DNA from: Tubulanus polymorphus
Taxonomy: Eukaryota; Animalia; Nemertea
DNA length: 64,000 nucleotides
Direction: 5' to 3'
Assembly (NCBI RefSeq): GCF_964204645.1
Contig: NC_134031.1
Span: forward strand, 17,719,807 to 17,783,806
The translations under genes were made by a program, and so were the position numbers. Below, piece by piece: positions 1 through 64,000 of the stretch. Each line of letters opens with the position of its first letter. Within the stretch, counting starts at the first letter, position 1. The notes under the pieces were generated by a model. It was given only the letters and a program-made list of their open reading frames with translations, ran no database searches and was not told where the DNA came from.

Positions 1-612
1 ATCCATAAGTAAGCATTGCTACTCAATTTTATTGACTTCTCCGATTATTTTATTCCGAGCCAGTGATGTATTATGGATCGGTTTGATGCTAAAGATGTAT
101 ATCACGCTATGAAATGTTTATTTCTTAGGGCTATACGTTTTCATTTTCTCGCATCAAAAATTCGATGAATATCTTTACCTTTGAGGAGAAAAACCGAATG
201 ATGTGATTTCTATTAAACAAGTTAAAAGAGACTCCATTTCTTTGATGCATACACACCAAGAATTTGAAAATTAGGGTTTTCTGACCATTTTGGCGGAAAA
301 CCTCTTTTTTTATTCACCTGTTTGTTAAAGAACGTCTCTTTTCTGGAACTTTTTACTCATAGTGTAGTAATTGAAATTGAAATTTATTTTCATTTACGAT
401 GTTACATTATTGAACGATATAATAAGTATGATTAGACGAAGAAAAATGTAACAGGATAATGGGGCTACACGGAGAGACTGAAACAGTCTATCTAAGCCGT
501 ATCACCCAGAAGCATCCACACCACATTCATCACACATGCAGTAGTACATCACACATCAGGCATAGTATACCTAGTACTAACTGTTTGTTAAATTTGGTGA
601 GAAAGCTAGATC

Positions 613-1280
613 ATGAGTAAATTCAAACAGTTTCTGTTCATGTCTTACGTATTTGACTGTCTTAATTGATTGGATTCTTTACTGATCAAGTCAGGGAAAA
701 CAACGTAGATGTCAGGGAATAAATAGTCAGCTAAAAAGCGGGTCCAATATAACCCCGTTAAACGAGCAAGGCAGAAAACCCGTTATCGCTGCTTCGCAGC
801 TATATTATATTTTCATCATTGATTTTTTCAGAGGATGAAGATCTGCCGACCTCTACGCGACCGCGACGTTGTCGAACATTGTCGTCATCGATGGCGAAAC
901 TGCGGCCGGCGCGGCGGAGGGTGAACGCCAAACGGTCGCCGCCGCCGCTCCCACCACCACTTCCGTCGAAAGACAAAAACGGTTTCAAACTGGTCTCCGA
1001 GTTCATTTTAGAAAACTCGCACAATAAAATGGAAAAGACGACGCCGCTGTTGTGCGGCGCGAAAATCGTCAAATGCGCGTACTGCGACAAACCGTTCTCG
1101 ACCAATCAGAACAAAGTGATCCACGAACGCATTCACCTCGGCATCAAACCGTACGAGTGTCAAATATGCCATCGATTCTTCACTCACGCCAGTAACTATA
1201 AGCGCCACCTACGAACGATGCACGCCGTCGAAAATAAAATCATCGATTCTACGGAGCATTATCGGTTCATCAAAGATTGA
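613..1280 (+). CDS. Small C2H2 zinc-finger protein with two fingers. Main coding exon 832-1280; candidate first coding piece ATGA at 613-616.
   Basis: The ORF holds CAYC-x12-HERIH and CQIC-x12-HLRTMH joined by a Kruppel-type linker (HLGIKPYEC, a TGEKPY variant). Acceptor ttttttcag ends at 831 (phase 1). ATGA|gtaaat at 613-622 would splice in frame to give MKDEDLP..., but the true upstream exon could lie elsewhere. Confidence 0.8.
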
Positions 1281-1573
1281 TACGGAGCGCGCGTGTGAGT
1301 TTCGAAGAAATGTGTCTGTTGGGGGTTGTAATGAAATTCATTTGTCGGTTTCGTAAATGAATAATGAATCTCAGTGAATATTATAGCCGCGATCCCGCGC
1401 TAGACTAAGCATCGAATGGGCGCGCGTCCGTTTGACTCGGGGTCCAATTAGGACCGTCCAAAAACGTCAGACCAGGCCTGAGCCAAATTTTAGCATGGGT
1501 CAAATAACTGCACGTGCGCGCTTGCTGCGGTTCCAGAAGTGACGCACCTCGCTTTGTCACACAATTATCTATT

Positions 1574-1725
1574 CAGTTAATCCCGCTTAATTCGGATTTC
1601 GTTCTAATCGGGACATTATTTGCAGTCTAATTGTTCATTACCATACAAGAAGATTACTATTAATCGAGATTAAAATTGGTGAATTTTTTTGGTCCCAAAT
1701 GATCCGAATTAAGCGGGTTCTATTG
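1574..1725. mobile_element. Tc1/mariner(pogo)-type MITE
   Basis: Imperfect TIRs CAGTTAATCCCGCTTAATTCGGAT ... ATCCGAATTAAGCGGGTTCTATTG followed by TA. Same TIR family as 1980-2370. Confidence 0.65.
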
Positions 1726-1979
1726 TATCGAGTGAGTAGTTTATGCCCAGTGTGATCGCAGCTTTCAAATGGAGCCAGTTGCATAGTCCAGGTTAACATT
1801 TACGAATGGTCTAAAAACCATCTTAGTTCAATAGCCAATCGAACAATTAGAGACTAAGTCTCAAGACTTAAGACTAGTAGCAAATACCGGTGTGCAACTA
1901 GGCCCAGTTCTACAGCTTAATGGGAATTTATTTGATAATGCCAAACCCATAAATAATTTAGATCTGAAATTAATCAAAA

Positions 1980-2370
1980 TACAGTAGAAGTCACTTAATT
2001 CGGATTACTGCCCAGATTTCTCAGAATCTGAATTATTTAACGATAGTTGGTTACAGGTTAACCATTTCAGTGCTGACTTATCAACACCCTATAGTGCTGG
2101 AGATAATTTGAAAATTTAAAAAAATTCTACCCTAGTGTGTTGAATAACAGGAATAGCACTATAGTGCGTCTACACCGCGGCGCGGTGTATCGTTAGTTAC
2201 TAGTATTTCACTATGTTTGACAGGTGCTGCCATTTTTCAAGAGAGATAATTACTAATTACATCAATACACCGCAGTGCGGTGTACTAGCAAAATCTATCA
2301 CTGCTTTATACACCGCACTGCGTTGTAGACGCACTGAAAGGGTTAACCGGATTAAGCGAGTTCTACTGTA
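1980..2370. mobile_element. Tc1/mariner(pogo)-type MITE interrupted by a piggyBac-like MITE
   Basis: TA-CAGTAGAAGTCACTTAATTCGG ... CCGGATTAAGCGAGTTCTACTG-TA: 19/22 TIR match, with TA at both ends. Confidence 0.7.
2058..2346. mobile_element. piggyBac-like non-autonomous element (MITE), copy 1
   Basis: TTAA at both ends (2058-2061, 2343-2346). TIRs CCATTTCAGTGC / GCACTGAAAGGG. Three internal TACACCGCA(G/C)TGCGGTGTA-type palindromes. An inverted copy lies at 38055-38350. Confidence 0.85.
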
Positions 2371-3150
2371 TCTATTATTGAACTTATGATTAGGAATCTA
2401 TGGGTGTTGATCAAAAGTAACAGTCATGCAATATCTGACGTAGAAGTGATATGTTTTTATAGTTGCGTAGCTGTAGATATTGATCAATGCCTTCTACTTA
2501 AAATCTACTTAAAAGGTTATAAAAATATCAATCAATGAAGTAATCGTATATACCTTCTATATTTAGTAGCAGACAGTCTACCTCAAGGTATTCAATTAAT
2601 TTCCGTAGTTCGTCAAAAAATTTCTTCCATACGGAAAGTTCTGTACGATCGATGACTATCAATTCAAGTTTTTTCTGATCGACTAATTAATGGTGCTTAT
2701 CAATGTCTACTAGATACTTAGTTTTCATCGACAAATTGAAGATTTTTCTAACGAAGCTAGCGAGAAATGCTCCTTCTTTCCCTACGATGATAATGATGAT
2801 ATCTATACTTCATCGGAAGAAAGCTGGAATATATATGGTCTCTTGAAGCGGACTGGATGCATTTTAGATCTTCATTATTGATTTTAAACTCGCTCTGAAA
2901 TTTTTCATAATTTTGTATGCGTTTTTTTTTTAATGAATATGTTTCTTCGTTGTTTATGTCGTTAAATCTAGTTGTAATATTATCGAATATTGTGATAACG
3001 TCGTATTATATTCCTATATTATATAACACTTATCTCCAGTCTCTTGGTTCTATCACGTTTGCAATAATTGTAACTCGATGATAAACCTACGCAAGACATT
3101 TTAAAGACTCAAACGTCTTGAAAACTCTAGTGCCCGACTAATGCGTACGT

Positions 3151-3410
3151 ATTCTGCTATTTACCTTAAAATCTTTAACAGGACTGACTCTAAATTACCT
3201 CGTTGAACTTCTGGATGTATACAAACCTGCTCGAAATCTTTGTTCAGCTCATCAACGCAAAAATTGTGTACCCCTGTTCAAACCTTTGGCATTAGAGCGT
3301 TATCCCGTTATGCTAATTGAACTCCTAATAGTTTCACTGATATTAATTCATTTTCTCAAAAGCAGTTCAACACTCATCTAAAGACACTTCTATTCAGACA
3401 TCACTATCTG
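3151..3410 (+). mobile_element. Decayed 3' end of an L2/CR1-type LINE (ORF2 C-terminus)
   Basis: Translates as ILLFTLKSLTGLTLNYLVELLDVYKPARNLCS, then after frameshifts TFGIRALS and KQFNTHLKTLLF. This matches the recalled L2/CR1 ORF2 tail (ILLLTYKALNGLAPxYLxELL..YxPxRxLRS..GxRAFS..FKxxLKTxLF). Confidence 0.7.
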
Positions 3411-4847
3411 GTGAGGCAAATCTGAACTGTTTTGTTAGGATACCTGAGCTATATGAAACTTATTATTTATTATCATAGAACAAAATTCTTCATAATTTGT
3501 AGAATGATTCATGAAAACTCACTGTGTACTACATCAGATATTATCTCTCTATTTAACCCAGTAATATACGCGCACAAAACAAGTCAATGAGTTAAATCCT
3601 ACGAAATGAATTCTGATTCAGACGTTAAGAAGATGGTTCTCACGAAATTATCAGATTTGATTATCTCAGAAATGATCGGATTTCTAAAAAGAATTCGACT
3701 ATATCCGACGAAAACGATTTCCAATCACGGAAGAACCGCATTTTCCAAAGCAACATGTATTTTCACAATTTTGATTATTTGTGGATGGTCCCTAATCGCG
3801 AATGGCCTTGCAATGTCATCAACCTACAGTTCAGATCAATCGGAACAAAACCCTCTTGATCTACATCAAGTGTTATTGACGTATATTTGTTCAATTGATT
3901 GCTGCGTGTTTCTACTGAATGCAATGTTTAACAGCCCGCTCAAGTCAACGCAGTACGAGAATGTGAGAAAAAAATATCGTAAAACTCGGTGATCTCAATA
4001 AAAGGCCATTGTAATTATTCATTACTCTACTATACGAGTCAGGCAAGGATGTGACGTTACGTAATTTCAAAGCGATGCTTTATATCTTGAACAAAATTGT
4101 ACCAATTCCATAGATTCATCATTTGAAATTTGCTTCTGACTATGACATGACTTAACGTGGTGAAGTCTGTAAAACGTGAACGTTTTTATTTCGTCATGAT
4201 TGATGTAAGGTGAGATAACATTCACTCACGGCTGAAGCCTGTCGTCCTCTGTAGTTATAGGTTTTATCAGGTTACAGTACAGTGTGAATGATCGAGCAGT
4301 CACCTTTAAAAAAAACGTGCGTCTTTTTATCTGATCCACGAGTTGAGCGCAAAAGCCCAATTTTACAACAATTTCTATTAGTTCGATTAACTTCGCGATG
4401 TAAGACTAGTCTGAAGATTTAAGCCAAATTAGTTCGAGGCCAGTCTATGCTCTTCAGTGTTGAGAATTCTTTCAGATTTGGAACTGGATTAGGCAGGAAC
4501 TAATGTAAAGCTTGCGTTCTGTATTGATAAAGGTCTATAGCACTAGAAGATATTACGACTCTTTCCATCCGTTTTCGAGATGATGATAATATATTTTTCT
4601 GCATTGTATCATTGATATGAAAGCATAAACTGTTTGGTTTGTGTATACAAACAGCCAGTCGGTTGTGGTGAATATTTTTTTTTTGAATATTTGATCTGTC
4701 TGACACTTGTGCCGGAAAGAGAGTGGAGAGAGAGTGTGTATGTGAGTATATCTTTTTCAAGTATAGAGCAGTGCGTATCTCGCTCCTCTATTCCAGTCAT
4801 AATCGCTATAAATCGGGATCAGATTTGAGCTTGAGAAGAATGAAATG

Positions 4848-5025
4848 CAGCGGAACCTTGTTACAACGAACTTCACCGGACCAAAAAAAAACCAAAAAAT
4901 ATGTTCGTTCTAACCGATTGAACGTTGTATCCAGTATGAAATTAATGAAATTTTCCTTACTCGGGACACAATTCTATATTTGTCATATCCGATGAATCCG
5001 AGTTCGTTTTAACGAGGTTCCACTG
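4848..5025. mobile_element. pogo/Tigger-like MITE
   Basis: TIRs CAGCGGAACCTTGTTACAACGAAC ... GTTCGTTTTAACGAGGTTCCACTG followed by TA. Confidence 0.7.
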
Positions 5026-5190
5026 TATAATTGAATCACAGTTGATTATCGCAGTATTTTGTTTTTGAGACTATAAAACCGTTGTTAAAACATTTGAATT
5101 TAGTAGAAATAATTAAGATCCTAGTTTTATCTGGATCATTAACAAATGATTTGCCGAAAGAACTGCTGTTAAACCGCATTAAATAGCCAA

Positions 5191-5463
5191 CATTTACAGA
5201 AGCATCACAACAACAATTGTTTTTTTTTTTGTAGCTACAAAAACGTAATCATTTTAAAAGAAATTAATTTTCTGTGTGAAAAAAAATCGCACAGAAAAAA
5301 ATGGCCGGCATCCAGAAAAATGATAAAGATGAATATTGATTATTTTTCTGTGTGATTTTCTTTCATACGGAAAATTAATTTCTTGTAAAATATTTATGTT
5401 TTTGGGAGCTACAAAAAAAAAGAAAATAAATATAATTGTTGTCGGGATGCTTCAGTAAACATG
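5191..5463. repeat. Long imperfect inverted repeat (foldback MITE-like), arms about 110 bp
   Basis: CATTTACAGAAGCATCACAACAACAATT...GTAGCTACAAAAACGTAA...AAGAAATTAATTTTC...CACAGAAAAA pairs with TTTTTCTGTG...GAAAATTAATTTCTT...AGCTACAAAA...AATTGTTGTCGGGATGCTTCAGTAAACATG. Confidence 0.75.
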
Positions 5464-6435
5464 AGGTGATATGTAAAATTGACTTTCTCCTTTTCACTAG
5501 ATAGAGTGTTTACTGTGTTATAATATTCTGTTGGCAATACGCCCTGACCGATCCTGGTTTATGTGATAATAAGTGCTGTAAAAATTCTGCCTCGATTATT
5601 ATACGTTATTATACGTGTTGTATTTAATGTCGTTTCTTCACAAATCATCATTTCGAGAAATTCTGAAAAATATCGAGCAATAATATCTCGACTAATTCTA
5701 ACTATGTAACACTTAGTTCTAATATTAGTTGTAATTATTGCGTCAATTGAAGGCAGGTATTATGTGTATTTATCAAAATTATGTTCGACCTCCCTGAGGA
5801 TTTGTCTGGGACAGGCTTCGGATATAGGGTAAGGGCACGGAGGGAGTATTTCAATGGCAGACGTGTATTTTTAAGCTGTCCTGATTGATGAATCATTTTC
5901 GGTTGTGCATCCTCTGCAGTTTGGCGGAGTTTGGGTCCTGTTCGGTTGTGTAAATACAGTATTCATATAGCAATAAAACAGTTTTGATTGGTGGATGAAA
6001 TGTTCTATCGTCCGGGTATCGAGACAATGTGCTTCGGTAAAAATGATTTCAACTTTTCTCGTGTGAACATGAGGGCATTGCACTGATTAAAAAAAAGCCG
6101 CAGAGCGCTGATGAACATGTGAGACTTTTTGATAACGTATTCACTGACGCAGTTCATTAAACCTTGGGACCGAGTTCATAGAATTTGATTCGAGTAGATT
6201 TGTAAATAGTTGAGTCTATTTCCAGTCTTGATGAATATCGTTTAGAGAAACCCACAATATCAATTAAAACGACTGTTATTGATTTTTTCGTTGAAAATTT
6301 CAAATAAACTCTGATGATGGGTGGAAGGATTTCATCCGAAACGTAAGAAAAAATCAATAGCAGTTGTTTAAATTGATATCGTGGGTTTCTGTTGACTAAC
6401 TAAGTCGGATACACAGTGGATTACTAAGTCGGATA

Positions 6436-6570
6436 TACAGTGGAACCTTGGATATAACGATTATTAGAAGTTAGAATCTCGTCCCAAATATGACAATATT
6501 CTAATAATTTCAAACTTACGAACATATATTCTGGTTCGCCGAAATTCGTTTATAACGAGATTCCACTGTA
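6436..6570. mobile_element. pogo/Tigger-like MITE, related to 4848-5025
   Basis: TA-CAGTGGAACCTTGGATATAACGA ... TCGTTTATAACGAGATTCCACTG-TA. Confidence 0.65.
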
Positions 6571-7810
6571 ATTGAAAATAGCGAAGAAAGAGTTCCCCTC
6601 GATTAATACGCCCATTAATACGAATATTCTTGTAACGTCTTGTTACCGATGATAGAACTGTGCGGATGTCGGTAGCCTGCCAGCGATGTCAATTCGTGCA
6701 GATCTACTTTCTTTTTTCTCGTAGTTTCAGAATATTGTGCAACTGCTCTTGTTTGGTTTCCGATGTTGATTTATGTATCATCTTGAGAAATACACGGAAT
6801 ACATTACCAAATGTAGCACCTTAAGAAATACACGGAATACATTACCCATTGTGAACTATTTATTTCATCGGATGCCATGATAAAGTTTTTGTTACTAATG
6901 TATATGAAATATACCGTGTGTTAAGTATTTAGGGCTGATGAAAGGGATACGGAGGGTCGGGGGTCAGGGGATGTATACATACATTTTGTGTGCAGTTGTT
7001 TTCTTTTTGATACATTGATACTTATACATTTCCAAGCTTTAGTCGTTTATTAAATAAAGTATATATACAAATACAAATCAGAACTTCACGAATTCTCTTG
7101 AATTTGATTCGAGTGGCGTGCGTGTGTATGAGGACCTCACGAGGCTGGTATTGTACCAGTATCCTCGGATCCCCCCCTTGTATCCGCCCCTGGTAATATA
7201 TGGGGCGAAGGTCCATGGATCCTGAGCATACTGAAAACAATGAACTTAAATCCGTAGGTTGTTACTGCTTTATTGATACACCGTACATATAACAGGTTTA
7301 TCACTGGTTTATTGCGCGTTCGAATATGCTCTAGTATATTTCATTCTTCATTACCTGCGGGGATAAAAAGAGAACAGGGCAAATTAGATGATAGAAAAAA
7401 CCTGCTAATGAGGATTAAGTCGTTTCTATAAATTATGAGATAAGCTTCATTCTATCTAGTCACGTATTTTGCATATATATGTATCTATCCCATGGGGAAC
7501 CTCTCGTGTGTTTTTCAAAACGGTGTCAATTATCATTTTCGCTCGATATATCAGACACGTTATTTTCAAGGAGCCGCAGGTACAACAATGCCGTGATCAA
7601 TATCTCGAGTACGTACGGAGTCTCTATACGCTTTGAGGGTGTGGGTATTTTCGGGTCGACAAACCAAACGGCGGCAAATGAATGTCAAGTATCATTGACA
7701 TACATAACGACTAGAGGAATACAATGCATTCTAAATAGAGAGGTAAATTTATACCTCACTTTAATTCCTATATGAATATAATTACCTCTCGGTATTTCTG
7801 CCTCGCCATT

Positions 7811-9724
7811 TCAATTTCTGATTTTGCCGTTGGGACCGGGTGTCGTTCCGAGGACGATTGGTCCCCCAGTTGGTCGTGGTGTGGTTGTTGCCGCATTCTG
7901 TGGACACGGTGTTCCCAGAATAGGCTGGCAAGGTTCTGCTGTGGTAAATGGTTCAACTGTTGACGTGCCAGGTTTGATTCCTGGCTTGATTGCGTTCGTT
8001 GCTGGTAAGATTCCTGGTTTAGTTGCTGGTACAACCGGTTCAACTGCTGGTTTAGTTGCTGGTACAACCGGTACAACTACTGGTTTAGTTGCTGGTACAA
8101 CTGGTACAACTGCTGGTTTAGTTGCTGGTACAACCAGTACCACTGCTGGTTTGGTTGCTGGTACAACCGGTACAACTGCTGGTTTAGTTGCTGGTACAAC
8201 CGGTACAACTGCTGGTTTGGTTGCTGATACAACCGGTACGACTGCTGGTTTGGTTGCTGGTACAACCGGTACAACTGCTGGTTTAGTTGCTGGTACAAAC
8301 GGTACAACTGCTGGTTTAGTTGCTGGTACAACCGGTACAACTGCTGGTTTTGTTGCTGGTACAACCGGTACAACTGCTGGTTTAGTCGCTGGTACAACCG
8401 GTACAACTACTGGTTTAGTTGCTGGTACAACTGGTAGAACCGCTGGTTTGGTTGCTGGTACACCTTCTGGTTTAGTTGCTAGTTCACCTGCTGGTGTAGT
8501 TGCTGGTTTAATTCCTGGTTTAGTTTCTGGTGCAAGTGCTTGTTCTGTTGCTGATGCAACTGCTGGTTTAGAAACTGATACATTTACTGGTTTAGTCGCT
8601 GGTACAACCGGTAGAACTGCTGGTTTAGTTGCTGGTACAACCGGTAGAACTGCTGGTTTAGTTGCTGGTACAGTTACTGGTTTAGTTGCTGGTACAACTG
8701 GTAGAACTGCTGGTTTAGTTGCTGGTACAACTGGTAGAACTGCTGGTTTAGTTGCTGGTACAACCGGTAGAACTGCTGGTTTAGTTGCTGGTACAGTTCC
8801 TGGTTTAGTTGCTGGTACAACTGGTAGAACTGCTGGTTTAGTCGTCGGTACAACCGGGACAACTGCTGGTTTAGTTGCTGGTACAGTTCCTGGTTTAGTT
8901 GCTGGTACAAATGGTACAACTGCTGGTTTAGTTGCTGATACTGGTTTAGTTCCTGTTACGATTTCTGCTCCAGTTGCTGGTACAACTGGTACAACCGCTG
9001 GTTTAGTTGCCGGTATAACTACTGGTTTAGTTGCTAGTACGTCTGCTGGTGTAGTTGCTGGTTTAATTCCTGGTTTAGTTTCAGGCGCAAGTGCTGGTTC
9101 TGTTGCTGGTACAACTGCTGGTTTAGTCGCTGATACATTTGCTGGTTTTGCTTCTGGTTTAGTTGCTGGTACGATTCCTGGTGCGATTCCTGGTTTTGTC
9201 ACAGGGACAACCTCTGGTTTAACGATTGGTAGAATTGATGGACATGGCTTCCCCGGTTTACATGGTTTTATTACAGCAATGGCCGGACATGGTTTTCCGG
9301 GTTTGCACTGCGTCTTGACACCGGGTTTCAATATTCGGTGAACTTTGATTTTTTTCGCTTTCTTGCAAGCGATCGCGAAAGTCCCCACGACTGATATATC
9401 TTTGCCTTTCTTCGTTTTACCTTTAACGTGGAATTTGCGCAACGAACGCTCTCCTACGAACAACACATCATCATCGACATCATCTTCATCGAAATCATCA
9501 TCATCATCATCGTCGTCGTCATCATCATCATCGTCGAAGGCTTTTTTTATGATACCACAATCGATCGTTAATCTACCAACAACTATAACTTCCTTGTCGT
9601 CTGCCGATTGTGATTTTGCTAAGGCGGTGTCGCCGATTGTATCTATTTCATCGTCCAACTTATCGGCGCTGGACGATACGATAAACAATGTGAGTATACA
9701 AACAATCCAACCGGTATTAGACAT
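7811..9724 (-). CDS. Secreted repetitive structural protein (mucin/glue-like), 637 aa, single exon
   Basis: N-terminal signal peptide (MSNTGWIVCILTLFIVSSSA), poly-Asp tract, Lys-rich segment, two CKPGKPCP motifs, many PATKPAV(V/L)PVV repeats, and C-terminal PCQPILGTPCP. TATAAAA lies about 90 bp upstream of the ATG. Confidence 0.85.
   Translation of the reverse strand: MSNTGWIVCILTLFIVSSSADKLDDEIDTIGDTALAKSQSADDKEVIVVGRLTIDCGIIKKAFDDDDDDDDDDDDDDFDEDDVDDDVLFVGERSLRKFHVKGKTKKGKDISVVGTFAIACKKAKKIKVHRILKPGVKTQCKPGKPCPAIAVIKPCKPGKPCPSILPIVKPEVVPVTKPGIAPGIVPATKPEAKPANVSATKPAVVPATEPALAPETKPGIKPATTPADVLATKPVVIPATKPAVVPVVPATGAEIVTGTKPVSATKPAVVPFVPATKPGTVPATKPAVVPVVPTTKPAVLPVVPATKPGTVPATKPAVLPVVPATKPAVLPVVPATKPAVLPVVPATKPVTVPATKPAVLPVVPATKPAVLPVVPATKPVNVSVSKPAVASATEQALAPETKPGIKPATTPAGELATKPEGVPATKPAVLPVVPATKPVVVPVVPATKPAVVPVVPATKPAVVPVVPATKPAVVPFVPATKPAVVPVVPATKPAVVPVVSATKPAVVPVVPATKPAVVPVVPATKPAVVLVVPATKPAVVPVVPATKPVVVPVVPATKPAVEPVVPATKPGILPATNAIKPGIKPGTSTVEPFTTAEPCQPILGTPCPQNAATTTPRPTGGPIVLGTTPGPNGKIRN
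8010..9170. repeat. Coding minisatellite, main unit 33 bp (11 aa) with 24-bp variants
   Basis: Tandem TGGTTTAGTTGCTGGTACAACCGGTA(C/G)AACTGC units are directly visible. Confidence 0.95.
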
Positions 9725-9814
9725 GATTGTGTCTTAAGTTCGCTGTTCACAATCCCAAATGATATTTGAATCATTATCGCAATTAGTTTTGTGACACTTT
9801 AAAAGATCGATTGG

Positions 9815-9821
9815 TTTTATA
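9815..9821 (-). promoter_or_regulatory. Candidate TATA box of the secreted repeat-protein gene
   Basis: ttttata on the + strand reads TATAAAA on the - strand, 91 bp upstream of the ATG at 9724. Confidence 0.45.
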
Positions 9822-10701
9822 TTCATAAACCTGGTACCGACGAACTCCTGACGAAGATAGTGCATCAGCAAACAACTCCCACCAGCCCGATGTTCGTCAA
9901 GACAAATATGCATGACTTGAAAATATATGATTGAAAAGATTTTAATTCAGATTGCGTTATGAATTTCTAATGTGAATGTATATAACTCATTACGTATGCA
10001 GTTCAATCATTGAACTGCATATGTCTGGTCTGAAGTGTCACAAATAAACAAATAGATTTGATTGAATAGTTGATTTCAGGCTAGGGATAGAGGTCCGCCA
10101 ATTTTGAGTAGCTTTAGCTGTAACTAATGACTATACTTAAGATCGTGTGAACTTGGTTCCATCATAGGTACAATGTCTAAAAAAATCCTGCTCTTTGGAC
10201 CTTACGGCTTTGTTAAAATCGTACTGATCCTCATCTAGTTTGGTCAGCTCGCTTTGTCACAGCGTTGTATCAAGCGAGTGGTTTACGTATGAAGGCGGAC
10301 TCAGGTGTGATCCGGACTAACTGGTTGCTTTCACCTAACACCTGGCGCATTCCCAGCTCTAACATGACAATTGCACATTCCTAAAGAACCAATATCGGTT
10401 GGCTTGAAGGTGTAACTAATTGACCACCAGGTTCTAAAGAATTATCGTCTTATCTCAAATATTCTTCATATAATCAACTAGTGAAACGACCTTGCTCCTG
10501 CACTTACAGAATATTCAGCTTTTATCTGTCGTACATTCGAATCTTTCAAATCACACCTGAAAGCTTATCTTCACAGTTCACGGAAAAAAACCTGTTAATT
10601 CGAAGTAAAATGATTTATTAATTTCTGCTTCATCCGATAATTACATCTTATTTCGGACAGAAACTCGACAATTTGTTTACACCTTGATCTTTTCAGAAAA
10701 T

Positions 10702-11931
10702 CTAATTCCAGCCACCGTTTGCGGCATTACTAGCTCGGCGTATGCTCGCTGCTGCTGGTGGTGGTGGTGGTGGAGGTGGTGTGGTTGGAATGCTACTCGA
10801 TCGTTTAGGGCTCAAACTCTTCGCTGATTCTCGGTTTAAATCGAACCCGACCGATATCGGTTTGTAACTGATGCGCCTACTGCTCGAAGCTGATTGCGAT
10901 GGCTTTTCGTACACTTCGAATGATGACTCGCTGTCTATCTCATCGATGTCGTCAAACAATCCCTTGCGTTGCTCGTCTAATTCTCTTTCTTCGGTTGACG
11001 GGGTACTTTTGGTCGGACACGCTCCGAAGAGCCAAGCTGTAGACGGACATTCTGGATCACCTTTTTCCAGCGCCGAGACGACGGCGGTTTGCAAGAATCT
11101 AGCCACAAATATTCCGATTACACGAATAACGAATATGCCGACGATTATTCCGCCGGCGGTCAGCAACATTTGCTCGAAATAAGTCATAATCGCATCGCGG
11201 CATCCCCTCATGTGTAACGTTGTCTGTTTTCGATAGTCGTAATTGTGGTGATACTTGTTCTCTTGTACTCGATGGTGAATGCACGGACGTCTAGATTTCA
11301 CGCTACAGCAACTGAAAGGCACGTCATCCGGCAAAAACTTTCCATCGGCCATCTTGCTCTTCGCATAAGTTGACAGCATGTCGACGTACACCTCGCTGAC
11401 CCACGGTACGTTGAACCAATCGGTATAGAACTCACCGCCACAGCATTCGTAATCCATCTGCGTCTGGTCAATTACGATTTTGATATGTTTCGTCGTCTTG
11501 TATTTCTTCATCGCATCCAGAATTCCGTGGGTAAATGAATGATGAAGGTGCTGGATGTGCGCGAAGGCTAACATTCCTGATGCGAATATGAAAATTGCCA
11601 GCACGATGTCGACACAAATAAACGGCAACAGAAATTGTTTTATCGTGTTGCGTCTTTCGGGGTTTTGTGTCAATATTCCCAAAACGAATCCCAACGCATT
11701 GATAATCAATGAAGCCAACGCAACTGCAATGACCATCCAAGGAAGCGTGTCGCTATTGTACTTATCCACTAAATTTATCTTTTCTTCCAGTGCTAATTTT
11801 ATGTATGTTCCCATAGCCAACAGCCCTATAGAGGCAGCGCAGCCGAATCCATTGAAAACTATGAAAGCGATGCATAATTTGTTCCGACCTTGCTCCGTCA
11901 CTTGTAATTCCAAACAACGTTTTTGTTCCAT
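10702..11931 (-). CDS. PRPH2-like: Peripherin-2/ROM1 (RDS)-like tetraspanin, 409 aa, intronless
   Basis: Four hydrophobic segments. The large loop IDQTQMDYECCG..YTDWFNVPWVSEVYVD..DDVPFSCC..RPCIHH..HHNYDY..LHMRGCRDAIMTY and the post-TM4 RFLQT..AWLF match the recalled RDS/peripherin subfamily (IDMLQIEFKCCG..RDWFEIQWISNRYLD..DGVPFSCC..RPCIQY..RGCRAALLSY..RYLQT..GWLL). Confidence 0.92.
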   Translation of the reverse strand: MEQKRCLELQVTEQGRNKLCIAFIVFNGFGCAASIGLLAMGTYIKLALEEKINLVDKYNSDTLPWMVIAVALASLIINALGFVLGILTQNPERRNTIKQFLLPFICVDIVLAIFIFASGMLAFAHIQHLHHSFTHGILDAMKKYKTTKHIKIVIDQTQMDYECCGGEFYTDWFNVPWVSEVYVDMLSTYAKSKMADGKFLPDDVPFSCCSVKSRRPCIHHRVQENKYHHNYDYRKQTTLHMRGCRDAIMTYFEQMLLTAGGIIVGIFVIRVIGIFVARFLQTAVVSALEKGDPECPSTAWLFGACPTKSTPSTEERELDEQRKGLFDDIDEIDSESSFEVYEKPSQSASSSRRISYKPISVGFDLNRESAKSLSPKRSSSIPTTPPPPPPPPAAASIRRASNAANGGWN

Positions 11932-14859
11932 TATCCTATTTGTTTATTCCGGCAATTTTTATCATTTCAAATCATTTTTGTAAGTGTTTAAAACATCCAG
12001 AAATTACGATAAAAGCAACCGATTTTTAGTTGCTAATAGAAACGAGTGGTATTCTTACATAACTTTTCAGGCCTTTCACTAGTGGCAGTGGTTGTCTCCA
12101 CAGAGATCTCCGTCGCTCTACGATCCTAGTGTAACCTGTGGTATATCAGTCGCTAAGGTTCTTGTAAAATTCAGGCCTGTGGTCTTTATTTTCTTCATTT
12201 TCAATAACTTAACTCACTGCCGGCCTATTTATTTTGACGTAAGTTCTTGAATTGCTGTCATCACCGGGCCCGCACTCAGTCATACGTTTAAAGCACGTAT
12301 TTCATTTCCTAACAGGCCCCGCCTGTAGTGCCTCAGAAAACCCCCAAATACGATTTCATAACTCGTCTATTTCGTCCATTCGTCAAACAACTTACCTTAG
12401 AAATTTCGTCAATTCGTCACTCGTCAATTGAACTTCACGAACCAAACTTTTGAATTGTTTCGTTTATGAATTCATATCTGGATCAAGAGAGTCAAAACAC
12501 CACTACAAAATTGAAAAAAATTTCGAAAGCCGAATTTTTATCGAATAACCTATATGACGTTTGATGATAGGAATTCTTAATTAATCAGGCGGCAAAAAAT
12601 GTATACATAGATAACACTTTTTGAGCCCACTTGACAGATTCATTCCGCGGACGTTACGTAGCCTGATACCGTAATTCTACGTGACAACATATTTAGCTTG
12701 GAAACGTATAGATGGCGATGTGTATGCTTTAGCCGTTTCAATTCAAATTTGTTTAGATGTCGCCGCGAACGTGCGTGAATGAAAAAACAACTGTTTGGCG
12801 GAAAATTGCGTTTGATTAATCTACATTGTATATTACATTTTACATATCTATTTCAATAGGCAAATCAAATATTTGGGTACGGTGCCAACAGAATGAGGCT
12901 TATAGCGGACCCTTGTAGCTCTTGCCGAATTCATTTCTTTCGGGGTTAGAGAATTAACTATGAAGAAATGCTACAAAACAAAAATTAGATGGATTTAATC
13001 TGAGGATTAAATAATTAATTACCCTATTTACCCTTGACTGCGTTCAAGTAGGCCAGGCCTACTAAGGCTATTGATAAATTACATTACATCACGTGGCACA
13101 TCAAGCTGTTTTCGAGTTATTATTTTTTTCGTTTTAGCCAAAAGCTACTCTTTGACGACACGGCAGCTGCTAGTTTTAAGCTCGTATTGTCATTTTGGTT
13201 ATGTGGAGCAAAATGTGTGTCCTTTAGTCATTGTTCCCCTTAGTTTTTGCAGGTTTTGGGGGGCATATGTCGCCTTTATTCTGTTATGATGTAACACGGG
13301 ACATCAATAAAAACACGTTATATGGCCTAGCTTCTGCTTTTTTTCCGTCCGAACAAAGACCGATCACCGTTGACCCAGTTGGTCTCTGAAATGGCCACAA
13401 AAACCCGCTTACCATAAATTATCATACCAATGATTCAAGGACAAATTACGTCATAGAGGGCAATTTTTTACTCTTCTCAGAACGTATTTTTATCCTAGAA
13501 CACATCGAAATCGAGGCTATATTCAGTGCATTGAGTGGCACACGTGACATACAAATCAAGGCCACTTGTGTCTCGCTTATCTGAGTCTGAACTGAATTAT
13601 TTCCAAGGGCAATTTATGATGAGATACTACTTTCCTTTTCACAACATTAAAAGAACTCACAGCGGATTCCAACGAAGCGTATCTATTGCTATACGCTAAT
13701 CACAAAATTCGCGAAAAGGTTGGTATTTATATATATATATATATATACAGGCTTACGCTTATTTGCTATTCAAGGGTCAATGTCTTTTTTCGATCAATAC
13801 AATTCGATCTCGGAAAGTCGGGTCGATACCCTTGAAACGAGTATTTGATTAGCGTTCTAATGGCGTGATGCATATGGGTACATATGATATAGTCAGGTAA
13901 CCTAGTGAGATTTTAATATACGTATTTTTTATAAACTTATAAAATATCGAGTCTCGCAGATCTGTAATAGGCCCAAAAAGTATGTGAATGAAATATTTTT
14001 CGTTTAAAGACAGACGACAGAAGACTGTGAGATTCGCTGGAAATGAATGTTTTGTCTTATACAGAAATCCGCACTAATTCCTGTTTAAAAATCGAACATT
14101 ACGCCTGAAATCGTGTTAAAATGCAAATAAAACGGCATCATATATCACCAACAGCAAACTCACACTGCTTGGATGGTTCGAATGAAAACCGCTATAACCC
14201 AGTGATCGTCGCATTGGATATAATTTACCGCACAATTTTATCAAATATTTTTGATTTGAGTTTATCAAACTTGATATCGTAACTTACTAGGGAGATCTGT
14301 ACCGATATGTCTAAGTTTGTACTGGATTTTTCCTGGGTCTAACAATATTAAGTCTATATATTGTGTAATCTAAATATTTCCGAAAAGCTTTTCTCAAAGC
14401 TGTAACTGATCCTTAACGAATAACGTGGAAAATTTTTTTTTCGAAAAGTGGCGCCATCTTGATCGATATAGCAGCGTAGATGTATTTTTCCCTCTCATCG
14501 CGTCGGGCATTACCCTCAGCCATGCGGTTGCCAAAGGGAAACACGTGGCAAGAAATTGTGACGCAGAATGAATATCCATATGAAAACCTTTAGATTGCGC
14601 TTTATTGAGAATAAACACTAAAAACTTATCAGAACAATTTCAACACGACTGTTGAGATAGGAACAATTTAAAAGTGCCATTTTTGAACTTTTTTTAGTAT
14701 GCGGAAATGTTATGATATATACATATTTATATATTAGTATATCCCAACAACACCCTCGCACTGGTGTCGTCGAACTCAGAAACGCTTCTGCTGTTACAAC
14801 AGTACTAACTATAACTCCGACGACAACGTTTAGTCTTAAAATCCGTATGCAAACATACT

Positions 14860-14891
<32 letters not shown>

Positions 14892-14987
14892 AAGCAACTA
14901 TAATCAAAAACATTTGAATCTTAGCCCGAGCACCGAGCACGACCTGCATGCGCGCTGATTCATCAGAGACATATCAACGACATCAAC

Positions 14988-15107
14988 ATGATGGATTGTG
15001 ACCGTGATAATAATTTTCCATTCTCATTCACCTGGCAGTCAGAAACATTCAAATCATGTTTTTCTTACACAAACGAAGACGCGCGCAATACAACTTTTTC
15101 GTCGCAA
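14988..15107 (+). CDS. Candidate alternative first coding exon of the NR0B-like gene (40 codons)
   Basis: ATG at 14988 is open for exactly 120 nt to a consensus donor CAA|GTAAGT at 15108. Phase 0 joins the acceptor at 18039 in frame with the ATG at 18072. Confidence 0.35.
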
Positions 15108-15719
15108 GTAAGTGTATTTATTCAAACCAGGGAAATTAATCAAACGCTGTTGATATATTTCATTCATACTTATGTTACTTAAACGAAAACAAAGTTAAAC
15201 TTCTAGACTTTTTTTCTTTCCGGTTACTCATTTTCGAAATTTATATGAAACAATTCGACAATTCTCTAGAAATAAAGATTTTTTCCTGACGATTCGGTAA
15301 CTGACAATACGTCACTGGTCTGAATTTCTTTATGAAAAGATTGTTATTTTTGAATAATCGTACATAATCGTAAACAGAATTTTGTAAATCGGTTATTTGA
15401 AAAAAATGATAATTTGGGTCAAACAGGTTTTGGGGAAACCTAGAAAATTAGAAATAAACCAAAATCCTAATTTTCGTCGAGTATCAATAACTTTGATTTT
15501 AAAACTCCATCGAACGAACGAAAATCCAAGCATCTATCGACCTGTTTTCCGTTATATTAATTATTCTGAAAAGTTTCGATGATTTATGCGTCAAATTCTG
15601 ATATGTTTGAAGTTCCCTATTACGAGATAAATACTTATGCAATAATTTTCGATTAATACTACGGCGTGAATAAGCCGACCGTGCTGAGATGGTCCCCGCG
15701 ACGGAAATGGTTGTCTACG

Positions 15720-16062
15720 CGCTGATTGGTACGAGTCGCTCCGACGCCGTGGACTATTAATAGTGAGCCGCTTCAGTCTGTTCGCTCTCCCAAGGTCACT
15801 CACCCTACCAATTCAATGTCCTCGGCACGATTGTTGACGTCACGGAATACATATTCATGACGGTGCCGGATTGGCTGCCTTTTCTTATAGGAACTAGAAA
15901 CATGGGATCCATTGTTTTCAAGCCAGACCTAAACGAGTAAATAATGTGTAAAGGTCGATAACACTGACGCTGGCTACTGTCAATTAATCACATACTCCTA
16001 AACGGATTAATAGGATTCAGGATAGATTATTTTATTCAGAAGTGTATCAAATTGCTTCATCG
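15720..16062 (+). promoter_or_regulatory. Candidate promoter and non-coding first exon of the NR0B-like gene
   Basis: Several CCAAT/ATTGG boxes (about 15725, 15809, 15870), CCAAGGTCA at 15790-15798, TGACGTCA near 15835, locally higher GC, and a consensus donor CG|GTAAGT at 16063. Confidence 0.45.
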
Positions 16063-18071
16063 GTAAGTGTACTTTTTTATTTGGATGACCTCTATGTCTC
16101 AAATTCAGTCGCTGGACTTTGTTGTGTTCTACTTTTGAAATTATCAGTAAATTAAGGGCCCAAAATAAAATGGCATAATATAAACGTAAAATTCTATCTT
16201 TACCAATAGCAATGAATTATGATTTTGTTCTAATCTAATATTTGGATAAGTTAAGATATCAAATTCTATCATATATAAAGGTGCTAACAATTTTCCTCGT
16301 ACAAAATCTTTGTTTTCCCCGTGTATGCTACACTATTAACAGATAAACTAGTAAGCCTGTGAACTAATAATCTGAAGTTGATTGTTTTTTCTTATCATAT
16401 CGCATTCGAGATCTGCAGTTTATAATGCGCCTATAGAAATATTCTTTAGTCAGTTTGACATGTGTATCAATGGAGTTCAAAAATGGAACCGATCGTATTT
16501 TCATTTCTATCTTTCGATGATCATATATGATGATTCACCTTTTCTCGAACACCGTCTGTTTTGCGCTTCACTCCGGGCGTACGTATGACATCTTTATTCA
16601 ATAGGACAATGTGAAATTTGTGTAAGGTTGCCTCCCATCTTGCGAACAATGATTATCGTTTTTGTGTGGGATCTTTGTGTTCGTGCCCTTCAACAGTTAA
16701 CCTCTGTGACCCAGGCGACCTCTCCCCATTTCATTGTAATATGCCACGCGTCTTTTCTGTGTTTCTAAAAATATTTCGAATACCCCTCCCGAAAAGTGCG
16801 CCGCAGGCAGTTTCGTTTAATTGTTTTTTTTCATTCAATCTCTTTCAGTATATGTGCAGTTTTTGAGAAATGTTTTTATTACTCGTATACGAAATTCATA
16901 TGATTATATGCAGCTCAAAATATATCGGAAATATTAATGCGAAATTCTAATTGCATTATCCTATGGCCTTGGAAAGGTTAGCGACTCTTGAAGTGTTTTG
17001 CAACAGAATCGATATTGCGGTTCGCACTTTACCTAGGTCATTGTAGCCTGTGCACTTGAACAAGAATGAGAGCACCGTTAATTGATTATAACCCTGATAC
17101 AAAATTCTATATTCATATGTATATATATATATAAAGCAATCATTTCGCATGAGTGTACAATCTCAGAACTTCGTGGGCGCAACTCTCTCGGAAAAACCAC
17201 TTCCGCGATGTATCATGCGTCAGGAATGTCGTCTGGGTTCTACGAATTTCACTCGTAGATAAGTTTTTTATGATACGGAAGTTTATTATTAAATGCAATC
17301 CAACCAAAAATAGGGCTTGCCTTATGCCTCCATTTCTCATGATTTGATACTCGTATGAAAGATTACAATATGACACCCGCCCAATGACCTTGGTCGAGAA
17401 CTAGATTGGGATAGATTGAACGCTACGATTGAACGCCAAGCCACACAAATACACGTGGTACGTTTTCTAAAGTCCGGGATATTTTCCCGGAATTAAGCTG
17501 AAAATAGCACGAAAACAAACCAATACAACGCAATGTATTTTAGACGATATTTTCTATATCTGATTGTTCGCTATAATGAGGCCGTGGATGTAGTTCATAA
17601 ACTACTCCGCATAACTAAACTTAGCGAAACCGTTGAATAGAGTAATAACTCGACGTCGAATTTTTCTCGACCGTCCTTTATGCACCCCTGCGAGTTATGC
17701 TATATCGTTGTTTACTCCGTGAACGAAGAGGTCGTTTGCAGAATCAAGGTCGGCCTTTTATACACAGACTGTTTACAAACGTATCCTGTTACTGAACTAG
17801 GTTGAGAAATAGTTTGTTTTATTTGCGAGTAACCTTGCGAAAAATATAGCGCAGTATTGCATCACACGTGTTGGCTGCGCTTGAGCCGAGGCCAGGCGAT
17901 GCATTAATCATCCTGTCTGCCGATGGCATTCCAAAAAGCTAAAAGATATTTACGCGTAAAACAAATATCGCCGAAAGTGCGTTGTCCCTTCGCATCCGTG
18001 TTAACTTTAACCACCGTCTAATTCTTTGTATATTTTAGGTCAAGATAGGTTTTCCAAAGAGCAAAATCGCC

Positions 18072-20178
18072 ATGGACCCGTCATCGAACCGAGGCGGGGT
18101 GAACTGTGGAACAAACATACTCTCCGACCTGCTCAATAGAGGAAAAAACCAGTCGACAACACCTCCCCAACCGCAAAATGGATTTCAGAATAGTATCGAG
18201 TATAATTCGCAAAGATACCCGGGACCGGTCCCGACTACTGCTGTGGACGGGCGCCTTCCCTATCAAGGCTGGCCCATGATACCGTCGAACTATGGACCGT
18301 ACACGTGTCGGTCGTATTCATCCCGGGGAATCGTTTCCCAGGACATCGAAATGACAGACAATACTAGGATGCACTCGCAATTAATGAAACCAAGCGACGG
18401 CTATCAGCTGCAATCACCGGGACACCAACGACCTTTTGAACATTTGCCCTCTAAAAGGAATACGAATAACATTCAAATGGTGGATGGTAGTATCTTAGCG
18501 TCGAATGAAATGTACATGTCCAACGCTGTTTGTATGTACATGTCTTTAAGGAATAATAATCAGTCGCAGGTATCCCCTCCTATCAGTTACCATCAACGGG
18601 CGGCCTTGGAATCGGACTCGTTCGAAGTGAGAACGGCTAGTCGCGGAGAAAATCCTAGTCCCGACAAAACAGACGCCGATAGTGGAATATGCACGGATTC
18701 CGAACAGGACGAACCGATGGACCTGTCGTGTAAGCCGCGCGGCCCGTCGCCCGAATGCAGCCGAGAAGGCTATCGGGAGTCATCCTTCCCGCCCGAAGAT
18801 GAAGATAACAATTCAAACTCTTTACTACGAGGACTTTTGCTGCGCAGCCGAGATAAAAAACGCAGTGACTCGATCGGAGATTCGTTCCCGAATCCGAACG
18901 CTAAGGTTCGTCTGGCGAAGAAGAACTTGTTTCCAGTAAGCGCACGCGTCAGCGACTGGTTAGTGAAAATTGTGCAATTTGCCGATTCGATTCCCGAGTA
19001 TAAGTTACTGACGCAAAATGATCGGGTGACATTGATCCTCGGTTCTTGGTCCAGATTACTGTTGTTGTACATGGCCGAGAACAATTTCCACTTCGTCGTC
19101 AGTCCAGAATCGGTGGAGTCTCCGCGACCAGAGTCACCAGATCATCCTCGCGCCCAGTCACCATCACAAAGTACTCACATACCCAATACAGTACCGACCA
19201 TGAGATCTGTCGAAGTTCTACAAGGGCTTATTAGAAAGTACCAAAGCATGGGCTTGGACAGTCAAGAATACGAACTCATGAGAATTTCCATTTTATTCCA
19301 TAATGGTAAGTGTTTCTAACTTTTGCTCGATTGAGCTTTCTTGAAATAATATATAATGTATAAAAGTCATATCATGTCACGGAAATTTTTGCGGGTTCAC
19401 CTCCCCACTAATGACGTCATGCACAAGGTACTCATTGAAACAAATATCTTGCATATATTATATATATATATAAATATATATCAACTCGACCTGCCCTCTA
19501 CCCCACCTCATGCAGATCGTGTGTTTCTGGCGAATTCAAAAGTTCACCGAGTTCACGGCGAGCATGCGGTAAACCTCGCCAATATCAGCCGGCGTTCAAT
19601 AACATCGATTGACTGTTGCAACTCGCGGTATAGCCAGTTTATCCGTACTTTGGCGACAAAAGCTGCTGCCACAAATGACCATAGGTGACCGTATTGAATT
19701 TCGATGCGATTGTTAATAGCATGTCTAGTCGTTGGCTATTGTCGCTGGTATATTTCAGCCAGCAGGGTCATGTACCCTGCTTGACCCATGTGTTTGTAGA
19801 TAGATATAGATGTCATTGAAAACCGTTCGGTTATGAGCGGTCAGTTGATTCGAAGGCCATTGGGTCAGATGTACGCGTCACAATGGTGCGTTGACTTCGC
19901 CTTGTTTATCGCATGTCGAATTTCCTATATTTTCAGATGCCGCATTTTTAGAGAATCTGGACCTGATCGAGCGCGTAAGACGTAACGCCTTGGGATGCTT
20001 AGAACGACATGCCAATGCTGCCCGACGCGATGACGTCATGCATTATTCTAAACTCTTGATGTCACTGCCCACCCTCTACAGTATAGAACCGAAAATGGTC
20101 GAGCACTTGTTCTGTCGACACATAACCGGCAATATGGATGTAGCCGTTTTTATCAAAGAAATGTTGAAAAGTTTATAG
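18072..20178 (+). CDS. NR0B: Nuclear receptor lacking a DNA-binding domain, NR0B (DAX1/SHP)-like. Exons 18072-19305 and 19937-20178, 491 aa.
   Basis: Ligand-binding-domain signature WLVKIVQFADSIPEYKLLTQNDRVTLILGSWSRLLLLYMAE, then PTMRSVEVLQ, EYELMRISILFHN|D and VEHLFCRHITGNMDVAVFIKEML (compare recalled DAX1 [23 protein letters not shown]). No C4 zinc fingers seen upstream. Phase-1 intron gtaagt...ttttcag restores the frame. Confidence 0.88.
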
Positions 20179-20960
20179 TTTACACATAGCGACAGTTCTG
20201 AGGTTATAGCTGGTCCATTCAAAATGGGTCCAGAATGGGCCAAATGAATGAACATTTCCAAGCGCTACGGAAACAGCGTTCATAGCGAGGCACGTTGCTC
20301 GTGCGCGCACGTTTATATGACAATATTATGACAATGAAATTGTTAAAAAATGTATCACGCCTGCAGCCTTATACATTCCACAATCCTAGAATAATGTGGC
20401 GTGAACGGTGGTGATTTTTGTCGTAGAGAAAATGACGATACATTGTCAAACAAGGAAAAAACTGCACAGGTGCACGCATTTCTGCTTACATGAAGCGAAG
20501 GGCATTATAAAAATCATTTCCAAAATTAGATGCTTATGTTATCGATCGGTCAGTTATACGCATATTTGCATAGTTGAAACGACCGATGTAAAAAAAGGTT
20601 TGATTGCTTCGCAATTTTCTTAGACGTAATGTAAATAATATGTTTTATAGATTAGCCAGCATTTCATTTAACCGCAAAGAAATCTGGCAGTGAACAAGAT
20701 TTGACTTTGACTTCACAATTTTTCAACTGTTTAAACGTACAACGTATAATCGACGCCTCGTCAAAGCGATATCGTAATATTGAATATTGTAAAGATGCTT
20801 TTCGGAATGATCCCTAATGGCTCTACACACGGTGACAGGCGTCTGTGGCGAAAAGAATATTTTTTATAGATTGATATAAAATGCGTCTCTCCGGTGATAT
20901 TTAAGGCCCTGTAAACGGTAACATTGCTCATGTGCAATGTTTATTTTGAATACATTTGTA

Positions 20961-21007
20961 AAGAGAGAGAGAGAGAGGGGGGAGGAGAGAGAGGGGGGAG
21001 AGAGAGA
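20961..21007. repeat. (GA)n/G-rich simple repeat
   Basis: Directly visible purine tract in the presumed 3' UTR of the nuclear receptor. Confidence 0.85.
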
Positions 21008-24000
21008 TGTCGAGCAAAGAGTTTGTTAATCTCTTCTTTGAGAAGCGTCTCGTGCGTGTAATTCTAAGAAGTGCTAAAGATCATTTTTAATGAAATGCTT
21101 CTCCCGGTAAAATATTATACGTGCGGCTTCTTGTTGCGCCTATTTTTAGTCAGTGAATTATATCCGTATTTACGAATAGGATTTTTTTTTGTTTTTACAA
21201 TCGATTCTGCAGAGTAAATATATAAACGCGATAAGCCAACATTTCAGGTTTCGACTGTAAACGGCCAAGGTCTGTACTGCTTAAACGACAGCTTGTGCGT
21301 AATTTAGGTTAACTTTGCGTCGTTGATTTGAAAGTGTTGGCCACCAGCCCACTGTTCTGAAAGCAAATAAAACACAATAAAAATACGATGACATTCATTC
21401 ATTATCAATTATGAAAAGAAGTCGAGCGAATTTGAGTTTATTGAAGAATGCTAAGTGATCGACCAATATGTACATATATGAATTTAATTTATGAAATGCA
21501 CGTAGCGGGCTTTACCGAAAAAAAAGTATACGAGTTGTACATGTACGATGAAATTCGGTCAGCTCAATTTTTCGAGGATATCCGGCGGGTTCCGGGTAAA
21601 TGTTACATCGCGTGGTTCTCGGTGATTCAGAGCGCGTCGGTATTTGATACCGCATAACCTTCGTATCGGTTCTGTCGATTTGTCTATAGCCAAGCTTCGT
21701 GTTGCATATGCTGTTGTATATAATACGGTATCTAAGATGGAGACAAAAAAATGAACTGGAAATCTCGCGCTATCCAAAACGATCTAATCGTTGCGGTGTT
21801 TTCTCACAAATGTATTGAACCAATTTCTAATCAAATGTTACTTGAAACATTTCAGCATTTTTGTATTTACTGGGGATGAAATGTGTAAAAGTGCACTGCG
21901 ACTAAGTCGAAATTATTGAGGGTCGGTTGCCTCGTTTTTTATTTTACAATAAAATGGCCGACGAAGTTGGCTTCGTGCAGTAATTTTGCTTGTAAATTCG
22001 TTTTCTAAAGATTTATTGTCTTGGCTACGAGATTGTCATTTAGCTTAAGAAAACTCTAGACGTGATGCTGCTTGGGAATCATCGACTAATTGTATATACG
22101 CATTTTGTATGCATTACATATTATATATAAGGATAGCGAAAAGTAAGTTTATCTGTGGTTTTATAGGCAACCGACCGCTTAAAACAACATTTCATTTTTT
22201 CGTTGTTCGTTATAGAATTGTCCATGAAATGGTCAAAAAGTCGACACTAATAGTAAGGGTGATAATTATGATTATGATGATTATAATTCATTTGAAGCGT
22301 GAGTGTCATCTAACGGAAGCAGGGTTAGGCTTGTTATTACATTCGATGAAGTGCAGATCAACGCGTCAATAAATAAGAACTTGTGTGTGTGTGTATATTG
22401 TATAACGATTTAACGGAATTTGACGATTGTAATAATGATGTGATTTGTCGAATGTTGGTGAAAAAAAACATACTTCGTTTATGGATCTCTATCGTAGTTG
22501 TTCGTGTAAATAAATAAACAATTTTTGTATAAAAAGTACACCATAGATCATTCTCTTTTTTCTTTCTGTCTGCAGACGCGGGCGACTAGATAACAGACAC
22601 ACGCGCGACTTTATGAAAAAGATCAATCGTCGTTTGTTTCACCTTGGCGTAAAAATGGGACAGCTTCGCAAGCAAATGAAGTCATGAAACTTGTTTTGGC
22701 GTATGGTATTACGTACTTAGATATATTCATATACGATAGATTGTACATAAATCTATCTATCTGAATCACAGGAACTAAGGCCGCAGAACAAAGCGAAAAT
22801 ATATGCACTCAAACACACTTGCCACCGCAATATACGTGTATACGACATTCAAACTGAGGAGGAGTTAATAACCAGAGTGTTGTTCGACCTTAGGGGTCAG
22901 AACTTTCCTGACCGCGCATTGACATCGGCGTACTTGGTCAAAATGGACAATGGAAATAAGCGCTTGACCGATGGTGTCCATGGTACTTACTGAGAAATTT
23001 GCCACCGCATCATGACCGAACGTGTGAATATGTAGGCGGCCCCTCGGATTAAAAATGAAAGGGCACATAGATCTAATCAGACGACCCGGCCTTTTTATAG
23101 CATTTAAGTCTGTGCCGAACTATAGGGCCTATATAGTTCGACACAGACTAAAAACCTGTTCACCGAATCAATAACAATTCTGAATGAAAAATATGTCACA
23201 AATTCATGTATACAGCCTTGAAAAACCTGAACTAGAATTCTATGCAGCACAAATAAGTCGCGTTGCCAAAAGAATTAAAAACAGGATATCTATTTTGATC
23301 TACTTTCATCATACCAGCTTATCAATAAAACTATTGTTCACGTTACATTTAAATAGTGCACTAGACCCATATTTATAATGTACATATATATTGCTTTCCA
23401 TATTAGCCTGCGACATCTTGACGTCTAGTTATAGGGCGGTATGTTATTATGGGACAGCAGGCTTTATGGATAGAATTTGAGTCAGAGATTTGCTATCCAT
23501 GCAAATATAATTTGAAAATAACAATGTCAGATCATCAAGACAAAATTCAAAACCCAGTCACTTATTTGCTTATCCAAGCCAAGGTCACCATGCCTCATCC
23601 CGCAGAGAATATAAGAATACAAGTTGTTTTCGTCAAAATATGTTATTGAAGACTAAGAATGAGTAGACTTTTTAACGACGCCACCGCGGCTGTTTGTCAA
23701 GCGATCGACAAGGTCATACGTGACCTTAGTCTGTGTGGCAATATATCGTCTGATGTTCCATTGCAGACGACATTGCATAACTCAATTAATCTTAGATACA
23801 TTAGTCAGCTTAAAAATAGTTGACGTCGAAGTAAACTGTGCCAGACACACGATATGTGCATCCATCATCATTCATTTTTGTAGCCACATCACTCGGTTGC
23901 ATCTTGATCACGTCAACATTGCGCAACCCTCAAACACAAAACTAAAATTTACATCGCCTTTTATTGGATTCGTCGACCTTGTACGTATGTCTGGCAGTGC

Positions 24001-27000
24001 ATTGCTTTCTTGATCCAACACTAACTCTACCATTTTCCATCGGAAAATTCTCTCAAGGTCCCAGGCAATCTGAGAGTAAGAGTACTCGATGAACCAACGG
24101 CGATAGACGCACCGAGATCGAGTGTTCGTTGACCACAGAACGTATCGTAAAAATCATAATACGGATATCGTAACTTTTACATCAATTACTTGCGCACAAA
24201 ATGCTAGTGAAATGTCGATGAAGCGCACTAGATGACATCGGGGTGTTGTCTGCCGAATGACTCCATAAAAGCATTTATGTCAAGGTTAGTTTTTGTAAAC
24301 CTGCGATAAAATACTAGGCAGATTTTGACTCAGTTGCGAGTCAGCCGCATGCGCGCATAATAGTTTTTGTTATTCGCTGGTTCGATACTGAAACGCGATG
24401 ACTGTCGAACTTCAACTAATGGAAGATCGAAACGTTTCCGTGACTGAAACAATTAAGATTACACTTGTTTCATTGCGATTATGCCACAGAAATGACCAAA
24501 AAGTAACCCTAATGTGAGATGTCCCCGCGATCGATGACCTCCGAAAGGTGACATACAGCAGTGCTGCGTGTACCAGCCTTGACCATCATAATGCATGTAC
24601 GCATATATGTATGAAAGGCTTGGTGAAGTAATTAATCGTTCAGTAGCCGGTGGATGACCCAGGAATTTCATAACAGCACCCGTGTGATTAAAAGACAGAC
24701 ACATATATGTGTGTGTATAATTCAACCTCGATCTACATGGTGTCATCGCGAGGTCACTTATCAAAATCAAATCAAATACTATCAAATATTATCACTTCAA
24801 TTGAATGATCATTTTCAAGAGATCCGTGATAAATTATGTGGCCTATGTTTTGACGTTTGATAGGTGTATTCATATGTCGTCAGAAATCAGAATACGTATT
24901 ATCAATGTCAGGCCTATACTGGGATTTCCCCTATAACATAGGTCTGAAGATAAATTCTGTCAACTAAGGGAATTAAATTTTTACACATATCTTTCCTGTG
25001 TTCAAAAGTTCGTTGAAGAATATCTGGTATTTGAAAGTTTTCGGGTTGTAAACACCAGTCAATGAAAGTATATGATGACACTAGGTTTTGTTAGTATCTG
25101 GGTAGTTAGGAATACCTTACATAAAGGACTATTCAATTGTAGATATGGTGCCCTTGACCGCACCTTAATTTTTTGTTGTTTACGCATACTACGATTTCAA
25201 GTCGAACTGGCTTTTCTTGGTAAATTGTATTGCAAACAAGGTCATAGCTACGATCTGGTCTCTCCTTAAGAAAATAACTTTTTAGAAAAAAGATCAAAAC
25301 GATTCTCGCAAACAAAAAAACATTTTCATCTGTTTTACACTGTCAGGGTCACAAATAAATTCTCAAGTAAACGGATTGTGGTTGAGTCGCGACGAAGTGG
25401 TTGAGTCGCAGAAGGGATTTTTGCTCGCTCTATTGCAAAATAAGACATTCGCGGCATAGAAAAAAAATCAGCGAACGGCCAGGGATCGCTTGTCGGTCAT
25501 AAACCAGGTCTTACCAATACGAATGCGAAAGTATGATTTGAAAACCGTAAAAACCGTGATACCTAGTACACGTTATTTAAGGGGTTCTTTGTGGGTGGAT
25601 GTGCATTACGCCGTCGATATATGCGTTTCATAATAACAATTACAATTGTGAATTTTGGCGTTTATTTTGTAATTAGATATATATATTTCATAAGTCCCAT
25701 TTTGTTGTTGGATAAATGTAATAATTATCTAACTGATTAATTAATAATCATTTAATTATCTAGACTGGTTGCCGTGCAATCCAAGGTTACTTCTTTGTTA
25801 CTTATGTAATTCATAGTATGATATTATTCATTGTCGACAAAACAATATATGCGTTATTTTTCAAGGCGTCAAAAAACATTCAAGTCACGTTCCTTGTTCA
25901 TTGGCAGCATTCGAATAAATATATCCATATTGGTTTTTGTTCAGATCCAGTGATTCTACCTATCTCTATAAACTAGGTATACGGAAGTGATAGATGTGTA
26001 TGGTGTTTGTTATCTAATGCCATATTGCAGTCATCTGTCTAACAGTAACAGTTGTTCTTTTGAATATTGAAATAAGAACGATTGTCCCTCTGAATCATTT
26101 GATTTGATCGATTCCTACTTGGTGTGACCCATACCTGCCCGGAAGCGGATCGATTTGGAATCGGAAATCGACGTACAATAGTCGATCGAATCGACAAAGA
26201 TGTATTTCTCTTTTTAACCGACAAACGTTTAACAGGTTCGGATTATCATTTCTACTTCTGTTGTCTGACGAAATACATATCGAGATTTGGAAATAACTGC
26301 ATTTATAGAAGGTTAAGATCATATTGTCCGTTTTTATATCTTTCTATTCGTTTTTTTGTCTTTTTCCACGTGTATAAATCTTATCAAGTCTATGTGCAAA
26401 CGGCTTCAATTCCACATTGTGTAGTGCAATAAGAACAGTTTATCAAATAAATGTATAAATACATGGGATCAATAATTAAGCTTGTCCTTATGCAGTTTTA
26501 TTGAATTAACTAGTTTTAGATGAATCCTTGTTGCAGCTATTTCAAGATGAGGTTACTGGCAGGTTAAATCGTACCAAAGGCGTGCCGTATGACATTCCTA
26601 TTTTGTTGTATCCCCGATGTTGAACTCGCCTTGACATTTTCAGTCCTTTGGAACCGTCTTGGCCATCAATAGTTTTGCGGTCAACAAAAGTGAAGCGTTT
26701 TTCAGTTCTTATATAAACACATCCGGTTTAGAAATATATACAAAAATTTTTTTCAACGCGCAAGCAAGTCGTGTGAATTCAATAATTAATGAATATGAAA
26801 TATATATATTTTTTCATTTGTTTGTTATTGAGTTTTCGCACATATCTCCATAGATTCCCGTCCTATATTGTCCAACTGTTATTCCATTATTGATTCTTCA
26901 GCTGATATGAACGTCTGGTTCAATGACAAGGACGATTAGTAGCGACACGTGCTTACCTACCCTTGAACGTTTGTCGCACGCAAAGTCTTGTGCAATGTAT

Positions 27001-27205
27001 ACGTAGATGAAAAAAGTGAAAACGCATGTTGGGTATTTCACAAAATGAAATATTAGTATATGTATAGAGTGTTATTACATTTCATATTCTTAAGGGATCG
27101 GCAGATGAACTTCTAGTTTCTTCACACTCACGTGTTATGCGACCAACATGCGTTGTTGCATCGCGCACGGCATCATCAGTATTTGTTGTTGTCGCTTCTG
27201 ATTGT

Positions 27206-27207
<2 letters not shown>

Positions 27208-27303
<96 letters not shown>
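27208..27303. repeat. (TA)n microsatellite
   Basis: About 95 bp of nearly pure TA repeat. Confidence 0.97.
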
Positions 27304-30300
27304 AACTTTATTGTCGAAGTATTACAACAACTTTTATGACAAAATTAACATAATATCATAATTAATCGGAGACAGACAGTTTGTGTTCTCCAAATCATGT
27401 AGGTTGAAATCAATTTACCAGAGAATAATTAAATGACATGGAGAACTTACAACACAGAATGGAAATTGCGAGTAAATAACTACATACACTTGAAGATACA
27501 AACAGTTAGCGTTCAAGACGCGATATTCAGTTACTAATCTCGGACCAATGCCCGTAAGATTTTTGAATAATCGACATGAATTAATAAACGTAAAAGACTT
27601 AGAGTGTATTCTTGTGATGTAAATTCAATGATGACGATAACAACGAATTTCAGAAATAATGATGATAATTGTTCTCAAGGTAAGTGTGGTGATCGTGAAT
27701 TAAAATGTATCATTGCATATTATCGTGATGCATGGAACTTATGAGGTCACGATAGAACTCATAGTGTAGGTAATGAATTTCTGGGAGGATTGTAGCTAAG
27801 CCCAACACGGGGCTCATTGGCGTTGGTCTTTTTTATCAGACGTATATCATCAATGGGTGTAACGTATCATAGCGACGGGTATTATTGAGTTGATAGTCGT
27901 CGATACGAGCAGACGCGAGGTGCACATTCACCAACAAGCCGTATTATATTGATCTCCTAACATCCAATAGATCAATCTGATGTGAAAATCTATTTCTAGT
28001 CGCGCTGAATGAATCAATTCATCTCAGTAGTTTTTAAGGCTATACAAGTACATTGCTTATACATTATTCGCAATCATGAATAGTATTTTTAGGAGTAATT
28101 TTCTTCTCTGTATACGTACGATACGTTGCTGCATCCAAATATGGCATTGACCAGGTGGATATACGTATAAACTTCTATTGTGACCAAAACTTCATTAAGA
28201 CTAATCTCTTTGATTTTTTGCCAAACTTAGGCCTACTTAGTTCTAAGCGTTTTCGACGGAAAAAAAACAAAACAAAAATACGTACTACACGTTAGTGCAG
28301 TCATTTTTCGCGCTATGTGACGTCAATACGATCGAGTTGTACGCCCATTGACTCGACGCCAGCTAGTTTTCAGCTCGGTTTCTCTACCTCAGTGTTATTA
28401 CGATCGAACGCCATCAATCTCATCTGAATGCATTACCGACGACCTTCACAGTCGCTTTTGAGGTCAGACGCAGACGCAATCGCGCGCATACGCAAGGTCA
28501 CTTTTTATAGTTTGCTTGAATGGCAATTTTTGTCGTTTGCAATCTTTCCTTAGTATTGACAGCTATCGGGCTCGTCTACATCTTGTTAACTCATATAATT
28601 GATGTATCTTAAAACTGCTCGTATTTGTCGCTAGCTGCCAACGCGGCAGCGGGCACGTCGAAAAGGATTTGCCAATAAAAAAACCTGCTCGAAAATTCCC
28701 CTCGTCCATCGCCTAGCGGGAGTACGCCAGGCAATTGCTTCGCAAAATTGCGTAATAGAAAAAACTATTCAGCAATATAATGCCTCCCTAATGGCTTCCA
28801 TGATATATTACCCGGCGGATCTGTCAGGATTCTGCAGACACGAGCCAGCCACGATGGATAAAGGAAAAAAGAAAATAAATGCAGGCAAAAAGTACGCATA
28901 ATAGGGGATATTTTTTGTTTTTTATTCCTAATGCTGTCTCGGTGTTATGCAAATCCAGAATATGGCGGATGACGGATTCGACTGCTATCTAGCTGCTGTG
29001 TCCTCGTTGTTAGAAAAACACGACAGATTTTTGAAATGAAAAAATCATAGCTGACCTACATCGCAAAAAATAAATGCAAAGTAAAATTCGATGCAAATCA
29101 TGGAGAAAATATATATTAGCGCGTAGATCTTTGCCATAGATTTATTCAGGGTATAAGGTCGAGGTTATTCACAAATAATTATTTATAAAATAAAGATCAA
29201 TCAATAACTCAATATCACGGCTATATCAAATAGTTGATCAATAGTTTGATTTTATTTTCCTAGCGATGAATCAAAGTTTCTTTCTAGTTGTGCCTCTTTA
29301 ATGTTGATATGTTATATCATCTATGAAAAGTAAGAAAAAAAAACATGGTGCTTCGTTTTCGGCCAATCGCCGACAACATTCCTCTATCTGAAATGCCGAC
29401 AGGGTCCCTAACAGAGGATGGTTACATAACATTATTTAGAGAAGTGTATCGTTTCACCTTCGATTTGTAAATCAATACCACCCCTGTGTACCAAAACGTG
29501 TTTCCATGGTAACTACATTACTGTCGTTTGGTTTTTTCCCTCGGATTTGCGTCAAGGACGCAAGAACGCGCGCGACGCTTGTGATGACGACGGCGGTTAT
29601 TTGGAGTACCGAGATTGGATTCGAGTGTTTCCGTGAATAAGTCGACGGGCGCGTGTGATTGAGTGATGGTTCATCTGGTGCAGTGACAATATTCTCTCGG
29701 GTCAACAAAAAAATGATGTCGTTCACCGCCACGTTGAGAAAATACGTTCGACGTGCTCGATGGAGCTTTTTCTACATTACATAGCATCAAGATACGTTAT
29801 GTATTTTTGATAGCATCGAAAAGTGTCGTGACACGCAAATTTAGATACACCCCTGGTCAGTCTATGAATATTCGAAACTGCGATTCATGATGACTTGAAA
29901 TGAAGGTTTTCCCGAACCTTTTAAGACGACAGTTTCTAACGATAACTTTACACCGACGGTCAGACAGACGCGCTCTCCACCCAGACGAGACGGTGTGTCT
30001 GAGTTTGAAATAAAAGATTAAGGATTTTTTATCATAGGATATTTCACCGTACACCATAATCTGTAAGACCCTGTATCTAAACCGCAGGCGAACATGCAGC
30101 GATGACGATGAATATATATGAGAGTACTGCAAATCGTGACAATATATCATGATAGTTTCGTGACATTTAGATTTTATGTATGTAGGTAATGAACATGGAG
30201 AAAAAGAATGTCTAAGATAAAGACACGCATTAAAGGGCGTGGTGATTACTCGACAAGAGCACCTCATCTCCGTGACCTTTCATTGTGACCTTGCAATGAC

Positions 30301-33300
30301 ATGTAGCGTTCCACGACCCGACAATAATTATACGGTCGCCATTAATCCAAATATATTCAGACATTTATATCATAAGATCACTTTCTATTTTTTGCACGCC
30401 GAAACCATAGAAAAATCCTTGACTGTTTCAACGCGGTTTCAGAAATTCATAACCCTGTATTTATTGAAATATTGTTGATGATTATCAAACGGGTAATTTC
30501 GTTTCGCCTCTCTTTCATATGGCACTAATCAGCGACAGAAATGTTAGACACGTGTTCATCAATTAAACCTATACGTAAACACATTTTTTATCTTTAGTTG
30601 ATTAATGAATAGTGAGCGCGATGATAGGAGATATTTTTCTTGTTGATGCTTTGTTGATCATTTCATGCGAGACTGACAGCTCGAGATATTTTTACGGTTG
30701 CGCTGTCGCGCCTTTTCGTTGAATAATGCGGCTTAGAAAATACATCCCCGCAAGCTTACGCAGGCTCTGCGATCGAGATTGTACCGAGACGTTTGAAGGT
30801 AAACCGTCTGTTTCCTGGAATCTCGTCTGCTTTCAGGTGACACAGAATTGATACACAAAAAAATTCAAAGTCTGCTTGCAGACATTCACTTTTTAAGCGA
30901 TGAAAAGTCATTACATTCAGTATATATTTACAATATCAAGCCTGCTTCGATTCATTAAACATTAATCAGCATATTAGTCTGAGCTATCACAGAATACTGT
31001 TTAAGAATGAATATCTGATGAATTTGATAGCTCGATGTTTTATCATACTTTGCTTGTATACATTCTGTTACACGGTATGATTATGGCATGACGAATAAAT
31101 CATTGAATCGAAAGTTTTTTTTCATATAGAGGAAATTCCAAAAACGAGACTCTCTTGTCCGCTGTTTTAAAAATCCTCGTGGATCAGATACTATTATATC
31201 AAGTTATGTATAGGATCGACTTCATGTTGAAATTCAATTGGTCGAGTTTCCTTGTGTGGATCAAACCCTAGGACGCGCGTGGGACTACTGAGAAAATGAA
31301 ACACAATACAATCGTTTGTAAATATATTCACTTCGTGTCCTTCACATTTTCCCTTCGTAAAAGTCGTGTCACTCGAAGTGGTATTCGTTATTTTCTCCTA
31401 GCATCAGAATTCCGGGAAAACGCGATTAGATCACAAAGAAAAAGTGTCTTATTTTGTCATGGCACCGAAGAATATCTAATAGTATCCTGACATTTACTGA
31501 CACGAGTTTGCAAGAAGATTCACCCGTTCCATTTTCAAGAAATGTTACTATACACGTCTTCAGATCAAATGTTCAACTATCGCATAAACTGCTACCCGCG
31601 TATAACTCATCGTTATAAACACTTATACAAAGATCCTATTTTGACAGACACACTGGCATTGTCTGATCCACCAGCTGTATGTTTTGCCGTTTCAGTAATC
31701 ATGATCGTTTGTTTTGACATCGGATGAATGTAAAAATCGGATCATAAGGATCAAAATTAGTAGCTCGACACAATGATAAATAGTATGTTCAAGTTTAATC
31801 TACGTATATAAAATATACAATATAATACATGATAAGGTTCCTGTGACTCTATTGTAAATTTAAATGACGAAATGAATAAGTATATATTTTGATATATGCT
31901 GACATAAATAGGAATGCAAAGCAGGATAATAAACGTCGCAAACAGATTATAAAACAACGATAACTATAAGTGCAACGGAAAATATCATTGAATATATCAT
32001 TACAATTCTGAATTAAGTAGGAATTATTCGGTTCATAAATCATACAATTCAGCTATTCTCAAGATATTTCCATGACGAGTTTCTATTCAACCGTGTTTCC
32101 ACTAGAAAGAAACACAGTTTCAAACCTCTAGCAAAAGTTGAACAGATTATAATAGACTTACTTCTCAGAATTACATCATACTAATTCTAGGGTCTTTGGT
32201 TATGAATATACCTGAACGAAGTCAAACAGATAAACATTTTCCCCAAGTTTTTCTTTCAGGACGACTTGCCAAATTTACGACATTGGTAGCGGTATCAATT
32301 ATCAGTGATTTAACGCATCGTTGCGTATTCACGCAGGCCTATCTTTCGCTTCCTCGTTACGGGGCATTATTAACTTAGAGGACTTCTTCTACATCAACAT
32401 AATTATAACGGCCAAAAGAAAATTACAGTTACGAAACTATCATCGGACTATTTACACGTGGAAAACGCCCAAAAATATAGAAAATGATCTTCAACCTTGT
32501 TTTGTAGTTATTTCCAAAATTTCGATGTACTATTGAATTAAGCAGCCAAATTAACCTCAACCAGTCACTTGCCGGTTCAGGCTGGTCGGAAGATCGGAAC
32601 CGAAATGTCCAGGTGCTTCGATCTAAACAAAAAATTCTGTAATTCCACCCATCACGCAAATGTATCTGTTATCAAAAAGACACGAAAATCTATCTGGTAG
32701 AAAAAAGCGCCATGAAATATATCTATCAACGTCATTCACAATTCACAATTGTAATTGCTATCTAGAAACGCCAATATTGATGACGTAGTGTACATCCACT
32801 CACACGGATCCCTTAAATAATGCATACTAGTTATCCATGTATAAATCTATGATTATATCAACGGTTTTACGGCGTCAAAAAACTGTCTCATGACATTGTG
32901 TAAAATTCATTGAATTTTCTCATAAAATATTGCGATGACGATTTGGCAGCTGGTTTACCAAATGCGACGGCGGTCTATTCAACACACTAAACCACCTAAA
33001 TAAAAAAAAACGCGCAAGGTTAGGCTTCTATAATGCTGGATCATGTAACAAATATGAAACGTGTCGCCTTATTCATATTCAAATTTCATAGAAATGTTAT
33101 GTCACCGGGTGAGTTTGGCATAACCCGAGGTAAAGCTGGCATTTTATTCAGCTTGAGTTTATACCTCCATCCATGGATCATAGATAATTGTAGCATTTGA
33201 GAAATTTTGACTGATTCTTTATCGATAATTTCGAAATACTTTATATTTCGCCACATTACTACTTTTTATCTCCTTTCTCTCAAGAAAGAGAATTATTTTC

Positions 33301-33811
33301 GGTAGTCTTTGATCGGTCGCATCGTTATCACGTTTCTGAAACACATGTCTAACGTCAATCGGCTGCGTAAAAATGTCGATTTCAAACTGTCAAGGTCGTC
33401 ATGACGCGTGCCCCGACGTCGTGAAAAACTATTAGTTAGACTCCATGACAACCGGGGTAATATTCCAACTGTTCAAAAATATAGAAATCATATTCTAGGG
33501 CTATCGACCTCGCGGACAATATGGATCGGATTACTTCGACTCTCCTTATAAATATTTCGGTCAAGTAGACACGTTTCCCGATAGCTGCCTGGTTTTTCAA
33601 ATATTCAAATGATCTCATTTTGGTTGCGCGAGCCAGAGCAAATCGTGTGGAGTGATGCTCTATGAGGTTCAATGATCACTGAATCAAAAACTCAAAAAGA
33701 TGTTGTCCCCAAAACATCCAACAACAGACGCGTTAGTTTCTGGAGGAAATCATATTTTCAATAATCCCCAACATCACCAATCATATAATATATGATTGGT
33801 TTTATTTATTT

Positions 33812-33874
33812 TACGCATTTATTTTTCGCATGTAATTTTATATTATAAAATAACATGCGAAAAATAAATGCGTA
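33812..33874. repeat. Near-perfect palindrome, arms about 30 bp
   Basis: TACGCATTTATTTTTCGCATGTAATTTTATA / TATAAAATAACATGCGAAAAATAAATGCGTA. Confidence 0.85.
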
Positions 33875-34311
33875 CTATAAAGTATTTGTTGAACTGTGAA
33901 ATTAAAGACAGTTTTCACGCTGTACACGAAAGGCGGTTTGCCGCGTGAAAAGTCGAATGTTCTAACGCTTGTACGGCTGCTATATCTACGAATAATCACG
34001 AGAAACACTGCAACGTGACATTTTCAAAGAGATGGTTTTGAAATTATATAACATCGAAATAAAGGAAAAAACAAATTCTTGAAAACTAAGAATTTGAAAC
34101 CAATTCTTCCGCGACTTAGCAATAGGGGCCAGCGTCAAAAAATCGTGGTATGAATTGAATTGAAGTATTATCATAGAAATATATTCAAATAACAATACAA
34201 GTAATATATTTGAATAATATATAACATATACATATATATGTTTATTTTTATGTTTACACGTTTCCATTAGAATTCAATTAGACGATATAATTGAATATTC
34301 TCAATTCATCA

Positions 34312-34645
34312 TCATCCATGGCGGTTGATCCCCTCTGAAATAAATGATTCATACATCGTAACTTTCTTTACATCATTACTTTCTATTTTATATCGTTTAT
34401 GCAGATACCAACATATTATGCTGTATCTGTTCTCATAAAAGTAAACACTTACCAGAATTGTAACAACATTTGAGTCCATTGCACACACCCATGCCCAACA
34501 TTGTCTGCTCTCCAGGCGAGCAATTCTCCTTGCATATACCTGAAACCCCGTGATAAATGTAGCACGACGCCCCGGCGGTTGCCTCGGTGTAGGGCAGCAT
34601 CGAAAGAGCCACGATAGCAAAAACAAAGGCCAACATGTACTTCAT
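34312..34645 (-). CDS. Secreted beta-defensin-fold (six-Cys) peptide precursor, 71 aa. Exons 34645-34453 and 34334-34312.
   Basis: Signal peptide MKYMLAFVFAIVALSMLPYTEA, then C-x9-C-x3-C-x12-C-x4-CC with GIC. Donor G|gtaagt and acceptor tttcag| give ...CCYNSEGINRHG*. AATAAA follows at 34246-34241. Confidence 0.85.
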
Positions 34646-34715
34646 GTTTGTGCTGGGTAACCGAAAATCTAAACTGAATATTGCGGATTTATGATTAACA
34701 AATGAATATATATAC

Positions 34716-34746
<31 letters not shown>

Positions 34747-37700
34747 AAGAGAAAGATTGCGACTTCATTACTGAAACAGCCGTAGAAGTCACATAGATTT
34801 TCGAGATAATTTTTACGTTTGTCTTGATATATATACTACTAATGACTCAATTTGTGATATGGACTGGTGATAAAATTGACGTTAAATATATTTCACAACA
34901 GCTTGCGCAGTTCCACATAGAAAACAAAATTAGTGAAAGTCGCATTTCAGGCAGACCTTTTTGTTCCGTCTTTGAAAGGCGTGATTCATATGCAAATTGG
35001 GGATTCTCGAAAACGATATTTTCTTTTTGGCAGTTGTCGATGACTGGAAAAAAGGAAAAAATTTCTACAGTAGAAATCATTTGAAAAACAAAACTTTAGT
35101 CGGGTTATTAGGGGGGGGGGGGGCTAGTAATGATCCAAAAAACAAAACACAGAGTAAGTTTGATGACTTAATAATAACTTTGGGAATCGAAAAGAATTAT
35201 TGCAAAGAAACTCACGTGTATTAATACATTCTAAAATACACGACATATTTTCCAGAATTTAACCAACGCAGCAGATCTGGCCGTTACATCGAAATTCCGT
35301 GGTATATGTAACAGTAGGTGGTTGCCTCGATGCTGGGAATCAATGACAGGGCTACGGCAGCCAAAAAAAACGATCAACAAATATCATCATTTTTCAACAG
35401 ACGATAACGAACCAAAAAAGAAAATGGCGGGTTACGATCATATGATTTTTAAAACCATTTCCTGAAATCCACCTGACGAAATTATGCGATAATATCTGGA
35501 TATTTATAGTCCAAGGTTTTCTGTTACCCTGTCACTAAAAAAGAGAAATCGATATCTTTGTTTTTTTTTCATTTCGTGCAATATGAAAAATAGATATATT
35601 TTTTACTAAAAAGTTCATTGTGCTCATATATTCTTCTGCGTCAATTCGTCTTGAAGCAGCTTGCAGACGACAGGTACTCTGAAGGTCGTACCAATAACAT
35701 TCGTGATTTATGAATTATATAAAGGCTACTGTAAAAACATTTTCGAGTCACCGTTTTCAACATTTTCGCAACGTTATCAATTGAAATTTTGAGAGAAACA
35801 GAGAGAAATCCTCGATAGGATTATCATAATCACCTATGGCTATACGCAATAAGTTTAAGTGAATATTGCAGCACATAGGCCTATATAGGGATATACTAAT
35901 GTTTTCGAGGTTTATATTGCTTACGGGTGCCACGTATAGTACTTGTTTGAATGCGAATGCGCTAAATCAAGAAAATCTGTTTTAATGCACCAAAACGGAT
36001 TTAATTTTCTTAGAAAACTCATTTTCTACGACGTGTTTTCTTGCTTATCAATTTTATCTTAAGGCCCGAATCGGCCACCAAAGAGGAAAAACACATCAGA
36101 TGTGGATAGATAATATCCATAGATATGATTTGTCTAGACTCTCAGAACAGATTGTCCAGGCAAAGACCATTCTCGATTGGACTCTTCGGGAAGAGGAATT
36201 ACCTCTTTCTGTTTTGATTGCAGCGTTGCGAAGTTTCTGTCAATTGTTCCATCTACTGCGTAGTACCAATGATTCCAAATCGACAGATCGAAGCCTTTCA
36301 GCCCATCTGGGGCGTTAACTTATCGCCCATCCGCCGCCCCTCTGCCCGTTCGTCCGTTTAGACGCAATCCAGTTATTTAAGAAAAGTTTAAAGACGCGTC
36401 GATGAGTTGTCTTCATATTTGCTTTATACGTGGTTCAACCAAGAGAAATATTGAAGACATTTGGATATTATCTCGATATGGTTTGCTTTTTTCGTGATAG
36501 ATATATGGTAATCGGTTTCTGTATATGTTCACCAGGGGGCGTGGCTTGAAAATCGGAACATTTTGGAAATTTTTACAATTTTCAGTCATTTCGCGGGCAC
36601 GGTGTCTCTAGACCTCTACTTAACATCAGCTATGTCTAGACTGTACTTGAAAGAAATATTCTGAAATTATTTGATATATTCAAACGCAGTTTAGCAGTTG
36701 GTGAAGGTCAAGTCACGTATATTATGTCGTTCAATGAAGTCTTTCTATGAAATCAGTCAACGATATATTAAATTCTAAATGCCTATAAACACGCATAAAG
36801 AGTCTTTATTATATAATGCAATGTCTTTGGAGGCCTTGGCAATTGAACTAAAACAAGAGTTCAGTGCCCTGAGTGGGGAGGGTCCGGTCGGGGAAAATCA
36901 ATTTCGAAAGCGCAAAGCTATAGGTTCTTGATAAATATAGTTTTGAATTTTGTAATTCGAATAGCAATCGGCACTATCCCAGGCCGGTTGGCCCTTGAAT
37001 AAACTCGGATATTGTAACGTCTGAAGTACCCATATATATAACCAATTCGAGTGACAGTATAAGTGTTCATGCGACAAGTGTTTCGTTTAAATCCACAATA
37101 CGCTCAAAATGTAACCAAACTGTTTCCCACCCGCATGCTGACGTAATAATGCTTTAGTTCAATAATTTACTCGACTTATGTTCGACAATTTTACGCGTTC
37201 AACTTCCGCATCGGTTAGGTCGGATAACTGTTCAATTCGAATGTTTTTTTTAATATACTTTTTATGACAACATCCTACTCGGATATACTCGGATATATTA
37301 CTATAGTCGCGATACGGTCCGACTTGAGCGAAGTCCACTCAACTGTATTCCGTGACTTCGAGCACAATCATAAAGAAACGAAGGTAGTTTCTGTGTGGGC
37401 CTAGCAGAGAGCAAATTGGACTCTCACCAACGAGTGGGGGCAATTCTTGGAATTATATGCGCATTTCGACGGGAAAAGCCCCCGTCCCCTTTATCAGCCC
37501 TCGCAGCAGATATATATATATATATATATATATGTATATTTATTTACAGTCTACCGAGCACTGGGAGGAAATCTTGTTGAAATAACCTCGATAACGCATG
37601 TATCTACATTTATCTTTCTTTTTTCTCGATAATAGTGGGCAACGTCCTTATGGAAACAGGTCGAGGCCGCACGCACTGTCTGGCAAAATACCGTACACGC

Positions 37701-38054
37701 ACAATTCAAGGGTTCTTCAGTATTCAACACGAGACATCAATCAAACGCATCATTCGATTATTCCAAGGCCCGGCTTCGCAAAAAAAGTTAAGAACGAAAA
37801 GAAATTATTCCCTTTTTTTAAAAAAAAAAACTTATCCAACTTTTATTTGTAACAATAGTCTCATTAAATAATAATTTACAACGCGCATCAATGAAGCACC
37901 ATCGGAAAATATGTCTATATAAACGTAACTATTCCATTTCATCCGTCATAGCTTAAAAACATTAGAAATTTACCAACTAAAAGTTCAGCGATCACCCAGC
38001 CACATATTTATTCATTCATTTTACAATCGATACTCCACGCAATAAACTCATCAC

Positions 38055-38350
38055 TTAACCCTTTCAGTGCGTCTACACCGCAGTGCGGTGTATAAATCAG
38101 TGATGGATTTTGCTAGTACACCACACTGCGGTGTATTGATGTAATTAGTAATTTGTAATTATCTCTATTGAAAAATGGCAGAAAGTGTCAAACATAGTGA
38201 AATACTAGTAACTAACGATACACCGCACTGCGGTGTAGACGCACTATAGTGGTATTCCCATTGTTCAACACACTAGGGTGGAATTTTTTAGAATTTTCAA
38301 ATTTTCTCCAGCAGTATAGGGTATTAATTAGTCAGCACTGAAAGGGTTAA
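38055..38350. mobile_element. piggyBac-like MITE, copy 2 (inverted relative to copy 1)
   Basis: TTAA-CCCTTTCAGTGC ... GCACTGAAAGGG-TTAA: perfect 12-bp TIRs and TTAA target duplication. Colinear with the reverse complement of 2058-2346. Confidence 0.9.
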
Positions 38351-38785
38351 TGCAAACACATTGAGAAAATATCACCTGCCACCAGATTTATGATGTTCTA
38401 TAGGAATGAACTAAAATGCGTACGTTTGACAATACAAAAAAATCCATACGAGCACACGCAGAGTGCAATAACATCAGACACATTTCAGTCCAAAATTGGG
38501 TTTAAAAAAAGTGGTGACCTGAACCAATTCTTTGAAAGGTGAATACTATATTACACGATACGGGGGTTGAGTTGGGTTGAGTCGAGTTGAGTCGTAGACA
38601 AAGGATCAACTTGTACTCCATAAGTGCAAGGGACTGAACCAAATTCTGACTGCCGCATACTACAACCTAGACAGCATACGTATAGTGTACTGATAAAACG
38701 TGAATACAAATTCCGAACATATCAGATAACGAAATCATTAAAAAATAGAGTAAAATGATCTGTAGGGATTACTACAGCGTACACG

Positions 38786-38925
38786 AGGGCGGATCCTGAG
38801 GCCAATTCCGAAGGACTTTTCGCGGCATTTGACATCCAAAAAGGTAATGTTTAATGTGTACCTTAACAAAGCGGGGAATTAATTTTGAAGAACTCGTTTC
38901 ACAAGTCCCTCTGGATCTGCCCCTG
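38786..38925. mobile_element. MITE with (C)AGGGGCGGATCCAG-type ends (hAT-like)
   Basis: AGGGCGGATCCTGAGG ... CCCTCTGGATCTGCCCCTG. Related ends occur at 52413-52649 and near 7170-7192. Confidence 0.5.
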
Positions 38926-39392
38926 GTATAACGTAGACAAGTGGTAACTTCCTCTTACCAATTTCTCTCGTATTTTCGCATCCCGGTGATATTTCAAATC
39001 CCTCAGCCGACGAGAGGAAATTTACCAGTTGGAAAATTTTCTGGCGGAATAATAAACCACGCGTTCAAGTGACAACTTACATAACTAAAGAAAAAGACGA
39101 TAAGGTATAGATAGGACACGAGGAGACCTTTAAGGCGTAAACCTGACACTAAGCTGTTCTCCTTCACATGAAATTGAATTCTGAAGCAATTTGAAGAATC
39201 CTGAAACTGCTTTTGAAAACATCGCTAAAAAACTAAGCAAAGTTCCTACCAATGTTTCAGCGAATGTTTTTTTACGCGGAATTCTTAAGTTTGTCGTTAA
39301 TCGTTTCGTTACTTCTTCGTTGTTTTTTCAAATGCAGAATTCATATCGTCGTTCGAATTCAGACAGCGCCGCTGTATCGTAAATGACTGCGA

Positions 39393-42300
39393 TTATAAAA
39401 CACTGCACCAAGAAGTCCAGCCGTTGGCGGGTTCACCGTCGACGGGAGAGGACCTCGCACTCGAACGACCGTCGTCAGCCGCGTCGCTTTCCGACGATGA
39501 ATCGACGTCAGAATTTTCCGGCGCTGACACGAATTTTGACGTATATTTCATGAGGACGACGTCCGTTTCATCCGACCTGAAATTTGCAATGAAAAACAGT
39601 GAAAAAATGTATCTAAAAACAACACAATTTCTGACTTGAGAACAATTAACATCAAGCTTATGACATTCTTTTATATATTTTTCTAAGTTCAATTTTATAT
39701 TTGATTTTATACATTCTTCTATCAATGTATGAACAGAGTTTGATTTCACCCCCCCCCCCCGTTCCGACCCTGGCTTGAAATCAACGATACATGTCAACAG
39801 TTGTTATTTTAGTTGCGCTTAGTGTGTTTAGAATAGGAATATAAACCCGAAATTCATCAGTGTTTAGATGTTGATTTCGATCTTTCCGTTTACAGAAATT
39901 AATTTTCAAGAGTTAGTTATCGGAAAAAGGCTGGAAATCTGACTTTTTCATCGAAGTCCGATCCGACTTACACAAGGTTTACTGTAGTACTCAATTAGAA
40001 AGGCCTCATTTTGATAACTGACAGCTGTTCAAAGTGTAACAGATTCTTCAGATGTACTTCAATAGATTATTCTATCCCTCTGAATCCAGGGTTCGATTTG
40101 ATGTAGCCCAGTTAAAAACCAGTTCCTCTAAAGTTTGGACAGTTGGGTGTAGGATTTAAACCAGAACACGAAATTTCCAATACTGGTCTAGTATTTGCTT
40201 TACCAATCGCTGAATTGTAAAATGTTCACTCTTTCACATTGTCGTTTTTACTTTATGTCTCATCATTTCACCGAAAAAATCCTAGATTTTCACTTTTTTA
40301 AACTGCAATAGAATTTGCAATCAGTTCATTTCTATAGCTGCCAGTCTGTTACTGATAGTTCGTTCATGATTTAGAAAAGAGTAATGTACAAGGTAGATTG
40401 GCGGCCGGTCGCGTTAACTTAAAAGCTCAGCCGAAATGCGAAACAAGGTATCAATTTTTGTAGCCTTATAAACAGTCGGGGCATGTTCACATGATTTGTC
40501 ATTCACTATGCCTATACCCTCACATAGCATAATACATCGGTATATATAGTTCAAAAAAATTCTGATTCGGTATTCAGCAGACCGGCTAAAGTACCCCTCT
40601 TCTAACCGAGCGAGCTAGGGTGGAGTCAAGTGTATGTACCGTATTCATGTCGATTAGGGTAAGGGTTTTATATCATGCGTTAACCTGCATAAATGACCCG
40701 CCTGCCGCAAATGACTAATGTCGATCAGTCGAAAAGTGCACATAAGTCACGCATTCATATTTTGTGTAGAAGAAATACATCAGAGCGCGCTCCACGCGGC
40801 CGGGTAACGTAGCAAAATAAAAACAGACATTTCATTTAAAAAGCGTCTCATTCTACGTTCGCAAATAAATACAAGCAGATGGTTGTTCTTGCATGAAGTG
40901 AGTAGATGCACCACTACCGCCGCGCGGAGGAGAGACGATTTACGCCTACTCAACAGTGATCTTTAAAATGAAAAAAAAAAATATATATATATATACAAAT
41001 ATATATATATATCGCCTGATCTATCATAATAAGGCTCCCCGGCTGCCACGGAATGAATAAGCATATGTCGATGAACCTACTTCATGCGATTCTTGGAATT
41101 CCTGCACATGTTAGTGAAGGCCGATATTACGGTTACGCAACTCGACAGATGTGATGCATAGAATCGAGGGGAACTGTGTTCCGATATTTTGGAAGGAACT
41201 ATAAAGCTGGCGAATATACTGAAGACGCGCACGCGTGTCTACATTCATGGAGATGATCTTAATGATTGAAATGAACTAATCGTGTGAAAGAAATGAACTC
41301 TTTCAGAAGCAGGGTCAACGTTTCCGTCACACGCTGAATTAAAACGAAACAAGTGGATTCAGACATAAGACGACACAGCCTGAACAGGTGCAATGCAATA
41401 TAAGGTGTATTGCTTACGAAAAAATCCAATCGAATGTGACTTCATGTTTTTAAACGATATCGCCGACAGACGTCAGCACTGTATAATAGCCTTCACGCGT
41501 GTGTCAATGACTTTTCTAAACGTGGCGATCAAATTTCAAACATTGTGTCAAAACATTCATAAAGTAGAAGTGGTTCAATTTGGAATTTATTTTTTAGTAA
41601 TATGTATATATATATATATACATACTGTTACATACAGCGAAAGTTTAGTAGCTGGTTTTGCTAATACTAATGAAATATCTTTCAAATGTTTTTTCTGATA
41701 TTGATATTTTCAGCATTTCGCTAATTCAAAGTGGCAGTCGTTATCGCGTAGATTAATATTTGATTGATCGGAAAACCGACGCCAACCGTTGAAACGCGAA
41801 TATCAAAGTTATTTACCGTTTATTACGCGTAGCCGGAACGTTTTCCCAAATTTTCAGTTCGACCCCACCAGTCACCCATCTGTCCAGACCGGACCTCGCC
41901 TTCGTACAGCTCAAACACGTTATTCGTTCCGTTTCGTGATCGGTAAGCGTCGCCACGTAGCAACAATCGGGCAACTGACGAACTGTAAAGAGAAACAATC
42001 ATCACGCACGTATTCAGTAGTAGATCGGTCCGCCCAGATAAGCATACCCCAATACAGGCATTCATAAGTAAATCATTAGCATAAGATCAGTGTTCTCCTT
42101 ATGCTGGAACTTTAAAGGGGCTGCAATATAACATTGTGACTGCTGAAGTAGCAAGGCTTTTGATCCTCCGCGAAAAATACACAAAATCTATGCTTAATTT
42201 TGGTGGAATCTCTTATTTTTCACAATAGCACTAAATATATTTCAAATATCAGCATCGATAGAAAATTGACATCCAATCTGGTAGGGGCAGCAGATATTTT

Positions 42301-45300
42301 ACAAAGGGTGGCTGATTTTCGAAGTGGTGGATTTGAAATGAAAGGGTTGGCGGCCCCTCTAAAACCTGTTGCGGAGGAGAACGCTGAAAATATCATCCGG
42401 GTCCAGTTTATACAAGTCTCTCTCAAAACTGAATTGATGAACTTTTTGCGAGCTATTCACTTGTCAGCGGCTTTCAGCCTTGATTTTTCGTGAAAAACAA
42501 TATTCATCCACTAGTTTGAATCGAAAATATCATTCATTCAAGATTTCTCATTTGCAACAGCGCAGCAGATGTACTGCCGTCTCATTCAATACCCGATTGA
42601 CTTGAAAATCAATCATCTAAACTGTGGAAGTGTTCTTCATCGTACGAGTACTGTACACATACAACGCGCACATATGTAGCAGGGCTGACAGAACCCTCGA
42701 TGGAAGTATTTATTTCCATAAACGCGAAGCGAGAATTTTAACACGATACCGCCGCGTACATACCATTCATAAACCCGACACCGTGATCATAATCAAAACC
42801 GGTGCTCAAGAGAATTTTATCATCGACGATTTCGACGGCGTCCGTGCACCCGAATTCACAGCTATGATTCCTCAGCTTCGTAACAAAGCCTACAATACAA
42901 GAAATACGACTACTATAATTCATATCTCGCTTCACCTTCACCTTCATAACTAACAAAAATAATAATAATAATAAAAACGTTAATATTATCATTTATTATA
43001 CAAATTATTTTGATTTTATATATTCATTTATCGATGTATGGACACAGTTTGATTTCACCCCCCCCCCCCGTTCCGACCCTGGCTTGAAATCAATGATACA
43101 TGTCAACAGTTGTTATTTTAGTTGTGCTTAGTGTATTTAGAATAGAAAAATAAACAAATTAGACCAATTATTGTCTGGGCATTAGACAAATCATCGTCGG
43201 TGGGTAGGCCTAACTCTATTACTCATGCATACATAGCACACTCATCTCAATACTCATTATTTGCCCAAACGCTTACAAAGTTGTCAAACGTATGAGAAAC
43301 CCCCTCAAAAGTATCAATTCAGCAACATTTCAGAACAAAGTCAAATATATTAAGACACTTAATATGACGTATATCATATGAGTAAACATGTAGACAGACG
43401 AGTAGGCCGGTGTCTGCGAGTTGGCCTCCTCAGTAAGTTGCTACCTGTCTGTTCCTTGATTTAATATCAGGTTAACACGGCTCTTTCACAACTTACATAT
43501 AATATGTTCAAGCATTTTGTACATATGTATTGATGTGTAAATATCTGTTTTAACTGTATTATTGCTTTTAAATATATCAACATGTGTTATAAGAGAATGT
43601 CCCCTGACAATGCAGAGACTACTATTATCATTTGGTTTGTTTTATTGATAAGCACCTGTCTTCCAATTGAGAGCTTTAATATTAACGCCATCGTCGCCGT
43701 AAAATATCGTGTTTTCATTCGTTGTCAAACACTTCACGGCGCTGATGAAAAGCGTCTGACCGGGAGCGACCTTCAGATTTTCGGATTCGTAGATTAAATG
43801 GAGCGATTTACCGCCGTCGAACTCGTGTATCTTTACAGTTCCTTCCGCGCAGCCAGTTACAATTCGACTACCGGTCACCTACAAAACAACACAAATCTAA
43901 TGACCTTTCATGAAATATTTCAGGGCCCCTACAGATCAGTCATTCCTGAATGCAAGGAGTTTTAAAGTGGAACATTTCAAATTCAGAGGCAGTGTCTCAG
44001 CATCACTTAAATAACTGAGCTTATGTGAAAAATAGAAGATCACACCAAAACTAAGCTTAAATTTTCTGTATTTTGCAGCCCATTTGAAATTCCAGCATTG
44101 CAGAACACTGCAGCGGGTCGAAGCATCCTACCCAAATGTCATAGACTACTCTTAACTGATTTTGATGTACTGGTAATTTTTGTGGAGGGCTAATATCCTA
44201 CAACCACAATCAACTGATATCAAATACCATTTTTATTCTATCAATCTCGGCGTTTACCTTTAGACATTTGATCGTATCTTCATGAGGACGGACAGACAGA
44301 ACATTTTCACCAGACACCGGATCCCAAAACTCCAATTTGCCACCGCCTAATAATACAAATATAGAGTCAATCTAGACGTTGCCACAAAGATAGTGATTAT
44401 TGCCAAAACATTAGTTTAATTTAGGTCTAGTCTTTAAGGATTTAACAACTAGATCACAGCTATATTAGTATTTCTTATAACACGTACCCAATCCAGAAAC
44501 TATGTGACCGTACAATGACATATACCTCAGACAGGCTACTGGGTTATACGTATAGACCGAACGTAGCAGTCGACCTGGAACGATACAGAAAAAGAAATCT
44601 TCAGAAAACATCAATCTGATAAAAAGCTACGGAATTCTTTGTAATCATCGAAAAGCTTTTTGACTGCTAAATCTGCTGAACATTTGGGACCGATGAAAAC
44701 TGGATTATGCAGGAATCCAGGTTGAACGTCATATTTGACAGTTACTCAAGTTTTAAGAAGGCAGTATATCAATCTTGATTAGATAACTTGATTAAACATA
44801 TTTGGATTAACTGGACCATGTTACCTGTATTGAGCGACCAAATCTTGATTGAACAATCGGACGATCCACTGATACAAATTCGGTCAGATGCCTCAATTTC
44901 ATATTCTTTCACTAAAACGAAGTACACGTAATGAAGTAAAATTTCTTTCTTTGAAGTTATGAAGATTCATACGAATGAATGCATGGAAAAAAAATTTACC
45001 GAATTTGTCCGTATGGTCATTGGGTAGAATGATCACTGCGGATACAGTCCCCGAATGGCCGCCTAAGCTTTTTATTTCAGCACCGATTTCCATGTCCCAC
45101 ACTTTAATCGTCGTGTCACGGCTGTAGAAAAAAGAAAAATCCATTAGTCCGGTAGCTTGAGAAAATAGTTTTGATAATAGGCTCTATAAAGTCAATTTCA
45201 TTCTGCAGACATTTAAAACATATTGATTTTCTCAATCATTACTTATCAGGTGCAATTTAGCAAAACATCTAAAATACATTTAAGAATGAGTTGACAGCGT

Positions 45301-48300
45301 GTGTTCGTGCCTGACTAGTTCTCAAAAGCCCCATGTAATTTTTATTGACCAAAAGTGTAAATATCGGGAAAATTAATGCCGATGGCTAAGATTGGCGCAT
45401 TTCGTCAATGATGTGAAGGAGCTTTTTGAATACCAAAATGATGCGAATATCATGTAGCAGTCGTTTCGTTTTTATGTTTAAACTTGAGTAAACTTTTAGG
45501 AAACCATAATAATAACGCCGAGCATGGAACATTCAAGCCTCGCCGATACAAAGAAATCCTTTCAAAAAACCGATTAAAACTTCCATTTTTATGCACAAGC
45601 ATAATTACAGTAATTTTGATAGGAAACAGGCTGTTGTATGGTAAATTTCTCTCTGTCAAGTAACAAATGGCAGCGGTTTAACCATAGAACTGACCCAGTT
45701 CTGCAGTTATGATTTAGATACATGTCGGTCGAGGTAAAATACAATCAACCTCACAACCGTGTAACTCCACTCAAGAGCGACGAAATGGTAGAGTGGGAAT
45801 TTTCTAAAAAGAAAAGTACTTTCATATCCATCCATTCTTTACAAACAAAGCACCCCGCTATCATTTCAATGTCTCAATATGCGGACTCAATATGCAATAC
45901 TACACAGCTAACTATGAATCTACCTTCCAGAAACGAGTAATGAACCATCAGCGACCACAGATTCGATCAGGTCATTATGACCGAGTAAATATCGAACGCG
46001 GAATTCCGCTTTTCTCCAGACAGACTTTTCCTTATCCGCCTTCGTCATTTTCGATCGACTTGATTCGATTAGATCTGAAATGTGACGTGAACGTAATGAG
46101 ATATGAAGATGGTTAAATGTTGATATATAAGGATAAGTTAACTGCTTTTTCTTTTTACATATCTGCAGTGTTTTTTCGAAATACTGTAGCTTAAATCCTA
46201 GTGGTATTATAGCTGGGATATCGATACAACCAAATTCGAATCCATATCCAATAGTTATTACACAATTCTGAGCTCTCTTTCAAATTTGCCGACTTTTCTT
46301 TCATTTTTGAGAAAGGAGTCGCAATTCCCTGATTTCCCCTAAAAATATTTCAGGAATTTTCTGAATTCACTGATCCGTAAGAATTGTGCAATTGACTGAC
46401 CTTTCTTTTTAAGATTTCTTGTCTGTTTCTGCTGGTTGGAATCTGATTTTATTTGTTTTTTCGGCGGGTCCCTGGCCGGTGATTCATCCCTTTTGGCTTC
46501 AACAGACAATTCATTGACAGGTGACTGGCTGCTGCTGCTGGAATGAAAAATTTGTTATCATATTAGTAAGATTGGAACCGCACCACGGTGTATGGTTGTG
46601 AAAACTCAAGAAAAAGATTGTAAATGGGGCCGGCCTTCTTCAAAGTGAAAATACCATACTACAATGATGTCAATGTCTTCAAGAAACGATAGAAAGTTGA
46701 TACCAGTGATTTCAAGGAAAATTACTTTAGAAACTTGCCCCTGGAGAAGTAATTGACATCCTAGACCTATGCTACGTGGAGTGCCGCGTAAGAGAAAACT
46801 CTTCAAATTCTCAAATAATCAAAAATAGGCCTATATAAATTGAAAAGATTTTCCCCATTTCCCAGCACTATGGGAACCATGGACTAGCACGGTTTGAAGA
46901 GTTTGATATGTTTATTTAATATTCATCGATTTTTCCTGCGATATACATCAAAATAATGAAAAGTTTTGAGCCATTTCACCGTAAAAAAAACTCAACTATT
47001 CGAGACTCCCCCGTGCGTCAGAGACAAGCGTGTTCGTAGATAAACCACTCGAATAGGTACTCGACAAAAATTCAATAACGACGTCGGCAGAGGTGGTGTA
47101 AATAAATTCCTAGCCTTACACAAGGTTACGCGATAATGAAAAGTAACAAGTTACGCCATTGGACTTCATATAGGTGAAAGAAAATACCTTCAGTAAACCG
47201 AAGTATTATTTTACCTTGATATTTTCTCGTGCCGTCGTTTAACTTGATTCCACGGGATTTCATTTTCTGTATCTTCGACGCCAGTTGGCTCCGCGGTTGT
47301 ATGAGTCTGGATATCATCGATTTGTTTGCCATTATTTCCGACGCTGTTTACATCACTAACATCATCGCATTCACTTTCCTCATGATCTATTTGAAAATAT
47401 AAGCGAATACCTTATTTTCAACTTATAATTAGTAAATGATAAATTCGATGTATAAAAAACGTAATCTTGCTAATTCGATAGTGCCAGGGTCAATGGATAT
47501 AAGCAGTTTTCAAGGAGGGAATTTCAAATTTGGAGGAAGTGTCCACCTAAAGACATTTCTAATAGCCTATTTCTCTAAATTGAAGTAGTTTTGTGCATTT
47601 TGCGCAAATCAAAGGAGTTTCAAGCACCTTTAGAAGCAATTTCTGTTTAGAAGTTTTCAAGGAATCAAGGAGTCGTAGTCAGTAGGCATGGTTAGTAAGT
47701 ACATGTACCTGATGACTGTATCTCATAGCCGGTCATATTTTGATTATGTTCAGCTGATGCTGTGTACAGACCATTTGTATCATTTTCGATCTCGACATCA
47801 TCATCATCATCATCATCATTATCATCATCATTTTCATCAAAATTCGCCAGAAGCTGATGTAATTCTTCACGTATCACCGATTGTCTCAATACCTGAAAGA
47901 ATCAAATGTCTCGACATTGAAACAGTTCTAAGAATCGTAGTAATTTCTGTGAATCCCCGGTCTTAGTCTAAATATAAATGTCGCATATTTTTCATAACAA
48001 AGGAAAAAGGGCACGAACGCGAACTGACGAGGAAATGTCACCAAACTTCTCAGGTTTATCGCACTACAATTGACGAAATAAATATCATATGTCGTTGGCT
48101 TCATATTCGAACGAAAGAATGTACACTTTAAAATCTCAAATTCGAGTAGGCATATTCCTTGATGATACACTTCATGAATACGTGGGTTTAGCAAGCAGAT
48201 ACATTCAACCTTCCGCAATGTAAGTATTCAACATAACAAAATCAAAACCCCCAGGTTACATTGTGCGCAAGGTTTCGTGTAAAAATACGAAACACAAGTT

Positions 48301-50636
48301 GGCAGATAATATGGTGGTCGATAAGAGATGCATACGCAATGCGTTTACAAGGGGCCGTATCGAGAAAAATATTTTAACGGCTTTACATGGGAAAATTATA
48401 AATTGCCAATATCAATATTTCAAAATACTATATAGGCCTACAGGCCTAAGCATGCAAGAAGGGATATTATGCACTAATGTCTATTTCAACTTGACTTGAG
48501 AAGACTTCGGGTGGCCTAGCTCAGTCAGTTTTGGTAGAACATACCTGAAAAAGGTATTCAAAAGACCAGCACGGACGGGCAGTTGAACTTATAAACATCG
48601 ATTTCTACGACTTGAGAATAAGAACCCCAATAAGTCACCCCACGCAATTAAGACTTTTTGGCAATCCTTCAATACAGTGTAAAATGGACTAAAAGCAATG
48701 TTTTAGTCCAACTAACAGTCCATTCTGGTCCTTTAAAGACCTGTATCAGGTATGTACGACCAAAACTGACTGAGCTAGACAGTCACGTGCAAACCAATGA
48801 CTCAAGGTACTCTATCTAAGTTTTGAAAGGCAATGATATAGGCCTAAATAATTCTGATTTACCATCATTCCAAGCCCAGCCATCAGCACTGAATGAAGGA
48901 TGAAAAACAAATTCATCTGTTATTACCAAGGTAACACAGATTTCATAGAGCTTTACAGCATATAGATTTCTGGCCAGACAAATTCTTATAGGATTCAATA
49001 GTTAACTAGAGGTCCATACATTCTTGGTAAAATATTTCAAATTCAATATTCAACACCCCCTGGTAAGCAAACACAGAAACCATTGACCTTAAACTCACAA
49101 CAGTCATACAACTTGAGCTACAATATTATGGAAATACCATGTTATTCCGGGGGTATTCCACTATCCAGGTCCCTCGGGTCGAAGCACAAGTTCTTTAATA
49201 TTCTGATTCCAATAAGAATCTACTAACACATTAAGCGTATTTCAGGTTTGCGGAAACAGCTTAGTTAACCACCTCTATGATACAAATTCAAATACTATTT
49301 TACTACGCTAACTTCCAGTGGCTAACCACCCATGGCAAATTGATTCTGTGCAATCGGTTTTTTACTATTAGACTGTTGTCATAAAATGTACACAGAATAG
49401 AATTTCAATCATACAGGATTGATTGGTCATTGGTCGTTTGTAAAATTTTCTTAAGTGTCTCGGTTTTTCACTCCTCTGCTAATTTCAATATCAAAAGCCT
49501 GAATATAGCCTATGTAACAGCTGAGAAATATAGAATCCATGCCAGGACTGTAGCCAGCCCCATCTCTGGGGGGCTTCATTTTAAAGGTCTACATGCCAAA
49601 AAAAGGCACATACTATTAGTTGGGGACGAGTCTTAGTGCGCAAACCATTTTTTGAGGTTAGGATACAAGAAGGAGTAATTTTGTGGCTTTTGGCATAATA
49701 ATTAAATGAAAACTGAAGGTTTGCTGCATTTTCATGAGTTCGCACCGGGGCTTGTTTGGCCTTTGCAAATTTGGCCTTGAGCCATTAGTTTGAAAGATAT
49801 ATTAAGCAAGCACTAACAAAAAAGTGGCACAGAATTTTCTCATAGGACTGGGGAAAACCAGTTGTTGTTTCGGGTTAACTGCTAAAAATTAGACGTTAGG
49901 CCCGGATGGACTTTCGCCTTCTCTGGCTCGGTTGTTGGACAACAGGTACTCGTCAACAGGTTTGGGATAAAATTCCTGGGGTTATCAGTGTTTTTGAGTG
50001 GTTATTCTGCAATAAATCAGAAAAAAAAAATGTCTATAACGTTTTGAAAAGGCAATGGCTCTGGCTCCACGCGACAAAATACTAACAAACTTCATTTAAT
50101 ATCAAAACTTTTATTTCATACAACACTCACTTGTGATATAACACGCTCATAGTGCCTCAACTACCTTGTCTTTTAAATTATCAAAAGATGTTTCGACATA
50201 TTTGACAGTGTCTCATAATCGACGTAATGATAGAAGACCCTACATCAATATCTCCCATATCACAAGTCAGTGTCATATAATGAAAGATTTAATTTTACAT
50301 TACACAAAAACAAAGTTTGTCAGTATTTCGTTATGTCTTCGTGTTCAGCTAGCACACATTTTTGTCCTTTAAAACGCATCAGTCTCCTCCCCACCCCTCC
50401 TGCTCCTGCTGTGGTTCGACGATTTCAATTTCAATTAATTTATTCATCATAAATCCAAAGAAAGTATAAGATTGTGAATGACGATCTGCTGAGAAACGTG
50501 GGGCATTAAAATACACTAATTGGAAATTAACCTTAGTTAATTCCTCGTCTGTCAAATCGCGTTCTAGACGGTTCAAAATTTCTATCTGACGCAATTTCTT
50601 TCGCAGTTTTCTGATTTCTCTTCTAGTGGAGTCCAT
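39393..50636 (-). CDS. WD40-repeat protein, about 610 aa, 13 coding exons, with an N-terminal helical PYM/eIF2A-like motif and a C-terminal CaaX box (CSVL)
   Basis: Exons on the - strand: 50636-50532, 47892-47709, 47386-47215, 46537-46401, 46074-45924, 45121-45000, 44911-44825, 44574-44488, 44346-44258, 43878-43656, 42889-42764, 41982-41817, 39576-39393. All are GT-AG with consistent phases and sum to 1833 nt. WD motifs: LLGHNDLIESV..LVSGSRDTTIKVWD, LGGHSGTVSAV..ISGSSDCSIKIWS, GKLEFWD, VTGCAEGTVKIHE, VTGGVELKIWE. Confidence 0.85.
39698..39845 (+). repeat. Interspersed repeat, about 150 bp, copy A
   Basis: ...GTTTGATTTCACCCCCCCCCCCCCGTTCCGACCCTGGCTTGAAATCAA.GATACATGTCAACAGTTGTTATTTTAGTTG.GCTTAGTGT.TTTAGAATAG is nearly identical to 43006-43155. 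Confidence 0.85.
43006..43155 (+). repeat. Interspersed repeat, about 150 bp, copy B
   Basis: Direct copy of 39698-39845, in another intron of the same WD40 gene. Confidence 0.85.
48516..48778. mobile_element. MITE with TIRs of about 60 bp
   Basis: CTAGCTCAGTCAGTTTTGGTAGAACATACCTGA...GACCAG pairs with CTGGTC...TCAGGTATGTACGACCAAAACTGACTGAGCTAG. Confidence 0.75.
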
Positions 50637-50873
50637 TGCGCCACGCGCACCGGGTTGACTTGAATTAGAGCAAACAACTACAAACAGTTTGGTTTCACAA
50701 TGCCGGAGCATTCCTCGGTCACCTCGGATGTGGCGCCGGGTGTTCGGGAGAAAGTCTTTCACGCGAGCAGTTACTCATTCAATGGATTGAATATATATGT
50801 CCAGTAAACTTTTCTCGATGTCCGCAAGGGCACCGAGGGTAGTGAATTTTCACCTGCATTTTCTATTTCCCGC

Positions 50874-50981
50874 GAGTAATAGGGTATATGTCTTTTCATA
50901 CCAGAGGTCGAGAGATCGAGCTCATTTTCACTCACTTGCCCCCTCAACCTCTGATATGAAAAGACATATACCCTATTACTC
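50874..50981. repeat. Near-perfect hairpin, arms about 41 bp, loop about 26 nt
   Basis: GAGTAATAGGGTATATGTCTTTTCATACCAGAGGTCGAGAG / CCCTCAACCTCTGATATGAAAAGACATATACCCTATTACTC. Confidence 0.9.
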
Positions 50982-50989
50982 TAATAATT

Positions 50990-52130
50990 TTATATAAATG
51001 AACATTATTTATATGAATATGATATATATGAAAATCAATTATATAGATTTCGAATAAAAAATATGTAAAATAAATGGTAGAATTAAAAAGTAACGAGTAA
51101 TTAACGATATGAAGAAAATATAAATTTTAATTAAAAAAATTTATTAATAAATGAAAGAACATATACTACATTTCAAAGATATTGATTTACATGAATTCGA
51201 AAAATATTTTACAATTAAAAATTTCATTCCTATTAAAGATTTGATTAAAACTGCACGTTTTCGTTTTCAAGTGAATAATATTACTTAATTAAAGTTTAAA
51301 AATCATTATCTAATGATAGAGTTATCGAATGAAAAAGATAACATCTTATTCAATACAATAATTCCAAAATTCACAACATCTAATGAAATAGATAAACATT
51401 TAATAATAAGAGATGAAATACTATCACTTTTTAATAATGAAAATTCACATAAAACATTATTTTTACACTTACGTTATTGTCCTTTCAGAATGTTATGTAA
51501 TATTTTTCAGATTACAAGAAAAAAGATTTAACCCTGACATTCCAAATGAAAAATCAGGAACTCAATGTAACTTAGACAATAAAATTGATTCACCTAAAAA
51601 GAAATATGAACCTAATGAAAAAGCGTTAGGTCATCTTAAATCAAAATACCTCAACTCAAATGGAATAATTCAACTCTAAAAAATATATTTCATCTCAAAT
51701 ATATAAAACTAAGAATATTCAAAATAAGATATTTCAAATTACTTATTAATTTCTTAATTTCCTAAATAAATGAATGATTTCAACATTCCAACTGGAAAAG
51801 TGATTTAAAACATTATTTAGTTGCTGGAGGTTTAATATTGGCTGCATTATACTTTTATTATGATAATATTAGTAAAGATTTGATTAATCAAAATATGAAA
51901 TTAAGTAAGAAATTCAAAAAATTAAATGGAAATAATCATAGAAACAATCATGAGAAAGTTTATGATTTAAAAGAATTAGAGGATTAAGACAGCATCTTTT
52001 AATTTGAATTATTATATCTTAACTATATGAATGAGTGACAATATACTTAATATATTACATCTTATTTACAGAAATCAAGAGCACATTAAGTCAATAATTA
52101 TGGTTTCTATGAAATGAGATTCAGAATTGT
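50990..52130 (+). pseudogene. Extremely AT-rich block of short, broken + strand ORFs; possible Polinton or viral remnant
   Basis: Abrupt drop in GC. Consecutive K/N/I/L-rich reading-frame fragments (51151-51288, 51313-51531, 51413-51679, about 51810-51988) lie on one strand with stops and frameshifts. No diagnostic motif recognised. Confidence 0.35.
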
Positions 52131-52412
52131 TTTTTAAATTTGCAGTGACGTAGGCGCACAACTTTTGAACTGGCACATCGACTGTTTACTTACCCTCATT
52201 TGCAATTCATTTGAATGCTTTCGTTTTTGAAAATTATAGAGTAAGTCGTTTCTAGTCCTTTTTAAGGCAGTTGGTTAATCTTATCTAATATGGACAGCAC
52301 ATACTATTCTAATGCGCGTGTAAATTCTGGTTTTGAGAATTGTTGTGCACAATATAGAAATAATAATACATGTAAACATGTAAACTTGCATCAATTAGAA
52401 TTAGTTCATGAA

Positions 52413-52649
52413 CAGGGATGGATCTTGGATTTCTTCATAGGGGGTGCAGAAAAAAGGTCATTTTAACTCTCATAGCCAGCGCTGGAGGCCCTCCCCAGAA
52501 TATTTCGGAAATCTTATTTTAAAGTGACTTTTTAGGGCACCTGGTCTCATAATTTACGTTATGGAAACTATAAACGTATCAGTAAAAATTGGCCCCAGAG
52601 AAAAGGGCACTCGGAGGTTTTAGGGTGTCCCCCTCTGGATCCAGCCCTG
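52413..52649. mobile_element. MITE with CAGGG..GGATC ends (hAT-like)
   Basis: CAGGGATGGATCTTGGAT ... CCCCTCTGGATCCAGCCCTG. Confidence 0.5.
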
Positions 52650-52960
52650 CGGAGGCATACAATTTAAAGTGGATTTATCCTATCACAATGAAATATGATA
52701 ACCAAAAAATTTAAACGATCAACTGAATTGACTCCATGTCAAGCAACTTGTTTTTCGAATTGATCTTTTCGAAAAAAATTCATATTTTCATATTATTCTA
52801 TCTTCATATTACACTCATTTACACATGATTCATGTCACGTTTACAAAAAGAATTATTCTTCTCTGAAATTGAATCATCCGAAGAATAGACGCAGCTATAT
52901 TTATATCTTATAAAGCTTAATTTGAACGCGAATAACGTTTTGTGCAACAAAAGAAAACTA

Positions 52961-53941
52961 ATGGCTATAGACGCGCTGAACGAAGAGTTACACGAGATGA
53001 AGAATGACAGCGAAGAAATGTCGATAGGACTGCCCTACCACGCAGTTATAACGCGATTAACCGTCATTCATCTATCCGCCGGAAGCCTTAGGAAATTCAT
53101 GATCGTAGCGAATGTGACGCTGTTGTGTCTTGGTACGTTCGGCAATGTGGCTAGTTTCCTGATGATGATCAGTCCACGCTTTCGTAGACTATCTTACGCC
53201 AACTATTTACTCGTATTGGCAGTGAGCGATTTGATTTCGTGTTTCGACTTGACAGGTATGCCGCTGTTAGAGGTGATCAGTTATCGATATTATGGCATCA
53301 GCGCGGTTGAATTCAAGAACCTCGCGCATTGTCTTGTTTATGAGATCATTTTTCAGTTGGCCATATGTCTAAGTACGTCTATGGTAGTTATTGTTTCACT
53401 GGAACGTCTGTTGGTCGTATCGTTCCCGTTCACAGCCCGTATCGTCTGCACGCCCAGATTCGCCAGGCTGGTTATCGTTGCATCGACCGTGCCAAACGCG
53501 GCTACGGCCAGCGTGAATTTTTTTATCATGCGATTCTCGAATGAGGACGGCTGTTATTACGAACCCGAGGACCAAAAACGATATTTTGTATTCTGTGTGA
53601 TATATCTATTCGTCTTACCTCTTACTATCATTATCACCAGTAATTTGGCAATAATCATCATCCTATACGTGGGAAAAGAGTTCGGATTGACGGAATCAAA
53701 ATCGAGCAAAACGAAACGTACCACCATCATGTTGATCACTGTCTCTTTAGTGTTCACATGCTGTATGTTGCCCACAACGATTAGTTGCTTGATCCCTATT
53801 TCGGCCGCATTGATGCAACTACTTGTGACATCTTTTACGGTTTTACAAAGTATAAACCATGCGGCAAATTTCTACATTTATTTGCTGCTCGGAAAAGAGG
53901 TTCGAACACAATTCATCAACGCAATCCGCTGTAAGTTTTAA
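52961..53941 (+). CDS. Intronless class A (rhodopsin-family) GPCR, peptide-receptor/chemoreceptor-like, 326 aa from the first ATG
   Basis: Seven hydrophobic helices with FGN (TM1), LAVSD (TM2), ERL at the DRY position, LP (TM5), FTCCMLP (TM6) and NHAANFYIY (TM7). The ORF-track TTG start at 52922 is replaced by ATG 52961. Confidence 0.9.
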   Translation: MAIDALNEELHEMKNDSEEMSIGLPYHAVITRLTVIHLSAGSLRKFMIVANVTLLCLGTFGNVASFLMMISPRFRRLSYANYLLVLAVSDLISCFDLTGMPLLEVISYRYYGISAVEFKNLAHCLVYEIIFQLAICLSTSMVVIVSLERLLVVSFPFTARIVCTPRFARLVIVASTVPNAATASVNFFIMRFSNEDGCYYEPEDQKRYFVFCVIYLFVLPLTIIITSNLAIIIILYVGKEFGLTESKSSKTKRTTIMLITVSLVFTCCMLPTTISCLIPISAALMQLLVTSFTVLQSINHAANFYIYLLLGKEVRTQFINAIRCKF

Positions 53942-54312
53942 ACGCTTAAGAATAAAGTTATGACTGAAAGATTGCGTTGACAAAACTTAAAACTGATATA
54001 TGTACCTGCTTCCACATTCAAAAAGTAAGGATAGAATGTTCTAGTTAGGAAAATTGTAACTTAGGATATAGTATTACGTTAATATACATTTCAAAGAAGG
54101 CTTGTGATCAAAATGGGAATACAAATGATAGGCAAATCCCAAATTATCGGAACTCAAAGGGAAATAGGGTAACAATGATACATCCAAAACGGTGTACCAC
54201 TTTTACGATATCATGATACGTGTATTGTTCACGGGCATCATCCTAATTACCGTAAACTTTACCGAAAGGAGACGCTGTGACATCATGCCTATATGAATAC
54301 GGATAATACCTG

Positions 54313-54565
54313 CCTGGGATCGTATTCACGAAGCGCCCATTACTTATGTGTCGCGTAAGATTTACGGGTGTATCTATGGGAATTCACGAAACAACCGTAA
54401 GCCTACTACGTGTTATTCCCGAAAATACCCGTAAGTTCGCACGTAAAGGTCATCCGCAACGTACGTGTCACGTAAGTTACGGATTTTCTCTACGTGCGAA
54501 CTTACGGGTATTTTCGGGAATAACGCGTAGTAGGCTTACGGGTGCTTCGTGAATACGGTCCCAGG
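54313..54565. mobile_element. Palindromic PIF/Harbinger-like MITE
   Basis: TIRs CCTGGGATCGTATTCACGAAGCGCCC ... GGGTGCTTCGTGAATACGGTCCCAGG. A long inner palindrome pairs CCGTAAGCCTACTACG.GTTATTCCCGAAAATACCCGTAAGTTCGCACGTA with its reverse complement. Confidence 0.8.
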
Positions 54566-55124
54566 TCCGTGGTATACTATACTATACTATATTTATTTCC
54601 ACTAAATATTACAATATATCATTATAAATTATAAAAATGAAGTTAAATGAAATATATTAATATTGAGCAGGGGAGACTTGAAGAGGCCAGTTAAGACTTA
54701 CCTATGTCAAACGTACAACGTATAACGTGCGTGCACTTGATTTAAAAGTGTATGTAACATGTTTGTTCCAGCAACCATTATATTTCGACTAGCCATCATA
54801 ATTTTCCAGACCGTACCAGCAATACCATTAATGTTGCCCCTTTTGACCAAAATACATAAAAATCCTACAGGTTTCGACCACCCTTTAACATGGGGGTTTA
54901 AACCTCTTGCTTAGGTGATGGTGGCGGTATTTAATCGTTGAAACGTTGTCATTTTATCTGAACAATTTGTTAAAAGGTATCTATAGCAGGGGACATTTTT
55001 AACGGCTTATTAAATTTTAATTGTCTCAAATGAAATATTTTTCCAGCCAATGAAAAATAACACATTACGATACAATACTTAATATTCGGGCAAGAGAATC
55101 AATATTTCAGCACTTAATGGCCGA

Positions 55125-56177
55125 CTATTGTCGAGAGAGTATAGGGTGAAAAAGACGATTCAATTTTTGTACAGATTTCTGTCTGAAACGTGGATTTACA
55201 ATGATATACACAATGACGTTTATCAAGGAGTCAACTCGACTGCCAACCTCGGCGCTGTATTTTAAAACGTTCAAATCGATATATAATTTGAAATACTTGG
55301 CCAAATCGTAAGCCACCAGGGCGAACATGTTGGGAAATTCGCACATCAAATGCGCAGAAACAATTGACACCGTCATAACCAAAGCCATGTTGTTTCCACG
55401 ATTTTTCGATTTATTGTACGTTCGTTTATCAGCGAGCATTTTCTGTCGTGTTTCACGCGACCGATTGACGTTGTAGGTTAAAATCAAATTGCAAAACAGT
55501 AATAGTAAAAACGGAATGACCATGCCGAAATAGACGGCCACTTTTCTGCGATATCTACCCATCCATCGACTTTTGAATAAATTACTGGATTTGAAGAAAA
55601 ATTTTACGTCGGCAAAATATCTACACGTTGGTGGTGATCGGATGATTTTCTGAGCGAAGAATGGAGCGCCGAAAAGCGTGTTTACCGCTACGATAGACAT
55701 CACGATCAATTTGAGATGAGATTTATGAAACCATTTTTTCGACCGAAACGTAAAATTGACGGTCACCAAGCGCTCGATCGTAACCGCGACGGTCAACCAG
55801 TTCCGAATGATGAATAACAGAAATTTCAAAGACGGCAGGTAAGCGTCTAAATGCGGCATCAGTTGGCGTTGGTGTATGTAAATGACTTTGTATCCGTATT
55901 GGAAAAGTCGATAGATAACTCCGATACTGTACTCGGGAATGCTGGCGAACCCGAACAACCCGTCAAAAACAGTCAGCCATGTTAACAAATAGTAAGTCGG
56001 CTGAAAGGGTAATTGTCTGAGTACACTGAAGCAGAAAGCGTTAAGCGCTGTAGCCGCTATTGCTATTGGCGCTGTGATTAAGGTGTGGATATACAGACGA
56101 CACCAAGTTATCCTATACGCTTTACAGGTTCTGTTGATGTCGTACGTCAAGTCTTCGAACATCCAGAATTTCGACAT
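55125..56177 (-). CDS. Intronless class A GPCR, divergent peptide-receptor/chemoreceptor-like, 350 aa
   Basis: Seven hydrophobic segments with LN (TM1), LTVFD (TM2), NWLTVAVTIERL (TM3), IPF (TM5), CEFP (TM6) and INVIVYIIVNPRFR (TM7/helix 8). Confidence 0.88.
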   Translation of the reverse strand: MSKFWMFEDLTYDINRTCKAYRITWCRLYIHTLITAPIAIAATALNAFCFSVLRQLPFQPTYYLLTWLTVFDGLFGFASIPEYSIGVIYRLFQYGYKVIYIHQRQLMPHLDAYLPSLKFLLFIIRNWLTVAVTIERLVTVNFTFRSKKWFHKSHLKLIVMSIVAVNTLFGAPFFAQKIIRSPPTCRYFADVKFFFKSSNLFKSRWMGRYRRKVAVYFGMVIPFLLLLFCNLILTYNVNRSRETRQKMLADKRTYNKSKNRGNNMALVMTVSIVSAHLMCEFPNMFALVAYDLAKYFKLYIDLNVLKYSAEVGSRVDSLINVIVYIIVNPRFRQKSVQKLNRLFHPILSRQ

Positions 56178-56751
56178 GCTTGCACCAATCTCGGGTCGAT
56201 CCTCGAACGGCCTACAGATAATTGCGCCTGATGTGACAAATTGGATGAAATTAAGTAATTCAAATAGTCAGCATATAATTTCGTTCGGTAATAATATCGT
56301 ATATATCTACAATTTCTATTTCATACAAAATCAATAGTCGTCAGAATTTTTTTTTTTTTTGAAGCACGCAATTCACATGGATCGATGATAGTGCGACTTT
56401 CCATGGTTTAAAAAGTTTCTGACTGTGGTCGAAACCTATTGGTAGTGAAAATATAAGAAAATATAAATATAAGAAAATGGGCGTCGTTTCTAAGAATAGT
56501 AAATATCTGTTTAATTTGATATTAAATCATGCACTTTCACTCACAATCGAATCACCAACGAAGACGGCTTTTGAAGGTTTTTGCTTCGAAACTCACGGAT
56601 GGCAACTCGAGAAACCTAATAACTTATTTATCTCTTCTTCGTGCGGCACGATTCATCATTAAATCAACGCTGTGTTGTGACATTCGTATAAAGATCTTTT
56701 TCGGTAATAAAATCTCGCAGAGGCAAAAATGAATAACAAGGACTGAGGTAT

Positions 56752-56890
56752 GGTGGCCGATTCGGGACATGTCAATACATTTTTATCATCCTCTCCACGT
56801 TAACGGGCAAAATCAAGTCCTATCAAATTTTGTTTTGTGCGTTTTCGTGAAGGATGAACAAAATTATTGACATGTGCCGGATCAGCCACC
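56752..56890. repeat. Imperfect inverted repeat (MITE-like)
   Basis: GGTGGCCGATTCGGGACATGTCAATA ... TATTGACATGTGCCGGATCAGCCACC. Confidence 0.7.
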
Positions 56891-57347
56891 GCACAGTGGA
56901 GGTCACAACTGATAGCTATCTATCGTGCCATATAAAATAACGTATAAAATATCCTTAATGATGATTAGTTTTAGGGTCAAGAGTTCTTTGTAACCGTACA
57001 ATACTCCTGCTATGGAATGACCACAGCGAATTAATGCGCAACTCCTTTATTTGAAAAATAATTCATGTGTGCTTTGAAATAGAAAACAAACGCAAATTCC
57101 CGAGATAAAGAACATATGGTGTCATGAAAAATTTCTCATTAGGGGTCGAATGATACATTTATTTTGCACTAAGGTAACCAATTGATTGACGTTTAAGGCA
57201 GTAATAATTTGCAAATGTGCCCGGTGATTGTCTGTCTATTGGCTACAAATCAGCTATTATTTGCCAGCCTAACAACTTTGTATCAGTTCATCAACATTCC
57301 AGTCTAAGCTGTCGCCGTCTAGCCAGCGAGTTGAAACATTCGTAATA

Positions 57348-60300
57348 ATGACAACGATTCAAGTCAACATAGGCCCGACGGCCGGAGTTCTCATAGCTGT
57401 TATAGTGGGGATACATTTACAGTACCAGTGGACCTTTCCACAATCGATCACACAACATGACAAACAAACACCGATAGATGCGGTTGCGTCTTCGTCTGTT
57501 CCTCCGGTTCAACAATCGCGAACGGTCGTTTATACTCCAACAAAAACCAATCAGAGACATCATGCAGGTACGTACAAGTTGTATACTCCATTCATTCTAA
57601 GAATATTCATTTTCTAAAATATCGCTCGCTACACTCCGATTGGTTTATAACTATCATATATTAAATATCAAGCATTAGGCAAGGCAATCATTTTCTAGGC
57701 TGAAAGGGATTGTTGTTCTGCTGGTTTTCATCAGTGTTTGCTCTGGTTCCTCTGCAACATTGTTAAGTTCCTTATAGTCGAATAGCCCGTACACTCTGAC
57801 GTTGGAAATGGAAGTTTAAAACCCACTGTGCAAAATTTAAAAGGTTTAAAGCGAAATTTCAGGCGTGGTTCATTGACTCGATAGCATTGATAATTGATGG
57901 TGAAAATGCTTAACTCCCAAAAAGTTATGCGCTTACAAACCAATAATTTCTTTTTAGGAAACGGTAATGACGCGTCAACAGTACCGCCTGAAATAAATGA
58001 AAGACCAATAATAGGTATACATATGATATAACTATCATATACGTGTCGTAGTTACTATTCTGACATGAGTACACTGATCAGGCATTGCCTCAATAAAACT
58101 GTAAATTTCATCACTTATACAACAGGCATGCTCACACAAAACTGTATTGGTAACTACAAAACATTTGGGAAACAAGTTCTTTTTCCAAATAACGTAAAAT
58201 GGATGCAAGGCAGTGGCGCTCAAGTCGTTCCTATTTGGTAGGTTGCTACAAACCGACAGGCAGCGGTTGGCTTACATTAAAGAAATGAAATACATCAAAA
58301 GAAGAAAAAGTTATTGGTTAAGATATTTTAATATTAGTCTATCGCTGACTCTGAAAGTACATTAACAATTCTTAAACTTCGACTAGACATAAAAACCGAG
58401 CCAGAACTGTAGGGCTAGTATTGTAGACGTAATTCAATATTAAAACTTCTTTCTATTCTTCACAGGGCCGACCAATCCGAAGAATATTACGAAAAGATGT
58501 TTAAACAGATTAATGGGTAATCACATATCTATCTCGATTAGATTAGTTCATTGGTTATTTTCAAAACGTTTTTGGCTAGCGATGTAACGTCGCGTTAACC
58601 AAGGTCTCAAATGACATAAAATCATCAACATGATATTAAACATTGATTTTTGTAATATCTCACGTTGTTTGTTGTGTCACATCTCTTCAGACTGTATTTA
58701 CCAGGAGGTTTATCTACGAGTACTAATTCGACATATTTTCGTTCGGCACGCGTTCTCTTAAAGCTCGCTATCAAGGTACACAACGCATTAAATCCATAGG
58801 GCTGTTGAGCGCTATATTACTATCCAAATATCACTCCATGTGAGATTCTATATTATCCAAGTTGCATTTATACTTTTCGAGTAAATTATCATAATTTTCA
58901 TCTTTCTTCTTTAGGAAAACGACCGTGGTGTGTATTTCCCAGTTTGGGGTGTTTGTCTAGGGCTGCAGTTCTTCCTCTCTAACATTGCCCAACGCGATAT
59001 AACGTATCAATGTCCCGGTCAGATGTTCCATCGTACGCAGTTATACAAGGGAGAAGGTATGTCGGGATAAGATATTGATCATCGTAATGAATTCGTAATA
59101 TTTTACTATGTATTTGTATAGAGATGTACACTGAGAAAACCTGGCGCCCGGTATATGGGAGGGCGGTAGATCGGGGGTTGACTTTTATTCTTAGCTTGCT
59201 CATTTTGTATCATGTTTGCGCATTTCGTGACATTTGGTCACCAGCATGACAGGTATGTAATGGCATAGGGGTAACTGGGTCTGATGGACAATCAAACCGT
59301 ATACATTCACCGGTGAACATTTGTGGCATATTGAAAGTATCCTTTAAAATGTAAAACTTGTAGTTAGACACCGCTTGATAGATTGTCATATCAAGTCACT
59401 TCAATAAGTCCTTCTTTATCAAATAGATTTCGAAGATAGTTTTTTGAAGAAGATTCTGACGCCACAAAGCCTTACCGCCCTCGAAGAAAGGAACTTTATG
59501 CCGCACATGCATAAAAGATGCGTATCAAAGAAGGTGGATATCGAACCGTTATCATCATACATTGTTATCGCAAAACTAACAGTAAAAGAGTAATCTCGAT
59601 AATATGTAGAGAATCCCACAATAATAACGTAGAAGGTCAAGTCCGAAAATGTTTCCTTGAGCTATAGTTGTTTATTCAATGTTTCTAGTACATCTTAATA
59701 GTCATCTTCGGTAATACTGATGTTGTCATCATTATAAACATTGATGAAACACTCTGAGTCGTCCTTGTTGTAAAGATAATATAAAATACCTGCACACTAA
59801 GAATAAAGTGAATCTGAAATGTTTTCTTGAGCTAGCAGTTTCTTAATATATATACTGAATTCATTCACGAATTTTCGAATAATACGGTATCGATATTTTG
59901 TTTCAGGCGTTTTATTCGATTCCCGAATTACAAAAACTTTTCAAAATCGTCTCAATAAACACTGACGGCGATGGAATTGAGTACATTTCGACGATAGAAT
60001 GTAAGTTTCGTCGCAGAACGTAGACAAACAAGAACATTATTCAACGGGGATTGCAGAGGCAACGATTGCTCAATTTACCGCTCTTTCTTGCAGCCAGGAA
60101 ATATCCGTTTTATGCGACGCAATGGCACCCAGAAAAATATAGTTATCACTGGAACGTAAGAGCACAAACCCCCCATTCTTCAAGCGCCATCAAAATAGGC
60201 CATGAAATCGGCAATTTTTTCGTCGCTGAATGTAAGTAGAGAAAATTAAAATATGCACATTACAATAAAATATGTAAATCGCTATTAAATATATTTAAAT

Positions 60301-60652
60301 CTAAATATGTATATTCTTGTCTTAAATTGTACTTTTTATACGCTGTTCACAATCAGGGTCGTGATATAATATTCATGAATCAATACATCAATAATTATCA
60401 AATGTTGATCGATCGACCGTGTGTTTTTCAGCTCGCAGAAATAATCACAAATTCGTCGATCCAACAGACGAAGAAGCTCTTTTGATCAACAATTACCAAG
60501 TGGTCGTATTCGGAAGTCCGGGCTACGCGTCCTACTATTTCTTCCAAGCGGAGGATATCACCGAAGAAGGCTTACGGAAGAGAAAGGAGAAATTAGTGGC
60601 ATTGAGAAACATGAAGGTTTCGATGAATGCTGGCGATAAGTTTAAAAAATAG
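57348..60652 (+). CDS. GGH: Gamma-glutamyl hydrolase-like protein (peptidase C26, class I glutamine amidotransferase fold), paralog 1, 408 aa, 10 exons
   Basis: Exons 57348-57567, 57958-58014, 58126-58237, 58466-58516, 58691-58775, 58915-59056, 59427-59533, 59907-60000, 60094-60231, 60432-60652 (1227 nt, phases consistent). Motifs NERPIIG, GAQVVPI, INGLYLPGG, FPVWGVCLG (nucleophile Cys), YPFYATQWHPEK (His/Glu), FFVAESRRNNHKF. Confidence 0.92.
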
Positions 60653-62041
60653 CGATCTCATTAGATCACTTCATCAAATTATCTTGAACGTTTTCGTAAA
60701 GCTTGAGCTTAATTAAGATGGATAGAATATTTATTGATATAATTGATTAAAATCAAAATTGTGTAGTCATAGATGTCACGGCTTTACAGTGCGTGCTAAC
60801 ATATCATAACCTACACAAAAATATCTATGAATTGATAATAAAGTTCTGTTCGGAGAAATTTTTTTGAATTTTATCAAAAGTTTCTCTCATTATATCAAAA
60901 CCTCTCAATGGCGCCGAATACGTCCTCGCTTGCCAGGGGTCCGGTATCACTCCCGAACTCGCTTCCACCAGCCCCCTGGCCTCACGAAGCACGATTTCAA
61001 TACTGGGGCTGTTGCGCATGACGTCATATATCGATTTGCGAAATACTTCCTTGTTCGGTAAAACGTTCGCTGATTGGTCCATTTAACGGAAAAACCAACA
61101 GAAGTCTACTGTCGTTTGTTTACGAGCGCTGTGATTGGTACGACCAGATTCTGGTCGGCTAGTAACGACTCCAACGACTCGTGAGGGCAAGGGGTTCGGC
61201 GAACAGCTTTAGCGTAGTGGGTTCGAATCCCTTGACGGGTGAAGATGCGCCGAATAGGAATATGGTAGGTAATATTTCGTAGACGCATTTACACACGGAT
61301 AATCAGGAAAGAGAGCTGGATTTCTGTCGGGATGTGCCGAATTTGTGATCCTTTCGTCCATTGGCTTTTTTTATCATGATGTTCGATAGATTGTTTCTCA
61401 TGTCATTCGTCATCCATTATCAATGCATTCATCTTACGTCATAGTTATTCCACGTACTTTGATTGACCAAAGTTAACTTTCAGCAGGTCAGCATGTATAT
61501 TTAGCATAGATAACTCCGCATGTTTTCGTTTTTTCTTTACTGGAGCTTACAATTTCTCCACCATTACTTCAGAACTCATCATGATCAAAACTCTCCCAAA
61601 AACTCTGCTTTAACTTTCAAATTCGGGCCAAATGGTGTCAAAATTAAAACTTACTACTTCAAAGAAGATCATTTTTCATGACGACTATAAGAACTAATAT
61701 TTTGATTGGCATCTATTCGTAGAATTGATACTTCAATTTTTTGAGAACTGAATTCTTGTGAAATGATAGAGAAGTTAATAGATGGTATTTAAGAGAGAAC
61801 ATTTAAACATTTTAAATCTTGGTGATTTGAGCCAGGATGATAGATTAAGCTTTTATATGTATCAACACATCATGTGACAATGACCGTTGCCACCAATATA
61901 GTATAACAGGGTACCAGTATTGATCGAAATGCTGGTATTAATTGTTGTTGATATATAAACTGGGTTGCCATATATCTTATAGTCCAACTTCTGCTTCCAT
62001 AGCAGTTCTCTGGAAGTTGTAGCTCAGTAACGATCACGAAA

Positions 62042-63922
62042 ATGACGGTAGTTCAAGTCAATATAGGTTCGGCTGCAGGAGTTATCATAGCCGTTCTACT
62101 CGGAATTCATCTTCAATACCAGTGGACATATCCCCAATCTTCAGAATATGATACACCTACTACTCGTGTGACGGTGACACCGCAAACAGATTTGACGAAA
62201 TCAGACAGACGGACTGCTCCGGTTGAATCTTCATCTTTACCAGTTCGACGACCATCGAGAACACTCGGTAATGACCAGGAACGAAGACAACGTTTTGTGG
62301 GTGAGCCTATAAATCATGTATAACGTAACACGAGATTTTAGAGAATTTTTAAATCGGAGCAGGTAAACGTTGTTTCGAAATCCACTAATAAGTGGCTTCG
62401 TCATACATAAAACTGATCTAATTTCCAAGAGAATAATCATGTATACAGAAGTATTAGATTGTTGTTTTTTTTAATAAACGTCAAAATCATCGCAACAGAT
62501 GGTCACTTTTCATCATTATTTAGGTAACGATGCATCATCTTCAATAGAACCGCCTGAAATGAATTACAGGCCAATAATAGGTAGGTATGGCACGTGTGGA
62601 TTTCATGTATCAGAATTTGCATATGACTTGAGATAAATGAAACTAATTGAATATGAAAATAATCCATTTGTAAGCTACTGGTACTGGCAGTCTCTCCATT
62701 ATTCTAAATACATGGGAATTGAGATCACAAGTATATATACGCAAACCTTTATATATACATGGGTGAATCATGAATGATTGATTTTTTATTTCACCAGGGA
62801 TGCTTTGTCAAAGTACATTCGATCACTATAGCAAATTCGGGAAACAGCTCGTGTATGAAAATAATGTAAAATGGATGCAAGGCTGTGGTGCACAGGTCGT
62901 TCCTATTTGGTAGGTTAGGTCTCGTAGCGTAACCCCGCAGCTGAAATAGATAAAAGAAAAACAAATAAATAGATAAATACCAATATGATTGCTAATTGAT
63001 TACCAATATGATAACTAATATGTACTCTTTCGAGAATGAAAATAAATTCATTGACTTATTTTCACGGCCACCCCTATTTTTATAGTTCGTTCTGATGTCG
63101 CTATATTTCTACAGCCTTGTTAACATTGTTGTTCATTTATAGGACGGAACAATCTCCGGAATACTATGAAAAAATGTTCTCACAAATAAACGGGTGAATA
63201 CGCAGCAAATTTACCGATTTATTAAAACATTATCAGAATTGGTGTTTCAAAATATGATACTATTTGATTAGACTCCATCATGAGCGAATCCATTATACAC
63301 TTAACATAGTTGCTTATTAAAAATACATGGTCTTAAGTTTAAAACCCACTATATATAAAATTCATTAGCGATATTTACTATTCAACAATTAAAATCAGAA
63401 GACACGACTCAGGCTGAGACCATCGTCAGGTGTACATCGTCGCAGAGAGATTCCGTGTGTCTTTGCATTTTAATTGTTGAATGATAAATTTCGCTTTTAA
63501 TCTTTTAAATTTTGTTGATAGTAGGTTTTTAAATGTATCATCTATTCTCCACGCCAGGGTGTATATGTACGGGCGTTACTACTACTAACATATGTAATTT
63601 TTTTACAGACTGTATTTGCCAGGAGGTCTCAGTACGAGTTTCAATTCGGCATATGCTCAATCTGCCCGCATTCTCATTGACCTGGCCACCAAGGTATAAA
63701 TTATTAAGATAGCAGAAGAAAAGGAGACAAGTTTTTTGTAAGTCTACCTAATCGTTGAAGAGATTTTATCTTGTTCTCAGGCAAATCAACGCGGTGTACA
63801 CTTTCCAATTTGGGCTGTCTGTCTAGGAATGCAGTTTCTAGTGTCAAATGTTGCGCATCGTGACGTCACTTATCAATGTCCCGGGCAGATATTTCATCGT
63901 ACGCAGTTCTACGGAGGAAAAG
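62042..63922 (+). CDS. GGH: Gamma-glutamyl hydrolase-like paralog 2; exons 1-6 only, continues beyond the window
   Basis: Exons 62042-62300, 62524-62580, 62798-62909, 63143-63193, 63609-63693, 63781-63922. Exons 2-6 have the same lengths as in paralog 1 (57, 112, 51, 85, 142 nt). Motifs NYRPIIG, INGLYLPGG, FPIWAVCLG. Confidence 0.9.
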
Positions 63923-64000
63923 GTAGGCAGCGATCAACACATAGGACACGACAGAAACCTTAATTCCCTTCGTGGCCCAGACTGAAAGAGGGTGGTAGGA

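Follow-up and report, generated by a model that had tools for sequence, protein, structure and literature searches.

Putative NR5A-type sites (YCAAGGYCR) form a non-random cluster at the nr0b gene (LOC141909086) of Tubulanus polymorphus, which encodes a nuclear receptor with an LBD only and is located inside the 64,000-nt stretch of DNA analysed here (the window). Support for the non-randomness comes from the density of the sites and from their recurrence at orthologous loci, and the computational evidence gives good support to an NR5A input into nr0b. We lean towards reading nr0b as both a target and a repressor of NR5A in a negative feedback, as in vertebrates. DAX-1 and SHP were long regarded as vertebrate novelties, and the way SF-1 and LRH-1 control them is a textbook example of feedback in vertebrate endocrinology and metabolism. 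To our knowledge, nothing has previously been reported on the regulation of spiralian NR0B genes.

The nr0b gene and its product

LOC141909086 is the T. polymorphus ortholog of spiralian NR0B1/2, a putative relative of DAX-1 and SHP; orthologs were found in nemerteans, an annelid, bivalves and gastropods. Invertebrate NR0B itself is already known, and in published trees its annelid and mollusc representatives fall within NR0B (PMC13012086, PMC4070562). The first coding exon of isoform X1 (14988-15107, plus strand) has 40 codons and is followed by a GTAAGT donor at 15108; this isoform carries 51 extra non-DBD residues. Isoform X2 starts at an ATG at 18072, inside the main exon (18039-19305, plus strand, with acceptor AG at 18037-18038 and donor GTAAGT at 19306), whose product comprises the N-terminal region and the LBD helices to about H7. 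The last coding exon (19937-20178, plus strand, with the stop codon at 20176-20178) encodes the LBD from about H8 to H12, including an AF-2-like end, FIKEMLKSL. A tetraspanin gene (10702-11931, minus strand) is the divergent neighbour of nr0b and shares an intergenic region with it. The neighbours of nr0b vary by species; in Owenia they are an exosome-component gene and a Foie-gras gene. A known RNA family was considered for the nr0b region and rejected.

The original prediction of a DBD-less, NR0B-like receptor is borne out by an LBD without a zinc finger and by the match to DAX-1. The main exon matches PF00104 (25.6 bits, above the cut-off), the C-terminal part of the LBD lies on the last coding exon, and all 77 homologs bear PF00104 only. 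A hidden DBD exon was rejected because no zf-C4 pattern occurs in the six frames of the window and no zinc finger within 1 Mb of nr0b, the nearest PF00105 match lying over 1.1 Mb from it, at C7:16.586 Mb. Among solved structures DAX-1, known from the SF-1-DAX-1 system and the DAX-1:LRH-1 structure (PDB 3F5C), ranks first or joint first against the Tubulanus LBD: it came top for the main exon, and USP/RXR came top for the last coding exon. The resemblance to DAX-1 is weak (a single-sequence E of 1.8e-5), and in a profile search DAX-1 (94.7 bits) ties with COUP-TFII (95.7 bits), so that these sequence scores do not separate NR0B from COUP-TFII; in the Atlas comparison, PNR, NR0B2 and RXR tie at 0.95.

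The N-terminal region of DAX-1 has LxxLL-type motifs in place of a DBD (PMC5159745). Unlike DAX-1, the Tubulanus protein has no N-terminal repeats of 65-67 aa (PF00104 being its only Pfam match). It has an N-terminal NR box, ILSDLL (18117-18134, plus strand), with the counterparts ILSSLL in Lineus and ILQTLL in Owenia, and an LxxLL-type NR box, LLRGLLL (18822-18842, plus strand), in which L-R-x-L-L is invariant in 12 spiralian orthologs. Between them, PMDLS (18714-18728, plus strand) matches the CtBP-binding consensus PxDLS, the P, D, L and S of which are likewise invariant in 12 spiralian orthologs. In a comparison made through the literature, no PxDLS was found reported for SHP or DAX-1.

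Clustering of NR5A-type sites at nr0b

All eight YCAAGGYCR matches of the original prediction are exact (13556, 15790, 17744, 23579 and 33390 on the plus strand; 16964, 17385 and 49772 on the minus strand), but the list was incomplete, a ninth match at 18601 on the minus strand having been overlooked. Site 1 (TCAAGGCCA, 13556-13564, plus strand) is intergenic and precedes the ATG of isoform X1 by 1.4 kb. Site 2 (CCAAGGTCA, 15790-15798, plus strand) sits in a GC-rich patch that resembles a promoter and contains inverted CCAAT boxes; a strong donor follows about 270 nt further on, at 16063. Sites 3 (CCAAGGCCA, 16964-16972) and 4 (CCAAGGTCA, 17385-17393) are on the minus strand, and site 5 (TCAAGGTCG, 17744-17752, plus strand) lies 287 nt before the acceptor at 18038. 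Match 6 (CCAAGGCCG, 18601-18609, minus strand), in a poorly conserved part of the main coding exon, is possibly fortuitous; site 7 (CCAAGGTCA, 23579-23587, plus strand) is 3.4 kb downstream of the stop codon. Five sites had been placed just upstream of the coding exon, but most are intronic to X1. Because X1 has its coding exon at 14988-15107, those at 15790, 16964, 17385 and 17744 fall in the first intron or at putative alternative promoters. Repeats had been named as a possible source of the sites, and this origin, like that from transposons, was rejected because the flanks of the sites are unique and the DNA from 13400 to 18050 is single-copy in the Tubulanus genome.

The whole window has nine matches, compared with 2.07 expected from dinucleotide shuffles, and none of 100 shuffles reached nine. 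The predicted background of one match per 30-35 kb agrees with the shuffles, but the real genome is about twice as dense, with 16,877 matches in 267.8 Mb, or one per 15.9 kb (20 random samples of 10 kb gave a rate of 0.75 per 10 kb). At the real genome rate, the six matches in 5,054 bp (0.32 expected) have a P value of about 1.1e-6 and the seven matches in 10,032 bp one of about 4.6e-6, and fewer than one such cluster would therefore be expected by chance genome-wide. The density is thus above both the shuffled and the genomic background, and among the matches listed (3.33 Mb of coordinates) there were never more than three per 5.1 kb or four per 10 kb.

Conservation at orthologous NR0B loci had been proposed as a check, and the excess recurs at nine of nine other spiralian loci (nemertean, annelid, bivalves and gastropods). 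The ten loci together hold 48 matches versus about 10 expected; permuted motifs gave a mean of 7.7, and 0 of 3,000 reached 48. The Lineus locus has ten matches (1.3-1.5 expected), nine of them within 10 kb before the main exon. Enrichment outside the nemerteans is modest for each locus, at two to five sites: Owenia (3 versus 1.0 expected), Mytilus (4 versus 0.6), Patella (3 versus 0.8), Pinctada (2 versus 0.8), a locus on an ENA contig (4 versus 0.8), Biomphalaria (5 versus 1.1), Littorina (5 versus 1.7) and Haliotis (5 versus 1.2). Each of these eight exceeds expectation, and their sum is 31 versus 8.0 (P about 6e-10) under a null of shuffles and permuted motifs, or P about 6e-4 if the background is doubled. 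Between Tubulanus and Lineus, coding exons align and non-coding DNA gave no alignment, so that positional conservation of single sites between the nemerteans is not claimed; blastn-short across the ten loci recovered mostly coding exons.

Other putative promoter elements accompany the sites. An E-box (CACGTG, 13541-13546) lies 9 nt before site 1, and a palindromic CRE (TGACGTCA, 15835-15842) begins 45 nt downstream of the first base of site 2. The CACACGTG core of the E-box also precedes an NR5A-type site in Littorina and Haliotis, which have in common a block of about 60 nt, CACACGTG-TTTGTTTGAC-YCAAGGYCR-TGACGTCA-GCTCCGCCC, in the order E-box, NR5A-type site, CRE and GC-box; Biomphalaria retains the last three of these elements. 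The block was detected through the adjacency of site and CRE. An E-box is found within 30 nt of 4 of the 48 sites versus 1.2 expected (P about 0.03), which is weakly significant overall.

Receptors that may read the sites

The NR5A gene of T. polymorphus (C7:16566452-16568172, 16.566 Mb) has an ESCKG P-box and a canonical FTZ-F1 box, and an NR5-type DBD in the genome best matches NR5A2/SF-1. A second NR5-type gene with an ESCKG P-box, possibly HR39/NR5B, lies 18 kb away at C7:16.586 Mb, and the genome also encodes ERR. Autoregulation of nr5a is not indicated, the 40 kb surrounding the NR5A gene having one YCAAGGYCR site.

The NR5A consensus is YCAAGGYCA, and the extended half-sites bound by ERR are of the form TCAAGGTCA. 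The profile of the sites supports a better fit to NR5A than to a generic half-site factor: CAAGGCC, CAAGGTC and CCAAGGT are the top non-repeat words common to both nemerteans in an unbiased 7-mer scan, and among the 64 possible 5' extensions of AGGYCA, CCA (CCAAGGYCA) is enriched 9-fold (21 versus 2.3) and all four NCA extensions are in the top five. Half-sites (AGGYCA) without CA are enriched only 1.4-fold. Were the sites functional but read mainly by ERR (NR3B), they would constitute an ERR-to-NR0B loop like that of vertebrate ERRgamma and SHP, in which ERRgamma activates the SHP promoter and SHP represses ERRgamma (PMC3346990). The sequences recognised by ERR, and those of the second NR5-like receptor, overlap with the NR5A type, and transcripts of err, as well as of nr5a1/2, change in Platynereis nr0b1/2 mutants (PMC13012086). 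What makes this loop unlikely is that the classic ERR element TCAAGGTCA was found at neither nemertean locus and accounts for 7 of the 48 sites at the ten loci. Furthermore, C is the prevailing first base (27 of 48) and AGGCCA the prevailing core (20 of 48), a pattern that fits YCAAGGYCA better than TNAAGGTCA. A different NR5-class or half-site receptor (the gene at C7:16.586 Mb, or GCNF/NR6A) could also read the sites, without NR0B feedback, as the second ESCKG P-box so close to NR5A might suggest; in Drosophila, FTZ-F1 alpha and beta compete for one site, according to a title cited in PMC4070562. This too is improbable: no FTZ-F1 box was found for the paralog in the 40 kb examined, no GCNF-typical DR0 arrangement is present in the site contexts, and the conservation of the LRxLL box in NR0B speaks for docking on nuclear receptors.

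The cluster could instead be an artefact of chance or composition, the motif having been picked after the gene was recognised, in a regulatory region with many words of this kind and in a genome where the motif occurs at twice the shuffle expectation and forms another cluster at C1:2.78-2.80 Mb (six in 19 kb). This is highly unlikely and largely refuted by the P value of about 1e-6 at the real genome rate, by replication in Lineus and eight other loci with no permuted motif equalling it, by the rank of the motif in the unbiased scan and by the location of one site in the conserved gastropod block. Only a very small probability attaches to regulation of the neighbouring tetraspanin rather than nr0b: site 1, 1.6 kb from the tetraspanin ATG, could serve that gene, but five of the seven sites are within the nr0b transcription unit or first intron, and the enrichment tracks nr0b across species with differing neighbours, such as Owenia.

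A proposed NR5A-NR0B circuit

In the favoured reading, NR5A/FTZ-F1 would recognise the YCA extension through its FTZ-F1 box and the AGGYCA half-site through its ESCKG P-box, binding as a monomer to the cluster at the alternative 5' exons and, probably in concert with factors acting at the E-box and CRE, driving the transcription of nr0b. NR0B would dock through its invariant LRxLL box on the AF-2 surface of NR5A (perhaps also of ERR) and repress it, possibly recruiting CtBP via the invariant PxDLS, and this repression would close a negative feedback loop as in vertebrates. Of the loop originally predicted, the parts that stand are the non-random, recurrent sites, their NR5A-like profile, an NR5A and an ERR encoded in the genome, and the invariant LxxLL-type box. 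We infer the identity of the bound receptor and the sign of regulation, with NR5A as the putative activator and NR0B as its putative repressor, from vertebrate precedent (PMC3346990, and PMC5159745 for the repression) and from the altered nr5a1/2 transcripts of Platynereis nr0b1/2 mutants (PMC13012086). The conserved LRxLL box is further indirect evidence for the repression.

SF-1 has at least five sites in the SHP promoter, SHP takes part in autoregulatory loops with both LRH-1 and ERRgamma, and CLOCK-BMAL1 synergises with LRH-1 at SHP (PMC3346990). The Tubulanus locus resembles this LRH-1/SF-1-SHP (NR0B2) system in having a DBD-less NR0B gene, multiple monomeric NR5A-type sites and LxxLL-type boxes, and its E-box beside an NR5A-type site recalls the action of CLOCK-BMAL1 and LRH-1. 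Unlike those of SHP, the Tubulanus sites, known here from sequence alone, are scattered across about 10 kb that takes in the first intron and putative alternative promoters, and the protein is DAX-1-sized. Platynereis nr0b1/2 (PMC13012086) and oyster CgNR0B (PMC4070562) are likewise single-copy, with an LBD only and LxxLL-related motifs; these two papers contain neither cis-regulatory NR5A sites (the word "promoter" occurs 0 times in PMC13012086) nor nemerteans.

The recurrent site excess, the specificity for CA-extended half-sites and the conserved gastropod promoter block are new. The wiring they point to is directly testable in Platynereis or molluscs, with the E-box, NR5A-type site and CRE as nominated elements and PxDLS/CtBP as a possible mechanism of repression. 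The site data suggest that the control of DAX-1/SHP by SF-1/LRH-1, known from vertebrates, long predates them. The signature has persisted in the nemerteans, the annelid, the bivalves and the gastropods while the DNA around it turned over completely, which suggests that the wiring is ancient and not the gene alone. More tentatively, an NR5A/NR0B negative loop with E-box (clock/USF) and CRE inputs may be ancestral to bilaterians, predating the vertebrate steroidogenic and bile-acid axes, to which spiralian NR0B would add CtBP via PxDLS.

The nr0b gene and its neighbours

The window corresponds to C7:17719807-17783806 of the palaeonemertean Tubulanus polymorphus. Two open reading frames (ORFs; 18072-19319 and 19891-20178) encode the two halves of a nuclear receptor ligand-binding domain (LBD; PF00104), and are joined in phase by a GTAAGT donor at 19306 and a ttttcag acceptor at 19936. 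The exons were searched separately, full-length proteins being database entries; the 491-residue spliced product is identical to isoform X2 of LOC141909086 (P0001), which has three accession numbers, perhaps because several transcripts or alternative 5' exons exist. Isoform X1 (P0078, 542 aa) arises when a strong acceptor at 18038, situated 33 nt upstream of the ATG, is spliced to the GTAAGT donor (15108) of a coding exon at 14988-15107. A candidate non-coding exon ends at another GTAAGT donor (16063); the GC-rich patch (15680-15900) upstream of this donor contains inverted CCAAT boxes, a CRE and one of the NR5A-type sites described below (15790). Divergent from nr0b on the minus strand is an intronless tetraspanin ORF with a proline-rich tail (10702-11931; PF00335, E 8.5e-25), and beyond it a minus-strand ORF of 637 aa (7811-9724), without a Pfam match, consists largely of a 33 nt (11 aa) tandem repeat in approximately 14-30 copies (8014-9200), followed by a (CAT)n run (9466-9532). 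A fragmentary C2H2 zinc-finger ORF is present near the start of the window (819-1280, plus strand).

The original prediction of a receptor lacking a DNA-binding domain (DBD) is borne out: no C4 zinc finger was found in any frame of the window, the nearest PF00105 match on the same chromosome is more than 1.1 Mb from nr0b, and all 77 homologs possess PF00104 as their sole domain. The LBD match is single-copy. Among solved structures, exon 1 is best matched by mouse DAX-1 (3F5C chain B, E 1.8e-5), then USP, SHP and COUP-TFII, and exon 2 by USP and RXR; a profile of twelve orthologs places COUP-TFII (95.7 bits) and DAX-1 (94.7 bits) together on top, and the PNR, NR0B2 and RXR clusters of the ESM Atlas are equal at 0.95. 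The LBD sequence alone therefore fits a description as NR0B or NR2-like. Homologs were found in nemerteans, an annelid, bivalves and gastropods; the source annotation of some of them is NR0B1. The oyster protein CgNR0B, without a DBD, was placed in NR0B in 2014 (PMC4070562), and a 2026 study identified nr0b1/2 of Platynereis as the one ortholog of both vertebrate dax-1 and shp, a gene that arthropods and nematodes have lost (PMC13012086). The Tubulanus gene thus belongs, as a new nemertean member, to a family already published. On one ENA metagenome contig (L050:10001-11530), the NR0B homolog (P0003, 509 aa) lacks the LBD intron and forms one continuous ORF. It is located downstream of a retrotransposon pol gene, its four NR5A-type sites all follow the ORF, and it may be a retrocopy or represent a lineage with intron loss.

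In an alignment of the twelve spiralian orthologs, much of the LBD is invariant or nearly so, including the AF-2-like LLKEMLxxL end and an L-R-x-L-L box (SLLRGLLL in Tubulanus, 18822-18842). The sequence Q-x-E-P-(M/I)-D-L-S is invariant in all twelve, and its Tubulanus form, PMDLS (18714-18728), fits the PxDLS consensus for binding of the corepressor CtBP; a literature search found no report connecting NR0B proteins with CtBP. An N-terminal ILSDLL box is common to Tubulanus, Lineus and Owenia.

Clustering of NR5A-type sites in Tubulanus and at orthologous loci

Nine matches to YCAAGGYCR (NR5A-type sites) are found on the two strands of the 64 kb window, versus 2.07 expected from dinucleotide-preserving shuffles, none of which (0 of 100) reached nine. 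The eight sites originally listed (13556, 15790, 16964, 17385, 17744, 23579, 33390 and 49772) were all recovered with correct positions and strands, and the ninth, which had been overlooked, is located on the minus strand within the coding exon (18601, CCAAGGCCG). Six matches span 5,054 bp (13556-18609) and seven span 10,032 bp (13556-23587). Their description as upstream of the coding exon needs qualification: sites 15790 (within the GC-rich patch), 16964, 17385 and 17744 belong to the first intron of isoform X1 or to alternative promoters, and site 13556 sits in the 3 kb intergenic region shared with the tetraspanin gene.

Shuffled sequence bears out the first background estimate of one match per 30-35 kb. 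In the real genome matches are more frequent: 16,877 were counted over 267.8 Mb, or one per 15.9 kb, against 11,400 matches to the reversed control pattern. At this real rate, and for fixed windows, the Poisson probability is 1.1e-6 for six matches in 5.05 kb and 4.6e-6 for seven in 10.03 kb; by chance, the whole Tubulanus genome should contain fewer than one cluster of this kind. Twenty pre-specified random 10 kb samples of this genome contained a mean of 0.75 matches (range 0-3), and among the genome matches listed, which cover 3.33 Mb, density never exceeded three per 5.1 kb or four per 10 kb. Location of the sites inside repeats had been named as one of the outcomes that would refute the interpretation. 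The flanks of the sites are mutually unrelated, the nearby repeats are TA microsatellites only, and the segment 13400-18050 matches itself alone in a genome search, so this objection fails and the observation stands, confirmed and strengthened. No Rfam family was found at 13400-18050.

Conservation of the sites at orthologous NR0B loci, proposed as a check, was found as an excess in Lineus longissimus and at all eight further loci. The Lineus locus has ten matches in 27.8 kb versus 1.3-1.5 expected (reached by 0 of 100 and 0 of 200 shuffles), nine of them within the 10 kb upstream of the main coding exon and, as in Tubulanus, divided between the upstream region and the first intron. Since the coding exons alone align between the two nemerteans, site density has persisted while the non-coding sequence turned over completely. 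Outside Tubulanus, where shuffles and permuted motifs provide the background, observed and expected counts are 3 and 1.03 in Owenia, 4 and 0.61 in Mytilus, 3 and 0.81 in Patella, 2 and 0.81 in Pinctada, 4 and 0.80 on the ENA contig, 5 and 1.08 in Biomphalaria, 5 and 1.72 in Littorina, and 5 and 1.18 in Haliotis. All eight exceed expectation, with a total of 31 versus 8.0 (P ~6e-10, or ~6e-4 if the background is doubled relative to shuffles, as the true rate is in Tubulanus). The ten loci together (247 kb) contain 48 matches versus a mean of 7.7 for column-permuted motifs; none of 3,000 permuted motifs reached 48, none had at least two hits at as many as nine loci, and the permuted-motif hits seen in Tubulanus only were due to the 637 aa repeat ORF. 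An unbiased scan of 7-mers at both nemertean loci placed CAAGGCC, CAAGGTC and CCAAGGT first among the shared words once simple repeats and one repeat word specific to Lineus were set aside, which makes the result independent of the original choice of motif. The sites are very probably under selection.

Candidate receptors and accompanying elements

CCA is the most enriched of the 64 trinucleotide extensions of AGGYCA (21 versus 2.33, 9-fold, P 1e-13), and TCA, ACA and GCA are also among the top five; AGGYCA half-sites without a CA extension are only 1.43-fold over expectation. This excess points to NR5A and ERR, which bind as monomers and recognise a 5' CA extension, and away from NR4A-type (AAA) or ROR/Rev-erb-type (A/T-rich) extensions. 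The consensus of SF-1/LRH-1/FTZ-F1 is YCAAGGYCA and that of ERR is TNAAGGTCA. Of the 48 sites, 27 have C at position 1 and 20 have an AGGCCA core; seven are the classic ERR element TCAAGGTCA, which neither nemertean locus contains. Judged against these consensus sequences, the site profile fits NR5A better than ERR, and an NR5-family receptor is probably the main reader of the sites.

The Tubulanus NR5A gene is at 16.561-16.568 Mb of chromosome C7 (16561260-16568172), its DBD exon ending in CRFQKCLQVGMKLE and its canonical FTZ-F1 box encoded in the next exon; only one site is present in the 40 kb around it. A second DBD with an ESCKG P-box (C7:16585846-16586022), 18 kb from NR5A and best matched by NR5A2 and SF-1, may be the ortholog of HR39/NR5B; the 40 kb examined yielded no FTZ-F1 box for it. 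Both share a chromosome with NR0B, approximately 1.15 Mb away. The ERR gene is compact and located at 2.734 Mb of chromosome C1 (DBD at 2734233, LBD at 2736323), and a second cluster, of six YCAAGGYCR matches in 19 kb (C1:2781513-2800546), lies 45-65 kb downstream of it.

The palindromic CRE TGACGTCA is 13-fold enriched at the ten loci (40 versus 3.0 expected). Copies in the window are at 15835, 19412, 20031 and 28318, of which that at 20031 arises from the coding stretch DDVMHY of the last exon; as this stretch is conserved in orthologs, the CRE copies there in other species are probably also of coding origin. A CRE directly follows an NR5A-type site in three gastropods. Littorina, a caenogastropod, and Haliotis, a vetigastropod, have approximately 60 nt in common, CACACGTGT-TTTGTTTGAC-ATC-YCAAGGYCR-TGACGTCAC...AAGCTCCGCCCT (L052:3469-3530 and L053:8409-8475), comprising an E-box (CACACGTG), a forkhead-like word (TTTGTTTGAC), the NR5A-type site, the CRE and a GC-box; Haliotis also has a TATA-like tatatata. 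Biomphalaria (L051:4123-4175) retains the site, CRE and GC-box. This block is a phylogenetic footprint, with the NR5A-type site within an apparent core promoter. In Tubulanus, CACACGTG precedes site 13556 (E-box at 13541), and a CRE begins 45 nt downstream of site 15790. Upstream of the NR0B ATG, Patella and Pinctada, a gastropod and a bivalve, share TTCAAGGAAGT, which may be an ETS-like GGAAGT or a degenerate NR5A site, followed after a 9-13 nt spacer by CCAAGGTCA (L004:8685-8720 and L005:8548-8582). Over all 48 sites, proximity to an E-box or CRE is modestly significant (P ~0.02-0.03), so these co-inputs are suggestive, not established.

A possible NR5A-NR0B feedback loop

The vertebrate SHP promoter contains at least five SF-1 sites (PMC3346990, table 2); SHP represses both LRH-1 and ERRgamma, each of which activates Shp, and CLOCK-BMAL1 works with LRH-1 on the SHP promoter (PMC3346990). 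In DAX-1, which has been crystallised with LRH-1, LxxLL motifs replace the DBD (PMC5159745). In Platynereis, nr0b1/2 responds to a light-sensing cryptochrome and to moon phase, and the nr5a1/2 and err transcripts rank with those most strongly regulated in nr0b1/2 mutants (PMC13012086); cis-regulation is outside that study, in which the word 'promoter' does not occur and 'feedback' occurs in a reference title only. A literature search turned up no account of NR5A sites at the NR0B gene of an invertebrate, and as far as this search reaches, the conserved cis-regulatory signature at nr0b is new.

The best-supported reading is that NR5A directly targets spiralian nr0b and would act through a maintained homotypic cluster of sites; this activation arm has strong comparative support. 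For the repression arm, we infer that the NR0B product probably represses NR5A, and perhaps ERR, via its LRxLL box, and it may recruit CtBP through PxDLS. The circuit of the original prediction is partly supported, and operation of the full feedback loop is put forward tentatively. The finding merits experimental work in Platynereis or a mollusc, and would extend the known vertebrate circuit into Spiralia.
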